DNA of 64,000 nucleotides from Eutreptiella sp. 'Long Island Sound 2002'. Taxonomy: Eukaryota; Protista; Euglenida. Location of the stretch: NCBI GenBank assembly GCA_964036045.1, contig OZ038378.1, forward strand, positions 11,594,001-11,658,000, read 5' to 3'. The position numbers and the translations under genes were made by a program. The notes below the pieces were generated by a model. The model was not told the origin of the DNA. It saw only the letters and a program-made list of their open reading frames with translations, and searched no databases. Shown here piece by piece: positions 1 to 64,000 of this stretch (the stretch's first letter is position 1; each line of letters opens with the position of its first letter).

Positions 1-1249
1 TTGCAAAAGTGGCATTATTGTGGAAAAAAAATTTTACTTGCCATCACAGTAACAAAAATTACCCAACCTTACCGCCAAAAAAATTTACACATCCTTACCG
101 CAAAAAAAACTGTACACCAACGTTGTTTTTTTTTTTTTGTTCAAAGCACTCTGCAACCTTACCGCAAAAAAAAATTACGCGCATGGAGGGTTTTTTTGTA
201 CACAGTTGCATGGCTCCTCTCAACAGGGCAGCTCTGATGGAGACTCAGGCCACGCTGTCCCATTGGCCTGTGTTGGTATGTAAACAATCTGTGGCATCTT
301 TTAGGTGCTCTGATGTTCAACCCTTGAATGAAATGCCATACAGTTTTGGCAAATGGATTATGTGAGGAGGAATGTGCTTTACGAAATCAACATGTATAAG
401 TGGCTTTACAGCTTGCCTCACATGTGAAAGGTGGCCAATCCCAGCTGCTGACACAGAATTTTGTAGCACACACACACATACGTGCGCAACACACAACAGG
501 CAGCCGGCAGCCAGCAACAATCTCAGTCGTGCAACGTGTACTGTCCATCTCCCATGTGCACGTGGGGCTGCCTCATTTGTAGGTGTTTTACTGAGTGCCC
601 CAATGTTCCAGATTGGCGAGCGTATCTGGTCAAAGCCCATTCAGTGGCTTGGGCAGACAATTTTGCCATCATTTGTCTATGATACCCTGGTGGCCAGGCC
701 CTGGTGTTATCTACTGCACCTCCTGGACTCTGCTGCTTCAATGGCATTCCATCATGTATGCCTCACAACCGATCTTCTTTCCCTAAAGATGCCACTCCAC
801 CTTCCCCAAACATGCTCAGACACAGCATGCCCCGGAGGGGGGACTAGCTCGGACCAACAGCGCGTGGAGGGAATCAGGCTGGAAATCAGGGTATTGGAAG
901 AGAGACTGGCCAAACCAGTCATGGGGAGTGGGTTCGCTGGGGACAGGGCGCTGGGAGGAGGACGAGAGGCTGCGGAAAGGTTACTGGGAATGAAGGGCAT
1001 CAGGACAGGAATGGCGAGGGGCACAAAGTGTTGCCACAGTGCGCTGCAGTCACTCCAACCATTGCTTTATTGTCTTGTGGTTCATCAAATGTTGGAGTTA
1101 GACGTCAGAGTAAGGGTCCCCTTCAAGGCAGTGTGCAAGTTTCATCTGCTGCCAAGCAGATGCAAGTGCAGTCCAAACCCCACCAAAAATGCGATGGCAC
1201 TCAAGACTTCGCAGCATCAAACCGACGATGACAAAGCCCATATGCCATC

Positions 1250-1420
1250 CATAAATTGTATGGGCCCATTTGGAGTGCACATGTGCGGGCGGTCACTGCA
1301 GAACCACCCATACCGGTCAGGTGGCATGAGATGTCCCCCGTGGCAGTACTGCCCTCAAACAGCCACATGTCCACAAAGCCCCCCCCTTCAAGAGGTAACT
1401 GGCGTTACAGCCACAGACGT
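1250..1420 (-). pseudogene. Possible degenerate tyrosine recombinase C-terminus (DIRS/Ngaro/Crypton-like relic)
   Basis: With frameshifts the minus strand reads roughly T-x-x-x-L-R-x-G-S-T-A-T ... G-W ... S-A-V-T-A-R-T-C-A-L-Q. This resembles the HSLRRGGA...GRW.S...Y motifs of element-borne YRs. Heavily decayed. Confidence 0.25.
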
Positions 1421-3399
1421 CCAGTAAACTCCGGTGGGCACAAAGAGGCACATCCGGTGGCGTCTGGCAGAAAGGCGGGCTGCCTCCGGCAACATCAGCT
1501 GGGAGGGGCAGGGATGGGTTGGTCGCAATGGGAACAGATAGGTACAGGTGTGGGCAGGGCTGGGCAGGGATGGGTTGTTATGGTGGTGTGTAGCTGCCGA
1601 CCTCATATCTTTTCAACCTCATCAATGGTGTTTACTCCCAGAAGCAAAGAATGGGTGGCTCTGGGAGGGGGGTGATGCAGTATCACCCATGGAAACGGGG
1701 CAGGGCTGGCAGCCTTGGAGGATGGATGTTGCCAAAAAGCGCAGGAAAGCGCCATGAAACAGATGAACCCCAGCATCCACGTACCGCCGCCCCGCCAAAG
1801 GGTGCAACTGCAGTGTCCTGGCAATTCTGAACTGCAGTTTGCCACATGCTAAGAGCAAGTCTAGTCGCAGTTGTCCAATGTCTGTGAGGGGGCGTCTTTC
1901 TGTGGAACATGATTTGGTGAATTGCAGCCTGTGCCCCCAGTCAAACATGTTGCAGAAATGTGCAGATTTCTTCACTTTGGCAGTCTCTTCCACACTTCTC
2001 TGGACCAAAATTTCTAAAATCTTATTATTGTTGTTCATGTTCATCTACCAATGTCTAAAATCTAAGGTTCTTGCTCACTTTGGTTCTGAAAAGTATGATC
2101 GAGCTGCATGCAGTGCCCCGGAGTCTGTCAGGACCCTATTTGTATTTGTTTCCCGCCTGTGGTGATTGGCGTCCCGTCTCGTGACTGCCGACTACTGCAC
2201 GTGACTGGCCAACCGCCGTTGTTGATTGGCCTGGCGCTAATGGTCACCTGTTGTGTTACCCGTCAAGTGTCCTCCCGTGTGTCATTTTTGGCTGAAGTGT
2301 GGCCTGGCTGTTTCTATTCTTTAGACGTTACGGAAGGACCTGCTGTGGGCCTGCTCCTTCTGCATCACGTTCTTCACCAGTTATTTTTTCTCATCTCTTG
2401 GTTCCAATGCATCTGTTTCGCCACAAACCTCCTCTTGGCCTAGATGGTGAAGCAAACAAGTGATTTTGGGGCAGTTGGAGGTTGAGGCTTTGTCCCTGTT
2501 TCAATGCATCTTCCGCCTTTTTTTTTTGGCACAATCATGTATTTTCAGAAAATCATGACAATCTTGCCTGATTGCGTGTTGGAGCGCCACTGTGTCAGCC
2601 TCGCCTCAGCAGTAATGTCAATTGATAGTTGGGTGAGGACTCCCAATGTTGGTGTCAAATTGTTCTACTAGGTGTCTGCCATGGTGCAGGTGCTGTGTGG
2701 ACCACGCAACATAGCACAGCATGTACACACTCCTGCACTCTGTTGCTTAGTGCCTTTTTTTTTTCCAAAAGGCGCTCAGATGACACCATGAAGTTGTGTG
2801 TACTGATCGGCGCGTTGGTAGGGGCCTGACAGCTCCGTGCAACCAGAGTAGGCTTTTGTCGAGAGATACTCCCCAGAAGTAGTGCGCAGTGCATGATAAA
2901 GTTTCTGCACAGTCACCCTCCAGATGGATGGGGTCATGGTGTTGATGATGGGCTCTTGTAGCTGGGATGCTGCCAGCAAGAGGGACCGTTGCTGTGCAGG
3001 GCGCATGCGGGGCAAATTTTCAGCCCTAAACACTCCTGACCGCCACTTGCAAACCATGTCGGGCTGAACATCCCTGCAATTGTTTAGCCACCCTTCCCAT
3101 TCCCTCTCAAAGACCAAGGAGTTTCAGTCCACCCATCCTTTTCACCATCCCCACCTAAATGCCAACCATCCAAGTCACAGGTTGCAAAGTTAAGCAAGCC
3201 AAAAAAAATACAATGTGAAATGGAAGTAGCGAAGTCTATTGAGATTTAGCTTGAGAAGGCAACAAAAGACGGGTGAAATGACCTGGTCCTGACCATGCCT
3301 CTCGACCCCAAAAAGACTTGCAGCGTTCATTGTTTACTCTAATTTCAGAGTGTCTGTCGCTGATTTTGTCACTCCCTCATATCAGCCGACAAACAATAC

Positions 3400-3680
3400 A
3401 ACAAGACTCCTAGCCGATGGCAAAGTGCTAGTTTGCACTAACTCTCAATACATGCTCCTAGGAGGGCAAGGGGCAGCCCTCAAGTGGTATGCCTATGGTT
3501 GGGTTGGCGAACATGGACTGGTTCAAAGTGCCTCTTTGGGAAGGAATCTTGGATGCATTTGATACCCTAGGATGGCTAGTACAATGGCTTAACGCCCCAG
3601 TGCATGTCCACATCTACAGCAATATTCAGGCGGACTCCCTAGCCAACCGGGGTAGATCATGCAGCCCTCTTTCTGCTACA
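3400..3680 (+). pseudogene. Frameshifted RNase H domain relic from a LINE
   Basis: LLADGKVLVCTNSQYMLLGGQGAALKWYAYGWVGEHGLV / PLWEGILDAFDTLGWLVQWLNAPVHVHIYSNIQADSLANRGR aligns by eye to the RNase H at 62100-62360 (LSFGKVAICTDSEYVFLGATGAARRWKLRGWTGSSGPVSNVPLWELLL...KVPSHVDILGNNEADRLAEQGR). One frameshift. Confidence 0.8.
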
Positions 3681-4854
3681 CCCCCCATTTTTTGGCTAGT
3701 CTATCTCCAGTTTGTAAACAGCTTGGGCTCTCACATCACGATGCTGAAATTTTGACTCCCTTGGTATGGCTTTCATCTACTTTTTGGAATTTCCATACAC
3801 CCGCTAGCACGCAGTGAGGCAGCATGCGCCTTAGTGACCTCAATTTGATGCCTATGGATGGCGAATTGTGTTCTGTCACATTCTGGCGGTCCATCAACAC
3901 TACCGTACACTACCGTGGGTGTGTCCACTACCTGTGACTGGGGAAGTCGGGTTTTCACTTCCGGGGGGGGGGGGGGGTGGATAGAGCCCCCGAAAACTGA
4001 GGGGGGGGGGCGGGTTCGAGAAGAGGGCTCAATTGACAGGACCATTAGTAAGTTATTATGAACTCTGGCACCGAAGGCACCAAACATTTTTTTGAGCATT
4101 GGAAATGGTCAATTTTCACCAAATACATGGCAGATGATGACTTTTCTGAACCCCCTCAGCGCGCTGATTCCAAAAATCCCATTTTCATTTTTTGCCGGAT
4201 TTCGGGTCCAGGTCATTTCTGGGCCCAGGGGTCAGTCTCTGTAGGTTTTTTTCGGGGGGGAGGGGGCATCAATTGAGCCCTTTTTGGGGGGGGGGGGGGG
4301 GCTAGCCAGAGGGCTTCATCGGCACTCCGCCCCCGGAGATGAAAGCCCACACGTATGGAAGCATAGGGTTGGCTGTCTGTACATCCTCATTCAGCTGCGT
4401 GTGTATGCGGCTGTGCAACTCTATTTGTTTTCACCGCACACAGGGTGTGTAGTGCACATGAGGTATGGCCGAAGGAGTGCTTGCTTCTGCACCTCGGTTA
4501 ACAGTATACAGACATCCATTGTATGCCACAGAGAATGTACCGTAGCACCCACATGGGTGGTCTCACATTGATACCTTACTTACCAAGTTCGGTTTGTGCC
4601 AGTTGCAAGTCTGCAGTTTGTGTTTCGCATGAACTCTCGCAAGTCTCTAGCCTGCTTTGGGGCCTCCTGTTGGGGGCGGGGGGGTTCTTGGACTGAAGTC
4701 TAAGACATTTGCCAAAAAGGAGCTGGACACGCGCTAGGCAAAGGCTCCCTCAAACGCATTCTGTGTTGGGGATGTAATGAGCTACGGGTCCCTCGCTCAG
4801 CAGACAAAGCCCTGGGGCAGTGATGAGCAGCCACATTTATACATGCAACTGCAG

Positions 4855-5019
4855 GTGCAGAAGCAGGCTTTGCGTCTGGTGCTCACCATGGCCTCTGCTG
4901 CGACGCCAGTTGCAAAGCTCGACGCCAATGAACTGTGCAGACGCAAAGAAGTGGTTGAGAAGTATCTCAATGATCCATTGGTGTATTCCGAAGCACTGAA
5001 GATGGGCACCGTTTACCAG
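4855..5019 (+). CDS. Penultimate exon of monoglyceride lipase/lysophospholipase-like alpha/beta hydrolase (Hydrolase_4-like)
   Basis: CTGCAG acceptor ends at 4854 (alternative CAG at 4860) and GT donor starts at 5020. Reads VQKQALRLVLTMASAATPVAKLDANELCRRKEVVEKYLNDPLVYSEALKMGTVYQ, resembling the MAG-lipase cap region (LSR...V..Y..DPL). Joins exon 6093 in phase 0. Confidence 0.8.
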
Positions 5020-6092
5020 GTTTCTCGTCTCTCAAGGGTTATTGCAGGTGTTTTTTGTGGCCAATTATGACAACCGCAGATCCCCACACCCTAATTGAGG
5101 CAGCCATTCACAGGCATTAGCGCGAATTAGCGGGTGTTGTCGGTCGCCAAATGGCCACCAGCATGTATTTGCAAAGGTATCCACGGAAACCGAAGCCCCA
5201 TCATGTCACCTAAGCAAGAGTGGCATGTTTTGGGAGAAGTACATAACTCAGACTCTGCACTTAGGTTTCCACTCAAACATGTGTGGAAGACACGTGTAGA
5301 TGTTGAAGGTCATCAGAAGGGGCAACAGACACTGGGGCGGCGCCCCCTGAGCAATGGAGACGACCTGACCCACAGGGCACAAGACAGAAATGAAGTGGAC
5401 ACCATGGCTTCACTTGACACTGTAGACACCCATACGTGACCCCCGCGCCCTGTGAGCCACAATTGCTGAAAGCAAACAGGGGAGGGGGAGGCTGCGGTCA
5501 GGAGGTCATCCAAAATGATGACAGGTGTCACCATCAACCGGCTGTGATGCAGAACCATGCCCCTGAGCTGCAGGCCAGAGACGTGAGGGAGAGAGGAATT
5601 TTCCTGCAGCTGTTTTGGCGGCCTAAGGTACTTACCCCCACCACCACCACCACCACTTACCACCACCCCCACACTTGCCCCAAGCCAGTCCGTGTCTAAC
5701 CCCTGCTGACCGCTTGTGTTCTCACTGCAATTTTCATGGAAACCATTGCGCAAGGTGGTGTGGTAGGAAACAGCGGCTGGACTATGCCGATGAAGAGGTG
5801 TTTCTGGTCACAACAACGTTCTGCTTAAGGGTGCAACGCACTTCTCTTTGTTCCGATGTGATTTCCAGCGATTTATGGCTGCAACGTGGTGCGATCTCAC
5901 CATGAGCCGCCGACCTTCGCGGGGCGTGTGAGACCGGCCTTGTCTAGGCAAGGGATACCTGTCTGAGCGTCAGTTTCCTTGATTTCGGCCATGTTTGCGC
6001 AAGGGCGAGGAGGGGCAACCACGTTCACATCCGCATCTGCATTGCAGCTGTTGACCCATGCGCTTGCGTCAAGTGCCATGTGTTTGTTGCAG

Positions 6093-6347
6093 TTGATGGA
6101 TTTGACGGATCACGTGCACAGCCGCCAAGTCACAGCGCAAATGAGATGCCCCATAGCCATTTACCATGGGACAGCTGACACTATCACGCCAGTGACTGGG
6201 TCGCTGAACCTGTGTCCAATGTTGGCTAGCACAGAGAAGTATTTGAAGGTGTACCCAGGAATGCGGCATGAGATCTTAAATGAGGACGTTGCTGCTGTCA
6301 CATCAGATATGCTGCGGTGGATGGAGGCTGAGCTTGCAAAGTGTTAG
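6093..6347 (+). CDS. Terminal exon of the same alpha/beta hydrolase (catalytic Asp and His)
   Basis: Pyrimidine-rich TTGTTGCAG acceptor ends at 6092. Reads LMDLTDHVHSRQVTAQMRCPIAIYHGTADTITPVTGSLNLCPMLASTEKYLKVYPGMRHEILNE...*, with HGTAD and K.LKVYPG..HE.LNE motifs. The GxSxG exon was not found and is probably upstream of the window. Confidence 0.88.
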   Translation: MMDLTDHVHSRQVTAQMRCPIAIYHGTADTITPVTGSLNLCPMLASTEKYLKVYPGMRHEILNEDVAAVTSDMLRWMEAELAKC

Positions 6348-6799
6348 GTGTGGTGAGGTACAGAATAATCCGAGCCACAATATGTTCAGGAGGCAAGTAG
6401 CACTGTGGCTACCCAACAGTTATAGTCTTGGGCTGGGCAGGGGGGGCACTCGCCTGCATATGGTGCACCACGTACTCAGGGTCAGGCCCGCCCAACCACT
6501 TGCCCGCATACTCAAACTTCTCTCCAACCATTTTATAACCTCCAGATTTCAGCACCAACCTCTTTTCCTATGAGGGTGCCGCCTGCGTGGTGCGACGTTA
6601 GCCCAATGTGCACGCCAACTATGGTAACAGTAAACGTTGGGCAGTGGGCACTAAATGCAACAGTTGGGTGATGCTATCTGTTTGTAGGCAAGACACTCTT
6701 TAAGGGTATTCCTTTTGGGGAATCGGGACATGATGGATGCATGTACATGAGCAACAGTGTTACGTTGCAATATGTTGTGCTCAACTCAACAACCCACAT

Positions 6800-9700
6800 G
6801 CCGAGCCCGGTCAAGCTACGGCAACGGCGGCCGACCCCGATGTTCTGCGCCGCATGCCATCCCCCCCCCATTTACGAGGCCTGTGCAAAGGCCATCTAGG
6901 TGGTAGGGGATACCCTCCCTTGCTCCCGGCGCCCCCTCGCCCGCTAATCGCGCACCCCCCCCCCCATTGGCCCTGCCTTCCCGTCCTCTTCTTACGCTTG
7001 ACCTGCATGTTGGCCGCCCTTTGGCGGCCCCTTCGACGAATTTTCAGGCCTGACCTTGCCCTTTGCTTAGCCTCCCGCGCCATGGCGGCCACAACGCAAT
7101 GGGGTCTTCGGCACGAGCAGCTAATTCACAGCATATCCGCCTCCCCCGGATTCCCCCAAGGGCCATCCCAAACTTCCCAAGCAAAGGGCGTAGATATACC
7201 CAGCGGGAACCCCCTAGGGGCCAATGGCCACTCTAGGAGGGGCGCTCATGTCAGGGGGCGGGGTGTGATAGCGGGGGGGGGGACCCAATTTGCCCCCCCC
7301 CCCCCCGGCGGTCCATGGCGGTGATAGATCATGCTACGCCAACCCCCCTCCCCGGGAGGAAAAGCACCAACAAGAGCAGGGGCAGCCTCGGGGCAGGAAG
7401 CCCCCCCCCCACGACTGGGCATCCTAGTCCGCCAGGGGCTCCCGGCCCGGCAAGTGAAGCTCTGGGCGAATGCGCCGGATGGTGACACGGCGATAGAGCT
7501 GTTGCGCTCCAAGCGGTGGTGCCATGTCCTGGTTCGGCTCACCACGGGAGCGCACCCCCTCCACGCGCATGCCGTATATGGGGTCCATTCCCAACCGGCG
7601 CTCAACTGAGCACTGTGGGAGTGTGTGCTCGGGTACATGGCGCAACATGGGCGGCACCCCAGGTGGTTGGGGGGGATTTTGGCTTCCCCCTGGACGACCT
7701 CCACTAGGCGCCCTCAAGGCTTTTGGCCCTTCTCCTAGCGCGGTGCATTGTCAACACGGACTCACAGCTAGCAGCGGCAGCCGGCCGGCCTCTTTCTCGT
7801 ACCCGGGGCCGGGGATGGAGCCCCTCCCACATCAATGGGTGGCTGGTGGACATGTGTGTCACGTCCCACTTGCCAAAGCTCAGAGGGAGACATGTCCCCC
7901 GCAACTTGTGGTGCGGGGATGCGCGTAATGCCCATCCCACAAAGGCCTAATAGTCCAGCTAGCTCGGCCCAAGAAACGTCGCCAAGGCTCGGCTGCCACG
8001 CAGGCGCCCTCACCCAGCAAACCAGATCATGGGTGGAGGGTGGTTCCCACCCCGGCCAACTGGGCAGCATACCCAACCGCATGCTGAGCGAGGGCGCTTG
8101 TGGTAGGCGCGGCAGGGGGCCACCTGGGTCAGCCCAGGAGTAGCGGCCGTGTTGCCCCGGCTGCGGCGCATGAGGTAAGAGCGCCTATCCCAAGTTGTCA
8201 CGCTCGTTGCGGCAGGCCGCCATACGCTCTGCCAATACCGTGAGGTACATGCCGTACAAGCAGTAGAGGAAGGCATCCATCAAGGCCCTATCAAGGACTT
8301 CCGAGAGGCGGGCGGGCAAAAGCCCCGCCGTCGGAGGCACGCCGGCTAGTGTTTGGGGGGGGGGGGCTGGGGTATGGCCGCAAGTGTAGCAAGCAGTCAC
8401 ATGGCCCAGATGTCCTGCGCCTTGTGCCATCGCAGGCAGTTGTAGAGGACGCTTGCCTCATCCTCACGGGCTGTGCAGCAAAACAGACAGGTCGAGGGAG
8501 TCAGCAACTCATGCGTGCACACACGCACCAAGGTCTACAGCGCCCCCAACAGTAGCCGTTGGAGCACCGAGGCCTCCTCCTTGGTAGAGTCCACCCGGAG
8601 TGCCGCATGGCAGGCCGCGCCGTCCGTGCCGTCCCCCAGCTCCTCGAATGTGGCTAGTCGGGGTGCCTCCAACTCGCATGGCAGCGGAGCACCTCCTGCA
8701 CTCGGTGCCAGATGGCCCGCATGGGCTCATGTCCCTAGGGTGCTAGCCCAAAGGTGTGCGGAACGCACGGCCCACCGGGCCGTCCACTGGTGGTTGGGCT
8801 CGCACTTTCAAATTGCCCGCACGAAGACCTGGGTCACTCCCGGGCATCGCACCACACGAGCCAGCCAGATGATGAGCTCGTAGCTAGGGTAATTCGGTGG
8901 CCCAGCGTCAGTACGGAGAACACAATCTCCTTGGCCCGGGAAAGCCGGGTGGCCCCACCAACCGTAGGACAAGGGTCTCGAACTTGGTAAGATTGCCGTC
9001 AAATATCCCCACCAGGGCCACGCCATGCGACGCCAGAGGGGTCACTCGGGTGCCAACCGCCCGCACCCGGCGGTGAAAGGCCGGTAGCGTAGCGCCCCGT
9101 CGTGGCAGAACCCACTGATGTTGGGGGAAGCGGCCTACTAGCACCCCTGCCCCCTGGGGCATCCCCCCCCCCCATTCCTCCCTCCCCTACCTTTGCAAGC
9201 AGGCGAGGTGTGCGGGGTATGTGCATGCCGGCAATGTGTGCTAGCGCAGTGCTACGATATGCACCCGCATCCAAGGCCACAGCATGCAGCAGTGGCCAAT
9301 GTGACCAAGGTGGGGGCACACCTAGACACCATCCTTGCCGTGCGCCCTACCTTCAACCGCTTGCTAAGTACCGGCCCTGTGTGCAGCGAGCCGCCCACGG
9401 CCACGTCCAACCCGAGCTAGCGGAAGCAGTCCGCCACCGAAAGGGCTTGTCCGCGGAGCATCACCGCCGGGGGCCCGGCCTCGCCCTGCACCCAACAGCA
9501 CGACTCGTCTGCGCAAATGTCCTACCCCGTGACCCAGAGCCATTCTTCCGTGTTCAGCACCAAGCCCTGATGGGCCGCCACCCCCACAGCCACCACCTGG
9601 GTGTCGTTAGCGTAGCCCGACGACCCTAGGGCCACATACTTGGTACCCGGATCTACTAGTGGTGGCGGCTCCACAGGGTCCCGCCCGTCCTCGGAGTCGA

Positions 9701-11900
9701 CGTCCTCCAAGGCCGGGGGCACCACCGCCGTGGCCACGCAAACCTGGAGACAGCGGGAATCGACCTCCCACTTCCACACCGTGGTGAGCACATTCAACGC
9801 ATCACCAACCAGGGGCACCGATGCTCATCCCCACCACCACCCAACGCCGGGGGTGGCAGAGCTCCAGGAGGACTTGGGTCACCGCCGCCCCGTCCGGCGC
9901 ACTGCGCGCCAATCGGAAGCCGAAGGTGCTAGGTTGTGCCCAAGCCTCCTGCCAACGGATGGTGTCCGCAAGATGGATGCCCGCCCACAAGCAGTACACC
10001 ACAGGAAAGTACCGTGAAAGGCCGTGTATTCTGCAGCCCCGGCGGCCCCTTTTTGGGGATGAGAGCTGTGTAGCCCGTGTCACGCGGGCTGGCCAGCGGC
10101 CTCGGTGTTCCACCGCCTGCAGCAGCTCCGTTAGCCACCCCGGAAGGACATCTGGGACGGCCCGGAGCTCGGCCAAGCTCCGGCCATCTAGCCCCAACGC
10201 CAACAGGAGCATCCGCGCTAGCCCGCGGCTAAAGAGGTCTCTCGTCACGTGTGAGGCGAGCATGGGCACGCGGCGCACATGGTGGCCATAGCGGGCCATA
10301 TCGGACTGGTCGGACTCCGACGTGGCCGTGTACTTGCAGTTGACGGGGCATCAGGCAGCCTACATGAGGCCGTCCATCCTCCGAAGGTTTGCTGTGGCAG
10401 TGCCATGTGGGCGAGTGAGCAAGGTGACCGGGGGCGCAAAGGACTTGTCCTTCAGCCACTAGTACACCGCCCCCTGGTCTGTGAATCACACATGCGCCAG
10501 CCACTTGCACGAGGCCTACGTGCGGGCATCATTGTCGCGGCCCGGCACCGTGCACATCTTGCCCTTCAAGACTGCTTGCGGGCTACACAACTCCCCCACC
10601 GTTGCCAGGGAGTCCTAAGTGCCCCGTGTGTGTACTCCAGAGTACTCTTGGCCCAGAGAGCGGATGCCCTCAAGTTGCCCCGGCGCACGGGCATTTTCAA
10701 GAGCCCGTCAGTCCCACGCCCCTGGGGCAGGTGTGGGGGCACCACTGGCAGCATTGACTCCGGGTCAATGGCCCCCTAGCTCGTACTCGGGCCACGAGAG
10801 GGCCGGGAGGACCTCCTTGGCGACCTATGTCTAGAGGGCCCAAAAGCAGTCGATGTCGCCCGCTGCCATTGCCGCGAATGAGCGCTGCTACAAAGGGCCT
10901 GCCAACTAGAAGACAAGCCACGCCTCCTTGTCCGTCTCCCATAGGAGGGGGGCCACCGAGCTCGGCCGGATGAATTTTTGCACCCGTTGCCTCGCCCCCA
11001 ATAGCAAGTCGAAGCAAACCGGCTAGTGACCCAAGATGCCCCCTGACGGGAGGGGCACGGCTAGAGCAGCGACACACACATGCCCGTGTCTTATTGGCGT
11101 GGGGAGAGCGCTACCTAATGGGCTACTTCCCCCGCGTGCCCGAAGGGGGGTGGGCGCTGTTGCCTTACTCACGACAACGCGTCCTTGCGCCGCATGAACG
11201 GCGGGAGGGGGCACAAGCCCTCGTGGCTAGGCCGCGTGTGCCCATCATCGGAGCCCCCCCCCCTCCCCCGGGGCACGGCCCCAAACGCAACAGCGCACCT
11301 CGGTGCCCCATGTACCAAGGAAGCAGCCCCCGAGGGCTGCCCGCGCACGACGACCAACGGCCCAAACGGCGAGTGCACGCAAATACGAGCAATACGCGCG
11401 AGCGGCCAACCAGCCCAGCCCGCGGGAGGGGGGGGCGCCACCACCTGCACTTGCAACGGGCATCCCCTCATCGCCAGGCTCGCTGTCCGGGTGGCACGCC
11501 CCCCCCCCCCTCGCCACGGGGCTTGGGGACAGACCCACCCCGTGATGTCAAGAAAGCGGAGTCGTCCTTGCCGGCAGTTTTCTCTAGCATGTCGCGGGCA
11601 CTATCCGCGAGTCGCTTGCTGGCGGCGCCCCCTCCCCTTGTGGCACGCACCCCCCCCTCCCACCGCCGCCGCCTTCAAGGGGGGGCAAATTTCTCATCAT
11701 CCTCTTCCTCCTCATCATCACTGGCTGCGGTACCGGCAACACCGCGGCAGCTCAACCAACCCCGTGTTCCTCAACACAGGGGGGCAAGCCGGCTTGCTGA
11801 ACCAGTCCCCCCCCCTCGGGGAGGGCTACGCATAGAGGAGGGCAGCCAGGTCGGCTCCATGGGGTGGGGTGAGCACGCAAGAGACCTAGCCTCAACCAGC
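6800..11900 (-). mobile_element. Decayed non-LTR retrotransposon (RT + RNase H), many frameshifts; ends approximate
   Basis: Fragments LIPKKGPPGLQNTRPFTVLS (~10050), VVYCLWAGIHLADTIRWQEAWAQPSTFGFR (~9950), MPLVGDALNVLTTVWKWEV (~9800), GYANDTQVV (YADD variant, ~9610), and RNase H-like GN.GEADML (~7150). Confidence 0.75.
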
Positions 11901-12129
11901 TCGTCCCTCTCAGCCGCCGCTCTCCATGGGTGGGGGGCGCCAAGGGGGGGGGGGGGACTTTGATCGGCCCCATCCCCCCGCCCCTATACCTCTGTACATA
12001 GGCCTATGGGCGATAAAAGGAGTCGTACCCGAAAATGCTGTTGTGTAGGCGGCTTAGTGGCACTTGACATTTTTCAAGTTCATTTTTTGCCAAAGCCCTT
12101 CTATCGCCGCTGTGATACGTTTGGGTTAC

Positions 12130-13630
12130 CATTTGGTGACAATGTGGGTACTCAAGCACCCATGGGGACCCACGCAATGGCCGCTAGGCCCATGTAGCCA
12201 AGACCATGGGCCCCCCGAAAGCCCCGAAATGGCTAGTTGTTTAGTGGCATGTGAAAAATTTCCAAGATTCCACGTTTTCCAAAACCCTTGGATCACCCCT
12301 GGGATGGGTTTGGGGGATCATTTAGTGATAGTGCGGCTACTTGAGCACCAATGGGGACCCATGTAGTGGACGCTATGGCCATGTAGCCTAGGCCATGTGC
12401 CCTCTGAAAGCCGTGAAGACCCACCCCCACCGCCAAGGATGCCTATGGCAACAGTTAGTTGTGTCTCTTTGAGGTGCCTTGGCAATAAAATTTGTTTGAA
12501 AGGTGGAGAATGTCATCCTGCACCAACCTCTAACTTTGAGGCCTTGCACCCATCTACTTCGTGCCCGGTTGTTGAAGGTGAGTATCCTCTTTCAGAGCCC
12601 AAGAAGAACATTGCATCCAGCACCGTCAGAGCCGAAGGCTGGAGAATCACCTCGAAGAGGGTTGTTAGATCAAGCGCAGGTGCGTACGCCATATACCCCC
12701 CTTTTTGGGGGTCATTTGCGTACGATACCCCAAGGTATGGTACCGGATGTCCAACCCCTTGTAAAATCATCATTTTAGGAGAGAAAATGATCCCCCAATG
12801 AATTTTTCGTTTTTGACCCCTTTACCCCCCCGTACCCGGGTACCCCTTTTTCGGGGGGGGGGTGTCGGGGGGGGGGGGTCAAAACTACTTTGCGTATTGT
12901 GGCTGCTGTGTGTGGAATTGGACCCAGGTCCAGGGCAACTTTTTTCTTGTACATGGACCCCCTAACCCATGGTGGGGGTCCCGGGTCCGAACTCCGGGTA
13001 CCCCTGGTCGCCCCCCCCTATGGGCCCTTGCTAGTGAGGACTTAGCCGTTTTCACGCTGGATAAGGCTGTTTAGTGACACCTGCAAGATTTCTGAAATTG
13101 GACTTTTTCGGAAACCCTTCTGTCGCCCCTGGGATGCGTTTGGGTGATGATTTAGTGACAATACGGGTACTTGAGCACCCATGGGGACCCACATAGTGGC
13201 CGCCAAGCCCATCTAGTCCGAGCCATGCCCCCCCAAAAGCCCCGAAATTGCCGTTGTGTGGGTTGTTTAGTGACACCTGCAAGATTTCTGAAATTGGACT
13301 TTTTTGGAAACCCTTCTGTCGCCCTTGGGATGGGTTTGGGTGATGATTTAGTGACAATACGGGTACTTGAGCACCCATGGGGACCCACATAGTGGCCGCC
13401 AAGCCCATATAGTCTGAGCCATGGCCCCCCCAAAAGCCCCGAAATTGCCGTTGTGTAGGCTGTTTAGTGACACCTGCAAGATTTCCGAAATTGGGCTTTT
13501 TTGGAAACCCTTCTGTCGCCCTTGGGATGGGTTTGGGTGATGATTTAGTGACAATACGGGTACTTGAGCACCCATGGGGACCCACATAGTGGCCGCCAAG
13601 CCCATCTAGCCCGAGCCATGGGCCCCCCAA
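12130..13630. repeat. ~196-197 bp tandem repeat (3 near-identical copies 13053-13630; 2 diverged copies 12130-12420)
   Basis: TTGAGCACCCATGGGGACCCACATAGTGG recurs at 13171, 13367 and 13564. Related units lie near 12150 and 12340, separated from the main array by other repeats. Confidence 0.9.
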
Positions 13631-13769
13631 AAGCTTCAAAATTGCTGTTTGTAGGTGGTTCAATGGCCTTTGGTGTGTGCATAAACTGCAGTTTTCCACC
13701 CTCTACAGGTCAAAAATGGAAATTTTTGCAAAACATTTTTTTGATATTGTGACCACTTACAATGATGAA

Positions 13770-14275
13770 ATATGCTATGTAAAGCATGTTTTAGCCCTCT
13801 TTTACGTGTTTTTCACCCTATTTGGGTGTTGGGGGGGGGTCTCCCAAGGGGTGTAGGGCACAACCTGCTTATGCAGTTTTCCCGCCTCGGCAGCTCAAAA
13901 ATGGAACTTTCCGAAACTGATTTTTTTGATACTTTGACCATCCAAAATCATCAAATATCCTATGTAAAGCATGTTTTAGCCCCTCTTTATGCGTTTTTCA
14001 CCCTGTTTGGGTGTTGGGGGGAGGGGGGGGCTCCCAAGGGGTCTAGGGCACACAACCTGCTTATGCAGTTTTTCCGCCTCGGCTGCTCAAAAATGGAAAA
14101 TTCCAAAACTGATTTTTTTGATAATTTGACCATCCAAAATGATCAAATATCCTATGCAAAGCATGTTGTAGCCCCTCTTTATGCGTTTTTCACCCTATTT
14201 GGGTGTTTGGGGGGGGGGGGGGGGGGCTCCCAAGGGGTCTAGGGCACAACCTACTTATGCAGCTTTCCCGCCTGA
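13770..14275. repeat. ~185-193 bp tandem repeat, about 2.7 copies
   Basis: AAGCATGTT(T)TAGCCCCTCTTTATGCGTTTTTCACCCT...poly-G...CTCCCAAGGGGT(C)TAGGGCAC recurs three times, with variable G-run length. Confidence 0.9.
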
Positions 14276-14459
14276 GCAACTCAAAAAAAGGCTGTCCCTC
14301 TCCCCTCTTCGAGGTGCCTTGCCGAAGGCAATAGAATTTCCTCCCTCGCCCGGCCTCCATCTCTGAGGAATCGTCCCCAGTTGGGAGGTTGGCAAAGGAC
14401 AATGCTGGCGCCCCTCCCCCCTCCCCACCACTAATGATGATGCCCTTCTGTGTGTGTGT

Positions 14460-15459
14460 CCATCTGTGGAAAGCGAGTCCACGTCCCCGAGGGGTAACCA
14501 AAGGACGCACAACGTTGGTTGGAGCACCACCAAATGTTCATTGATGGCTTGACCAAGTATATCAAAAATAATCTCTATGCGGCTTGTGTGCAGAACGCCA
14601 ATCCACATGCAAGTCATCAGATTAGCCAAATTCATGAGGCTCGAAGTCTACTTTCATCTTGGGGGGGGGGGGGGCGAACTCCTCGTACTCGACCCGATCA
14701 TGTCGTACCTCGTACCAAGACAGGGAAGAAATGGTAAAAGTGGCACGACATGGGTGTTTGTTCTTAAACATTTCCTAGCGTAGTACATAAACAACGATGG
14801 TGGTATTTGAAGGGGAAATGATACCAAGGTGTAATAACGTGATGATGTGGATCATCTTGTGCATGCAAGTAGTACATAAACATGTATCACGTGTCATGTT
14901 GTTGACAACATGTGCAGGGGAAAGGATACTACAAATTTAATAAGGTTGATCATCATGTGCATGCAAACCTGCCGTTATTCATGCACTATTTTTCCGGCTT
15001 CATTGGTCTTTGCTTTGTTCGTTTCCTGTGTCAGCCCTTTTTGTTTCCTCTTGTCACTTCCCTATGGGCCGACAACAGGAGCCATTTGACCCAGCCAAGC
15101 ACACTAGGTGCAAATGTGGGTGGTTCTACAACAAGAATCTGCCCGCTAACAAGCTGGAACAACACAAACAGGGGCCGCATCATCGACTGTTCGAAGAAGA
15201 TGAAAGATTGCGGGGCTCTTTGCTACAGCAGGTGGCAACCCTGGTCCCTGGGATCTTGGACACATGGAATACATCACACTATAAGAAAAAATTCCCAGCG
15301 TGCAAAATTCAAGTCCCCAGGACATATGGAATGCATCAAACCAAAAAAAAAAAAAAAAGAAGAAGAAGAACAGTACCCATGCCATCTGAACACCTAGGTC
15401 GGCTTAAAATGTCGTACCACACTCTTGAAAAGGCAATTTGCAGGGAACGTCCCATGTGA
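14460..15459 (+). pseudogene. Disrupted ORF fragments with two Cys/His finger-like motifs, probably transposon-derived
   Basis: (C)SICGKRVHVPEG*PKDAQRWLEHHQ near 14460-14530. RCKCGWFYNKNLPANKLEQHKQGPHH within ORF 15010-15459. Confidence 0.3.
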
Positions 15460-15727
15460 ACATACTTTCCAATGACACCCCATGCCCATTTTCACTAATG
15501 TACACCACCTGTAGCCCTCGGGCATCACAGGAAGGCCGGATTCCTCCCCTTTTGTGTGTTGGTATACTTGCCGTACCTCGTACTTCGGGAAGGAAAAAGT
15601 TCCATAATTAATCGGGTCCTCAATTCCGTTCTGCCCCCCCCCCCCCCCGGTTCATCTGCATGTCGGAGATTTCTTCCAGTTGGTGCATATTTTGTCACAT
15701 TTTCCTCCTCTTTTCTCTAGTCTCTTG

Positions 15728-15823
15728 TCCTCTCCTCTCCTCTCCTCTCCTCTCCTCTCCTCTCCTCTCCTCTCCTCTCCTCTCCTCTCCTCTCCTCTCC
15801 TCTCCTCTCCTCTCCTCTCCTCT
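15728..15823 (+). repeat. (CCTCT)n pentanucleotide microsatellite
   Basis: About 19 perfect units, directly visible. Confidence 0.98.
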
Positions 15824-16049
15824 CAAGTCACCCTTCATGCTGCAGCTCCATTGATACACCCATGCCGGGGGTACCCAAATGTCTGTGGGGGCTATATGCT
15901 TCACCTCCTTTGGTAGCAATGGCAGTTGTTGGGGGGTTCTTCTTGTTTTTCATTTTTTCTGAAAAAGAAGTGTTCGCGGTTTATGCCACAAAAAAGTTTT
16001 TGTATTTTTTTCTGATGATTGGGCCTCCCTGGCAGGGGGTGTGGGCAGC

Positions 16050-17100
16050 TGCAGCCATCAACATCCTAGGGATGAGATATTTGGAGTGGTGGAGACCGTT
16101 GTTGCATGCAAACCCCTGAGGCCACTGTGTCCCTGCCTTCAAAAGGGGTGTTTGTTACACTACAACGTTACTTGCTCTGACGCGCACGGTGCAGGTGGTG
16201 CACACGCCGTGCGAGTTTCAGCACCCTCCATCGCCAGTCAATTCATCTTTCGCCATAACACCCGATATGCCTTTCAATCCTCACCATCCTTTGCCTTGGG
16301 ACAATCGAGCCTCCAGGTTGTGGGAGCCTCTGGGTTGTGGGATGGGAGTCTGGAGAATGGCCTCTCATGTCCAAGGTCCAAAAGTTTAGCAATTTGCTGG
16401 ATATTTTCTGAACACCATTTTCATTATCAAATGAAGTAGTTACTGACCATTTTTCTGACCCACAGCAGCCCTTGGTTGGTAGTTGACCATGTGCACACAC
16501 TTGTTATGACTATGGGCCAAGTAAATAAGTAGATTGTGACAATCAGTGGTGGGGTTGCACCACCTGCAACTGGTGGACAAAACATTCGCTGCCCACCTTA
16601 TTTTCAACAATTGTTGTGGCTTCCTTTGGCAACCATTGCTGCCCAATAAAAACTCTTGAAATTGTAACATGCAAGGGCCAAGGGCACAGTGTCATCCCCG
16701 ATAGATTATGGACCTCAAGAGAATGGGGAGGGTTATCCACAACAGTCACAGCAACAAAGGCCTTGGAGGAAGTTGGCATATGCCCCCGGAACAATTATGC
16801 ACGTATTTTAAAGTCAGGTTTGACGACCCCCCCCCCCAGGTGAACAAGCAATATGAACAAGCATATGTCTGCAGATTTTCTGGAAGCTTTGCCTTCTTCA
16901 ACAGCCATCCACCAGGAGCTCCACGAACCTGTTTACTCAGAGGCACGTAACTGTGGTATATTTTGGTACCCTCATTTAGGCCAATCAGGCCGCATGCACT
17001 GGAGGATCCCATTGCAGATATATACAGGATCAATGTGCATTCGACGCCGGAAGGAATCAGTTACACAATGAATAAGGAAACCTTGATGGATCTTTCAATG
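16050..17100 (+). pseudogene. Possible highly decayed LINE RT
   Basis: Weak remnants only: QHPPSPVNSSFAI (GxPLSPxLFAI-like) and QFAGYF (FADD-like). Many stops. Confidence 0.25.
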
Positions 17101-17194
17101 CTATGTCATTGTGTTTTGTTCTCCATTCTTGTTGTGGGGCTAAAGCTGGACCCGCTGTTTAGACAATGCCCATTTCGATGTTGGTTGGTGTTGG

Positions 17195-18270
17195 CAGATT
17201 CATGTACCAAAAAATGTACCAAATGTACCAATGTACCCCCCGTTCTGGCAAAATGTACCAAAAAACCCCCCTGGGGGTTTTCTGGTACATTTTGGGGGGT
17301 TTTTGGTACATTTTGCGCCAGAACGGGGGGTATTTTGGTACAAAGTGGGGGTGTTTTGGTATTCACCACTGCTTTTTGGACTGGTTTTGGTTGACATAAG
17401 CCGAGTATCTTGGAAAAAATACATGGTTGCGCAATTTTTTTGGTATTCGGCGGGGGGTTTTGTAACATTTCGGGGGTTTTTGGTACGTTCCGGGGGTTTT
17501 TTTGGTACATTTTGGGGGGTTTTATGGTACATTTGGGGGGGGGGGGTACAATGAAGGGGGTTTTGTGGTGCAATTAAAGGGTGGTTTAAGGTACAATGCA
17601 GGGGGTTTCAAGTACACATCTGGGGTTTTTCAGTACATTTTGTCTGGTCAGTTTCTGAGATTTTTTTTTAATATCCTCCGGGAGTGAGTGGGGTATGGGA
17701 GCCCAGGCAGGGTGTTAGGTGCATCCTCAGAACTGTTAGCCCCCCCCAAAAAAATCGTATGTCCAAGTCTAGCTTTGTTTGTAGTGCATGTGGCTGGTCC
17801 ATTCAGGCAAATTTCAGGCATGGAGGTAGGAGAGGGAATGGAAGGTCATGGAATTTAATGTGAGTGTCCTCTCAGTTTTTTGATTGGGTGCAGGAGGGGT
17901 GTGTGAGTTGTGGAAAGTGGTGGAAATGAGGAAGCCCCGAGGCAACCCATCCTGGGGTTTTTTAGTATGAAAGGGGGCAACCAAGTTGGTTTTTGGTACA
18001 CAACGGTCCACAACTGTAGCATACATGGAGAAGACTGTTGTCTTGCCTTTTGGTTGAAAGGGTGTTTTTGTTGGTGCATATTGGATTTGTGGGTGTCCAT
18101 TGTGACAATGTCAATAGGGGGGTTTTTTGGTAGAAACAGTAGGTTTTTGGGTAATTTTGGGGGTTTTTTTGGTACATTTTGGGCGTTTTTTGGCTTCTGC
18201 CCCGGGGGTTTTTTGGTAGAAAATGGTCTTTTTCAGTACAAAGTGGAGAGTTTTTTGGTAGGCACTGCAA
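17195..18270. repeat. Low-complexity (TTTTGGTACATTTTGGGG)-type degenerate repeat blocks (17195-17650, 18080-18270)
   Basis: Repeated GGTACA cores between T and G runs. Confidence 0.8.
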
Positions 18271-18449
18271 AAAGTAGTGATGGCAATATGTACTGCACCA
18301 AAACACACAAGCCAAAATTGCATATGGCAATGTACGTCTCGTTATTTTTTATCATCATGAGAATCCAACGCTAACCATCAGTGTACATTACATTACATGC
18401 TACAACCCTCAATCGGGCATCATAATGTGAGTTGTGCAATTTTAATTGT

Positions 18450-21400
18450 GACTGAATGGAGTCATGCTCCTACTGCTTTACTAGGTTGATTGCTATGCTT
18501 CATTCCGTGTAAAACTGGGACGCATTTGCCTCGGCAGATTTCAAGTTTGCTCGGCATTGTTTCCCATACTACTTTGGGCCTTTTGCAAGGGGAAGTTGGG
18601 TAGTTTGGGCGGGCTAAGATGCAATTGCAATTCATTTACCACCATGCCTACAACAGTCTAAACCCCCCCCCCCCCCCGGATTTCAGAATCATTTTGCAAG
18701 AGAGGTTGAAACACCATATTTCGAGGCAGTTAGCTTCATGCATTCATCATTTTGAGGTATGCATGCTACATCTCTAGGATATCATCCATTTACACAGCCT
18801 ACCCCACCCACCCGTTGTGGCCACCTTGTGTATTTCATAGGGACCAAGGAAATGAGAAGCTTCCTAGCTGTGGGGATTATGAAAATTATAGCATTCAAGG
18901 TGGTAGTGAAAAAGACATTCATTTTATTGTTTATGAGTGGTGAGTGTGGGCTGCTTATGTTTGGGGGGCATGGAGTTCTAGATGCACTTTGTTGTTCTAG
19001 AGAAACATAACTACCACTTGTTCATGATGCATTTCATTTTGGCAAGTCCGAGCAAGTTCAACTCCTGCGCACCACTAGCCCCATTCTGAGACCAAGTAGC
19101 AGAAACTAGAAGACTCCCATTTCTAATCGTTCCTGTACTGGGGCCAGCTAAGACAAAGGCAGAAGTTTGAACTTGGAACTAGCACCAGCGACCGCGCAAA
19201 ATTGAGCAGAGGTTGCACTCTGTTATAAAAGCGGCTGAAGGGGTCATAAGAGCCGCTGTTTCCCAATTGAGAGACCGCATGGCGACTAACCTCCAAAGTA
19301 AGTGGCAATGTGGTAAAAGCGCTTCTCGCATTACAAGTTGCAATATTAGGCCATCCGCTGTTGCGTAAGACCACCTTTGTTGAGTAGTTGATTGCAAACG
19401 AGAGAATATGTTGCACACTACACGTAAAAAACACCAACAACAGGTGCATTTGATAATCAGATGTCAACACCAAGAAGCATGTCAACCAATCATGAAGACA
19501 GAACTTGTCGTGTTCCATGGCATCAACAAGACAATCACACTAACCACAGTCTTTGGGGACGAATGAGAGGGAGCAAGCAAGACAAAGCAACGGGGACATA
19601 AATCGGGTGTTGCTTGTTGGGTAAGCAAAAGCACTACCTAACCTATGGAGGATGCGCTTTGCGCAGCGAGCTTCTTGTTCGTAATAATGTCTACGTTGTG
19701 TGCCACCCCGAGACCATTTTTGCGTTTCTATATTTCAGCAAGCTTCGTTCATCGTAGAATCACATCTCCACGTGGCGCGAATGAGCAGGATCCAAGGCAT
19801 GGTGGTGTTCGCAGAAAAAGCTGCAAGCACATCAATTTTCTCAAATGGTTTTTCTTCACCTCTCGCAGTTATAGAAAAAGATAACACATAAGAAGCACTG
19901 CCATACACCCAAAAAAAAAAGCAATTCATTGCATTCTCTATGTGCTCACACGTATCTTTGCAAAAGACACTAACACTAGCCAAGATGCAATATTTGCACA
20001 ACACAGTACAAGTGAAAAGCGGGAAAAAGGTGGCAGTTGTCCGTCCATAACAAGTATGACATTGTCCACAATTAATTGATTTTTGTTCTCCTGGCTCACT
20101 TTGTTCATAACCTGCTAGTTTTATTCATTATAATTGATTTACTGGGGCAAAATGTAGTCTTCAAAGCAGAGCAAGTAGCACCACATCAAAGCACGACTCG
20201 CAAAATGAAAAGATGTTTAGAAAACGAAGAGGGTATATGTACACAGCATGCGTACCAAATGCTGAAATACCAACAAGTTGAAACAATAGCTAACACGCAG
20301 AAAGAAATTGGGCATAGGTTCCTCAAGCATGTGCCTTGCCTCTTGATTTGAGGCGCTCAATTACAAACTGCTAGGAAACACTCCATATTTTGCCGGGGTG
20401 GCATGGTTGTGGCACATGGAGTCAGTGCCATGTTACATAGCTAGCAAAACTAGTGACACTTGAACCACGAACATCTCAAAAAGAGGGCCATTAGTTCGCA
20501 CACCATAGTCCGCTGCGGCAGCAAATTTTGTAATGTAAAATAGTAGAAAGTTCTATATTCCATTTCTTCATATCAGATCAGCCAAAAGATAGAAAAACAA
20601 AAAGACACAAACCAATCATTTCGTTGCAAATTTGCGGGGCTTCCATGCCCTTAGTGCCATGGGGTACCTTGCATTACACTATGTTGATACCCGGCAAGTT
20701 CATCTCATTTCTGTCGTTGGCTTTGTAAGCAAAATACATTAATTCAAAATTTGCTAAGACAAATGCATACAAAATAAATTCTTAAAAGATGCAGAATTTG
20801 ATTGTTAGATAAGAGCTACTTGGGGCCAGCAAAATATACTTGATCTAAATGTTTGGCTTGGTACACCTAGGCTGAGGAGAAAGAGAGGCGCAGAAAACTA
20901 GCATAGCATGTCTTGGAAGCAGATATTATCGGGCGCCATGTAACAGTGTATTGTAGTCTTTGCTTTGTTCAGCGGGACCACAATTCGTTGAAAAGCTTCT
21001 ATTTGTTGTCTGATGGGTGCACCCTTGGTTGTTGATACTTCACTTTTGCGTGAATTGTTGTTTATGTGTGATTTTGCCGTGTTTGTTGCACATGCGACTT
21101 CATATTGTGCTTTACAGTCAGCTATGTACGCTCGGAACTTTTTCGTTGAAACGGTGCATAATGGCCACACTATTGCCGTCCAAAGACGACTCTAATTTAA
21201 TAGAAGCGCAGCGTACACAGGAGCAAGTTGCAAAGCACAAACAAAATTTTATATGGTACCAAGATAGAATTTCATGCCATTGGCAAAATAGTCAAATTTT
21301 ATATCTACGATATTGGATGGAATCGGATCAACGATATCTCCGTTCCGCCAAAGACTCAGCTAGCAGTGTTAATTCCAAAAATTGGCTTGACCTTCAAAGT
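18450..21400 (-). mobile_element. Degenerate AT-rich KDZ-like transposase relic
   Basis: Minus strand near 18500-18562 reads NNAEQT*NLPRQMRPSFTR (TGA probably from TGG), matching the N..EQ.W.L...M motif also seen in the intact element (NSEACEQLFVWLSR). Cys-rich and hydrophobic ORF fragments lie upstream (19123-21170). Ends not defined. Confidence 0.4.
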
Positions 21401-21479
21401 GATGAAGAAGTTTGCTTTTGCAGATGCAAAGCAGTAGAAGCACCAACGGGGCTGACGCAAGCAGATGGGCGGGTTTGAC

Positions 21480-23128
21480 CACTCTCTACACGGTCCACAC
21501 CATAAATACCTGAAAGGCTACAAGTGCTACGCAAAAGGTCCTCAAGGGTTGCGGTGACGCTCAAAAGTCCTTGGCGCCAGGTGGGGGTCATCGATTCCTC
21601 GAGGTTGTCGTCCTCCAACCGTTCCATCTCTTCCAGCACAGCGCCAAACAGCGGTCTAGAGATTTTGCAATACCCAGACTGTCGTTGACAGATGACTAGT
21701 ACTGCTACTTGACTCCTAGAACGGACTTGTTAGCTGTGAGTCGGATGCGTGTTTTTTGCACATCTTGGAAGTTCTGCAAGAGGGCTAACCCCTTGTATCC
21801 TTGTCACTACATGAGGAATGAACATTGGGCATTGATCCCTCATTTGTGCCGTTGGCAAGAGACTCATTGTGGTTGTCCTCAAACTAATTAGTAACATTGA
21901 TCCCACCTAGACAAGATGTTTCGGTCCCCGGTGAATATTCAACTTGTCACGAAGGATATCCGGCGGTTCAGCAGCTGGACAATGGAGGTCCCGGATTGTA
22001 TACTAAGACTGTGGTCAACATCGCAAACAAAGCAGGCGACAAGGGGTCCCCTTGTCGCACCCCCGAGGAGGGACGAAGCTCCACATCGGGCACGCACCCA
22101 GACCCGACACAAAAAGAATGGGCGACACCACCAAAGACATGATGAGCCGCAAATATGGCTCCGGTAAACCCAGGAAGCGCAAATACGTCGCCATACAATC
22201 TTGCACCACCGAATCACAGGCCTTCGTAAAATCTATCGTTAAGTAGCCACCGTCCCCGTGCGTTTCCCAAAGACCCCGCACCCCCCACACATCGTCTAGC
22301 ATCTGTCGTTTACACATGAACCCCTTCTGCTCCGGCGCGGTCAACTACTGCTGCAGAGCGTCCTCTAATTGGAGCAGGATGACCTGCGTTACCCACTTTA
22401 TGCAACTGTTCTGCAAACAAATTGGTTGCAAGTCGCCTAGCCCCACCTCCCCAGAGTGTTTTGGTATACACCGCATGAGGCACTGAGACCAGGCGTCTGG
22501 CACTGCACCCGCGAACAAAAAAAGACTGCAGAGAGGCCAGAGGGCGGGGGACAAAAATAGCGGGAAACTTTTTGTATACATCTGTCATCACCCCGTCCAC
22601 CCCGGGGGAGGAGCCCCGCGGCATGCGCTCTAAAGCCGCTAGCACAAGCTCTTCTGTGAGAGGGTGCATCAACAGCGGTATTGGACGCCGTATCTTTTCT
22701 GGTATGCCCAGTGACTCAAAATAACGAAGTTGAGACTCCGGACTCTCCCCCTCCGTCCCCATGATTCATGCCCAGAAACCCTTCAAGGCAGAAGCTATTT
22801 CCCCCGAAGATGACAACAGATTGCCCTGCTCGTCCCGCAAACGCTGCAGACGTTTGCGACCCTGTAGCTCACGCAGAAGCCTATGAATCTTTTGCCTCCG
22901 CTCCAACTCCGCTTTCCCGCGTTCCTCCCCAGTGAGGAGGACGTTGCGCAGCTTGCGCGTCACTGTCTCCTGCGCCACCGCCTCCTTGTACTCTCCAAAT
23001 GGGGGGGGAGGGGGGGCTGGAGGTTGTGCTGGGAGAGGGAGAAGTGGCTGGAGTAGGTATGGGAAGATGGGGTAAGAAGGCAGAGGGCCATGAAGCAACG
23101 GATGCTTAGGTACTGAACGACCCCCGTG
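21480..23128 (-). mobile_element. Truncated, internally deleted LINE ORF2 (RT) related to the element at 57910
   Basis: RRQKIHRLLRELQGRKRLQRLRDEQG; GSSPGVDG; LQPICLQNSCIKWVT; EQKGF; IDFTKACDSV; SGVRQGDPLSPALFAML. These are colinear with ORF2 at 59250-60140, with several frameshifts and stops. Confidence 0.9.
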
Positions 23129-25114
23129 ACACAGGCCAAACAATCATCGCTGTTTTATTGTCCAAGAGTACTGCTGTCCAATTCGTTTGCATGTTTTGAC
23201 ACCACACCAATTTGTTCACACCTCAGGCGGGTTGAGCTCAAGGATAGGGTAACCCCAAACAAGGCCCCACCCCAGAAGAAGAAGGCAGAGGGGGGGGGGG
23301 GGGGTTGGATGAGGACTGGTGAATGCTGATGATGGAGGAACTGAAAGGAAACTGAAATTTCCCCTGGGCATCTAATGCTGGTTTTCAGTCTCAGTTTGTT
23401 CTTCCTTTGGCTGTCCTCTGGTTTGGGCCCAGTGCACTATACTGGATTTTCTTCAGCTACATCAGGTCGTGCCTTTGGTTCCGCTGGGAAGTGCTTTGCA
23501 CCCTGGCCGGCTGTCCTTAGTGCTGCTGTCGTTCAGTTGAACTTCAGTTCGCTAAGCACGCTCTGCCCTTGGTTAGGCCGCTTTTGATATGCTCTTGGGC
23601 GGGAAAGCGCCATGCCTTAAAAAGTGCAGGGCAGGTGGGTTGGACACTGAAGTGCGCTGCCCTAGGAACAGCGTAAAGCATCCGCCCCCAAAATCCCAGT
23701 TGTCTCGGAATGGGCGTGTGGGCGTGGCACAACATCGTGCATTTTGGTATGCACCATATGACAAAATGTGGAACTGTTTGTAAGGCATGGGTGGCGACCA
23801 CAATGAAATTCTTCATCCCGAATGTGGTCCCCAGCGGCGAGAAATCACCCACAGGGTTAGCGGGCTACCGGTCAATGGGGAGAAAAACCACCTGGCGAAT
23901 TGAGGTCAGAATATTGACTCACTTTTCGAGGCTGAGGCTGAGGCTGGTCAGTGTGCACCTCTACAAAGTGCCCGTAACCTGACCCCAACCAAACTATGTC
24001 GACAGACACAAGTTGTCCTACCTGCAACCATGAGCATGCAAAGCCCTACCCTAAGATCGTCTGACAGGCCTGCCTTAACACCCTTGATCGACAGCCCAAG
24101 AAGCGGAAAGCGGATTAATTGTGCTCCTTTCAGCCGAAGTGCATCCCAGAGCTCCGCTCAATACAACTCACAGCGCATTTCGCCGAGGTAGACCCGAACC
24201 TCAACATCCCTATGCAGCCAGCTGGGTCCGATCGAGGGCAAACAAACCCACTGCCTCACTTCTAAGCAGAGTCTTCCGCTGCATTTCAGCCTCATTGCTC
24301 TTGTACATCCACTCTCAACCCACGCTTGCCCCGCCTTCGTTACAGTCACATCCCATATGCATCCTTCTCTTCATTTTCCCCGGAACACCAACCCAGGCAC
24401 CTGCTGGATTGTGGGGCATGCCCCGGAAACTTGAGACACGACGTCAACAGTCATCAGAAATGATGCCGAACACTTCCAGTAGCACAGGGGTCAGGCCACA
24501 GTTCAATGACCGCCGTGCCGCAAGACAATTCAGTCGGAGCACAAACTGCGAGGACCAGTTGAGGCACAGGAAACCGAAACATTCTGCTCTGCTGCCGATG
24601 CCGGGCATATGGCCTGGAGCCAACATTGACCCCCTCAACGGCATGCAGGGAAGAGGGGTGTCGCCCACCCACCCACCCACCAGACCACATTAGAGACATT
24701 CTCTTTTGGAAAACCTGAAACTCTTGCTCCAGACGCCAGACGCTTGAGACCGATTTTGGATGCACAACTGCAAAATTGCAGCATCCCCCGCCCCCAGAGG
24801 TAGGGTGTTGTATGACTCAGCAATTGCCTCGCAAGGCTAGTGGGCACCCCCTGAACTGCTTCTGATGGTGTAGTTCATCATTTGTTTATTTAGAAGTCAA
24901 CCGAAACGTCGAATGTACATGCGATGCACAAGCACTCGCCATGCACAGGGGACACCCAGGGGCGTACAAATGGCACACAGAGGGCACGAATGTGTCACCG
25001 CGAAGATTCTTGGGCACTTGTTGATCATTGACCCCAGCAACAAACGCAATCAGCGTGTCTTAGGCGCACTCCATTGAAATGTCGCTCACACATGGGACTT
25101 GGGCGATGACAGAC

Positions 25115-25903
25115 TCAGAACTCACCAGGCGTTCCCTTTCCCTCTCCCTTTCCCTTTCCCTTTCCCTTTCCCTTTCCCTTTCCCTTTCCCTTTCCCTTTC
25201 CCGGCCTTCCCAACATCCGTGCCTTCTTCTGTTCTGTTCTGTTCTGTTTGCACACTTGGCAGTAGCGTGGCATACTGTGAGGCCCATAATTTTTAAACAT
25301 AAGCCACTGTTGCTCTTCAACTCCGACAACAAAACTGCCCTGGCATTCCTTGCATTTCAGAGTCGCTTCCGCGTACTTTTTTTGTTGCATAAGGGCCAAG
25401 AGTTCCTGCCTTTCCGGGTCGAGGTCCTGCACTTCTGCTGGCTGCTTCTGTGTTTGCTCTGCCTGTTTCACGGGCTCCATGACCTTCTGCACCTGCTCCT
25501 CCTTCTTCTCGGGCGTCACCTCTGGGGAGGCCTCCTCACCTGTTGCGAGCTGCTTCGACTTATTCAAGGCCGCGTCCGCCTTCGGCGCCTTTTTCTTGGG
25601 CTTGGGCTTCGGTTCCTCTGCTTGCTGCTCCTCCTCCTTCTCAGGCGTCACCTCTGGGGCGGCCTCCTCACCTGTTGCAAGCTGCTGCCACTTCTTCAAG
25701 GCTTCGTCCGCCTTCGGCACCTTTTTCTTCGGCCTGGGCGTCGGTTCCTCTACTTGCCACCATCCCTGTACCTTTCCACCATTTGACTCTTGGCCAGCAG
25801 CAACGTCCTTCTTGGTCTTCTTTTTCAGTGCCTTTTTCAATTTCTTTTTCGGGGGCTCTGCTTCCACATCGTCGGACGCCGGTGCTCGCGCCGTCTTGGC
25901 CAT
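25115..25903 (-). CDS. Lys/Glu/Pro-rich protein with a zf-trcl-like zinc ribbon and a (GK)n tail
   Basis: Open intronless frame from ATG at 25903. LKCKECQGSFVVGVEEQQWLMFKNYGPHSMPRYCQVCKQNR fits the C..C...F.....EQ.....P.RC..C zinc-ribbon pattern. A ~40-aa internal duplication is present. An AATAAA-like sequence lies near 24885 on the minus strand. Confidence 0.7.
   Translation of the reverse strand: MAKTARAPASDDVEAEPPKKKLKKALKKKTKKDVAAGQESNGGKVQGWWQVEEPTPRPKKKVPKADEALKKWQQLATGEEAAPEVTPEKEEEQQAEEPKPKPKKKAPKADAALNKSKQLATGEEASPEVTPEKKEEQVQKVMEPVKQAEQTQKQPAEVQDLDPERQELLALMQQKKYAEATLKCKECQGSFVVGVEEQQWLMFKNYGPHSMPRYCQVCKQNRTEQKKARMLGRPGKGKGKGKGKGKGKGKGKGEGKGTPGEF
25133..25201 (+). repeat. (CCTTTC)n hexamer microsatellite encoding the GK repeat of the minus-strand ORF
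   Basis: About 11 units, in frame with ORF 25115-25903. Confidence 0.95.
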
Positions 25904-27529
25904 GGTATGTTTCAAAGCAGGCTCTGCAGATGTTGCAATAGCCCCCCATTACAAGTTCCATGCGGGACAGCTGGGCACCTACCCTGCCCCTTACAGCGCG
26001 GCTGTTGATAGGTTAGAGCACATGACTTCTGCACAGATGGCCTCAGGTTCCAATCCCAAGCTATTCGGCACCGGGAGAAAAGCAACGGCCTGCGAGCACT
26101 TCCTAAAAACCCGAACGATTGACACGTCGCACCCGAAGATTTGACGTCCGATGGTTGGAACTACGACTAGTCGTGCACTGATGTGTCAGCGAGTGGTCTT
26201 CAGACGTAGCACTCATGACCCAAAACAAAACCACCTCAGGTCAGGGAAGACGGCGGTCAGACAGACAGCCATGACAACTATGTAACATTGTGTCATGAGA
26301 CAATTTGATTGGTATCTGTGACCGCATTAAGATTTTCTGGTGGAGGTAAAAATTTGTGTGCCTCAGGGAAGAGCTGAGCCACTCAATGTCTACAATGGCT
26401 CGCCAGCATAGATGGTTGACATCGAACGGTGATTATATCTGGCGCAAGGATGGGGACTGCAGTGTTCGAGGAAGAGCAAGGGTTTAAAAGGAGACGGGGT
26501 TCCGGGTTTTGGGGGCAGACGCAAAATCTGGAAAGGTTTGTAGCTGGGCATGCAATGGAGGGCCCACATCTTTTTGGAGTAGGAAAACGGCACATGCTCT
26601 ACTGCTTTGGGAGGGTGCCATTCTGCTGTACTGTTGTGGCCAATGCACAATTTTGTTTCGTTTGGCGTCCTGGGTACATAATGGACCTGCTCTGAGGGTT
26701 TTGGGATTGGGTTAGGTTGTATACTGTGGTACGCTGTAGATCGCCAAACCATGCTGATCATGATTTGGGCTTGAAATCTTGGATTTGGCAGCCCGGGGGA
26801 GGGGGGTATGGGGAGGTCTTCTTGAAGACTCCTCAAGGAATGTGGTATTCCAAATGTGCAATGCAGTACCTCAGTGGTTTTTGTTCAGGTTCAGGAAAGG
26901 TATCAAGCAGGCTTCAAGGGATTTACAAGAAATATGGGTCAAATATTCGTTCGATGCTGACGCGCACCATGTGTATGCTAGTGAGCCCCATCCTTCAGCC
27001 CGGAGGGATGTAAATTTAGGGTGCCCTGTGGGGACCTTGGATCAGGTGTTGCTGCACTGTGGCGCCATGCCATCACTGGCATCGTGTGCACAGAGCTCAA
27101 TGTCGTTCCCACCACACACCGTTCCCAATGCATATTTCCCTAGAGCTGCAGGCCTGGTGCCTTTAAATGGCAGCTGGGAGACCCAATGGGCGCCCTGGAA
27201 TTAAGATCCTAGCCTCGGCCAAATGTATACCCGGGCAAAATGGAATGGCTCTCCTTCACAAGGCTTAGAAGTCATCCTCTTACTTCAGCAACAACCTTGC
27301 AAGATGGAAGGGGTGGGCAGGAATAAGGGGATCCTACCCCTGCTGCACCCCTCCCCCAGCCCCAATGACAATTGCCACCGCATTGCCATTGCGATTACAG
27401 TGCTAAGGTGTAAAGCAATATACTGTTCATGTTCAGAACCCACTTCACACTATCACCCAAATGCAACCTTGTGTTGACCACGACTACTAACCCCCGACTT
27501 AGCACACAAACTAGCCAGCTGACCCACAA

Positions 27530-30230
27530 GGGATGTATTATCCCCCACCAACCGGAATACACGCCACCCCACATTCACCACGAAGCGCAGGCCATTCACT
27601 GACAACTCCAATTCCACCTCCTATTGTGTCTGCACCTCAGCGGAACAGTGGAAGACCCTGCCCCCCGACCCCGGACCCCAAAGACCAATCTCGAACGCGT
27701 CAACGTCAAAGGGCGCATCAACAACAACAAGACCCCGGCGACTTAGATCGGAGGAACATAGGGGTACAAGCCTCCTCCCTCTATGCGCTAATACCAAGCA
27801 ATGCAAAAGGCTTTGGACTAGCTTTAGGGGGCACGAGGGTAGGCAGGTGGATCCCCACAAAACATGGCACCACCCGCGAGGAAAGGGCAAACCCCTTGCT
27901 GCGGGTGCAAGGCCCAAGAAAATTGGCCTAGCACTCGCCGAGCATGCTTCTTGGACAGCGGTAAAAGAGCCACCCTCAACCACAGGCCCACCAATGTAGC
28001 CCACTGACCCTCCAGCATAAAAATGCCCTGTTGGGGGCCAAACAACACGACGCTTTCCCAACCAAATGATGGAGGGTACCGGTTCTAAAATGACGTTTGG
28101 GCTGATGATTGCGCCTCCTGCAGACAGCAGGGAACATAATTGAGACGCGGCACCACCTACTTTGCAAACCCATAGCCGACTACCAAAAAGTCCTCCAAAC
28201 AATGCCGCCTGAACACGGAAACAAACCCTCGGTTTTCCACCAAAAAGCCCAGGACCACCTGGCGAATGGCTTGAGAATACTTCCAACCAAAAGTAAGACG
28301 TTCAAGGGATGGGAAATGCCATCGAACATGGACCAAAAAAACTGGCGGAAATCCTCCGGCAAACAGAAGGACCAACAAGCATGTTTGAGGTCCACATGAC
28401 AACCCATCAAAGGGGCACCTGCAGGCGCCTCCATCCGAAGCCGACGTAAAGCATTCAAGAAAGGATCATTCAAGTGAGACTCTGCACTCGCGGAAGGCCA
28501 AAAAAACCACCATGCATCTGCAAAGGGTGGAGCTCGTTGAGGATGGCCAGGTCTTCAACGACCGGCAATGAAAATGATGCTGGCTTTTGGTTGTGTTGTT
28601 TGTTCAACTACACGAGATGAACTATCATGGAGGCCTTTTCCGAATTTTTTGGGGCAGGGAAGAGCCATCCATTCACGGGCAGGGCAGATTAGCAAAGCGC
28701 CAGAATGCCATCACAAATCAAAGCACACACCATAATTAAACCATCAAAAGATATCTCTTTGATGCCCGGCAACGCACGGCGCACCATGTGCAAAGTGGCA
28801 GTTGGGGCCACAGCATGCAAGGTGAAAAGTGGAATATCTATATTGCCGGTCGGCCCTATCCCTCTCAAGAATACGAGCGGATAAACCAATCAAAATCGGC
28901 TTGGGGGAGGTGGATTTGCGCAACATCATAACCCAAACCTCAAGAGACAAGGCATCTAGGGTGGACACGACGGCTAGGTCAAAATCATGCACTCCCAGGT
29001 CCTCAGCTATCTCTCCACCTTGTAAGATCGACAACCTCAAGCAGGACCGCACCAATCCCACATCCGAGAGCGGGACCCCTAAGCCAACAGAGACGTGATC
29101 CAACCACCGTCGGATCCCGTTGGCCGTTGGATCTAGAAGGTGGTCCAGAGTGTCCCCTGCTGAACCTTTGACCGCCTGGACAGCAGACCTTGGCCCCATT
29201 GCAACATTCTAGATACGTCCCCGAAACTTGGAGGCCGCTTATGTGGACTGTGAACCACTAATTGTGGCAACCTTGGACTCTATGGATCCTGTGACTGCAA
29301 CATTCCCCAGATCTTGTTGAGTTGGGGGGCTGTGGGTGGGGGCCAGGTTGCAGGGCCCGGAGTTGAATGTCCTTTGTAGCAATGGTGACACCACATGCGT
29401 GGGGGCTTCTTACCGGGCTCCTGCGGCGGCTGCATCCATCCTCACTGTCATCATCACCCCTTTGCAACGGATGGCGGTCAGGTTGGATGTTCGTCGGCCA
29501 AGAAGAGATCCAACAACGATCTGGGCTAGAGATCCCCAGTATCCATGGCGATCAACTTGAACCATGGACTCGCCAGCCACGGAAGTGACGATATTTTGTG
29601 GAAGACAAACTCGTCATGGGTGGCAACGTACAAATTTGCCATGGACACAAGGCCCACGGGCCCCAAGAGCAGAGGTTCCTACAGGGCAGCCCCCGAAAGC
29701 GGAGGTAAGGTTATAGGGTGGATACAGCCGCTTCGATGGGAGCACCTCTGCTAAATCGCCAGTGGCTACACCGGGAGACCTCGCCTACTCTAGACTGCAC
29801 GCACTACAAACAATGGGTAGGATTGGGCCATTTTTGTCGCCACCATCCTTTCATTCGCGAGTCTGGCCTTACCTCCCCCCCTTACCTCCGAACTTCCCCT
29901 ACTCCCCCCCTAACCCCCCCGCCCCCCAAACCTCCTAGGTAAAGGGGGGCAACTTCGTGCAATATATGTCGAGGCCATATCTATCGAAACCTCCTCCAAA
30001 ACCATATATCCTACCAGCCAGTCAACGGATTCTTCCATGGACCCAACAAAAGAGGCGGTCTCCGATCCAAGCATCTCCTCCACCCTCCATCCCGCGCAAC
30101 TCCTTCGTCGGTGCCATCTACTTGCGTGTCCACACCCACACACCCGCATCCGCCTTAAACTTGGCTTGGATGTCCCCAGTCAAGTAGCTGTCGAAGGACA
30201 AAGATCTGTCCATCCGTCCCGTTACTGATC
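27530..30230 (+). mobile_element. Old decayed LINE (RT remnants)
   Basis: Ordered remnants: DLRNIITQTSRDKASRVD (KAPGxD-like), NLEAAYVD (DLEKAYD-like), GARLQGPELNVL (GxPQG-like), WMFVGQ. Many stops. Confidence 0.4.
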
Positions 30231-30414
30231 AACCGGAAGAGCACAATCACGAGAAAGCAGCCCTCAGAGAAGTGGAATAAGCTCGGCTACTCGGGCTTGA
30301 ACAACAACAAAGAAAACCTTCAGCCGAAGGCCCTACTGTTTTCAGAATAAATTCTGATCAAGGACGGCGGTGAATTGCAACATTAAAACAAAATGAATCG
30401 TGCAACTCATGTTA

Positions 30415-30438
30415 CTAGGGTTAGGGTCAGGGTTAGGG
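30415..30438 (+). repeat. Short interstitial telomere-like tract
   Basis: CTAGGG TTAGGG TCAGGG TTAGGG. Confidence 0.6.
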
Positions 30439-30499
30439 TACCAGTGGTTTGTTGCCCCTCTGTCCATGCTTTCAGCGGCTTTTGCATGCCCTTGCCGGT

Positions 30500-31300
30500 G
30501 GCTCCATCACATCCACCTTCTCTCCAGACTTTTGTGGAAAAAACAGCGTCCCATTTCACATAGCAAATCTGCCCCCCTCCATTCATTGAGCAATCTCATC
30601 ACGAGGCACGTGCTTCCGTTTTGGTATCATGGCTTTTCATCAAAATGTGATTGGGTTAACCAGGATGACCCGGTTCTCCGTGAATCAACATGATTTGATG
30701 TGAATTTTAACGTGATTTCTGGTTTGCAATTCCATGTAATTCCGTGGATATTGGGTGATGCACACCCATCTACGCCATCTATCCAAAGGATTGGGGGCGT
30801 CCATGGGATTGCTTGCAAAAAAAGCGGAACCAAAATCATCGTTCACATGTTGGGTGTGGTTCAAGCTAGTGAGAATGTCCTTCAAATCAGGCTACACTTG
30901 GCAAACTTTGGAGCGTGAGTGTTGACGGCAGATCTTGACGTACTTGGCCACAAAGGGCTCACGCAAGTGCCACATCTGGTCCTTTAATGTTCGCTGTCCA
31001 AAATTACAATGGATGGGAAAACAAGACAGACCCTGCCTCTGTCTTCACTATACAAGCTTAGTTAACATCTATTGGGCCTGTTGTGGATTGCAAACATTCA
31101 AAATGGCGTACGTGCCATTCCAATCGGCTTTCTAGGTCATGACTCTTCTCAAGCCAGTACACAGAGCATTGGCATGATGTACACCACATCATGTTCTCGC
31201 CCTGGGCAATGAAATCGTCAGACCCCTACCAGGCATGCTTCACAACGTTGGAGGTGCTATCTCACTTCCATCATTTCGTTTTCTAGGGTCGTGGTGCAAC
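30500..31300 (-). pseudogene. Possible decayed LINE RT fragment
   Basis: In RT order: DLES (DLEK-like), LSLYSEDRGRV, RCGTCVSP (GxRQGCxxSP-like), QHVNDDF (YADD-like). Confidence 0.35.
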
Positions 31301-31484
31301 ATGTTCAATGTGTTGGTCATCCACCATACAAAAATGAGCACAAACAAAGGGGCCTAACACAAAAACTAAATCAAACGAAAATCCAATGAAATGTAACGTG
31401 ACGTGCTTTTACGTGGTTTGATGTGATTTGGAACAACAGCTCAAACCATGGTCAAACATGGTTTAACGTGATTTAACGTACCAC

Positions 31485-31880
31485 GTGATTCAACCAGGCC
31501 GGGTATTTACGGGGGTTTACATTGCTTTTAACACTGATACCCAACAATGCAAGCAATGCAAATGCTATGTGCATGTTGAATGTGCACTTGATGATTCCTG
31601 TCTCCAGTGTGCTCAACCCATATGCCCGCCTTGCCCTCCCCCTACCAAAACTTGTACATTCCACACTTCATGGCAATCAGGGCGCCCGTGGCGAACGTAT
31701 GAGAATGGGGTGATGTGTTGTGCGGCATGCCGCGCACATCCCCAATTGGCAGCCCAGCCCGAGTGGATTGTTGGCATCACGAACCTTAAGTGGTTCAAAA
31801 TTGCCAAGCACCAAAAGTGCGGGACACATGCCGTCTCGCTTGCTCTTTGGAGGTCCGGCGGTAGGGTGAGGCATGTGACA
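31485..31880 (+). pseudogene. Fragment with a PHD-like Cys cluster and a hAT-associated (C17orf113-like) zinc finger
   Basis: QCKQCKCYVHVECA...CLQC, then WRTYENGVMCCAACR...WIVGITNLKWFKIAKHQKCGTHAVS (W..Y..G.M.C..C...G..N....H..S..H pattern). No transposase core follows. Confidence 0.5.
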
Positions 31881-32130
31881 CACACTCTGCCTGCCAGTAT
31901 ATATAAGTATGTATACACACATTTTCTAATCCAAACACCAAACCAACCCTGCAAACGGTGGGAAAACGCCACTTGGGGTCACAAGGCCCAAGCAACCAAT
32001 CACAAAACTCTACATTACCTTTTTATGAGTTTTGCACATTGGTTGAGCTGTTGAGTGACACCGTCCTTTTCTTAAATTTACACTTTTTTGAAGAAAATGT
32101 ACGCCACTTTTGGGAAAATTTTACACCAAT

Positions 32131-32523
32131 TTACACAAGGTGGGGGCCGGGGTACGTTTTGACAAAGCAATCCTCATGGACACCCCGCTTGCATTGTGAG
32201 CATGAGCTCGTCACCCCACATAGTTTGCCGCGGCAACTACTGCAATACGACGAACCCACAACTTCGACAAAGCTGCCGATGGATTGCGCCGTAGTGGGAG
32301 GGGAGGCGGCGTGGGGCTGTGGGGGTTGTTGTGGCGCGGCGTTGGCAGGGGGCTTGTATGAGAACTCAAAGCCATTGCGGGGCTTGGAATTCTTTGCGGC
32401 GCGCTCGATCTGCACTTGCTGCAGAGTCGAGGGCACACCTTCGGCCTTGATGTGGCGGAGGGCGGCAGCGGGTGTAGCAAATTCTTGCCACTCGGCCTCC
32501 GCTTCTTGCTTGCGCACCCACAT
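32131..32523 (-). CDS. ORF/fragment with a NUMOD1/IENR1-like HTH followed by a PHD-like finger
   Basis: WVRKQEAEAEWQEFATPAAALRHIK...QIERAAKNSKPRNGFEFSYK, then a Pro/Ala linker, then CSSCRGKLCGVTSSCSQCKRGVHEDC. Its 5' region is partly duplicated near 32640-32760. Confidence 0.45.
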   Translation of the reverse strand: MWVRKQEAEAEWQEFATPAAALRHIKAEGVPSTLQQVQIERAAKNSKPRNGFEFSYKPPANAAPQQPPQPHAASPPTTAQSIGSFVEVVGSSYCSSCRGKLCGVTSSCSQCKRGVHEDCFVKTYPGPHLV

Positions 32524-34799
32524 CACATGACAAAAACTGCCACAACAAACAGCAATGTACAAGCTAAGTGTGTAAATCTTACAACATGCAAAGTACTCGG
32601 GGTTGTCAATTAACACGAAAATTCTTGCGACCCGACCGCTTGCACACCCATGTCACATGACAAAAAATGGCAAAACAAGTAGCCATGTACAAGCTTCACC
32701 GCAACCAAGGCAATTGCAAAATGTGTAAATCTTATAAGATGCAAAGTACTCCAGTTCGATGGGGGTAAGACGCAGTATGTAACCACCGGTGTCCGCCCTT
32801 GCAAGCACCACACTCGATCCGGGCTAGCTCTCGAGGGTGGGATCTCCAGCACGCAACAAACGACATTTGTAAGCGCCTCATCTAGCGGAATTTGGCGCTC
32901 AAAGCATGGACAGCATGTAACCACAGGTGTCCACCCTTGTAAGCACCACACTCGAGCCGGGCTAGCTCACGAGGGTGGGATCACCAACACGCAACAAACG
33001 ACATTTGTATAGTGCCTCGTCTTGCGGAATCCGGCGCTCAAAGCATGGACGGTTTGATGAAAGTAGCTAAATCTCTGAAAAGGCTGACACATCAAAGAAG
33101 AATTTACAAAATTCATGTTCAATACTCACAATTCTAGACCTCCTACATATCTAAATATCCATCTAACAACATGCAAAGCACTTGGGTTCCTCAATGTACA
33201 CCGAAGTTCCAAAAATTTACACAAATTTATGCCACTTTTGGAGAAATTTACAAAAATTTACGTAAATCTACAGCGAAAATTGGATTTGGCCCCCGCCGCC
33301 CCCCCATGACTCCCCGGGCTGGATTTACCGTACCACATTATAGTAAAAAACCCTGCTGGTATCACGCCTCTTGGGCTCCCTTCGTGCACACGACTTGGTT
33401 CCACTACCGGTGCTTGTGGGCGAGGCACTGCTCAGGGCTGAGGGCAGGGGAGGCTGGCTCTTCCTGCTCTTTGCCCTCCCTGATAACAAGAGCTGATGAG
33501 GTCTGTTGAGGGGACTGGGACAGGCATGTGGACATGCGCACAGGCACATGCAGTTGCGCATGTGATGGCTGCATGGTTATACACGGTTGCACCCAGTTGC
33601 TTCACATAGTTGCACAAGCTTGCTCCAATTTGCACAAGGCAGACCTGCAGGCCGCACACTGTTTCCCTACAATGTTGGTGCTCGCAGTATTCACATTTGA
33701 GGGCCCTGGCACTTGATAACCAACACCCCCCGGTCATTCTTGGGCTGACATCACCATCTCAGTGCCCCACCAGGCCAAGCAGCGTGCATTACAAATCCTT
33801 CAGTGCGTCCACCAACAACCTTGGAAGGTTGCGCACAGTTGCGCAGATCGCAGACGCACAGCTGCACACGCTTGCTACTCAAACCCCTGTGCGGTTGTGT
33901 GTGCTTGCAGCTCATCACTCCGGAAGGCTAAAACCACGTCTCTTGAATGGGAAGTTTGATGGGGTTCAGGCGGGGGCGTGAGTGGATAAGCAGTCTGAAG
34001 TCTGAAGTCTGAAATTTGGTAAGTTAGCCTTCAGACCCTCATACACAGTCCTGACCCCAACTCAAAGCACACTCAAAGCGGTGGAATGATGCACTAGTGC
34101 TCAGCGAAATCAGTGTGTGAATCGGAAGAGTTGTGAGAGCACGTCCCAGCGTGTCCATGGGATGTACTTCGGTGCACGGGTCCGTGCGCAATATTTCTCT
34201 GTACAAAATCACGGCCCATTTGGCGGCGCATGACGTATTGCCGCAGTGGCCCGGGTCCTCCTTCATTCAAATGGAAGAAATATGTTCGTTCCAACTTGAA
34301 ACTAATGTACAACAGCAGTTGATGAGGTGGTGGCGGTAGCGAACAGAGGGCGCTCGGTGCTTGGCGAACGGATGCTGGAGCCAAACTGACAATCACGCCT
34401 GTTGCCCAGAAAAATGGCAAGCGCAGCTGCATCGGAAATGAAGGGATGTGAGCCGGCAGTGGTTGTGGCCGTTGATGGTGGCTGACAGGATGTCAGCCCC
34501 GGGGCTGCCCTGAATGGCTGGAAAAAACCCCGAGCCTGATGCTGTGGCCTGCTCTGCCCTTTCCTGCAGCCAACGAGCTCAGGTGTTGTGGGGTGTCGCC
34601 TATTTTGCAGTGCTACAGCTTCCATTCGCCCCAAAAGCACCATCAATTAGCATTAGGCACCGATTAGAGCCTCGAGCATCGGGTATCCAGTCGCCGTCGG
34701 TTGCCATCACATCGAGGTTGGTTACCCGTCAGTTAAGCGCAGTCAGTTCCCGGCCGGGTACCCCGACATCAGTGGTCCCGCAGCCCCCATCGTCTACAT

Positions 34800-35350
34800 T
34801 GCACCCACCATCGGCCTTAGGCTGTCCTTAAGGCTGTCCTGAAGGAAAAAAATTGACGCGAGCCCATACAGACGGCCCGTTGCGACACTGCCGCACAAAG
34901 ATATATGAATACGGCGGACACACGGCACTGCGCTGGTGCAAAGTGCGCCCGGCGCGATGCGCGATGTGCCTCTTCTTCGACAACCGACGCGTCCCAAGCA
35001 GAATGCCCCGAACAACCCTCGGTCAAGTGTTGGGGACTCAGAAGACTGCGGGGGCAGGAACGCGCTGCCGAGCCGCGTCCATAGGCCAAGGCCCTGAACG
35101 AGGCAGGGCCGCGCACCCCCCCCCCCCCTGTGTGACATTCCGTCAGGTTGTTGCTCCTTTACGGGGCCCTGGACGGTCACCCGTTCTTCCCTTCGCATGT
35201 TGCGTCGGGTCGCTGCTTTCTGTCGGCCGCTGCAGCCGGTGCTCTTGCTGGTGTCGTTTCCGCGTTCGCGGAGCCCAATAGTTGGCGTGTTGGGACTGTG
35301 CTGAATGCGGCATGGTGTGCCGTTTGCGTGTCAGCGGCGTGCTGATCACC
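34800..35350. repeat. Dispersed repeat junction; second unit begins CCCCCTGTGTGACATTCCGTCAGG
   Basis: The unit at 35124 shares CCCCCTGTGTGACA...TTTACGGGGCCC.GGAC.GTCACCCGTT with the copy at 49834-49905. Confidence 0.7.
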
Positions 35351-36387
35351 GATCTGCCCTGCTGCCCTGCCGCCGCCCTTGCACAAGCTTCGGTGATCAG
35401 GGATGGGCCGGACGCAGGGCGGGGCTTGGGGTGCGGGGCCAGTGCAGGTGCCATCGGTTTGTGAACCGACCGAGGCCCACCTGCACATTACTTTACATGG
35501 GCGGAGGCAGGGAGGGCACTGGCACAGTGGCGTGGTGCCGCGGTGTGCGCGTGGGCACGGGTGTGCGGTGGTGCGGTGTGGGCAGCGGCAGGTGCATGGG
35601 GGGGGGGGGGTCAGACCATGGCAAACGGCGGCAGTTGGGTCTCTTTTGTGTGCTATGGGCATTTGCCAGGGGCCTTCCACGCACTGTGTACCGCGGCCAG
35701 GGGTCAGGGGAAGCTCGCCGGGAAGATGCGATCCACTTCCACTTCCGCCGGATGAGAAAGGCTGAGGGCTCGTCTGGGGGGCATGTTCCATCAAGGCTGG
35801 TTGATTACTGTGCAGCACACCCGGTGGCCAGTGCCATGTTCTTCGCTTTCGTTGATCGTGTGTGTGTCTCTAGGCCTCTGTTGGGAGTGGGGAGGGAGGG
35901 GGGAAGGGGGGAGCATTCCAGTGCAAAGGGGGAGCATTCCAGTGCAAAGGAGGGGGCCACCGCCGACAGGGCCTGGGATTCAACAAGACAATGCTGCAGT
36001 AGGCGACCCACAAGTCCTGTGGGGCCGTCTTCGTCTTCCGTGGGTCCTTTAACAATTCCCTGGGCTGAGGAGGAAATTGCATTCCAGATTTGTGACCACT
36101 CGTTGAGTTTGCCAGGCCAACAGGAAACAAGGCGGCTTTTGGGTCAGCACATTCAACCCCCCCGCCCCCTCCCCGTAAGCGAATGTCCGAGGGGTTTCCC
36201 CTGCCAGCGTATTCCCGAGTCACACCACCTTCCCTTTTTTGAATGGGGGGGGGGGAGTATGCGACTCGCATACTCTGCTTCAGCGATAAGACTGCCTGGC
36301 TGACACGCTGGACTGCTGCGTAGGTTGGCCCGGCAGATTGGGTGGCGGGGCTGTGGGGGCAACCGCACCGAACATCTGCCGAGCCCC

Positions 36388-36488
36388 TCATTTGAGTTCC
36401 ACCAAATACTCGGTGAACTGGTACTCATTCCCGTTATATCCGCCATGGCGCAGGTGTTCCACAACAGTCTTCCCGTCGGTATTGTAGC
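36388..36488 (-). CDS. Bicupin gene, terminal exon (exon 6 of those found)
   Basis: TCAG acceptor at 36490-36489. Phase-1 join gives (G)YNTDGKTVVEHLRHGGYNGNEYQFTEYLVELK*, a typical cupin C-terminal H..N...F.E.LVELK. Confidence 0.88.
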
Positions 36489-36622
36489 CTGAGTCCAAAA
36501 GACGCAGCAAAACGCAGCGCGAGACACGGATCCCTGTGCTCATCCCTCTTCCCATTCTGTTGGTCATCGCTCTGTCCATCCGTGGACCCGATCCTGCGCC
36601 CATCGGGATGGCTGACGGACGT

Positions 36623-36661
<39 letters not shown>
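36623..36661 (+). repeat. (CA)n microsatellite
   Basis: About 19 units, visible. Confidence 0.97.
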
Positions 36662-36663
<2 letters not shown>

Positions 36664-37675
36664 TTGTAATGACCAAAACGGAGGTGCAAAAGAGAAAAAC
36701 TCATACTCCAGAAAGGATGCTCGAGAGCACAGGAACACCCACGGAGGGGCAGCACGGCAACAGCCGGACCCAAACGCAGCCCGGGAGAGGAACTGGGTGG
36801 CGTGACAAAAACCCGCACCATAAATGGTAGAGAGCACAAGCTGCTGCTCCGTCGTACATACGGTGCGGATGCGGGATAGGGACAAGTGCGAAATGACGGG
36901 ATTTCGCACATTGTTCGGCGGCCGGACAGTACCTGTCCCCGTTCCTGTGCCCGTCCCTGAGAGGGGGTACGGGGCTTGAAGAGTGATGGGGCCCGCTCCG
37001 GGGCCCTGGACAGGCACCCGTCCCATTGCTTCCACAACCCCTCCAACCGTCCACCAACCTTCACAATCCTTGACAACCCTCCACAACCTATTCAGATGTG
37101 GGCACTTTCTTTTGCGATAGCATATTGCAATGTGGACACTTCATTTTGTCAAGGGGACAATTCATATTGCGCTGTGGATGCTTCCACAACCCATCATCTT
37201 TCCCCCTTTTGTGGTGCCCAAAATAGGCTGATCTCTGTCTCCTGCTCAGTTCACCGACGCGCTGTTGGATGCTTCGCTGGCTCCTCAAAGACCGCCCTGT
37301 TTACGATTTTACAGGATTGCTTTGCAACATTTGTTTCTTTTCCCACACAATTTCGACAACTGTACAGAGTTTCGGTGCAGTGTCTCGTAGCGTGCCGTTG
37401 CCTTTCAATAGATCAGCATGCAAAACTGGACAGAATCGCGCACTTTAGTTTGCACTTGCACGCGGCAACTCGTTTTTTCCAAACCAACGTCTCAACGAGT
37501 GTACCATTCGTAGATGGATGCCAAAACAGCTTGAAGCCATTTTGGGCTCTGCTGAAAACACGCTGGGTCTTTGCAACAGAATCTGCCTGTCACCGCCATT
37601 TTGTTGATGTCTGCCACGTAAAGTGTCCTTCCACAGTTGCAAACGTGCACGTGAATACAGCAGTGTAGCACAAAC

Positions 37676-37783
37676 CTCCATTCGGAGCGTCAAACCATTG
37701 CACTGTACCGTCCCACGCTTCACTCTCGAACTGGATGGATCCGTCTGGATTCGTGCCGATCAGTTTGTGGGGGTGTCCCCTTC
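37676..37783 (-). CDS. Bicupin gene, exon 5
   Basis: ACAG|GA...GGAG|GT, 108 bp, phase 1 at both ends. Reads (G)RGHPHKLIGTNPDGSIQFESEAWDGTVQWFDAPNG(G). Not in the ORF track. Confidence 0.88.
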
Positions 37784-38164
37784 CTGTGGCGATATGTACG
37801 GAGGTAGGACGGCCAGAGTTCGCGCGGACCGATACCTATGTGACCTGGTGTGGTCTGGGGTAACAGGTCCGGCGGGGTTTGGGGAGCCTTGGAAAATGCA
37901 GTGGAGTGAAGGTGCAGAATTAGGGCTCAGAGGTGCTGGTCACGCCAAGGACCAGAATCTCCCGGCCGGGGTGGCACATTTGTTCCCGGTAATGATCCCA
38001 GGGGAAAATGGGAAACCAGGACGAATGGGAGAAAATGGGGGGGAAATGGGAAACCCGGGGGGGAATGGGGGAAAAGGGGGAAAGGGGGGGGGGATTGGGG
38101 TTAATGATGGTCATTTTGGAGATAATGTGCCATATATCGCACGAAGTCGCCCCCCCCTACCTTG

Positions 38165-38275
38165 GAGGTAGGGGGGGGGTAGGGGGGGGAGGTAGGGGGG
38201 GGAAGGTAGGGGGGGGAAGGTAGGGGGGGGAGGTAGGGGGGGGAGGTAGGGGGGGGGTAGGGGGGGGGCGACTCC
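38165..38275 (+). repeat. G-rich (GGGGGGGAGGTA)n subterminal tract, left end of the KDZ element
   Basis: Runs of 6-8 G separated by AGGTA or TA. Confidence 0.9.
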
Positions 38276-38609
38276 GCGGGTCCTAGGACGCCAACTACCC
38301 CCCCCCCCAGGGGCCTCCGGCCGACAGTTAGTTGTCAAAGGTATGGGCCCAAGGAGCCAACGGGCGCCGAAGGCGCCCAATGGGGTTATGTAGCCACCTT
38401 GCCCACTTGTGGGCCCTTTTCTGATTCTGCCCCCCGCTCTGAGGCGGTGGGGATCCCCTAGGCGGCAGGGGTTATATAGCCACCTTGCCCCATCCTTGCC
38501 CACAAGTGGGCCAATTCTGATTCTGCCTCCCCGCTCTATAGCGGTGGCTATTTGGGCGTCTGGCCGTACTAGAGACCCATACTTTGATATACTAGGGGCC
38601 CCTAGGGGC

Positions 38610-39060
38610 ATCATGGTGACCCCCGGCGTAGGTTTTGACTTGTGATTTTGTTCCCTTTGTTGGGGACCCCCGAGAATGCAGGGGTGATGTAGCATTTCCG
38701 CCCTCTTTTGGGCCCCAACCGTCCGGTGCTATTGAGGAAACCGGGACAATCTTTGAATCCACGCTTTGTTGCGTGGTGCATCAGGGTTACCCCCGGCGTA
38801 GGTTTTGACTTCTGATTTTGTTCCCTCTGTTGGGGACCCCCGAGAATGCAGGGGTGATGTAGCATTTCCGCCCTCTTTTGGGCCCCAACCGTCCGGTGCT
38901 ATTGAGGAAATCGGGACAATATTTGAATCCACGCTTTGTTGCGTGGAGCATCATGGTGACCCCTGGCATAGGTTTTGACTTCTGATTTTGTTCCCTTTGT
39001 TGGGGACCCCCGAGAATGCAGGGGTGATGTAGCATTTCCGCCCTCTTTTGGGCCCCAACC
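38610..39060 (+). repeat. 170-bp tandem repeat (about 2.6 copies) in the left subterminal region of the KDZ element
   Basis: GGTTTTGACT at 38631, 38801 and 38971. Confidence 0.92.
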
Positions 39061-39461
39061 ATCATGGTGAGATGTAGCCAATTCGCCGAGACCGGCACTT
39101 GAAGATCCCTGCCTCGAGCTTTCATACCCCGGCTCGAGGAGGAGGCAATCAGGGGCTTGAAGATCCCTGCCTCGAGCTTTTCCCCGGCTCGAGAAGGAGG
39201 CATTCAGGGGCTTTCTTTCTTCCTTTCCTTTCTCATAGGCGTAGGCGTAGGCAGGGGTGACGTAGCCACCTTGCCCACAAGTGGGCCAATTCTGATTGTT
39301 GCGTCTGTTGCGTCGCGATTTTCCGCGTTTTCCGCGGGGTTACAAGTGAGACTGGTTTACAGGGTTACAAGTGCAAGTTACAAGGCAAGGGCATCATGCA
39401 GCCTGTGCATTTGTGACCACGGCTTTTCCATCACCCATTCTACAGGATATTGTGCATCACC

Positions 39462-42400
39462 ATGAATTACGATTCAGTCGAGGACGTGGTTGCAACATAT
39501 GTTGCTCGCTATGCAGAGCACTATAGGCAATTTTGGTCGCATCCTTGGCCCACAAGGCCCATCAACGCACTGTTGGTAGACTTGCAGACCGTGGGAATCA
39601 AGGCAACTTCGATGCATGTGTTCCGCGCCCTCAATCGCTTGCGTCAATGTGGCGTTTTGGAGTTGACATACCAGCCGCCGATGTATTTGTTGCCGTTCTG
39701 TGATGCCTGCCATGCGTGCGGTGGGAATCTGGAAGCAGCCCATGTTACCACTCTGGAAGTATTGGGGAATGCTGAGGTGCTCATTCCGCGTACGATGTAA
39801 TCCGCTCTGCCAATGTTGTAAGTACCATATTGCGTTCCCGTTCTTCCTTAGGGGAGGCCGAAGGATATTCAACTTGTGAAGGGCACCTGTACTTCGTGCG
39901 ACATTCACTATACCTACGATGGTTTCACCGTTGGTGGTAAATCCTATCGACTCACCGAGGAACGGCCATACATGATGGTCACGAATAGGTGTGTGCAACG
40001 TCCGTTTTTGCGTCCATTTCCAAGATGTGTGCCTACAGTGCACAACATCTGTGCAATATTTAGGTCCGTCTTGCGCAAGCGCGACATCGATGACACGGAA
40101 GTGAGGTTGACGCTGCAACATGCTAGCTTCCACACACAAGGTCTTGTGTTGGGGATACCACCAAAGATTTTGAAGAAGGGTTTGTTCTTGCGTTGGGCCA
40201 TGCGCTATCACCGAGAGCAGATGGTGCAGGACGTCATGCCCGATACGGATCTCTGGGATGACTCACTCTTTGAGATGTTGAACACCCGCATCCGTAACAA
40301 TGGAATGCCTTCACGGCACCATAGGTGTGTGTTTACTACAGTGGTGTTACCCTTCGGTTTGGTGAGTGGACAACTACCATCTCTTGTTTGCGTCATGTGT
40401 AGGTGCACAACAGCGGGGCCCCAGCATGTGAGGCACATGAGTTTCAAGAAGGCCGGGGACGACAAAGTGGCATACCTTACTGCAGCTCTCCAGAGGTTTG
40501 AGGAGGTGGTGATTCTGGACGGGCACGAGAAGGTTTGCCACCGTGTGTGTCAACATCAACGTGGTGAGCGGGGACTACATCCAACAACAGGCTTGAACAT
40601 CCCTTTGCAATGCTCCCAATGGCCTGACAAGACTACTAGTTCTGCCTACTGCCGTGAGCATAAACCTGTGGATCAACCGGTCGTTCCCAAACTTTTGGAT
40701 GAGAGCGATGATGAAGAAGATGAGGTGATTGCCCTCCGTACGCGGGCCAAGCAACAACAACAGCCGACCAAGCCCAAGACTACAAGCACAGTGAGCGACG
40801 AGGGTTGCACGAAGACCTTCGTTGTGCACCCGGGCAAGACGTCGGGTCTGCTAGCAACTGCTCGGCCTTGCAACTGCATTATTGAGTTGTCGGAATTGAT
40901 ACAGCCGGAGTCTACGCACGATGTCCTCAACTGTGTCCACGCTCTGCGGGAGGATGGTGTCGTCATTCATTACGCTGGGTACGACAACGGTTGTCACTGC
41001 GACCCATCCGTTCGCAAGCACAAGGTTTCGACTTTGGAGGACGTGACTTGGTTTGTGGACAGGTATACTTGCAATCCTCATACCTTGCCATAACAAGGAT
41101 ACATGCAATGCATGGATGAAGCTTCTGCTTCTGTTGCTCATAGGTTCCACGAGGTGAACCACAAGTGTACGAAGTACAATGCAGACGACATCCCTGCCTT
41201 GGAAGGCGTCAACAGTGAGGCGTGCGAGCAGCTCTTCGTATGGTTGTCGCGCTTCAAGTACATTGCACCTACCATGAATGATGTCCGGTTCTTCTTCCTG
41301 CTTTGGAACGTTTGTGAGGCCCACAATCGCTACCTGGGGGCAGGGGGCGACCCGGCTGGCATCTTGAAGCCTTCTGCACCAACTATGGCACGTGAGGAGC
41401 AGCTGGAGGATCCCCTTACTTGGATTATTTTGATCGTTGAGCCGACAGTTGCCGTTAGCTTGTCGAACTTCCTTCTGCGGCAATCGGCGGCCTTGCATTG
41501 GGCAATGACGTATGCGTCGCCTTCCCCCAACACGCTCCCGGCTAACAACCCCGTCGCACACTTGGCACGCCCGGTTACGTCAACGGCATCGGGTTCGTCT
41601 GGTTACGTGGCCATGGGCTCCGTCTCGCGGCGCATTGGGTCCAAGCGCGCGCAGCCCCCAAGTCCAGCGTCAGCAACATCCTCACCGGCCCTAAAGCGAG
41701 TGGCCCTTGATCAGCCCGATGTGGACGGTATCGCGAAGCAGCTGTTTGCCACTGATTTGAAGGGGAAGGACGATCCTTTGTCCCCATCCAGTGCCGAATC
41801 TACGTCTTCCTGTGGTGCTCCTGTTGGTGCTGCAGGTGTGTGGCGGTAACCTAACGCCTTGGAAGCACTTCTCCGTTCCATGTTGCCATCATGTTACTCT
41901 TATCGTTGTAGGTGATCCAGCCGCGGAAAAAGAGGCCACTGTTGACGAAGGTGAATTGCACGGTGATGACGCGATACCGGATAAGGCAGCAGCTCCTGCA
42001 CCCCTTCCTCCGGGCCGTGCCCCTAAGGCCGTGGCACAGAAGAAGGATAGCGAAGGTTCCTGCTTCGTCGTGTTCCTGCTCCGTAGGTTCGCTGACACTT
42101 TACGCATATCACGTTTTCTTTCGTCACATGGGTATGTTTCGTCTTTCTAGTCCCCGACAAGTTGAGGCACCATGAAGTGGTAATGTCGGAGGGCGTCAGG
42201 AATCAGTTGAGGACCCTTAGTATTGAAGTTGGGGGTTTCAAGGAGTGGGATGCGGACAAAGAGGCGCAGGACTTCCAAAAGTTGCGGGAGCCACCCTCCG
42301 GTTTGTCTGTGGCGAACTACGACAAAATTGTGACCTTCTTCTTGTTGCGCTTGCGTGGCAACGAACCCATCGCGGTCCGCCCGGTGATGAAGGGCATCTT

Positions 42401-42776
42401 CGGCAAGGGGCAAGTGAAGTGCCCAAGTACAGTGGGTGTGTACAACTACACATGCGTTGCGAACGGGCCTTTTGTTGGTCGCAATACATCTCTTCTTTAC
42501 TTTCGTCCGTTTGTCCTTGCAACAGGTAAGGCCGTGCTGCTGCGCTTTCAGTATGAGGGGATGTTGCTGCTGCTGACGAAGAAGTCCCCCATGGCACCGG
42601 TGCCTTCGCTGTGGATCGTGTTGTTGCCTGTGCGTGGCCCAACCCCCATTATGCAGCAGTATGGTGTGGAGCAAGTCGACTGGAATAAGCGCGTGCAGCT
42701 GGTGCCGCCAAAAAGTTTCTTGCTGCCGAACAAGACCGTGGAGAAGCAGCAGCCGAAGGTTGGTGATCCGGAGTAG
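39462..42776 (+). CDS. Intron-containing KDZ transposase with N-terminal CxC5-like cysteine cluster and a C-terminal extension (944-995 aa depending on two in-frame introns)
   Basis: Exons 39462-39776, 39852-41062 (probable in-frame introns at 39989-40063 and 40325-40402), 41144-41835, 41912-42055 and 42151-42776, all GT-AG and phase-consistent. Motifs: CDACHACGGNL...CTSCDIHY; VILDGHEK; GLLATARPCNCII...ES; YDNGCH; VDR|FHEVNHKC; GVNSEACEQLFVWL; FFFLL...HN. Confidence 0.85.
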
Positions 42777-43269
42777 TCGGTGAGCGGTGTAAGTACGTGC
42801 TGTCTACATCACCGTCTACTTGCATTCATCGCTCCCATGGTGCCATTGGCACATGGTGCCCATTGGTTACACACTGTATTTAAGTTTTCACCTGTGTCCT
42901 CGGTTGTTTGAGTCCATCATATATGGCACCTTTTGCGTGGGCCGCTATGCCGTGGTATTGTGTTCCTACTGCGGTGGCTTGTCGCTTGTCTTCTGCATTC
43001 TTTGGTGTGCCGCCATGCTTGGCACCCTGCGTCCATACTCGTTCTTCTGTTCATAGTCACGTGTTGACTTTGGCGCTGCATACGGTGCAGCCACACATCG
43101 GACTCGAGTGGTAGCAATCACTCACCATGGGTCGCAGTTCGTGTTTTGATTTCGTGGCTGTTGTGCTTGCATTGGTCTCCTCTTTGCAGATGGGGTGGAG
43201 GTGTTTGGGCGAGAAGGGAGCCGTAGCAAAGAACGGTTAGGTGGTGCGTAGGAGTGAAGTTCTTTAAAG

Positions 43270-44235
43270 GGCCACAGGCAAGGCGGTACGCACAGAAGGC
43301 GGGGCGAACACAAGGCGGAACACACAAAAGGCGGTCTGTGGCCACCGCAGGAGTCATGTTAGTTAAGGGGCCTCAAGCAAGGCGGTGCACACACAAGGCG
43401 GAACACACAAAAGGCGGTCTGTAGCCACCGCAGGAGTCTTGTTATTTAAGGGGCCACAGGCAAGGCGGTGCACACACAAGGCGGTGCACACACAAGGCGG
43501 AACACACAAAAGGCGGTCTGTGGCCACCGCAGGAGTCTTGTTATTTAAGGGGCCACAGGCAAGGCGGTGCACACACAAGGCGGAACACACAAAAGGCGGC
43601 CTGTGGCCACCGCAGGAGTCTTGTTATTTAAGGGGCCACAGGCAAGGCGGTGCACACACAAGGCGGTGCACACACAACGCGGTAAACACAAAAGGCGGTC
43701 TGTGGCCACCGCAGGAGTCATGTTAGTTAAGGGGCCTCAAGCAAGGCGGTGCACACACAAGGCGGAACACACAAAAGGCGGCCTGTGGCCACCGCAGGAG
43801 TCTTGTTATTTAAGGGGCCACAGGCAAGGCGGTGCACACACAAGGCGGTGCACACACAAGGCGGAACACACAAAAGGCGGTCTGTGGCCACCGCAGGAGT
43901 CTTGTTACTTAAGGGGCCACAAGCAAGGCGGTGCACACACAAGGCGGAACACACAAAAGGCGGCCTGTGGCCACCGCAGGAGTCTTGTTATTTAAGGGGC
44001 CACAGGCAAGGCGGTGCACACACAAGGCGGTGCACACACAAGGCGGAACACACAAAAGGCGGTCTGTAGCCACCGCAGGAGTCTTGTTATTTAAGGGGCC
44101 ACAGGCAAGGCGGTGCACACACAAGGCGGTGCACACACAAGGCGGAACACACAAAAGGCGGTCTGTGGCCACCGCAGGAGTCTTGTTATTTAAGGGGCCA
44201 CAGGCAAGGCGGTGCACACACAAGGCTGTGCAGCC
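43270..44235 (+). repeat. Higher-order tandem array (83/99-bp units, 182-bp dimer) in the right subterminal region of the KDZ element
   Basis: GCCACCGCAGGAG at 43341, 43424, 43523, 43606, 43705, 43788, 43887, 43970, 44069 and 44168. Confidence 0.95.
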
Positions 44236-44259
44236 AAAAGGCGGTCTACCAACGCAAGG

Positions 44260-44598
44260 GTCCGGGTGGGGTGGGGGGCGGGGGTTGCTCGGGAAGGGCG
44301 GGGGGGGTGGGGGGTTGGTGGTGGTGGGGGGGGGGGGCAGGTAGGAGTAGCAACGTAGGGGGGGGGAGGTAGGGGGGGGGAGACGAGGTGGGGGGGGGAG
44401 GTAGGGAGGGGAAGAGGTAAGGGGGGGGAGGTAGGGGGGGGGAAGGTAGGGGGGGGAGGTAGGGGGGGGGAGGTAGGGGGGGGAGGTAGGGGGGGGGTAG
44501 GGGGGGGGGTTGGGGGGGGTTGGGGGGGGTAGGGGGGGGGGTTTGGGGGGGGTAGGGGGGGGTAGGGGGGGTAGGGGGGGGGGAGGTAGGGGGGGGCG
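44260..44598 (+). repeat. G-rich (GGGGGGGAGGTA)n subterminal tract, right end of the KDZ element
   Basis: More than 25 G-runs; the tract merges into the right inverted repeat. Confidence 0.9.
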
Positions 44599-47021
44599 AC
44601 TTCGTGCATACTATCAATGTGCAAAGTGGCGGTGTTTTGTGTCACTTAGGGTAGGTTTGTAGGCTGGAAATGCGGCAGGTGATGCAGCTGTTGTGCACAA
44701 TTCTCACCATCATGTCCCGTTGTGTGTTGCGTTGTTGAAGCATAATTGACATGAAATTGAGTGGCATACTTTTCTGAGACACCCGTCTATGGCCATTTTG
44801 AAGATAATGTGCAAGTGGCGGTGTTTTTTTGTCAATTAAAGAGGGTTACGGGTTGAAAACGCGGCAGTTGATGTGGTTGTTGTGCAGAATTCTCACCATC
44901 ATGTTCCATTGCTTGTTGTTTTGCCGACTGAAGCATGATTGACATGTGACACATTCATCTATGGTCATTTTGGAGATAATGTGCAAAGTGGCGGTATTGT
45001 TTTCAAAAATCCCAGGACAAATGAGAATCATGTATGCTGTCCCTGGCCCATAAAAATGTGATGAAAACCCTCAAAAGTGTGTACATTGTCCATCGTCCCA
45101 TGGAGAGCAATCTAATTGTGACAAAAGACAAAAGGGACAACTGTGCAGGAGAAGACGATGGTGGCACACTAACCTCGGTGCAATGCACTACCCACCTGAA
45201 ATGACCACATACGATTGCCAACCCATGCAATATTTCCCCTCCATTTCCCCCCAGTTTCCAGTTTCCCCTACCCCCCCCCCCCAGTTTGCCCCATTCTTCC
45301 TCCCCTGTGTCCCTCATTCCGTCAGCCTACCCCCTACATTAGCAGCCAAAAGTGGCATCTTTGGACCTTTCTCATCGAATTTCCATTTTGCCACAAAAAT
45401 AAAAGAAAATTCTCATTCTTTGCCCCGTTTCTCCCCATTTTTCCTACATTGGCAGATTTTTGGGACAAGCTTCCGGTAACATTCTGGAAACGGGAGAATG
45501 AGGGTCCTGTCACACTATCTTGATCAGCCATCGAATTCGGTGCTGTGCACTTGCCCTTTGCTGGTACCTTCATTCAAGGTCTGGACATCTGGTGTCAGGG
45601 GGTTGAAAGGAGCTGCCCGATGGCAGTGGGCTTGTCAACCTGTGGCGGCTGGCAGCCAACGGCCATGTGCTGGTGGTGCTTAATCGACAAAATGGACGGT
45701 AACCGCCAGCACTTCGGTCGACTGACAATGCTTGGCCAGTAACTGCCAGCAGCGGACCTGTACCACCACCCTGGGGCCTGTGTGGTCCCTAACAGGAAAA
45801 GAAAAAGAGCGGTGGACATCCTGCCCGCAGTCCACCAGTCAGCCACCTTGACCCTATCCCATCCTTCATGACCCCTGCACAACGCTCAGAGCTCATGGCC
45901 CTCCAAGCTCATGGTCCACCATTCGTGCCTGACAATCCTCAGCAGTCCTCCACAATCCTTCACAAACTGTCACATCCGTCCTCAGGACGGGGCCTTGTTT
46001 GAAAAAACTAGCTCTGCCTTCTGAGGACACCAGCAACTGGAAGATTCAGGCTCAAGAATTGGTTGATGGGCTAAAAAATCCGACACTTCCATTGGTTGTG
46101 GGAGGGACATGCTTGGGTACAAAACAAAAAGAAACCTAACTAAATACCCAATGCCAAATATTACCTGCATACTGAGGCGGTCAGCCCTTGAATCTCAACT
46201 TGTGGTTTCAACTGCTGCCAAATGCTGCCTGTAATTGCAACATTTTGAATTGCATTGCAAAACAGCACTCCCTCCTCCTCTTTTCCTATGTGCCTGTGAC
46301 GTGTTCCCCTCCTTGTGTTCTCGTTCCTGCGGGATTGTGACATACGCATGGCACTGGTCCACTTCTATTGAGGTTGTGGGTTCGCACCCCAACTCTAGGC
46401 CATCCATGCTGTCCAAACATAACCGCTACCAAATGGCAGGACCCTGGGCCGCAAAGCTGCTGAGGTCTGGTTGCACGACCAGCAGGATATAAAAACAACT
46501 TGTTGCCAAACCCATCGCAACAGGACTAAACCTGGCCATTTCCATCATGACCGTGACCAACAGGGCAAGGGCATGAGGTCACTGAACAAATTGATTTGTG
46601 GCATGCATCGTTGTTCCCCAGCCCTAAGCTGGTTGGGTTTGCTGCCTTACAAATTGGTCCTGAAAGGGACTGTGTGCAACACCCGCGGCGTAAGCAGGAG
46701 GTTCTCTGAGGTCGAAAAAACTTCCGGCTTTCTCGCGGGCATAGCACGACCCATAAAACTGCACGTCTCTTTCGCCAGTCCACACGCAGCACAGACCTCA
46801 AGCAACAACAGCAGGGCGCACAAAAAACAAAGACGCCAGTTGTACCAAACAGTCTTTATGGAACACACACACATCCTCCCCCACAGACCTCGGAGCGGCA
46901 CCAAAACGACATCCAGCCCCCAACCGGCAGTGCTCGCGCCCAGAAACAGAAAGAGTGCAATGTTGAAAGGGCAGTCGGCCTCGCGTCTGGCACGGCAGGT
47001 CGTCAGTGCACACACACATAC

Positions 47022-47178
47022 CGACGTACAAAAACACGTAGTCCATCACGTGCTGGTGGATGTCCGCCGCGTCTCCCTCCCCGGGACCGAAGCTGAAGTC
47101 CCACACGCGACACCACTCGTTCTCGAAGAGCAGCTCCGTTCCCACTTCCGTGTGCCATTTGGCAGCCTTCAACAGAGA
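47022..47178 (-). CDS. Bicupin gene, exon 4 (N-terminal half of cupin domain 2)
   Basis: CACAG|TCT...GTC G|GTATG, 157 bp. Reads SLLKAAKWHTEVGTELLFENEWCRVWDFSFGPGEGDAADIHQHVMDYVFLYV(G), with the LFEN..RVW.F...PG....H.H..DYV cupin motif. Confidence 0.9.
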
Positions 47179-48189
47179 CTGTGCATGGGAGAGCAGGAAT
47201 GTGCAGACGTGCTCTGCTCTGGGCGGGAGGCGGGGGTGGAAGAGGGGCCCCAGCTCGACAGGAGGGAGGAGGGGGGGGGGGGTCTACAATAGAGCCCCCG
47301 GAGGGCCTGTCTTGGCTGCCGTTCATCAACGCCGTCGACGAGGGGAGAAACAGGGCACGGGCGCACAGGGGGGACGGTAAAGAGGTTGAAGGGGCTGAAA
47401 TCCTGGGCGAAGGTATGGGGCACAGCAAAGGGGAAAGAGTACTGGGGCGGTCAATCTGTGGTGGGGCATTTGACGACATGTGTGTACACCTGCCGCGCGG
47501 AGTTTTCGAGGAGCGGCCGCACCGATTTGAATGTAGCTGTTCCTCAGGGTCGTGTGGATCGATAGCGTACGTGCCTTGGATGCAGACACACCCCGTGCTT
47601 CGCGGAAACACGAAGGAGCACTCCGCATACACCCGGGAGCTCGGGCCTTGCGTTGGCAGAGAAGCCCCCCAGTGATCACGTTACGTTGCTGGCCACTGTC
47701 TTTGTGGGGGCTCGCTCCCTCACAACCAAGTGCTTGCTGAGCGCCGCTGCGCGCGCACCCCTTTGCTGATCATACTTCTGCCTCCGCTGTGGGAAGCCAC
47801 TGCAAAGCACTGGAGCCCACGCCACGAGGTACAATCAAAGACGAAAATGCAAATAATCGGAAAAATTGGATCTTCAGTGACCCTGTCCCCTGACCATTGC
47901 CCCCCCTGGCCTGGTAGGGCCCTGGCCGACCCAGGCCGACCCACCCACCCGACCACATCACAAAACCGTCCCCAAGAACGGCTGCGAAAAACAAGCATGG
48001 AGTTAAGCACACGCCCAGGCCAAAGAAAGAGCTGGGAAACAGACCCCAGGGCGGCGGGCGGGGGGGCGGGCACCTCAAACCGAGCATTTCTGGATGGATG
48101 CCTTGACACTCTGCCCGCTGGTGCATTTGGGAGTTCCCGCAGGGCCTACACCATCATCCAACTCCGTCCCCACATCATGTGGCCCCGCT

Positions 48190-48460
48190 AGCCCCATGTC
48201 ACCAGATTGCCGCACTGCAGGGGGCAGTGGACAGTGGGTAGTCTTAAGTACACCGCCGCACTGCACGGGGCAGTGGGACCTGGGGCTCGTTCAGTATAGT
48301 GCCGCACTGCACGGGGCAATAGGTGGTGGGTAGCCTTCTCTACACTGCCACACTGTAGGGGGCAGTGGGCAGCGGATCGCCCCCAGTTTACTACCGCGTT
48401 GCGGGGAATGGGCAGTGCGTAGTCGTCAGTACATCGCCACACTGCAGGGGGAAGAGGGCA
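48190..48460 (+). repeat. Degenerate ~45-bp CACTGCAGGGGGCAGTGGG repeat block
   Basis: Repeated CGCACTGCA.GGGGCAGTGGG cores; same family as 51260-52130. Confidence 0.8.
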
Positions 48461-48707
48461 GTCACAGAAAACGTTGTTGGGTTGAAAAATCTAAGATTCA
48501 GCACGGAAGCCAAAACAGAGCCCCGCAGCGTTGCAGCGAAGCCAATGACACCTGTACTCGCAGCCCCAGGCCCCCGAAGCCCATGCCCTGCCAATCGACC
48601 CAAGAGCTTGTTACTTGTGGCAAATCGGAGCCTCGGTTATTATGAAAATGGTTGACAAGGACGGTGACTGTGTGATTCACTTTCACAACCGACAGTGCAG
48701 CGCTCAC

Positions 48708-48827
48708 CTTCACTTCCTCTTCGGTGTACAATGGCTTCTCATCCAGGAACTCGAAAACGATCTGACGGTACTCCGTGTCAGCCGTGTTCTCGATTTCCCA
48801 GGTTTGCCCTGCTTCAGCGAAAAAGAC
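48708..48827 (-). CDS. Bicupin gene, exon 3 (C-terminal half of cupin domain 1)
   Basis: TTGCAG|GTC...AAG|GTGAG, 120 bp, phase 0. Reads VFFAEAGQTWEIENTADTEYRQIVFEFLDEKPLYTEEEVK. Confidence 0.88.
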
Positions 48828-49833
48828 CTGCAACAAGGACCAGGCGCATGCAGTGAGTTCTGAGTGAAATCTGGACCTTTGTGACGATATCAATCAAAAA
48901 GACCAAACGACCCTCCTTTGTCCAACCCTTTGTCCAACCCAGAAGAGAAAGATGAGTTGGTATTGTGGGTTATGATTTGTTTGCATTCGACGCGCAACGT
49001 ATGGTCATGCCCAATGCCACGCTCTTGATTGCCTCCCTTGTTCACGCTATGTTCAGCGAGGTGGGAGGGTTTTAGCTGTAACCCAAGTAACAAAAAGTGA
49101 ACATAATGTAACCCGAGTATTGTGTACTCGGGCTGCAGCGCAAGGACGAAATACTCGGTTGCGCTTCTTTTGGTACTCGGGTTGAATTCTTCACCATCCC
49201 AAGCACAGGCAGCAGCAAAAGAGGGCGAACGTTCTGTCCACGCTGTTTGTCTGCCGAGTGACTCTGGAGCGTAGCTGCCCCGAGCGACGACCGTTCACCC
49301 CCACCCCGGGGGGGGGGGGAGGGGTTGCCGCCAGGTGACGGGTCCCCCCCCAAAGGGGGGTAGGGGTGGGACACCACCGTGGACCAAACTGTGCAGAATT
49401 CATGGTCGGTCACTTGGTTTTTGCTGTTGGTTGCCAAACGCTCTTGGATACACGCTGACATGCATAGATGCTCATGCTGTGAGGCACATGGCACAAACAA
49501 GCAGAATTCGTAATGCACTGCATCCATTCATCTGCCCCTATTGCTGAACAGGGACAGTGTAAAACTTCCTCTTACAGTCCCACAGGCTGCACATGTTGCC
49601 CATCGGTGACAGGGATGGACGAGCTGGTTGCAGCCGGCTTTGCTGCAGGCTGCTTTCCATGTTTGGGTGCAGGTTTGGGTGCAGATTTGGTGCCTCTGGC
49701 TTTTTGGGGATCCACTTTTCCTCCGGGATGTCCCGGGTAACATACAAGCGGGAGGGGAGGGGAGGTACTCCAAGGGTTTTATTCTTAAGTCCCGGCCTGC
49801 TATCTTGGACCTGTTGGGTGCCTGGGCGTCCTC

Positions 49834-49975
49834 CCCCCTGTGTGACATAAAGTCCATCTCTGGTTGCTTTACGGGGCCCAGGACAGTCACCCGTTTATCC
49901 TTCACCGCATGATGCAGTGTCGGTCTTCTCCTTCTTCTCATGAAGGTCCGCCAAGCCGCTGTCTTGACCCCACCA
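49834..49975 (+). repeat. Diverged copy of the CCCCCTGTGTGACA-headed dispersed repeat
   Basis: Shares the head and the TTTACGGGGCC..GGACAGTCACCCGTT core with the copy at 35124. Confidence 0.7.
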
Positions 49976-50875
49976 TTTCTGTTTCTCCATGGCGGCGGGT
50001 TGTGGTGGTCAAGACATTAAGGATCCATACGGCATTAACCTTCGCTCAGACCCCAGCCCGTGGTGTGGCGCCCGCGCTGCAGGCCCCCAGTGGTGGTCTC
50101 GGCGATTACCCCCCGCCGGTTCGCTCACCTTGTGGGCGGACGGTGAAACCTTGCCTACTCAGGCACCCAGCCACCAGACAGCGCCTGTTTAATAAGGGAA
50201 GGAAAAGGTAAAAAATAAAATTCCAAGCAGCGCTGTCAGCGGGTGACAGGAGGGTTCTTTAATCAATCACTGTCCCAATGTGGCCTGCCAGACACTCGAT
50301 AATGCCCTGCAGCTTCGCGAATTCACTGGATTTGATCTAGGGGGGCGCGTGCACGCAACTTCGCTGAATTTTGGTCTAAGTGGGCGCGCGCGCGTGAGTT
50401 CACTGGATTTTGGTCCAGCCGCGCAAATACAAGCGTACCACTTCTTGAGCAGTCCCATACGATAAGACACGAGCCAAAAAGAAAAGAACAGACTCTGTAC
50501 AAAAGAGCCATGGGGTAATTCAAACGCTGCTCGGGCGACAAGATTCAAGATCATATGCAAACTGTTTGTTTATGTCATGGAGTGAAGGCTGCCTGGGTAC
50601 CGTATGGAGGTCCTATTTGGCTGGGGGTTGGGGGGGGGGGGGGGTGGATGCTGTTCGGGCGCTCATCTGCTCCACATCTTGACTCATGATTTACATGGAT
50701 TACAGTTAATCTCACCAACTTGGCCCAGATACAGGCCCTTGTGGGCAGGTGGGCACGCATGCAAGCCCAGTGCCCCAAAGAAGAATAGCACAAAAGCCTT
50801 GCGGATGAGGCGGCAGTTTGGGCAAAGCCATGTTCGCCACTGCTTTGCAATGCATGGGGGAAGATGGCGAATGAC

Positions 50876-50947
50876 CTGCTTGGCCTTCACGGCAGCTTCC
50901 ATGCTGCTTCCATCAATGGACAAGATGTGGCTGGCAGGAATGTCGGC
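50876..50947 (-). CDS. Bicupin gene, exon 2
   Basis: CCACAG|GCC...CAG|GTCAT, 72 bp, phase 0. Reads ADIPASHILSIDGSSMEAAVKAKQ and bridges RWQ and VFFAEAG to complete a cupin fold. Confidence 0.78.
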
Positions 50948-51259
50948 CTGTGGAGGACAGGGCAGGGCAGTGGATGCAATGGTCACAGCAAGCAAACCAT
51001 GCTTCTGGACACACGGGTGCATTGTGGTGTATTGTAGCAGTGTGTGCATGGGCACAGGTGTGCTGTGGTGTGGTGCAACAGTGTGTGCTGAAGGTGCTGT
51101 GACCAAAATGGCACAGGTCGGGATGTCTTGCACATTGGAAAACGCCAAAAACGGGTGGGCCCTGGTCCTTAACCTTGGACCTAACCCTGAGCCCTGTGCA
51201 CTTATGGTGGGGTCCAAGGCACTCCTCCCAGCTGGGGGCCACATCAGTTCAAGGTGGGG

Positions 51260-52130
51260 CTCCTTCAGTAGACCGGCGCACTGCAGGGGGAAGTGGGCAC
51301 TGGGGCTCCTTCAGTACACTACCACTGCATGGGGCAGTGGGCAATGGGTATTTTTCATTACACTGCCGCACTTCAGGGCGAGGAGGGCAATGGGCTCCTT
51401 CAGTACAATGCTGCACTACAAGGGGTAGTGGGCAGTGGGGCTCCTTCTGTACATTGCCGCACCGCAGGGGACAGGGGGTAGTGAGTAGTTTGTAGTACAC
51501 TATTGCAGCGCACTGAGAAGAGAGCAGCGGGGCTCCTTTAATACACTGTCATGTTGCAAGGGGCGATGGGCAGTGGGGCTCCTGTAGCACACTGCCGCAC
51601 TATAGGGGGCAATGGACCATTGGGCTCTTTCAGTGAAGTGCCACACTGCAGAGGCGAGTGGGCAGTGGGGCTCCTTCTATACATCGTACAATACTCTGTA
51701 CAGTGAGTGGGCTGTGTATATCCTGCATTACAATGCCGCACAGTAGGGCACTGCGGGGGTGGTGAGCAGTGCGGCTTTTTCTGTACATTGCCGCACCGTA
51801 GGGCGCAATGGGCAGTGGCTAGTCTTTAGTACACCGCCGCACTGCAAGGGCAAGTGCCACGTGGGACTGGCTCAATACAATGCCGCATTGTAGGAGACGT
51901 GGGCAGTGGGTCGTCTTCAGTACACAACCGTACAACAGTACACAACACTGCAGAGCGCTATGGGTAGTTGGACTCCTTCTGCACACTTCTGCACCGCGAT
52001 AGGCAATGGGTAGTGGGTGGTCTTCAATGCACCGCTGCATTGCAGGGAGCATGGGGCAGTGGTGCTCCTTAAGTGCGCCGCCGCACCCATCCCCTTGGTC
52101 CTCCGGTATTTTCCACAACTCCTCACTGCC
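51260..52130 (+). repeat. Long degenerate ~45-bp CACTGCAG/GGGCAGTGGG repeat block
   Basis: About 18 diverged units with CAGTACACT.CCGCACTGCA and GGGCAGTGGGGCTCCTT cores. Confidence 0.85.
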
Positions 52131-52149
52131 ATTGGCTACATCTCCATGA

Positions 52150-53870
52150 CCTAAGGAAAGGGGTAGGTCATACCCTCACCCCTTTTTAGGGGTGTGTGCT
52201 CCCTGGAAATGTTGCTTTGTGCCGACCCAAAGGTCCGTTCTAATTCAAATTCTAAATTTTTGGCCGATTTTGGAATTGGAAATTAGAACAATATTCTGGT
52301 AGAGATATTTAAAACACCTTTTGAGCACAAATTTTTGTGCAATGAGCTCCATCGAAGACCTTTCCAAACAGTGGTTGCCCTTAGTAGTGCGGCGAACATG
52401 ATGGACAACCATGTGGGTCCATTCCTTGCCTAATGGTTCTGCTCATCCCCTTGGGCACAACACCAACTCAGAGTGTGTCTTCCCGAATTGGCCCCAAGTC
52501 CACACCACTGCTTGGAAGGCAGCTGTGGCTGACTTTGCAAAGCACCTGCTCAACTCAACCACCGTTGTGAGCTTGGTATTGGACATTAGAGCCCCCCAAT
52601 TGGTTTCTGTCACCTGTTCGAGCTCATGACGCCGCAAGGGTTGCCCACCCCTCCTCCGTCTTAGGCCCCTTCCCCATGCCCCAACCCCAAAAGTGCCAAA
52701 GCCCCTCAAGCCCCCCTCAAGCTGTGCCCAACTGCCCCCCAAGCACCAGCATTACGACTTTGAGTTGTCCAACTTTGAGTCATCCGACACTGAAGTCCCC
52801 CAGCCCAAGCGGCTGTGCAGATGCGCAGAACTACGGTGGTGAGGTAAGGAGAAGGAGAAGGGGAAGGGGAAGGTGAAGGAGGAGAAGGAGAAGGAGACGG
52901 AGACGGAGACGGTGACGGTGAAGGCGGAGGAGAGAGAAGAAGGAAAAGGATGACTGGAAGAACCATGGGTTGCCGGTCGAGAGGGAGAGAGGCAGATGCC
53001 GTGGAGGGAGGGGAGGGTGGTGTCGGAGGTGATTGTGAGTAGGGTGAGGGACAGGTATTTGAGTGAGGGGGTTTATTGTGTGTGGTTGGAGAAGCCACAA
53101 AGGGGGAAGAACCATAAGAGGAAGTTGAGTTGGAGGGGGGCTTGCTCGATACGAGCAAGGGGGAGGCGGAACGGAAGTTGGCGGAGCACGAGGCAAAGGG
53201 CAGCAATGGGGAAGACAGCAACAACGATGGGGATGGGGATGGGGATAGGGATGGGGATGGAGATGGAGATGATGGTGGGGGCGATGGGGATGGCAAGGGG
53301 GCCGGAGAGGAAGCAAAGGCGGGGGAGGGGGAAGCAAAGGGGGGGGAAGGAGCAAAACAGGCACCTATTAACCCACAGCAAGCTCCTGCCCCCAAACCTG
53401 ACCAGCTTGACCCTGCAGGTGGCGGCGGTGGTGGTGCCGGTGCCAGTGGGACGGTGTGGAGCATGCCCGCCCCACCCCCCGCTAGTCCACCCAGGCCACC
53501 CACGCCAGGCAAGAAGCGCCAGACAGTCAAACGGAGTGTACAAAACTGTACATTGTGCAAAAATGCCAAATCTGGCATTGTTTCTGTATTGTTGCCTGTG
53601 CTGTTCTAAAAGCGTTCTAATTAGCTGTTATAAAAGCGTTCTAAAGCGCTTCACTTTTAGAATTAGATCACTGTTAGAACGCAATTTTGGAGCTGCGTGG
53701 ACCCCAGCATCATTTTTTGCAAAAAATGAGGTGAGGATCCTCCAGAACCCCCCAAATGCAAAATTTCCAGGCCCCATGCCAGGTGCCAAAAAGAGACCCC
53801 TAGGGGGAAAACCCACCAAAAGTTGCCGTTCTAACTCTCCTCATTGGAAATTGGAACAAAAATTTTAGAA
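52150..53870 (+). mobile_element. Possible decayed hAT derivative with an acidic/Gly low-complexity tail
   Basis: Across frameshifts, 52438-52520 reads LLIPLGT..NSECVF.ELA.VHT, resembling the hAT dimerisation motif. GA-rich simple repeats follow (52840-53350). Confidence 0.3.
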
Positions 53871-55000
53871 TGACCTTTGGTTGCAGCAGGTCTCTAGGGT
53901 GGGCACCGGCACACCTGACACCGTCAGGAAAACCGCCACAGGCGGTACCCGAGCCCTATCTTGGGGCTTCGCACCTGGCACCCAGCCTGCGAGTCTCTGG
54001 CTGGGGAGTACCCGGGGTGCAGCACTGTGTGCATGGGCCTGGGTGTGCTGTGGTGTGGTGTAGCACTGTGTGCATGGGCACGGTTGTGCTGTGGTGCGGT
54101 GCAGCACTGTGTCCTGGCAGGCCCCAAACACATCTTCATCTGGAAAAAGCGGGAGTCGCCGCTGTGAAAAAATGTTGTTCTTCTCAGTTGCTCTGACGTA
54201 ACACAAAAGTGACCCACAAAAAAAATGGAGGGGAGAGGTTTCCAAAACAGTCATGGCGTCGCTTACCTCATGAGCACACTTTGAATGCGCAGCCGACTCC
54301 ATCCCAACCAGCTGCACCACATCAGAAGCACACTGTGTCCATGCACACACTGCCGCACCGTTTGTGTGGCTATGGGAGTGCCAACAAACTCAAATCATTG
54401 GAGGGTCCGTTTTCCAAATCAACAGAAAATGCCTTGCACCCACCCACCCAATGGCCTGACAACAAGTATCCACTGCTGATTCTTGGCTTGCTGCATCTAG
54501 CAGGGCTTGTCCCCAATGCGCCCCCCGCCATATCCTTGGGAGTTGCCGGGGGGGGGGGGGGGGCATCCCCCACCACAACCACAACTACACACGCACACGC
54601 ACCCACACACAAATGCGAAGAGCCCAAACAACACGGCACACACAGTTTGTTGCACCAGACACCGAAAGATCCAGAGTGGGCAACGATATGACTTTCCGGG
54701 TTCAGGGCGTGGTGTGACTCTATCCAAGGAAAACCCCTGCTACTGTTATGCGCAGCAGAAATGCGCCTGGCCTCATGATAACAATGCTTCTGTGCTTTCA
54801 TTGGCCTGACGAAGTGTTTGGAGACCAGTGCATTGCCCTGCTGTGCCACTCTGCCCAGGGACGGGCGGGGCCATCATGTACTGCCTTGCAACATACACGC
54901 AAAATACACGCGGCTCACGAGGGCGCGCGCGCATCTCGCCCCACCATACACACGTGGTACGAGCTCGTCCCAAACATCGCCCAACACATGTGCACCAGAC

Positions 55001-55160
55001 CTGCCAGCGGACTGCAGGGCGCAGGTGCTGCACTGTGCACTTGGCGCCAGGGGGCAGTGTAAAATCCGTGATGCGCATCCGCACATTCTCAAACAACGTC
55101 CGTCCGGTCGCCTGGGGCGGGCCTGAACTGGCCAGTGCAGTCGCTGGCGGAGGTCCAGCA
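55001..55160 (-). CDS. Bicupin gene, most 5' exon found (N-terminal half of cupin domain 1)
   Basis: GACAG acceptor (position less certain) and CAG|GTCTG donor at 55000. Reads AGPPPATALASSGPPQATGRTLFENVRMRITDFTLPPGAKCTVQHLRPAVRWQ. No in-exon start codon before the domain, so an upstream exon is implied. Confidence 0.82.
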
Positions 55161-55595
55161 CTGTCGCATGAGAAGTGGACGGTGCATGGGCACGGCGGGA
55201 GCTTCCCTGGCCCAGTCATAAATCTTTACCCAGTCCCCTCACTTGCGCAAGCTGAGGTCACGGGAGACCGCGGTCAGAGCGGGATCGCACGCCGAGACAA
55301 GGCAGGGTCGTGCTGGGGTGCGACCCACAGACAAATGGTTGCGGTGATGGGGGACTCGTCACATCAGGATTCGGAGAACAGGGGCTGAGTCATGCCCAGG
55401 GATGTATTAGGAGGGGGGGGGGGTTGGCTGGGACACCCCTCCCCCTTGGGTCCCTTAAATCCTCTGGGCGCCGAAGCAAAATTTTGGCTGTCAGTCTCAA
55501 ACGTTGGAAGGGGAGGATGGGGGGGGAGGGGTTCAGGGGGGGGGGTACCCCCCTGTGTGACAGGACACTTTCTGAGTGTCTATTTTTTTTCGTGT

Positions 55596-57905
55596 ATGAC
55601 CGAGGCAGCCCTGACGCAACTACTGTCGCAATGCAACTGGAATACCTCAAATAAAACATTCACGACTCCTTTAACCGCAGCCTCTAAAGCTTTGCTTTCT
55701 CAGCACCTCATCACAATCCTGAATCAAATTACGCAACAGCGGTCAAAAGAAATCGTTGACGAAATGATGGAACAAGCCGTGAGCGACGACCCTATGACAA
55801 GAGGTCTGCAACTCTCTTCTGCAAACAATATTCTGGATCTCACTTCTAAGAGAAGCGCGCTACTTACCGAAAAGAGCAACTTGGAGAAATCCGGTCACCT
55901 CAACAGCCCTGAAAATGCCTCCTACGGACAGCGGCTAACACAATCTATCGATGATCTGGGCATCGCTATTCGAATGACCCTACAACAGCTAGAGATTGCA
56001 GAGGACAACCCACTTCTGAAAGCCCGTAAGAACTATTTTGACCTCATCACCCAAGCCAAGGAAGTGGAAAGTCAACATGAACAGCTTGGAACCGAAGTCA
56101 CCGCTGAGGATACCACCCGCCTTCAAAAACAGTGGACCATCATAAACTCGCAAATCGGGGAGGCAGAGAAGGCCATTTTCGACCTGCTTTGCAACCCTGA
56201 CTCTAAGGTATCAGATGTCATTTCTAAGCAGCAGGAACAGGTCATGCAACAACAAAAGGTGCTCTTACATCAGAGAGAAAAGGTTCACTCCAAGCTCTCA
56301 AACGCTTTGGGCGTCTCTCCGCTCAAAAAGAAAAAAAAGCCAGCCGAAGCCCAAGGGTCGGCTGACCACCCACCCCCCGCTACGGAACCAGGGATCTCCA
56401 TGACCCCTGCGAACATTCAGGCAGCCATTGATTTATGTGCTAACAAAAAAACCCTGCACGATCCTGAATTTCTGACCGCACTCATGGACTCTGAACAACA
56501 GCTCCTTATGATGCAATTTAATTGGCTGCAGGACTTTGTGGTCCTTCAAGCCACTGCCGCCTTCTCCACTGATGGTTCCCCCAAAAGTTGGAAAGGACTC
56601 ACGGATTTCACAGATGATGATCTCTCACAACATTTTGCCAACTCACACACTAACTTTTTGTTAGTCACGAGGGACACGGAACTCACGTCCTGTGTCAAAA
56701 CAGCGAATTTTCTATACACCAGGTTGCGGCCGAAACGAATCGACATTTTGGTCGACCTGACGCATCAACACAATTTCCCACAATGGTGTGACGCACAGTT
56801 ACAACACGCCTCTTGTACGCCACAGGCGTTTTCAAGACTTTCCAGACAGCTACAGGACACTGATGGACACTCCAGGGATTTTTTCGTTATTCTGCACACT
56901 GCTACTTCTATAGATCAAAGGCTGGAACCGGCCCGTTTCTCTACGAGATTGCTATCCCAGGGGCGAACCCTGGACCGCAAACCCTGCCAGTTGCCGGAGT
57001 CCCCTCTCCACTCCCATGCGGTGCATATGTCTGAAAAGGATATGACACAAACAATGCTGAAGCTAGGCATGACCGGGTCCCAATGTTTCAACATTCCGGG
57101 ACCGGTCAATCTGAGACAGCAAGGCATACAATCAAAAATCTTTTTGGTCAATCTTGATGCACCACAGTGCGCTAGCTTCACTGCTGATTTTAAAAAGTTG
57201 GATTTTTTCGCACTTATGAGCATGTCGGAATTCGACGGCTCTATTTTCCCTCATTGCCACACCGTTCTCGGTGTCTTCTATAAGAAGACCCACAAGGAAA
57301 ACGACGCCAAACATCTCTGGCGCAATGTCAAGCAAGCTCTCTCTGATATTTCTGACCCTACGTATCTGCAGGTCACCGGGTTTAACAAACTGCGGGTGGG
57401 CCTTTCCACTGAGTCCGCCACTGAGCAGTTCATATCTGGCCCCTATGTCCAAATGAAGGCCAATGGCCTACTGTTCAAGGACGAACGCCAGCGTGACTGG
57501 TTCAAAGGGGAATCCGACACGGAGTCAGTCTCTTCCGCCTCTTCCGCCTCGTCCTCACCGGAGGGGCGTTCTAATCTAAAAGTCGTTTATGACGTCCCCA
57601 TTTGGTTACAGGGCCCAGCCCTATTGTCTTTCCTCAATGAAAACGGTTTTCTTGCTGAATCAGCGGTCCGGTCAACATGGAACCCGGGACGCTTTTCCAC
57701 CGCCGCATGGCGAATAAAAGGCAAATTTGCCTCCGCAAACCAAAGCGTTATGCTTCATGACGAAGCTAAACAAATTTCAATTTCCATCATCCCCATAGAT
57801 GAGTTTAATAATCTCAAGCGTGAATCCATGGCCAACAGGAAAAAACCAGCTTCTGCTGAGTCCAAAAAGCCCTCTTACGCACAAACTGTGAAGCAGCCAA
57901 CATGA
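55596..57905 (+). CDS. LINE ORF1, 769 aa (coiled-coil N-terminus, possible RRM-like C-terminal region)
   Basis: First ATG inside the element opens a stop-free frame ending 4 nt before the ORF2 ATG. Q/E/L-rich heptad-like N-terminus. No CCHC knuckle seen. Confidence 0.85.
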   Translation: MTEAALTQLLSQCNWNTSNKTFTTPLTAASKALLSQHLITILNQITQQRSKEIVDEMMEQAVSDDPMTRGLQLSSANNILDLTSKRSALLTEKSNLEKSGHLNSPENASYGQRLTQSIDDLGIAIRMTLQQLEIAEDNPLLKARKNYFDLITQAKEVESQHEQLGTEVTAEDTTRLQKQWTIINSQIGEAEKAIFDLLCNPDSKVSDVISKQQEQVMQQQKVLLHQREKVHSKLSNALGVSPLKKKKKPAEAQGSADHPPPATEPGISMTPANIQAAIDLCANKKTLHDPEFLTALMDSEQQLLMMQFNWLQDFVVLQATAAFSTDGSPKSWKGLTDFTDDDLSQHFANSHTNFLLVTRDTELTSCVKTANFLYTRLRPKRIDILVDLTHQHNFPQWCDAQLQHASCTPQAFSRLSRQLQDTDGHSRDFFVILHTATSIDQRLEPARFSTRLLSQGRTLDRKPCQLPESPLHSHAVHMSEKDMTQTMLKLGMTGSQCFNIPGPVNLRQQGIQSKIFLVNLDAPQCASFTADFKKLDFFALMSMSEFDGSIFPHCHTVLGVFYKKTHKENDAKHLWRNVKQALSDISDPTYLQVTGFNKLRVGLSTESATEQFISGPYVQMKANGLLFKDERQRDWFKGESDTESVSSASSASSSPEGRSNLKVVYDVPIWLQGPALLSFLNENGFLAESAVRSTWNPGRFSTAAWRIKGKFASANQSVMLHDEAKQISISIIPIDEFNNLKRESMANRKKPASAESKKPSYAQTVKQPT

Positions 57906-57909
57906 CCTT

Positions 57910-60900
57910 ATGACGTCACATTCACAAAAACCAGCACACCACCAACCACCAGCGGTTGGACGTCCGACAGGAGACAACCAACAGCCAGTGGTTTATGCCG
58001 CAGCTCACACCAAAGTAGCCACTTTTAACGCCAACGGGCTGACCACCAAGGTCCCCGTCAGCAACAACTTTTCGGAAGATAGGCAGGTCCAGATATGCCG
58101 TTTTTTGTATCGTAACTCCGTACATGTAATGGGGCTTCAGGAAGCGCACATCAAGGATGATCAATGCCTTGAGCAGCTTACTGAACGGTTTAAGGACTGG
58201 GGGTTCGTCCTCCTTTCCAACCTGAGTCCCAAAGGTAGAGGGGGATCTGCACTGATTTTTCACAACACCTGGACACTCCTGAATTCGTATGCCATTGAAA
58301 AACGCAACCTTTTTGCTCAGCTGGTTGACCCCGATGGGGTCAAGCACCATTTCTGTGTTTATCATTTTCATCATGACGCAGTCGAAAGGCAGCGCCAATG
58401 GACCTTGCTGTCGCAAGTCTCGCCCACTCTCGTCCCGGGAGACACCATCTATCTGTCCGACCACAATTCGGTCACAGTCCCCTCAAGGGACATTTCTGCA
58501 CCGCATCTATCTTCTGAGCACTCCACTGTCATCGCCGCCCGTGAAGCGGAACTTGATTTTCTGACGAACCATCAGCTCATCGACACATATGCATGTTTCC
58601 ACAGTGGCAGACACTCCGATTTTGATTTGGAAGGCTGGACATGGGGCTTTGCCCCGGCCAAGCCGACTACGTCGGCTAGGCCCGACCTAGCCGCAAACGA
58701 GTGCGCCCCCGTCCTTGACAGGAGACGACGGATCGATAGAATTCTCCTTCACGAGAATTTTCAAAACTCCGTGGTAGAGTGCTATACCCGTTTTGTGGCC
58801 AATTCAGACCACAAGGCAGTTATTGCCTCACTGTCGGCCAAGCCTACCAAGCAAGGGAAGCGACTCAGAATCCCTACATCTTTCTTATCCTCGGAGGACA
58901 CCCTCCAACAACTACAGGCTGAACTGCACTCCATCAACACTGAAGGTTACTCCAAGTGGGCGGACGGTTTGGAATGTATCAAAACTGCAGCTTTCTCCTA
59001 TGAGAAGGCCAACAGAGCCACAGGCATCACGGAACTGCAATCTCTCTTGATGGTCTCTTCTACACATCACCTCTCGGAAGAGGCCTGGCGCTACCTCAAG
59101 GATCATGGGTACACCCCCTCATCCGCCAAAGCGGCTTATCAAATTTTAACAGCCCTGGCCGAACGGTCAGACACCGACCGTTCAGGGCAGCAGGTTCTGG
59201 ATAAGCTAAAAACTACCCTACACGACCCACATCATTTGCAACCATGGCGCCGCCGCCAAGAAATCTGGCGACTCACCAAACAACTACAATTCAAACGAAA
59301 ACTGTACTCTTTGCGCAATAGGTCCGGCCAGCTTCTGCCCGACCTTGAGTCCATGGTCTCTGAAATTGTTTCCTATTGGCAACAAACAATGAACCCCTCC
59401 GGAAAATCACAAATGGAGGTGAAGCCTTATCTCAAAACATTTTTCCGTGGCAAAAACACAGCATTGATGGCAAAAATGCTGATACAACCGCTGTCACTGG
59501 ACCTAGTGCACGCCGCGCTGGAGTCCTTGAACGGCACCTCGGCACCCGGAATTGATGGAGTACAGGTTTCCATCTACAAGGCCTTTTCGGATTTCTTTTG
59601 CCCTCTTATGCTTGACATTTACAAGGGCATTCTGGACTCTAACACACTCAACGATGATTGGTCCTTGGCACTTCTTAATCCCATTCCGAAAGGACTTGGG
59701 ACCGCTTCAGTACACAATCTACGGCCTTTGGTGCTGCAAAACACTTCACACAAATGGGTGGCAGCCATTCTTGCCCTGCAACTCAGAGATTACATTGATG
59801 CCCTCACCCCTATCCAGCAACGAGGTTTTATCAGGGGACGGTCCATTTTCACGAATCTGTGGCATACTTTTGGCTCCTGGAACTCCCCGGGGGACGCCCT
59901 GTTTTGCCCCATCGATTTCAAAAAGGCCTTTGATTCTGTTTCTCATGAGTATACCCGCATGTTCCTTAATCTAATGCAATTGCCAGACAGCCTAATTTCC
60001 CTATGTTTACTGCTGTTTACAGCGCCAATCTGTGTCCTTGTCCGTGATCACATTTACACAGACCACAAAATTCTCCCCCGTTCGGGTGTACGACGGGGGT
60101 GCCCCTTTTCGCCGTCTATATTTGCCATGCTCATTTCCCCCATCATCCACAAACTTATGGATTTGTCAGAACATGTGCAAGTTCTGCTCTACGCAGACGA
60201 CTTAATCATCATCATTGAATGCGACCCCACCACTGGGACAAGGGTGTTCCTCTTGGTCTGGAGCAGGGTTCAGGAATTCTCAACAGTTACAGGTTTGTAC
60301 ACAAACCTGGACAAGTCCAACATTCTGCTCAAGGGGCATTGGGACCCCATACACAGGGTTCAGCTCCTGAGCACAGGCCTCAGAGTAGTCGACAAATACA
60401 AGTACCTGGGCATTGTCCTTGGGGCTACCACAGCGGAGGAGGCCTATGGACCTGCACTCAGAAAAGCCACAGGTCGTGCGTTTTCCATGCAGTCGTGGTC
60501 CCTCTCACTCGCTGAAAGGGTGGAACTCCTCCAAAGCTGGATTCTCCCACTTTTGGTCTACCCGTCTCGTGTTGTCTACCCTACAGACAATGTCATCGCC
60601 GCGGTCAAAACAATTTATCGGGTTGCCCTCAAGCTCAGCAACTGGGGCATTACACTAGACATCCTGTCACACAGCAAAGAGCATGGGGGGCTCGAGCTGG
60701 CCCCCCCTGACACTTTCCTGCTTTGGCAATTTTCCACTATCTTTATTCGTCATGTCTACAAGGCCGAGGCCAATCCTAAATGTGTCACCGAGCCTTATGA
60801 GCGTTTTGCCACTGAGTATGGCATAAATGTCTCCCCGTCCACGCTCCACACTTTTCAAATGGGGAGCAATGTGGCTTGGCACAAAATGCCTTATCTGGCT

Positions 60901-62532
60901 TGGAGCGCACGAGCATATTCACTCGTCACTGCCAAAGTGACTTTCAACCGACCTGAAGCACTATCGTCTGACACTCCACTTTGGCACAACAGACTGTTTT
61001 CCAAGTCAGCATCCCTCACCTACTATTGCCCCCAGCTTATCCGGCAGGGGGTCATTACAGTGGGAGATTTAATCAACAACAGCACACATATTTCGCAGAT
61101 CGCACCCACTTGGGCCAGCATTTATCAGCAGGGAGTGTTTCATTATCACTCCTCAAATCTCGGCCAGGCACCCACGAACCCACCCCTCCACCCGGTTCCG
61201 GGAGCGGATGTGTGGTCTCGATGGACCACAAAATCCATGGCTTTGTTCCTCTGTTCCACTACCTCCCTGGCACCAAGGCAACCACCTGAGGTATGGAAGG
61301 CCTTTCACCTTTTCAACATTCCCGCACACCACAAAGACTTCATCAGACAGGTGCTATGGCTCCGCCTCCCTGTGGGGGAGCGGCAAAAAGACTGGAAACC
61401 GGATGACGTGTGGTGCCCAATTGACGGTGAGCTAGAGACAATCGACCACGCACGCACGGAGTGCTCCTTGCTCAAAGTCGCTTTTGACACTATTGCCAAA
61501 TGCTTTCCCACGGCCACTGTAGAGGAACGTCCAACCGCCCTGCTTTCCTCCTTCCTACAGTTTTCCTTTCAGTGCCCGACAGGCTTCCTGGCCTAGGCGG
61601 CGGTATACGCCAATTGGCAGGTCCGCCAAAAGAAAAAATACCAACGACAATATTCAGCTACCTGGTCCCGCTTTGTTTCTATTTGGATTGCCACCTTGAA
61701 ACTATGGGCTACATGTCCATCGAGCATCCCTATTTCTGATCATGACCTGCATCTTTTCATCGGAGCGCTACAGTCGCTACTCCATGATGGAGTGCTACAA
61801 CACCCCCATCTGCGTGTCACACCTCCCACTCCCCCGCCCAGCAAAAAACAACGCAAAGAAACAGCGCGCCGACTGCGCAAACAGCAACGGGCGGCGGAGC
61901 TGGAAGGAATTTTTGACACCCTCTCCGCGGACGGATACACCCTGGTTTTCACGGATGGCTCATCCGCCGAAACGGAAGGTGTGGGCCGGGTAGCAGGATA
62001 TGGCATCTACGCGCACCCTGACATCAGCATCTCTGCATATGTCCCGGTACACTTCCGGCAGACAAACAACACGGCAGAACTCTTGGCCGTGGTTCGGGCA
62101 TTGCAAATCCTCTCTTTTGGTAAAGTCGCTATTTGCACAGACAGTGAGTACGTCTTCCTGGGAGCCACTGGCGCGGCGCGCCGGTGGAAACTCAGGGGAT
62201 GGACGGGAAGCAGCGGTCCGGTTTCTAACGTTCCTCTCTGGGAACTTCTTCTGGACACCCTCAGTGCACACACAGGCTCCATCAAGTTTATTAAAGTGCC
62301 GTCCCATGTGGACATTCTAGGGAACAACGAAGCTGATAGATTGGCTGAACAGGGAAGGCTCTCCCATCCCAGATGCCCTGTACTTAAGACCCCGTCGCGG
62401 GACTTCATCATGCCCACGTACACCCCTCCCACCAAGCGACAGCGCAGGACCACTGTCGCCGAGCTGGATTCGATTGTGCAAGTTTTGAATTTTTCCCCTT
62501 ACAAACACAGTATGGGAGGCAGTGTGGTATAG
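57910..62532 (+). CDS. LINE ORF2: APE endonuclease - reverse transcriptase - Cys/His motif - RNase H (1540 codons) with one in-frame TAG at 61594-61596
   Basis: EN: ATFNANGL, LQEAH, SDHN, RIDRIL, SDHKAV. RT: APGIDG, QRGFIRGRS, IDFKKAFDSV, GVRRGCPFSP, YADD, KYLG. Cys/His motif: CPIDGELETIDHARTEC. RNase H: FTDGS, TNNTAEL, TDSEY, GNNEADRLA. Track ORFs 57910 and 61696 share one frame. Confidence 0.93.
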
Positions 62533-62590
62533 TGGTTAACATCGTCGGATGTCGTCACGTAGATCGCCGGTTCGAACCCGGCCTGTAGCA
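62518..62590 (+). ncRNA. tRNA-derived sequence (SINE-head-like), probably not a functional tRNA
   Basis: A-box TGGTATAGTGG at 62525-62535. Perfect T-arm GCCGG-TTCGAAC-CCGGC at 62566-62582. Acceptor and anticodon stems pair poorly. Confidence 0.7.
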
Positions 62591-62823
62591 GTGCTCCCCC
62601 CCACCGGCCTCGCCCGACAGGGGACTGGGGCCCCTCCCGTTTCTATCTATTTTTACACATTGGCCTGGTCTATTTTCTTAATGCGCTGTTTTAGTTACAT
62701 ACACCATCATCAACTAGCAAAAATGTGCCCGGCCACCTGCAGCAGTGCGCCCCGCCACCGCCCACGCCCGATGGGAGGCTGCCACCCCACCCGTTGCTTG
62801 CCCTTGCCCGAGCCTCCGCGGCT

Positions 62824-62895
62824 CGGGCGGTGGGGTTCGAACCTGGGACCAGCGCCGCTGGAATCCAGGGTGCTTCCACTGAAGCACGGGGCACC
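62824..62895 (-). ncRNA. Second tRNA-derived sequence, opposite orientation (Trp-like CTGGATTCCA segment)
   Basis: Minus strand GGTGCCCCGTGCTTCAGTGGAAGCACCCTGGATTCCAGCGGCGCTGGTCCCAGGTTCGAACCCC: D-arm-like hairpin GTGCTT/AAGCAC and B-box GGTTCGAACC. Cloverleaf incomplete. Confidence 0.6.
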
Positions 62896-64000
62896 TAACC
62901 AAAAATATGATCCCATAAGCACACAGCCACATGGCACACATGCATCTGCAACGCATTCTGATTTCTGAGCCTTAATGTATGTTACTCCCTTCACTCTTTG
63001 AAACTAAACAGCGACAGACGGGGTAAGGCCGAATGAGTGCCATGCTTTGCAGCCCAGTCAGCTCGCATGTGACACAGTGAATGCAGTCCACATTTATGGA
63101 CGACTGCTTATATTGATCCAGGTTGTTCGCTAGAGTCGGCAGCAAAGGACAAGCACACAAGTGACCCACGGAGCTAACCGCAACGCCTCGCTGTATTTTA
63201 CATAGTGGAGCACCCCAACCAAGAAGGGGACACGTGCATTGATTGGATTTCGCAGTACTGCTGGACTAATGGCTGGAATTGTCTATGGCGGGGACATTCA
63301 GTCTATCAGAACCGACCATTGATCCCCCTGTGTGACATTCCCCCTCCTCCTACGAGGAGGGGGGGTACCCTCCCTCCTCCTACGCTGTACGGCCGTTCGA
63401 ATACATCCCTGGTCATGCCTTTCGGCTGCAACCCTCTTCTATTGTTGTATTATTTGGTGTGAGTTGCAACCGTTTGTGACCGTCGTCTCTCGGCGGGTCT
63501 CTGATTTTGTGGTGCGGGGTGACGGGCTATCACACCGCAAGCGAAGGATGGGGCACACGGACTCACAACCATTTCCTGTGTGCCATGCTGCAAGAATATT
63601 TTTCGGGGTGAATTTCCTGCTCCATCCTCCACCACTGAACCCTTACAAAGGCAAAATTGATTTGATGGGGGTCGGTAGCTGCCATGAATCCGTTGCCGCA
63701 TGCTCGATGATGTGTACGTACATTGGACGGGTACCCGATATGTTGCCCGGGCGGTGCCATCCCAGCCCTCTTGCAAGGGCGTCATCGTTGCCTTGCACCA
63801 CTGTGCTTGAGAACAGGAACATCCTTCCGGAAGAATCTGTTACCATTGCCGCCGCACCTCATCAATCTCCTTGTGCCCAGTCTCCCACAGCCTGCGGTGC
63901 CGCAGGAAATTACAACGCACGCTCTCCACCCAATGTGTGACACACCATCTGTTCAAAGTCGGCCTTTCTCCTGCGTCACATCGCATCCAGCCCTAGGGCC

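Follow-up and report, generated by a model that had tools for sequence, protein, structure and literature searches.

Evidence for an autonomous KDZ-superfamily DNA transposon of a young family in the euglenid Eutreptiella sp. 'Long Island Sound 2002'

We describe a DNA transposon of 6,485 bp, located at positions 38131-44615 of the window (the whole 64,000-nucleotide stretch of genomic DNA analyzed), which is very probably an autonomous cut-and-paste element of the KDZ (Kyakuja-Dileera-Zisupton) superfamily and represents a young family present in dozens of copies in this euglenid genome. Its single gene, with six putative GT-AG introns of 75 to 89 nt, would encode a transposase of ~946 aa composed of an N-terminal cysteine cluster, a KDZ-type catalytic core, and a conserved C-terminal region (Table 1).

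An earlier sequence-only reading of this DNA had proposed a perfect 24-bp inverted repeat near each end, an AATGTGC target duplication, and about 8 imperfect terminal bases outside the repeat core; all three were found (24-mer matches in 100 shuffles of the window, 0; 0 expected by chance). The right tip ATACTATC, read as its reverse complement GATAGTAT, matches the left tip CATATATC imperfectly. Both subterminal arrays are G-rich on the same strand and are therefore direct rather than inverted, and the C-rich half of the left 24-bp arm pairs with the first unit of the adjoining array, so that a hairpin is possible. The joined flanks (GGTCATTTTGGAGATAATGTGCAAAGTGGCGG) are present uninterrupted at 44963-44994, 340 bp from the element, as had been claimed. 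This site, called an empty-site copy in the earlier reading, is not an allele but a neighboring, paralogous unit of the host tandem repeat of ~172- to 189-bp units (38107+44623, 44789, and 44961), the first of which received the insertion. The paralogous site fixes the insertion boundaries and is uninformative on presence/absence polymorphism.

Table 1. Features of the element and related features of the window (window positions; residue numbers of the spliced protein for motifs)
Feature	Position	Strand	Remarks
Left target-site duplication AATGTGC	38124..38130	.	Same 7-mer directly adjoins right end; single copy in uninterrupted paralogous site 44963-44994
Left terminal 8 bases CATATATC	38131..38138	+	Outside perfect repeat core; same start in most left-ended copies
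Left arm, perfect 24-bp terminal inverted repeat GCACGAAGTCGCCCCCCCCTACCT	38139..38162	+	100% complementary to right arm
Left subterminal array, ~8 units of 13-nt GGAGGTAGGGGGG	38164..38267	+	G-rich on + strand; same array in L001, L002
5' non-coding region made of repeats	38300..39300	+	
86-nt units	38382-38522		In 5' non-coding region
170-nt x2.7 repeat	38608-39060		In 5' non-coding region
55-nt x2.1 repeat	39098-39213		In 5' non-coding region
48-nt motif	39250-39297		In 5' non-coding region; hyperabundant genome-wide
Putative transposase gene, 946 aa when spliced	39462..42776	+	GT..AG sites kept, relatives' alignments, codon-position pattern
Predicted exons	39462-39776, 39852-39988, 40064-40324, 40403-41062, 41144-41835, 41912-42131, 42221-42776	+	
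Putative intron 1, 75 nt	39777..39851	+	GT..AG; in-frame stop at 39798
Putative intron 2, 75 nt	39989..40063	+	GT..AG; in frame, stop-free; skipped in P0004 printed sequence (by eye)
Putative intron 3, 78 nt	40325..40402	+	GT..AG; in frame, stop-free; skipped in P0004, P0010 printed sequences (by eye)
Putative intron 4, 81 nt	41063..41143	+	GT..AG; removal joins VDR to FHEVNHKC
Putative intron 5, 76 nt	41836..41911	+	GT..AG
Putative intron 6, 89 nt (alternative acceptor 42199 would give 68 nt)	42132..42220	+	Needed to join C-terminal region
3' non-coding tandem repeat, 182 nt (83+99) x5.3	43259..44244	+	16-nt subrepeats CAAGGCGGTGCACACA
Right subterminal array, ~19 units of 14-nt GGGGGGGGGAGGTA	44330..44596	+	G-rich on + strand
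Right arm, 24-bp terminal inverted repeat	44584..44607	-	100% complementary to left arm
Right terminal 8 bases ATACTATC	44608..44615	+	Identical in L001, L002, L004-L007, L011
Right target-site duplication AATGTGC	44616..44622	.	
Uninterrupted paralogous target site	44963..44994	+	Third, partial unit of host tandem repeat
Solo left end of related subfamily, CATATATTGCACGAAGTTGCCCCCC then own G-rich array	29937..29968	-	Tip at 29968 = CATATATT
Motif ILDGHEK	residue 275		
Motif RPCNCIIELSELIQPES	residue 392		
Motif YDNGCH	residue 431		
Motif VDRFHEVNHKC	residue 456		
Motif NSEACEQ	residue 481		

Eleven further copies were recovered (10 loci of a public assembly and one Logan contig), with unrelated flanks, and the eight that retain both ends all end like the window copy. 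The asymmetric ends 5'-CATATATC...ATACTATC-3' are common to family copies, with variants at the left tip of L006 (CATATATT), L004 (minus 2 bp), and L011 (TATATATC) and at the right tip of L008 (ATACTATA); compared across copies, the asymmetry is a fixed feature of the family and not decay of the window copy. Among the nine both-ended copies (window included), the target duplication was 7 bp in seven, either exact (AATGTGC, window; GCAAACA, L002; CATCCGC, L004; CCCGGAA, L007; GGTTCAC, L008) or with one mismatch (GGGAC[G/A]A, L006; CCCC[A/G]TG, L011), 8 bp in L001 (GAAACCGC), and absent from L005. Identity among most copies was 97 to 99.8% (over 3.4 kb), and the spliced 946-aa frame was open in six of nine, with frameshifts or premature stops in the other three. 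What had been proposed from the window, namely a recent transposon family with 24-mer-type ends and a 7-bp duplication, was thus borne out at other loci. In this genome, the single informative copy of a sister family (L012) had an 8-bp duplication.

All six GT..AG pairs were kept in near-identical copies. Intron 2 is in frame and without a stop, and is therefore hidden inside a 405-aa reading frame. Relatives' sequences, inspected by eye and also in computed alignments, run straight through the VDR|FH junction at intron 4 (the D-x-F/W-H motif is uninterrupted in P0010, P0037, P0038, P0041, and P0046), and the region after intron 6 matches the C terminus of the uninterrupted 1069-aa frame of P0010 (E 2e-8). 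Between subfamilies (L003 versus the consensus), codon positions 1/2/3 diverged by 6.2/4.2/13.1% and introns by 11.6% (intron 2, 17.3%; intron 3, 14.1%; exons fully covered there, 6.8 to 9.6%), a codon-position pattern of purifying selection that fits the intron model. RNA contigs from three estuary metatranscriptomes crossed introns 2, 4, and 5 unspliced at 2 to 4x depth, and no splicing or expression was seen in them; being unspliced and of low depth, these contigs, which may be carried-over DNA, leave splicing and expression unsupported. We infer splicing of the six introns.

An exhaustive HMMER search over 1.84 billion proteins returned 45 matches to the transposase. Four of these (P0037, P0038, P0041, and P0046) matched the query with E values, calculated for the whole library, of 2.6e-7 to 3.6e-4 and passed the Pfam KDZ model (PF18758; 35.7 to 36.4 bits, cut-off 26.6), and P0041 and P0046 also passed CxC5 (PF18718). 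KDZ and CxC5 (three relatives) were the only Pfam families among 26 aligned relatives; the closest full-length relative, P0010, scored 13.5 bits for KDZ, under the cut-off. A profile of the four KDZ-positive proteins, themselves chosen for matching part of the query, scored 105.8 bits against residues 271-521 of the spliced protein (E 2.8e-25 when scaled to 1.8e9 sequences), and the alignment is collinear through the conserved blocks DG.EK, RPC.I...E..ES, YD..C, VD.FH...H..C, and N.E.CEQ. Pfam was run on the window's four intron-split reading-frame pieces rather than on the spliced protein, so the KDZ assignment is transitive; those pieces gave no match at E<=1, a weak negative because intron 4 splits the domain. 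The five KDZ motifs listed in the sequence-only reading are all present in the spliced protein and align with the KDZ-positive relatives, and the KDZ identity that it had put to an HMM search was upheld by the relatives-based profile, with the Pfam match coming via relatives and not from the window's own pieces. At the level of sequence comparison, the transposase is homologous to KDZ proteins, and the Pfam KDZ model appears to miss the branch to which the euglenid family belongs. In the ESM Atlas, the closest clusters have CxC5, CxC6, or KDZ. A C-x2-C-x2-CGG ... C-x2-C pattern lies at residues ~80-120, where CxC5 similarity was not significant (a local profile of the relatives' N termini scored ~0 bits against the spliced protein).

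An AlphaFold2 model of the sister protein (P0010:240-650; pTM 0.66) matched the catalytic cores of retroviral integrase, ISCth4, and TnsB at Z 8.0 to 8.6, a level that the tool calls common; its top structural matches were all integrase/transposase cores, at borderline significance (Foldseek E of at least 0.02, none <0.001). Of the modeled acidic residues, the first D is part of a strand, the second immediately follows one, and the E is helical. The catalytic core, which also contains the conserved VDRFH..H..C motif, would adopt an RNase H-like fold, with D277, D432, and E486 as candidate acidic residues. In the proposed mechanism, the transposase would recognize the ends through the asymmetric 8-base tip, an 11-base core (GCACGAAGTCG), and the GGAGGTAGGGGGG units, excise the element, and reinsert it into a target site that is cut with a stagger of 7 (occasionally 8) bases, repair of which would produce the target duplication. 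DNA binding to the arrays and present-day activity are likewise predicted.

It is improbable that the element, as a real terminal-inverted-repeat transposon, belongs to a separate DDE superfamily resembling KDZ in a few motifs (hAT7-like or P-like, with 7- to 8-bp duplications, or an unnamed sister of KDZ). The missing direct Pfam KDZ match of the window frames, the subthreshold score of P0010, and the retrieval of just 45 relatives among 1.84 billion representatives would suit such an origin, as would the 7-bp duplications that hAT7 also makes (PMC12730594). However, neither hAT, P, nor any other transposase family was found beside KDZ and CxC5 in the relatives, the KDZ-positive profile is collinear over 250 residues and every conserved block at 106 bits, and the Atlas neighbors are all CxC5, CxC6, or KDZ clusters. 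An origin of the copies in segmental duplication or assembly artefact, instead of transposition, has a negligible probability: L005 lacks a duplication, and L013 of the sister family lies in a rearranged, duplicated context, but similarity ends at exactly the same two bases in nine loci with unrelated flanks and eight different duplication sequences, and an uninterrupted paralogous target is present.

Somewhat less improbable, though still unlikely, is that the family is extinct, its copies dead relics and its "introns" stop-containing pseudogene damage. The in-frame stops at 39798 and 41091, the disrupted frames of three of nine copies, and the unspliced RNA contigs of very low depth speak for extinction. 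Against it, the stop-containing segments are bordered by GT..AG in every near-identical copy, have uniform lengths (75 to 89 nt), are skipped in uninterrupted relatives, and evolve like third codon positions, and without them six independent copies have an open frame of 946 codons; identity also reaches 99.8%, and five duplications are perfect.

The duplications fall within the published KDZ range of 4 to 8 bp (PMC12730594, PMC12810828), and the 7-bp length has a precedent in Kyakuja (PMC12730594), so the family enlarges an established group and is not the founder of another. Kyakuja elements of Agaricomycotina (e.g., Kyakuja-1_LB of Laccaria bicolor) share the KDZ-type transposase, 7-bp duplication, and 5'-CA start, whereas they are reported to have 5'-CA..TG-3' termini and no inverted repeats (PMC12730594); by description, the euglenid family is set apart by its ...ATACTATC end (...TC, not TG), its perfect 24-bp inverted core, the absence of a TET/JBP gene, and its host, a euglenid and not a fungus. 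Zisupton and Dileera (e.g., fish Zisupton and Zisupton-1_PGr; Bohne et al. 2012, cited in PMC12730594) are also multi-kilobase autonomous KDZ-type elements with inverted repeats and target duplications, set apart by duplications of 8 bp, compared with 7 bp in seven of nine copies here. KDZ1-3 of Cryptococcus neoformans, whose movement was shown experimentally, are of similar scale (~9 to 11 kb versus 6.5 kb here) and have inverted repeats and variable duplications (KDZ1, 8 bp; KDZ2 and KDZ3, 4 to 8 bp), but their inverted repeats span 139 to 241 bp and they carry a CxC1 domain (PMC12810828), whereas in the euglenid family the core is short (24 bp), the G-rich arrays lie on the same strand, and relatives carry CxC5. 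Basidiomycetes and rotifers have CxC5/CxC6 proteins that lack a recognized KDZ domain; these form the nearest ESM Atlas clusters (score 0.91, on language-model features only), and the catalytic part of these orphan proteins is likewise missed by the Pfam KDZ model. One example is the 739-aa reading frame of a 6.8-kb insert, similar in size to the euglenid element, that disrupted poMSH4 in Pleurotus ostreatus; the authors of that study linked the insert to Copia elements and not to a KDZ element (PMC7641404).

A literature search found no papers pairing KDZ or Zisupton with Euglen*. To our knowledge, few KDZ families have been delimited at all; the present one would extend KDZ transposons to a euglenid and add a fully delimited family, with exact ends, nine flank sets, an intron-exon model, and several apparently intact copies. 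Because this genome also holds the sister family with its apparent 8-bp duplication, the clean 7-bp duplication could help tie duplication length to transposase sequence, and in genome annotation the family would account for a set of intron-split "orphan" reading frames. More tentatively, and less likely than not, the element could be the first to be characterized from a distinct and as yet undescribed euglenozoan lineage of KDZ, one lying outside fungi, animals, and green algae. The features of that lineage may include a catalytic domain missed by the Pfam KDZ model and akin to the orphan CxC5/CxC6 proteins, fixed asymmetric tips, and G-rich, quadruplex-prone same-strand arrays at both ends. 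If so, the arrays could make the two ends functionally different in transposition, and orphan CxC5/CxC6 proteins elsewhere would be transposases of the same lineage.

The window also holds a solo left end of a related subfamily (Table 1), for which no partner end was found within the window. Word depth was 5.6e5 at 39250-39383 versus ~200 across the remaining element (run X6), and the 3' 182-nt tandem repeat differed in copy number among element copies.

The stretch at 38131-44615 is a complete, young KDZ-type (Kyakuja-Dileera-Zisupton superfamily) transposon whose family makes 7-bp target duplications, carries fixed asymmetric tips, and is probably autonomous. The insertion described in a sequence-only reading is thus real, and its interpretation was essentially right. 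The KDZ superfamily is a known kind of element, here in a host group without a prior description of it; a literature search returned no paper linking KDZ or Zisupton with Euglen*.

The perfect 24-bp inverted repeat reported earlier was found again (38139-38162 and 44584-44607), and the 24-mer had no match in any of 100 window shuffles. Beyond the repeat arms lie 8-base tips (left, CATATATC; right, ATACTATC), and AATGTGC adjoins the element on both sides. The 32-mer made by joining the flanks was indeed present unbroken at 44963-44994, as claimed for an empty-site copy. The insertion, however, interrupts the first unit of a short host tandem repeat (period, ~172 to 189 bp), of which the unbroken target copy is the third, partial unit; it is therefore not an empty allele of this insertion. 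It delimits the insert as 38131-44615 with one additional 7-mer and is uninformative on polymorphism. Outside the element, a left G-rich array (38001-38106) and a right C-rich array (45236-45441) are mutually inverted, and inward of each comes ATG(T)GGTCATTT; an older foldback-like element may thus enclose both the KDZ element and the 172- to 189-bp tandem units.

Further copies were reached through the 405-aa frame at 39876-41090, which led to a cluster of 31 near-identical proteins (for the window's 405-aa protein itself, a search for an identical record found none). DNA was retrieved around several of these proteins, giving ten loci of one public assembly (ENA ERZ25074135) and one Logan contig, and nine copies, the window copy included, had both ends.

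Target duplications abutting the nine copies with both ends (L, retrieved loci)
Copy	Abutting duplication	Length
Window copy	AATGTGC	7 bp
L002	GCAAACA	7 bp
L004	CATCCGC	7 bp
L007	CCCGGAA	7 bp
L008	GGTTCAC	7 bp
L006	GGGAC[G/A]A	7 bp, one mismatch
L011	CCCC[A/G]TG	7 bp, one mismatch
L001	GAAACCGC	8 bp
L005	none	

Similarity among all copies begins with CATATATCGCACGAAGTCGCC and ends with GGCGACTTCGTGCATACTATC; the only exceptions are point changes and a single loss of 2 bp. The flanks of different copies are unrelated. Since the same two ends recur, the unequal 8-base tips, noted earlier as imperfect bases outside the repeat core, are a fixed property of the family and not decay of the window copy; a right tip ATACTATC derived by decay from GATATATG is refuted by its identity in seven other copies. 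The window taken alone would also be compatible with a duplication of 3 bp (TGC) and, as in CACTA elements, a right end extended to a final ATG. The other copies refute this: ...ATACTATC invariably forms their right end, and the adjoining 7-mer matches the left flank. The copies thus place the target duplication at 7 bp (7 of 9, in agreement with the sequence-only reading), occasionally 8 bp, without an evident target consensus.

Zisupton and Dileera make 8-bp duplications, and Kyakuja of Laccaria makes a 7-bp duplication, has CA..TG termini, and lacks inverted repeats (PMC12730594). The Cryptococcus elements KDZ1 to KDZ3 have been observed moving, with duplications of 8 bp for KDZ1 and of 4 to 8 bp for KDZ2 and KDZ3 (PMC12810828), and Chlamydomonas is a further reported host of KDZ elements (PMC8226300). 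Given Kyakuja and the Cryptococcus elements, 7 bp falls within the known KDZ range, so that the contrast drawn earlier with the 8 bp of Zisupton is correct but marks no new kind.

Classification of the transposase rested on relatives. Pfam gave no match on the window's reading-frame pieces, and HMMER, run exhaustively on 1.84 billion representative proteins, gave only 45 relatives. Four of these (P0037, P0038, P0041, and P0046) exceeded the Pfam curated KDZ threshold, two of them (P0041 and P0046) also that of the zinc-cluster family CxC5, and KDZ and CxC5 were the only Pfam families in the 26 aligned relatives. A profile of these four KDZ-positive relatives, run on the spliced protein, gave a match (105.8 bits, residues 271 to 521). 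The aligned blocks were DG.EK (D277), RPC.II...E...ES, YD..C (D432), VDRFH..H..C (D457), and N.E.CEQ (invariant E486), so that every motif listed in the sequence-only reading aligns with KDZ-positive relatives. The N-terminal cysteine pattern is CxC5-like, the match not being significant, and ESM Atlas neighbors were CxC5, CxC6, and KDZ clusters of basidiomycetes and rotifers. An AlphaFold2 model of P0010, the transposase of a sister family (residues 240 to 650; pTM, 0.66), assigned the first Asp to a strand and the Glu to a helix, with the second Asp directly following a strand, and its top structural matches were all integrase or transposase catalytic cores (Z of only 8.0 to 8.6). The predicted fold is compatible with an RNase H-like DDE enzyme but, taken alone, does not argue strongly for one. 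From the aligned sequences we conclude that the spliced protein is best regarded as a divergent KDZ-superfamily transposase, an assignment that is transitive, not direct.

The long plus-strand reading frames are all in one phase, separated by spacer segments of 75 to 89 nt with GT..AG borders, two of which lack a stop and are thus concealed within the 405-aa frame. The uninterrupted frames of P0010 and another relative, P0004, omit exactly the intron segments in their printed sequences and read VDRFH without a break (both by eye); a computed alignment covers the catalytic core. L003 (5738-7690), a subfamily copy of greater age with 91% identity to the window element, served as the outgroup in a selection test; no end of it was found, and the acceptor of one of its introns has changed from AG to AA. 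Its divergence from the consensus was 6.2% at the first, 4.2% at the second, and 13.1% at the third codon position, compared with 11.6% for introns. All six GT..AG pairs were retained in the near-identical copies, and the spliced frame of 946 codons was open in six of nine copies. The intron/exon model is supported by these relatives' frames, the codon-position divergence, the retained borders, and the open frame. A shorter model ending at 42175 (intron 42087-42150) was rejected, because the reading frame at 42162-42773, and with it the C-terminal region at 42221-42776, matches the C terminus of the single 1,069-aa frame of P0010 (E value, 2e-8), favoring the long model, and because six copies keep the longer frame open. 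The last intron may have its acceptor at 42220 or at 42199. Among young copies, private differences were evenly distributed over codon positions and introns, as expected for neutral decay after insertion.

Reads and contigs were compared over 39250-43240, where contigs of three estuary metatranscriptomes covered parts of the element (2 to 4×), ran unspliced through introns 2, 4, and 5, and gave no support for splicing or expression; they may be carried-over DNA.

The sister family (~7.5 kb; L012:6929-14386 and L013:6949-13882), from the same assembly, encodes P0010 in a frame without introns, 39% identical to the query over matched stretches. Its ends are CACTACTGTCG...CGACAGCACT, and its subterminal arrays are inverted repeats of a 10-nt unit, GTACGACACA, with palindromes such as GTACGACGCGTCGTAC. 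L012, its only informative copy, has an 8-bp duplication (CTCCCAGC); L013 is rearranged and has none. At 29937-29968 on its minus strand, the window holds a solo left end (CATATATTGCACGAAGTTGCCCCCC with its own G-rich array) that belongs to a related subfamily; a search within the window found neither a partner end nor a transposase.

At 11.1 kb, L001 might have suggested a second gene lost from the window copy, a reading rejected because its extra DNA is a nested insertion, to which alone the length is due. This 3.65-kb element (L001:1878-5528), absent from other copies, has its own CACATG...CATGTG ends and a duplication of at most 1 bp. Its 717-aa frame had no Pfam match, and RAG1 RNase H domains occur in the ESM Atlas clusters nearest to this frame (score of 0.91, with 158 shared features), which makes a RAG1/Transib-like identity, by Atlas features only, a lead only.

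Within the window element, the left repeat arm is followed by ~8 units of GGAGGTAGGGGGG, and ~19 units of this kind precede the right arm; both arrays are G-rich on the plus strand and thus stand in direct rather than inverted orientation. In the left arm, the C-rich half corresponds to a single inverted array unit and can pair with the first array unit. These same-strand arrays and the asymmetric tips are perhaps worth more work, as is a possible link to orphan fungal and rotifer CxC5/CxC6 proteins. The 5′ noncoding kilobase is made of 85/170-nt and 55-nt repeats, and the 3′ kilobase holds a 182-nt repeat of variable copy number between copies. An Rfam search of 37500-45500 gave no match. A 48-nt motif (GGGGTGACGTAGCCACCTTGCCCACAAGTGGGCCAATTCTGATT...) of the 5′ region (39250-39297; also 38382-38522, with diverged copies at 38681, 38851, and 39021) is hyperabundant, with a word depth of 5.6e5 in run X6 versus ~200 for the rest of the element and of 550 to 3,400 versus 2 to 4 in estuary RNA runs. 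Elsewhere, judged from joints, it occurs in tandem arrays of ~85 nt (48 conserved plus 37 variable).
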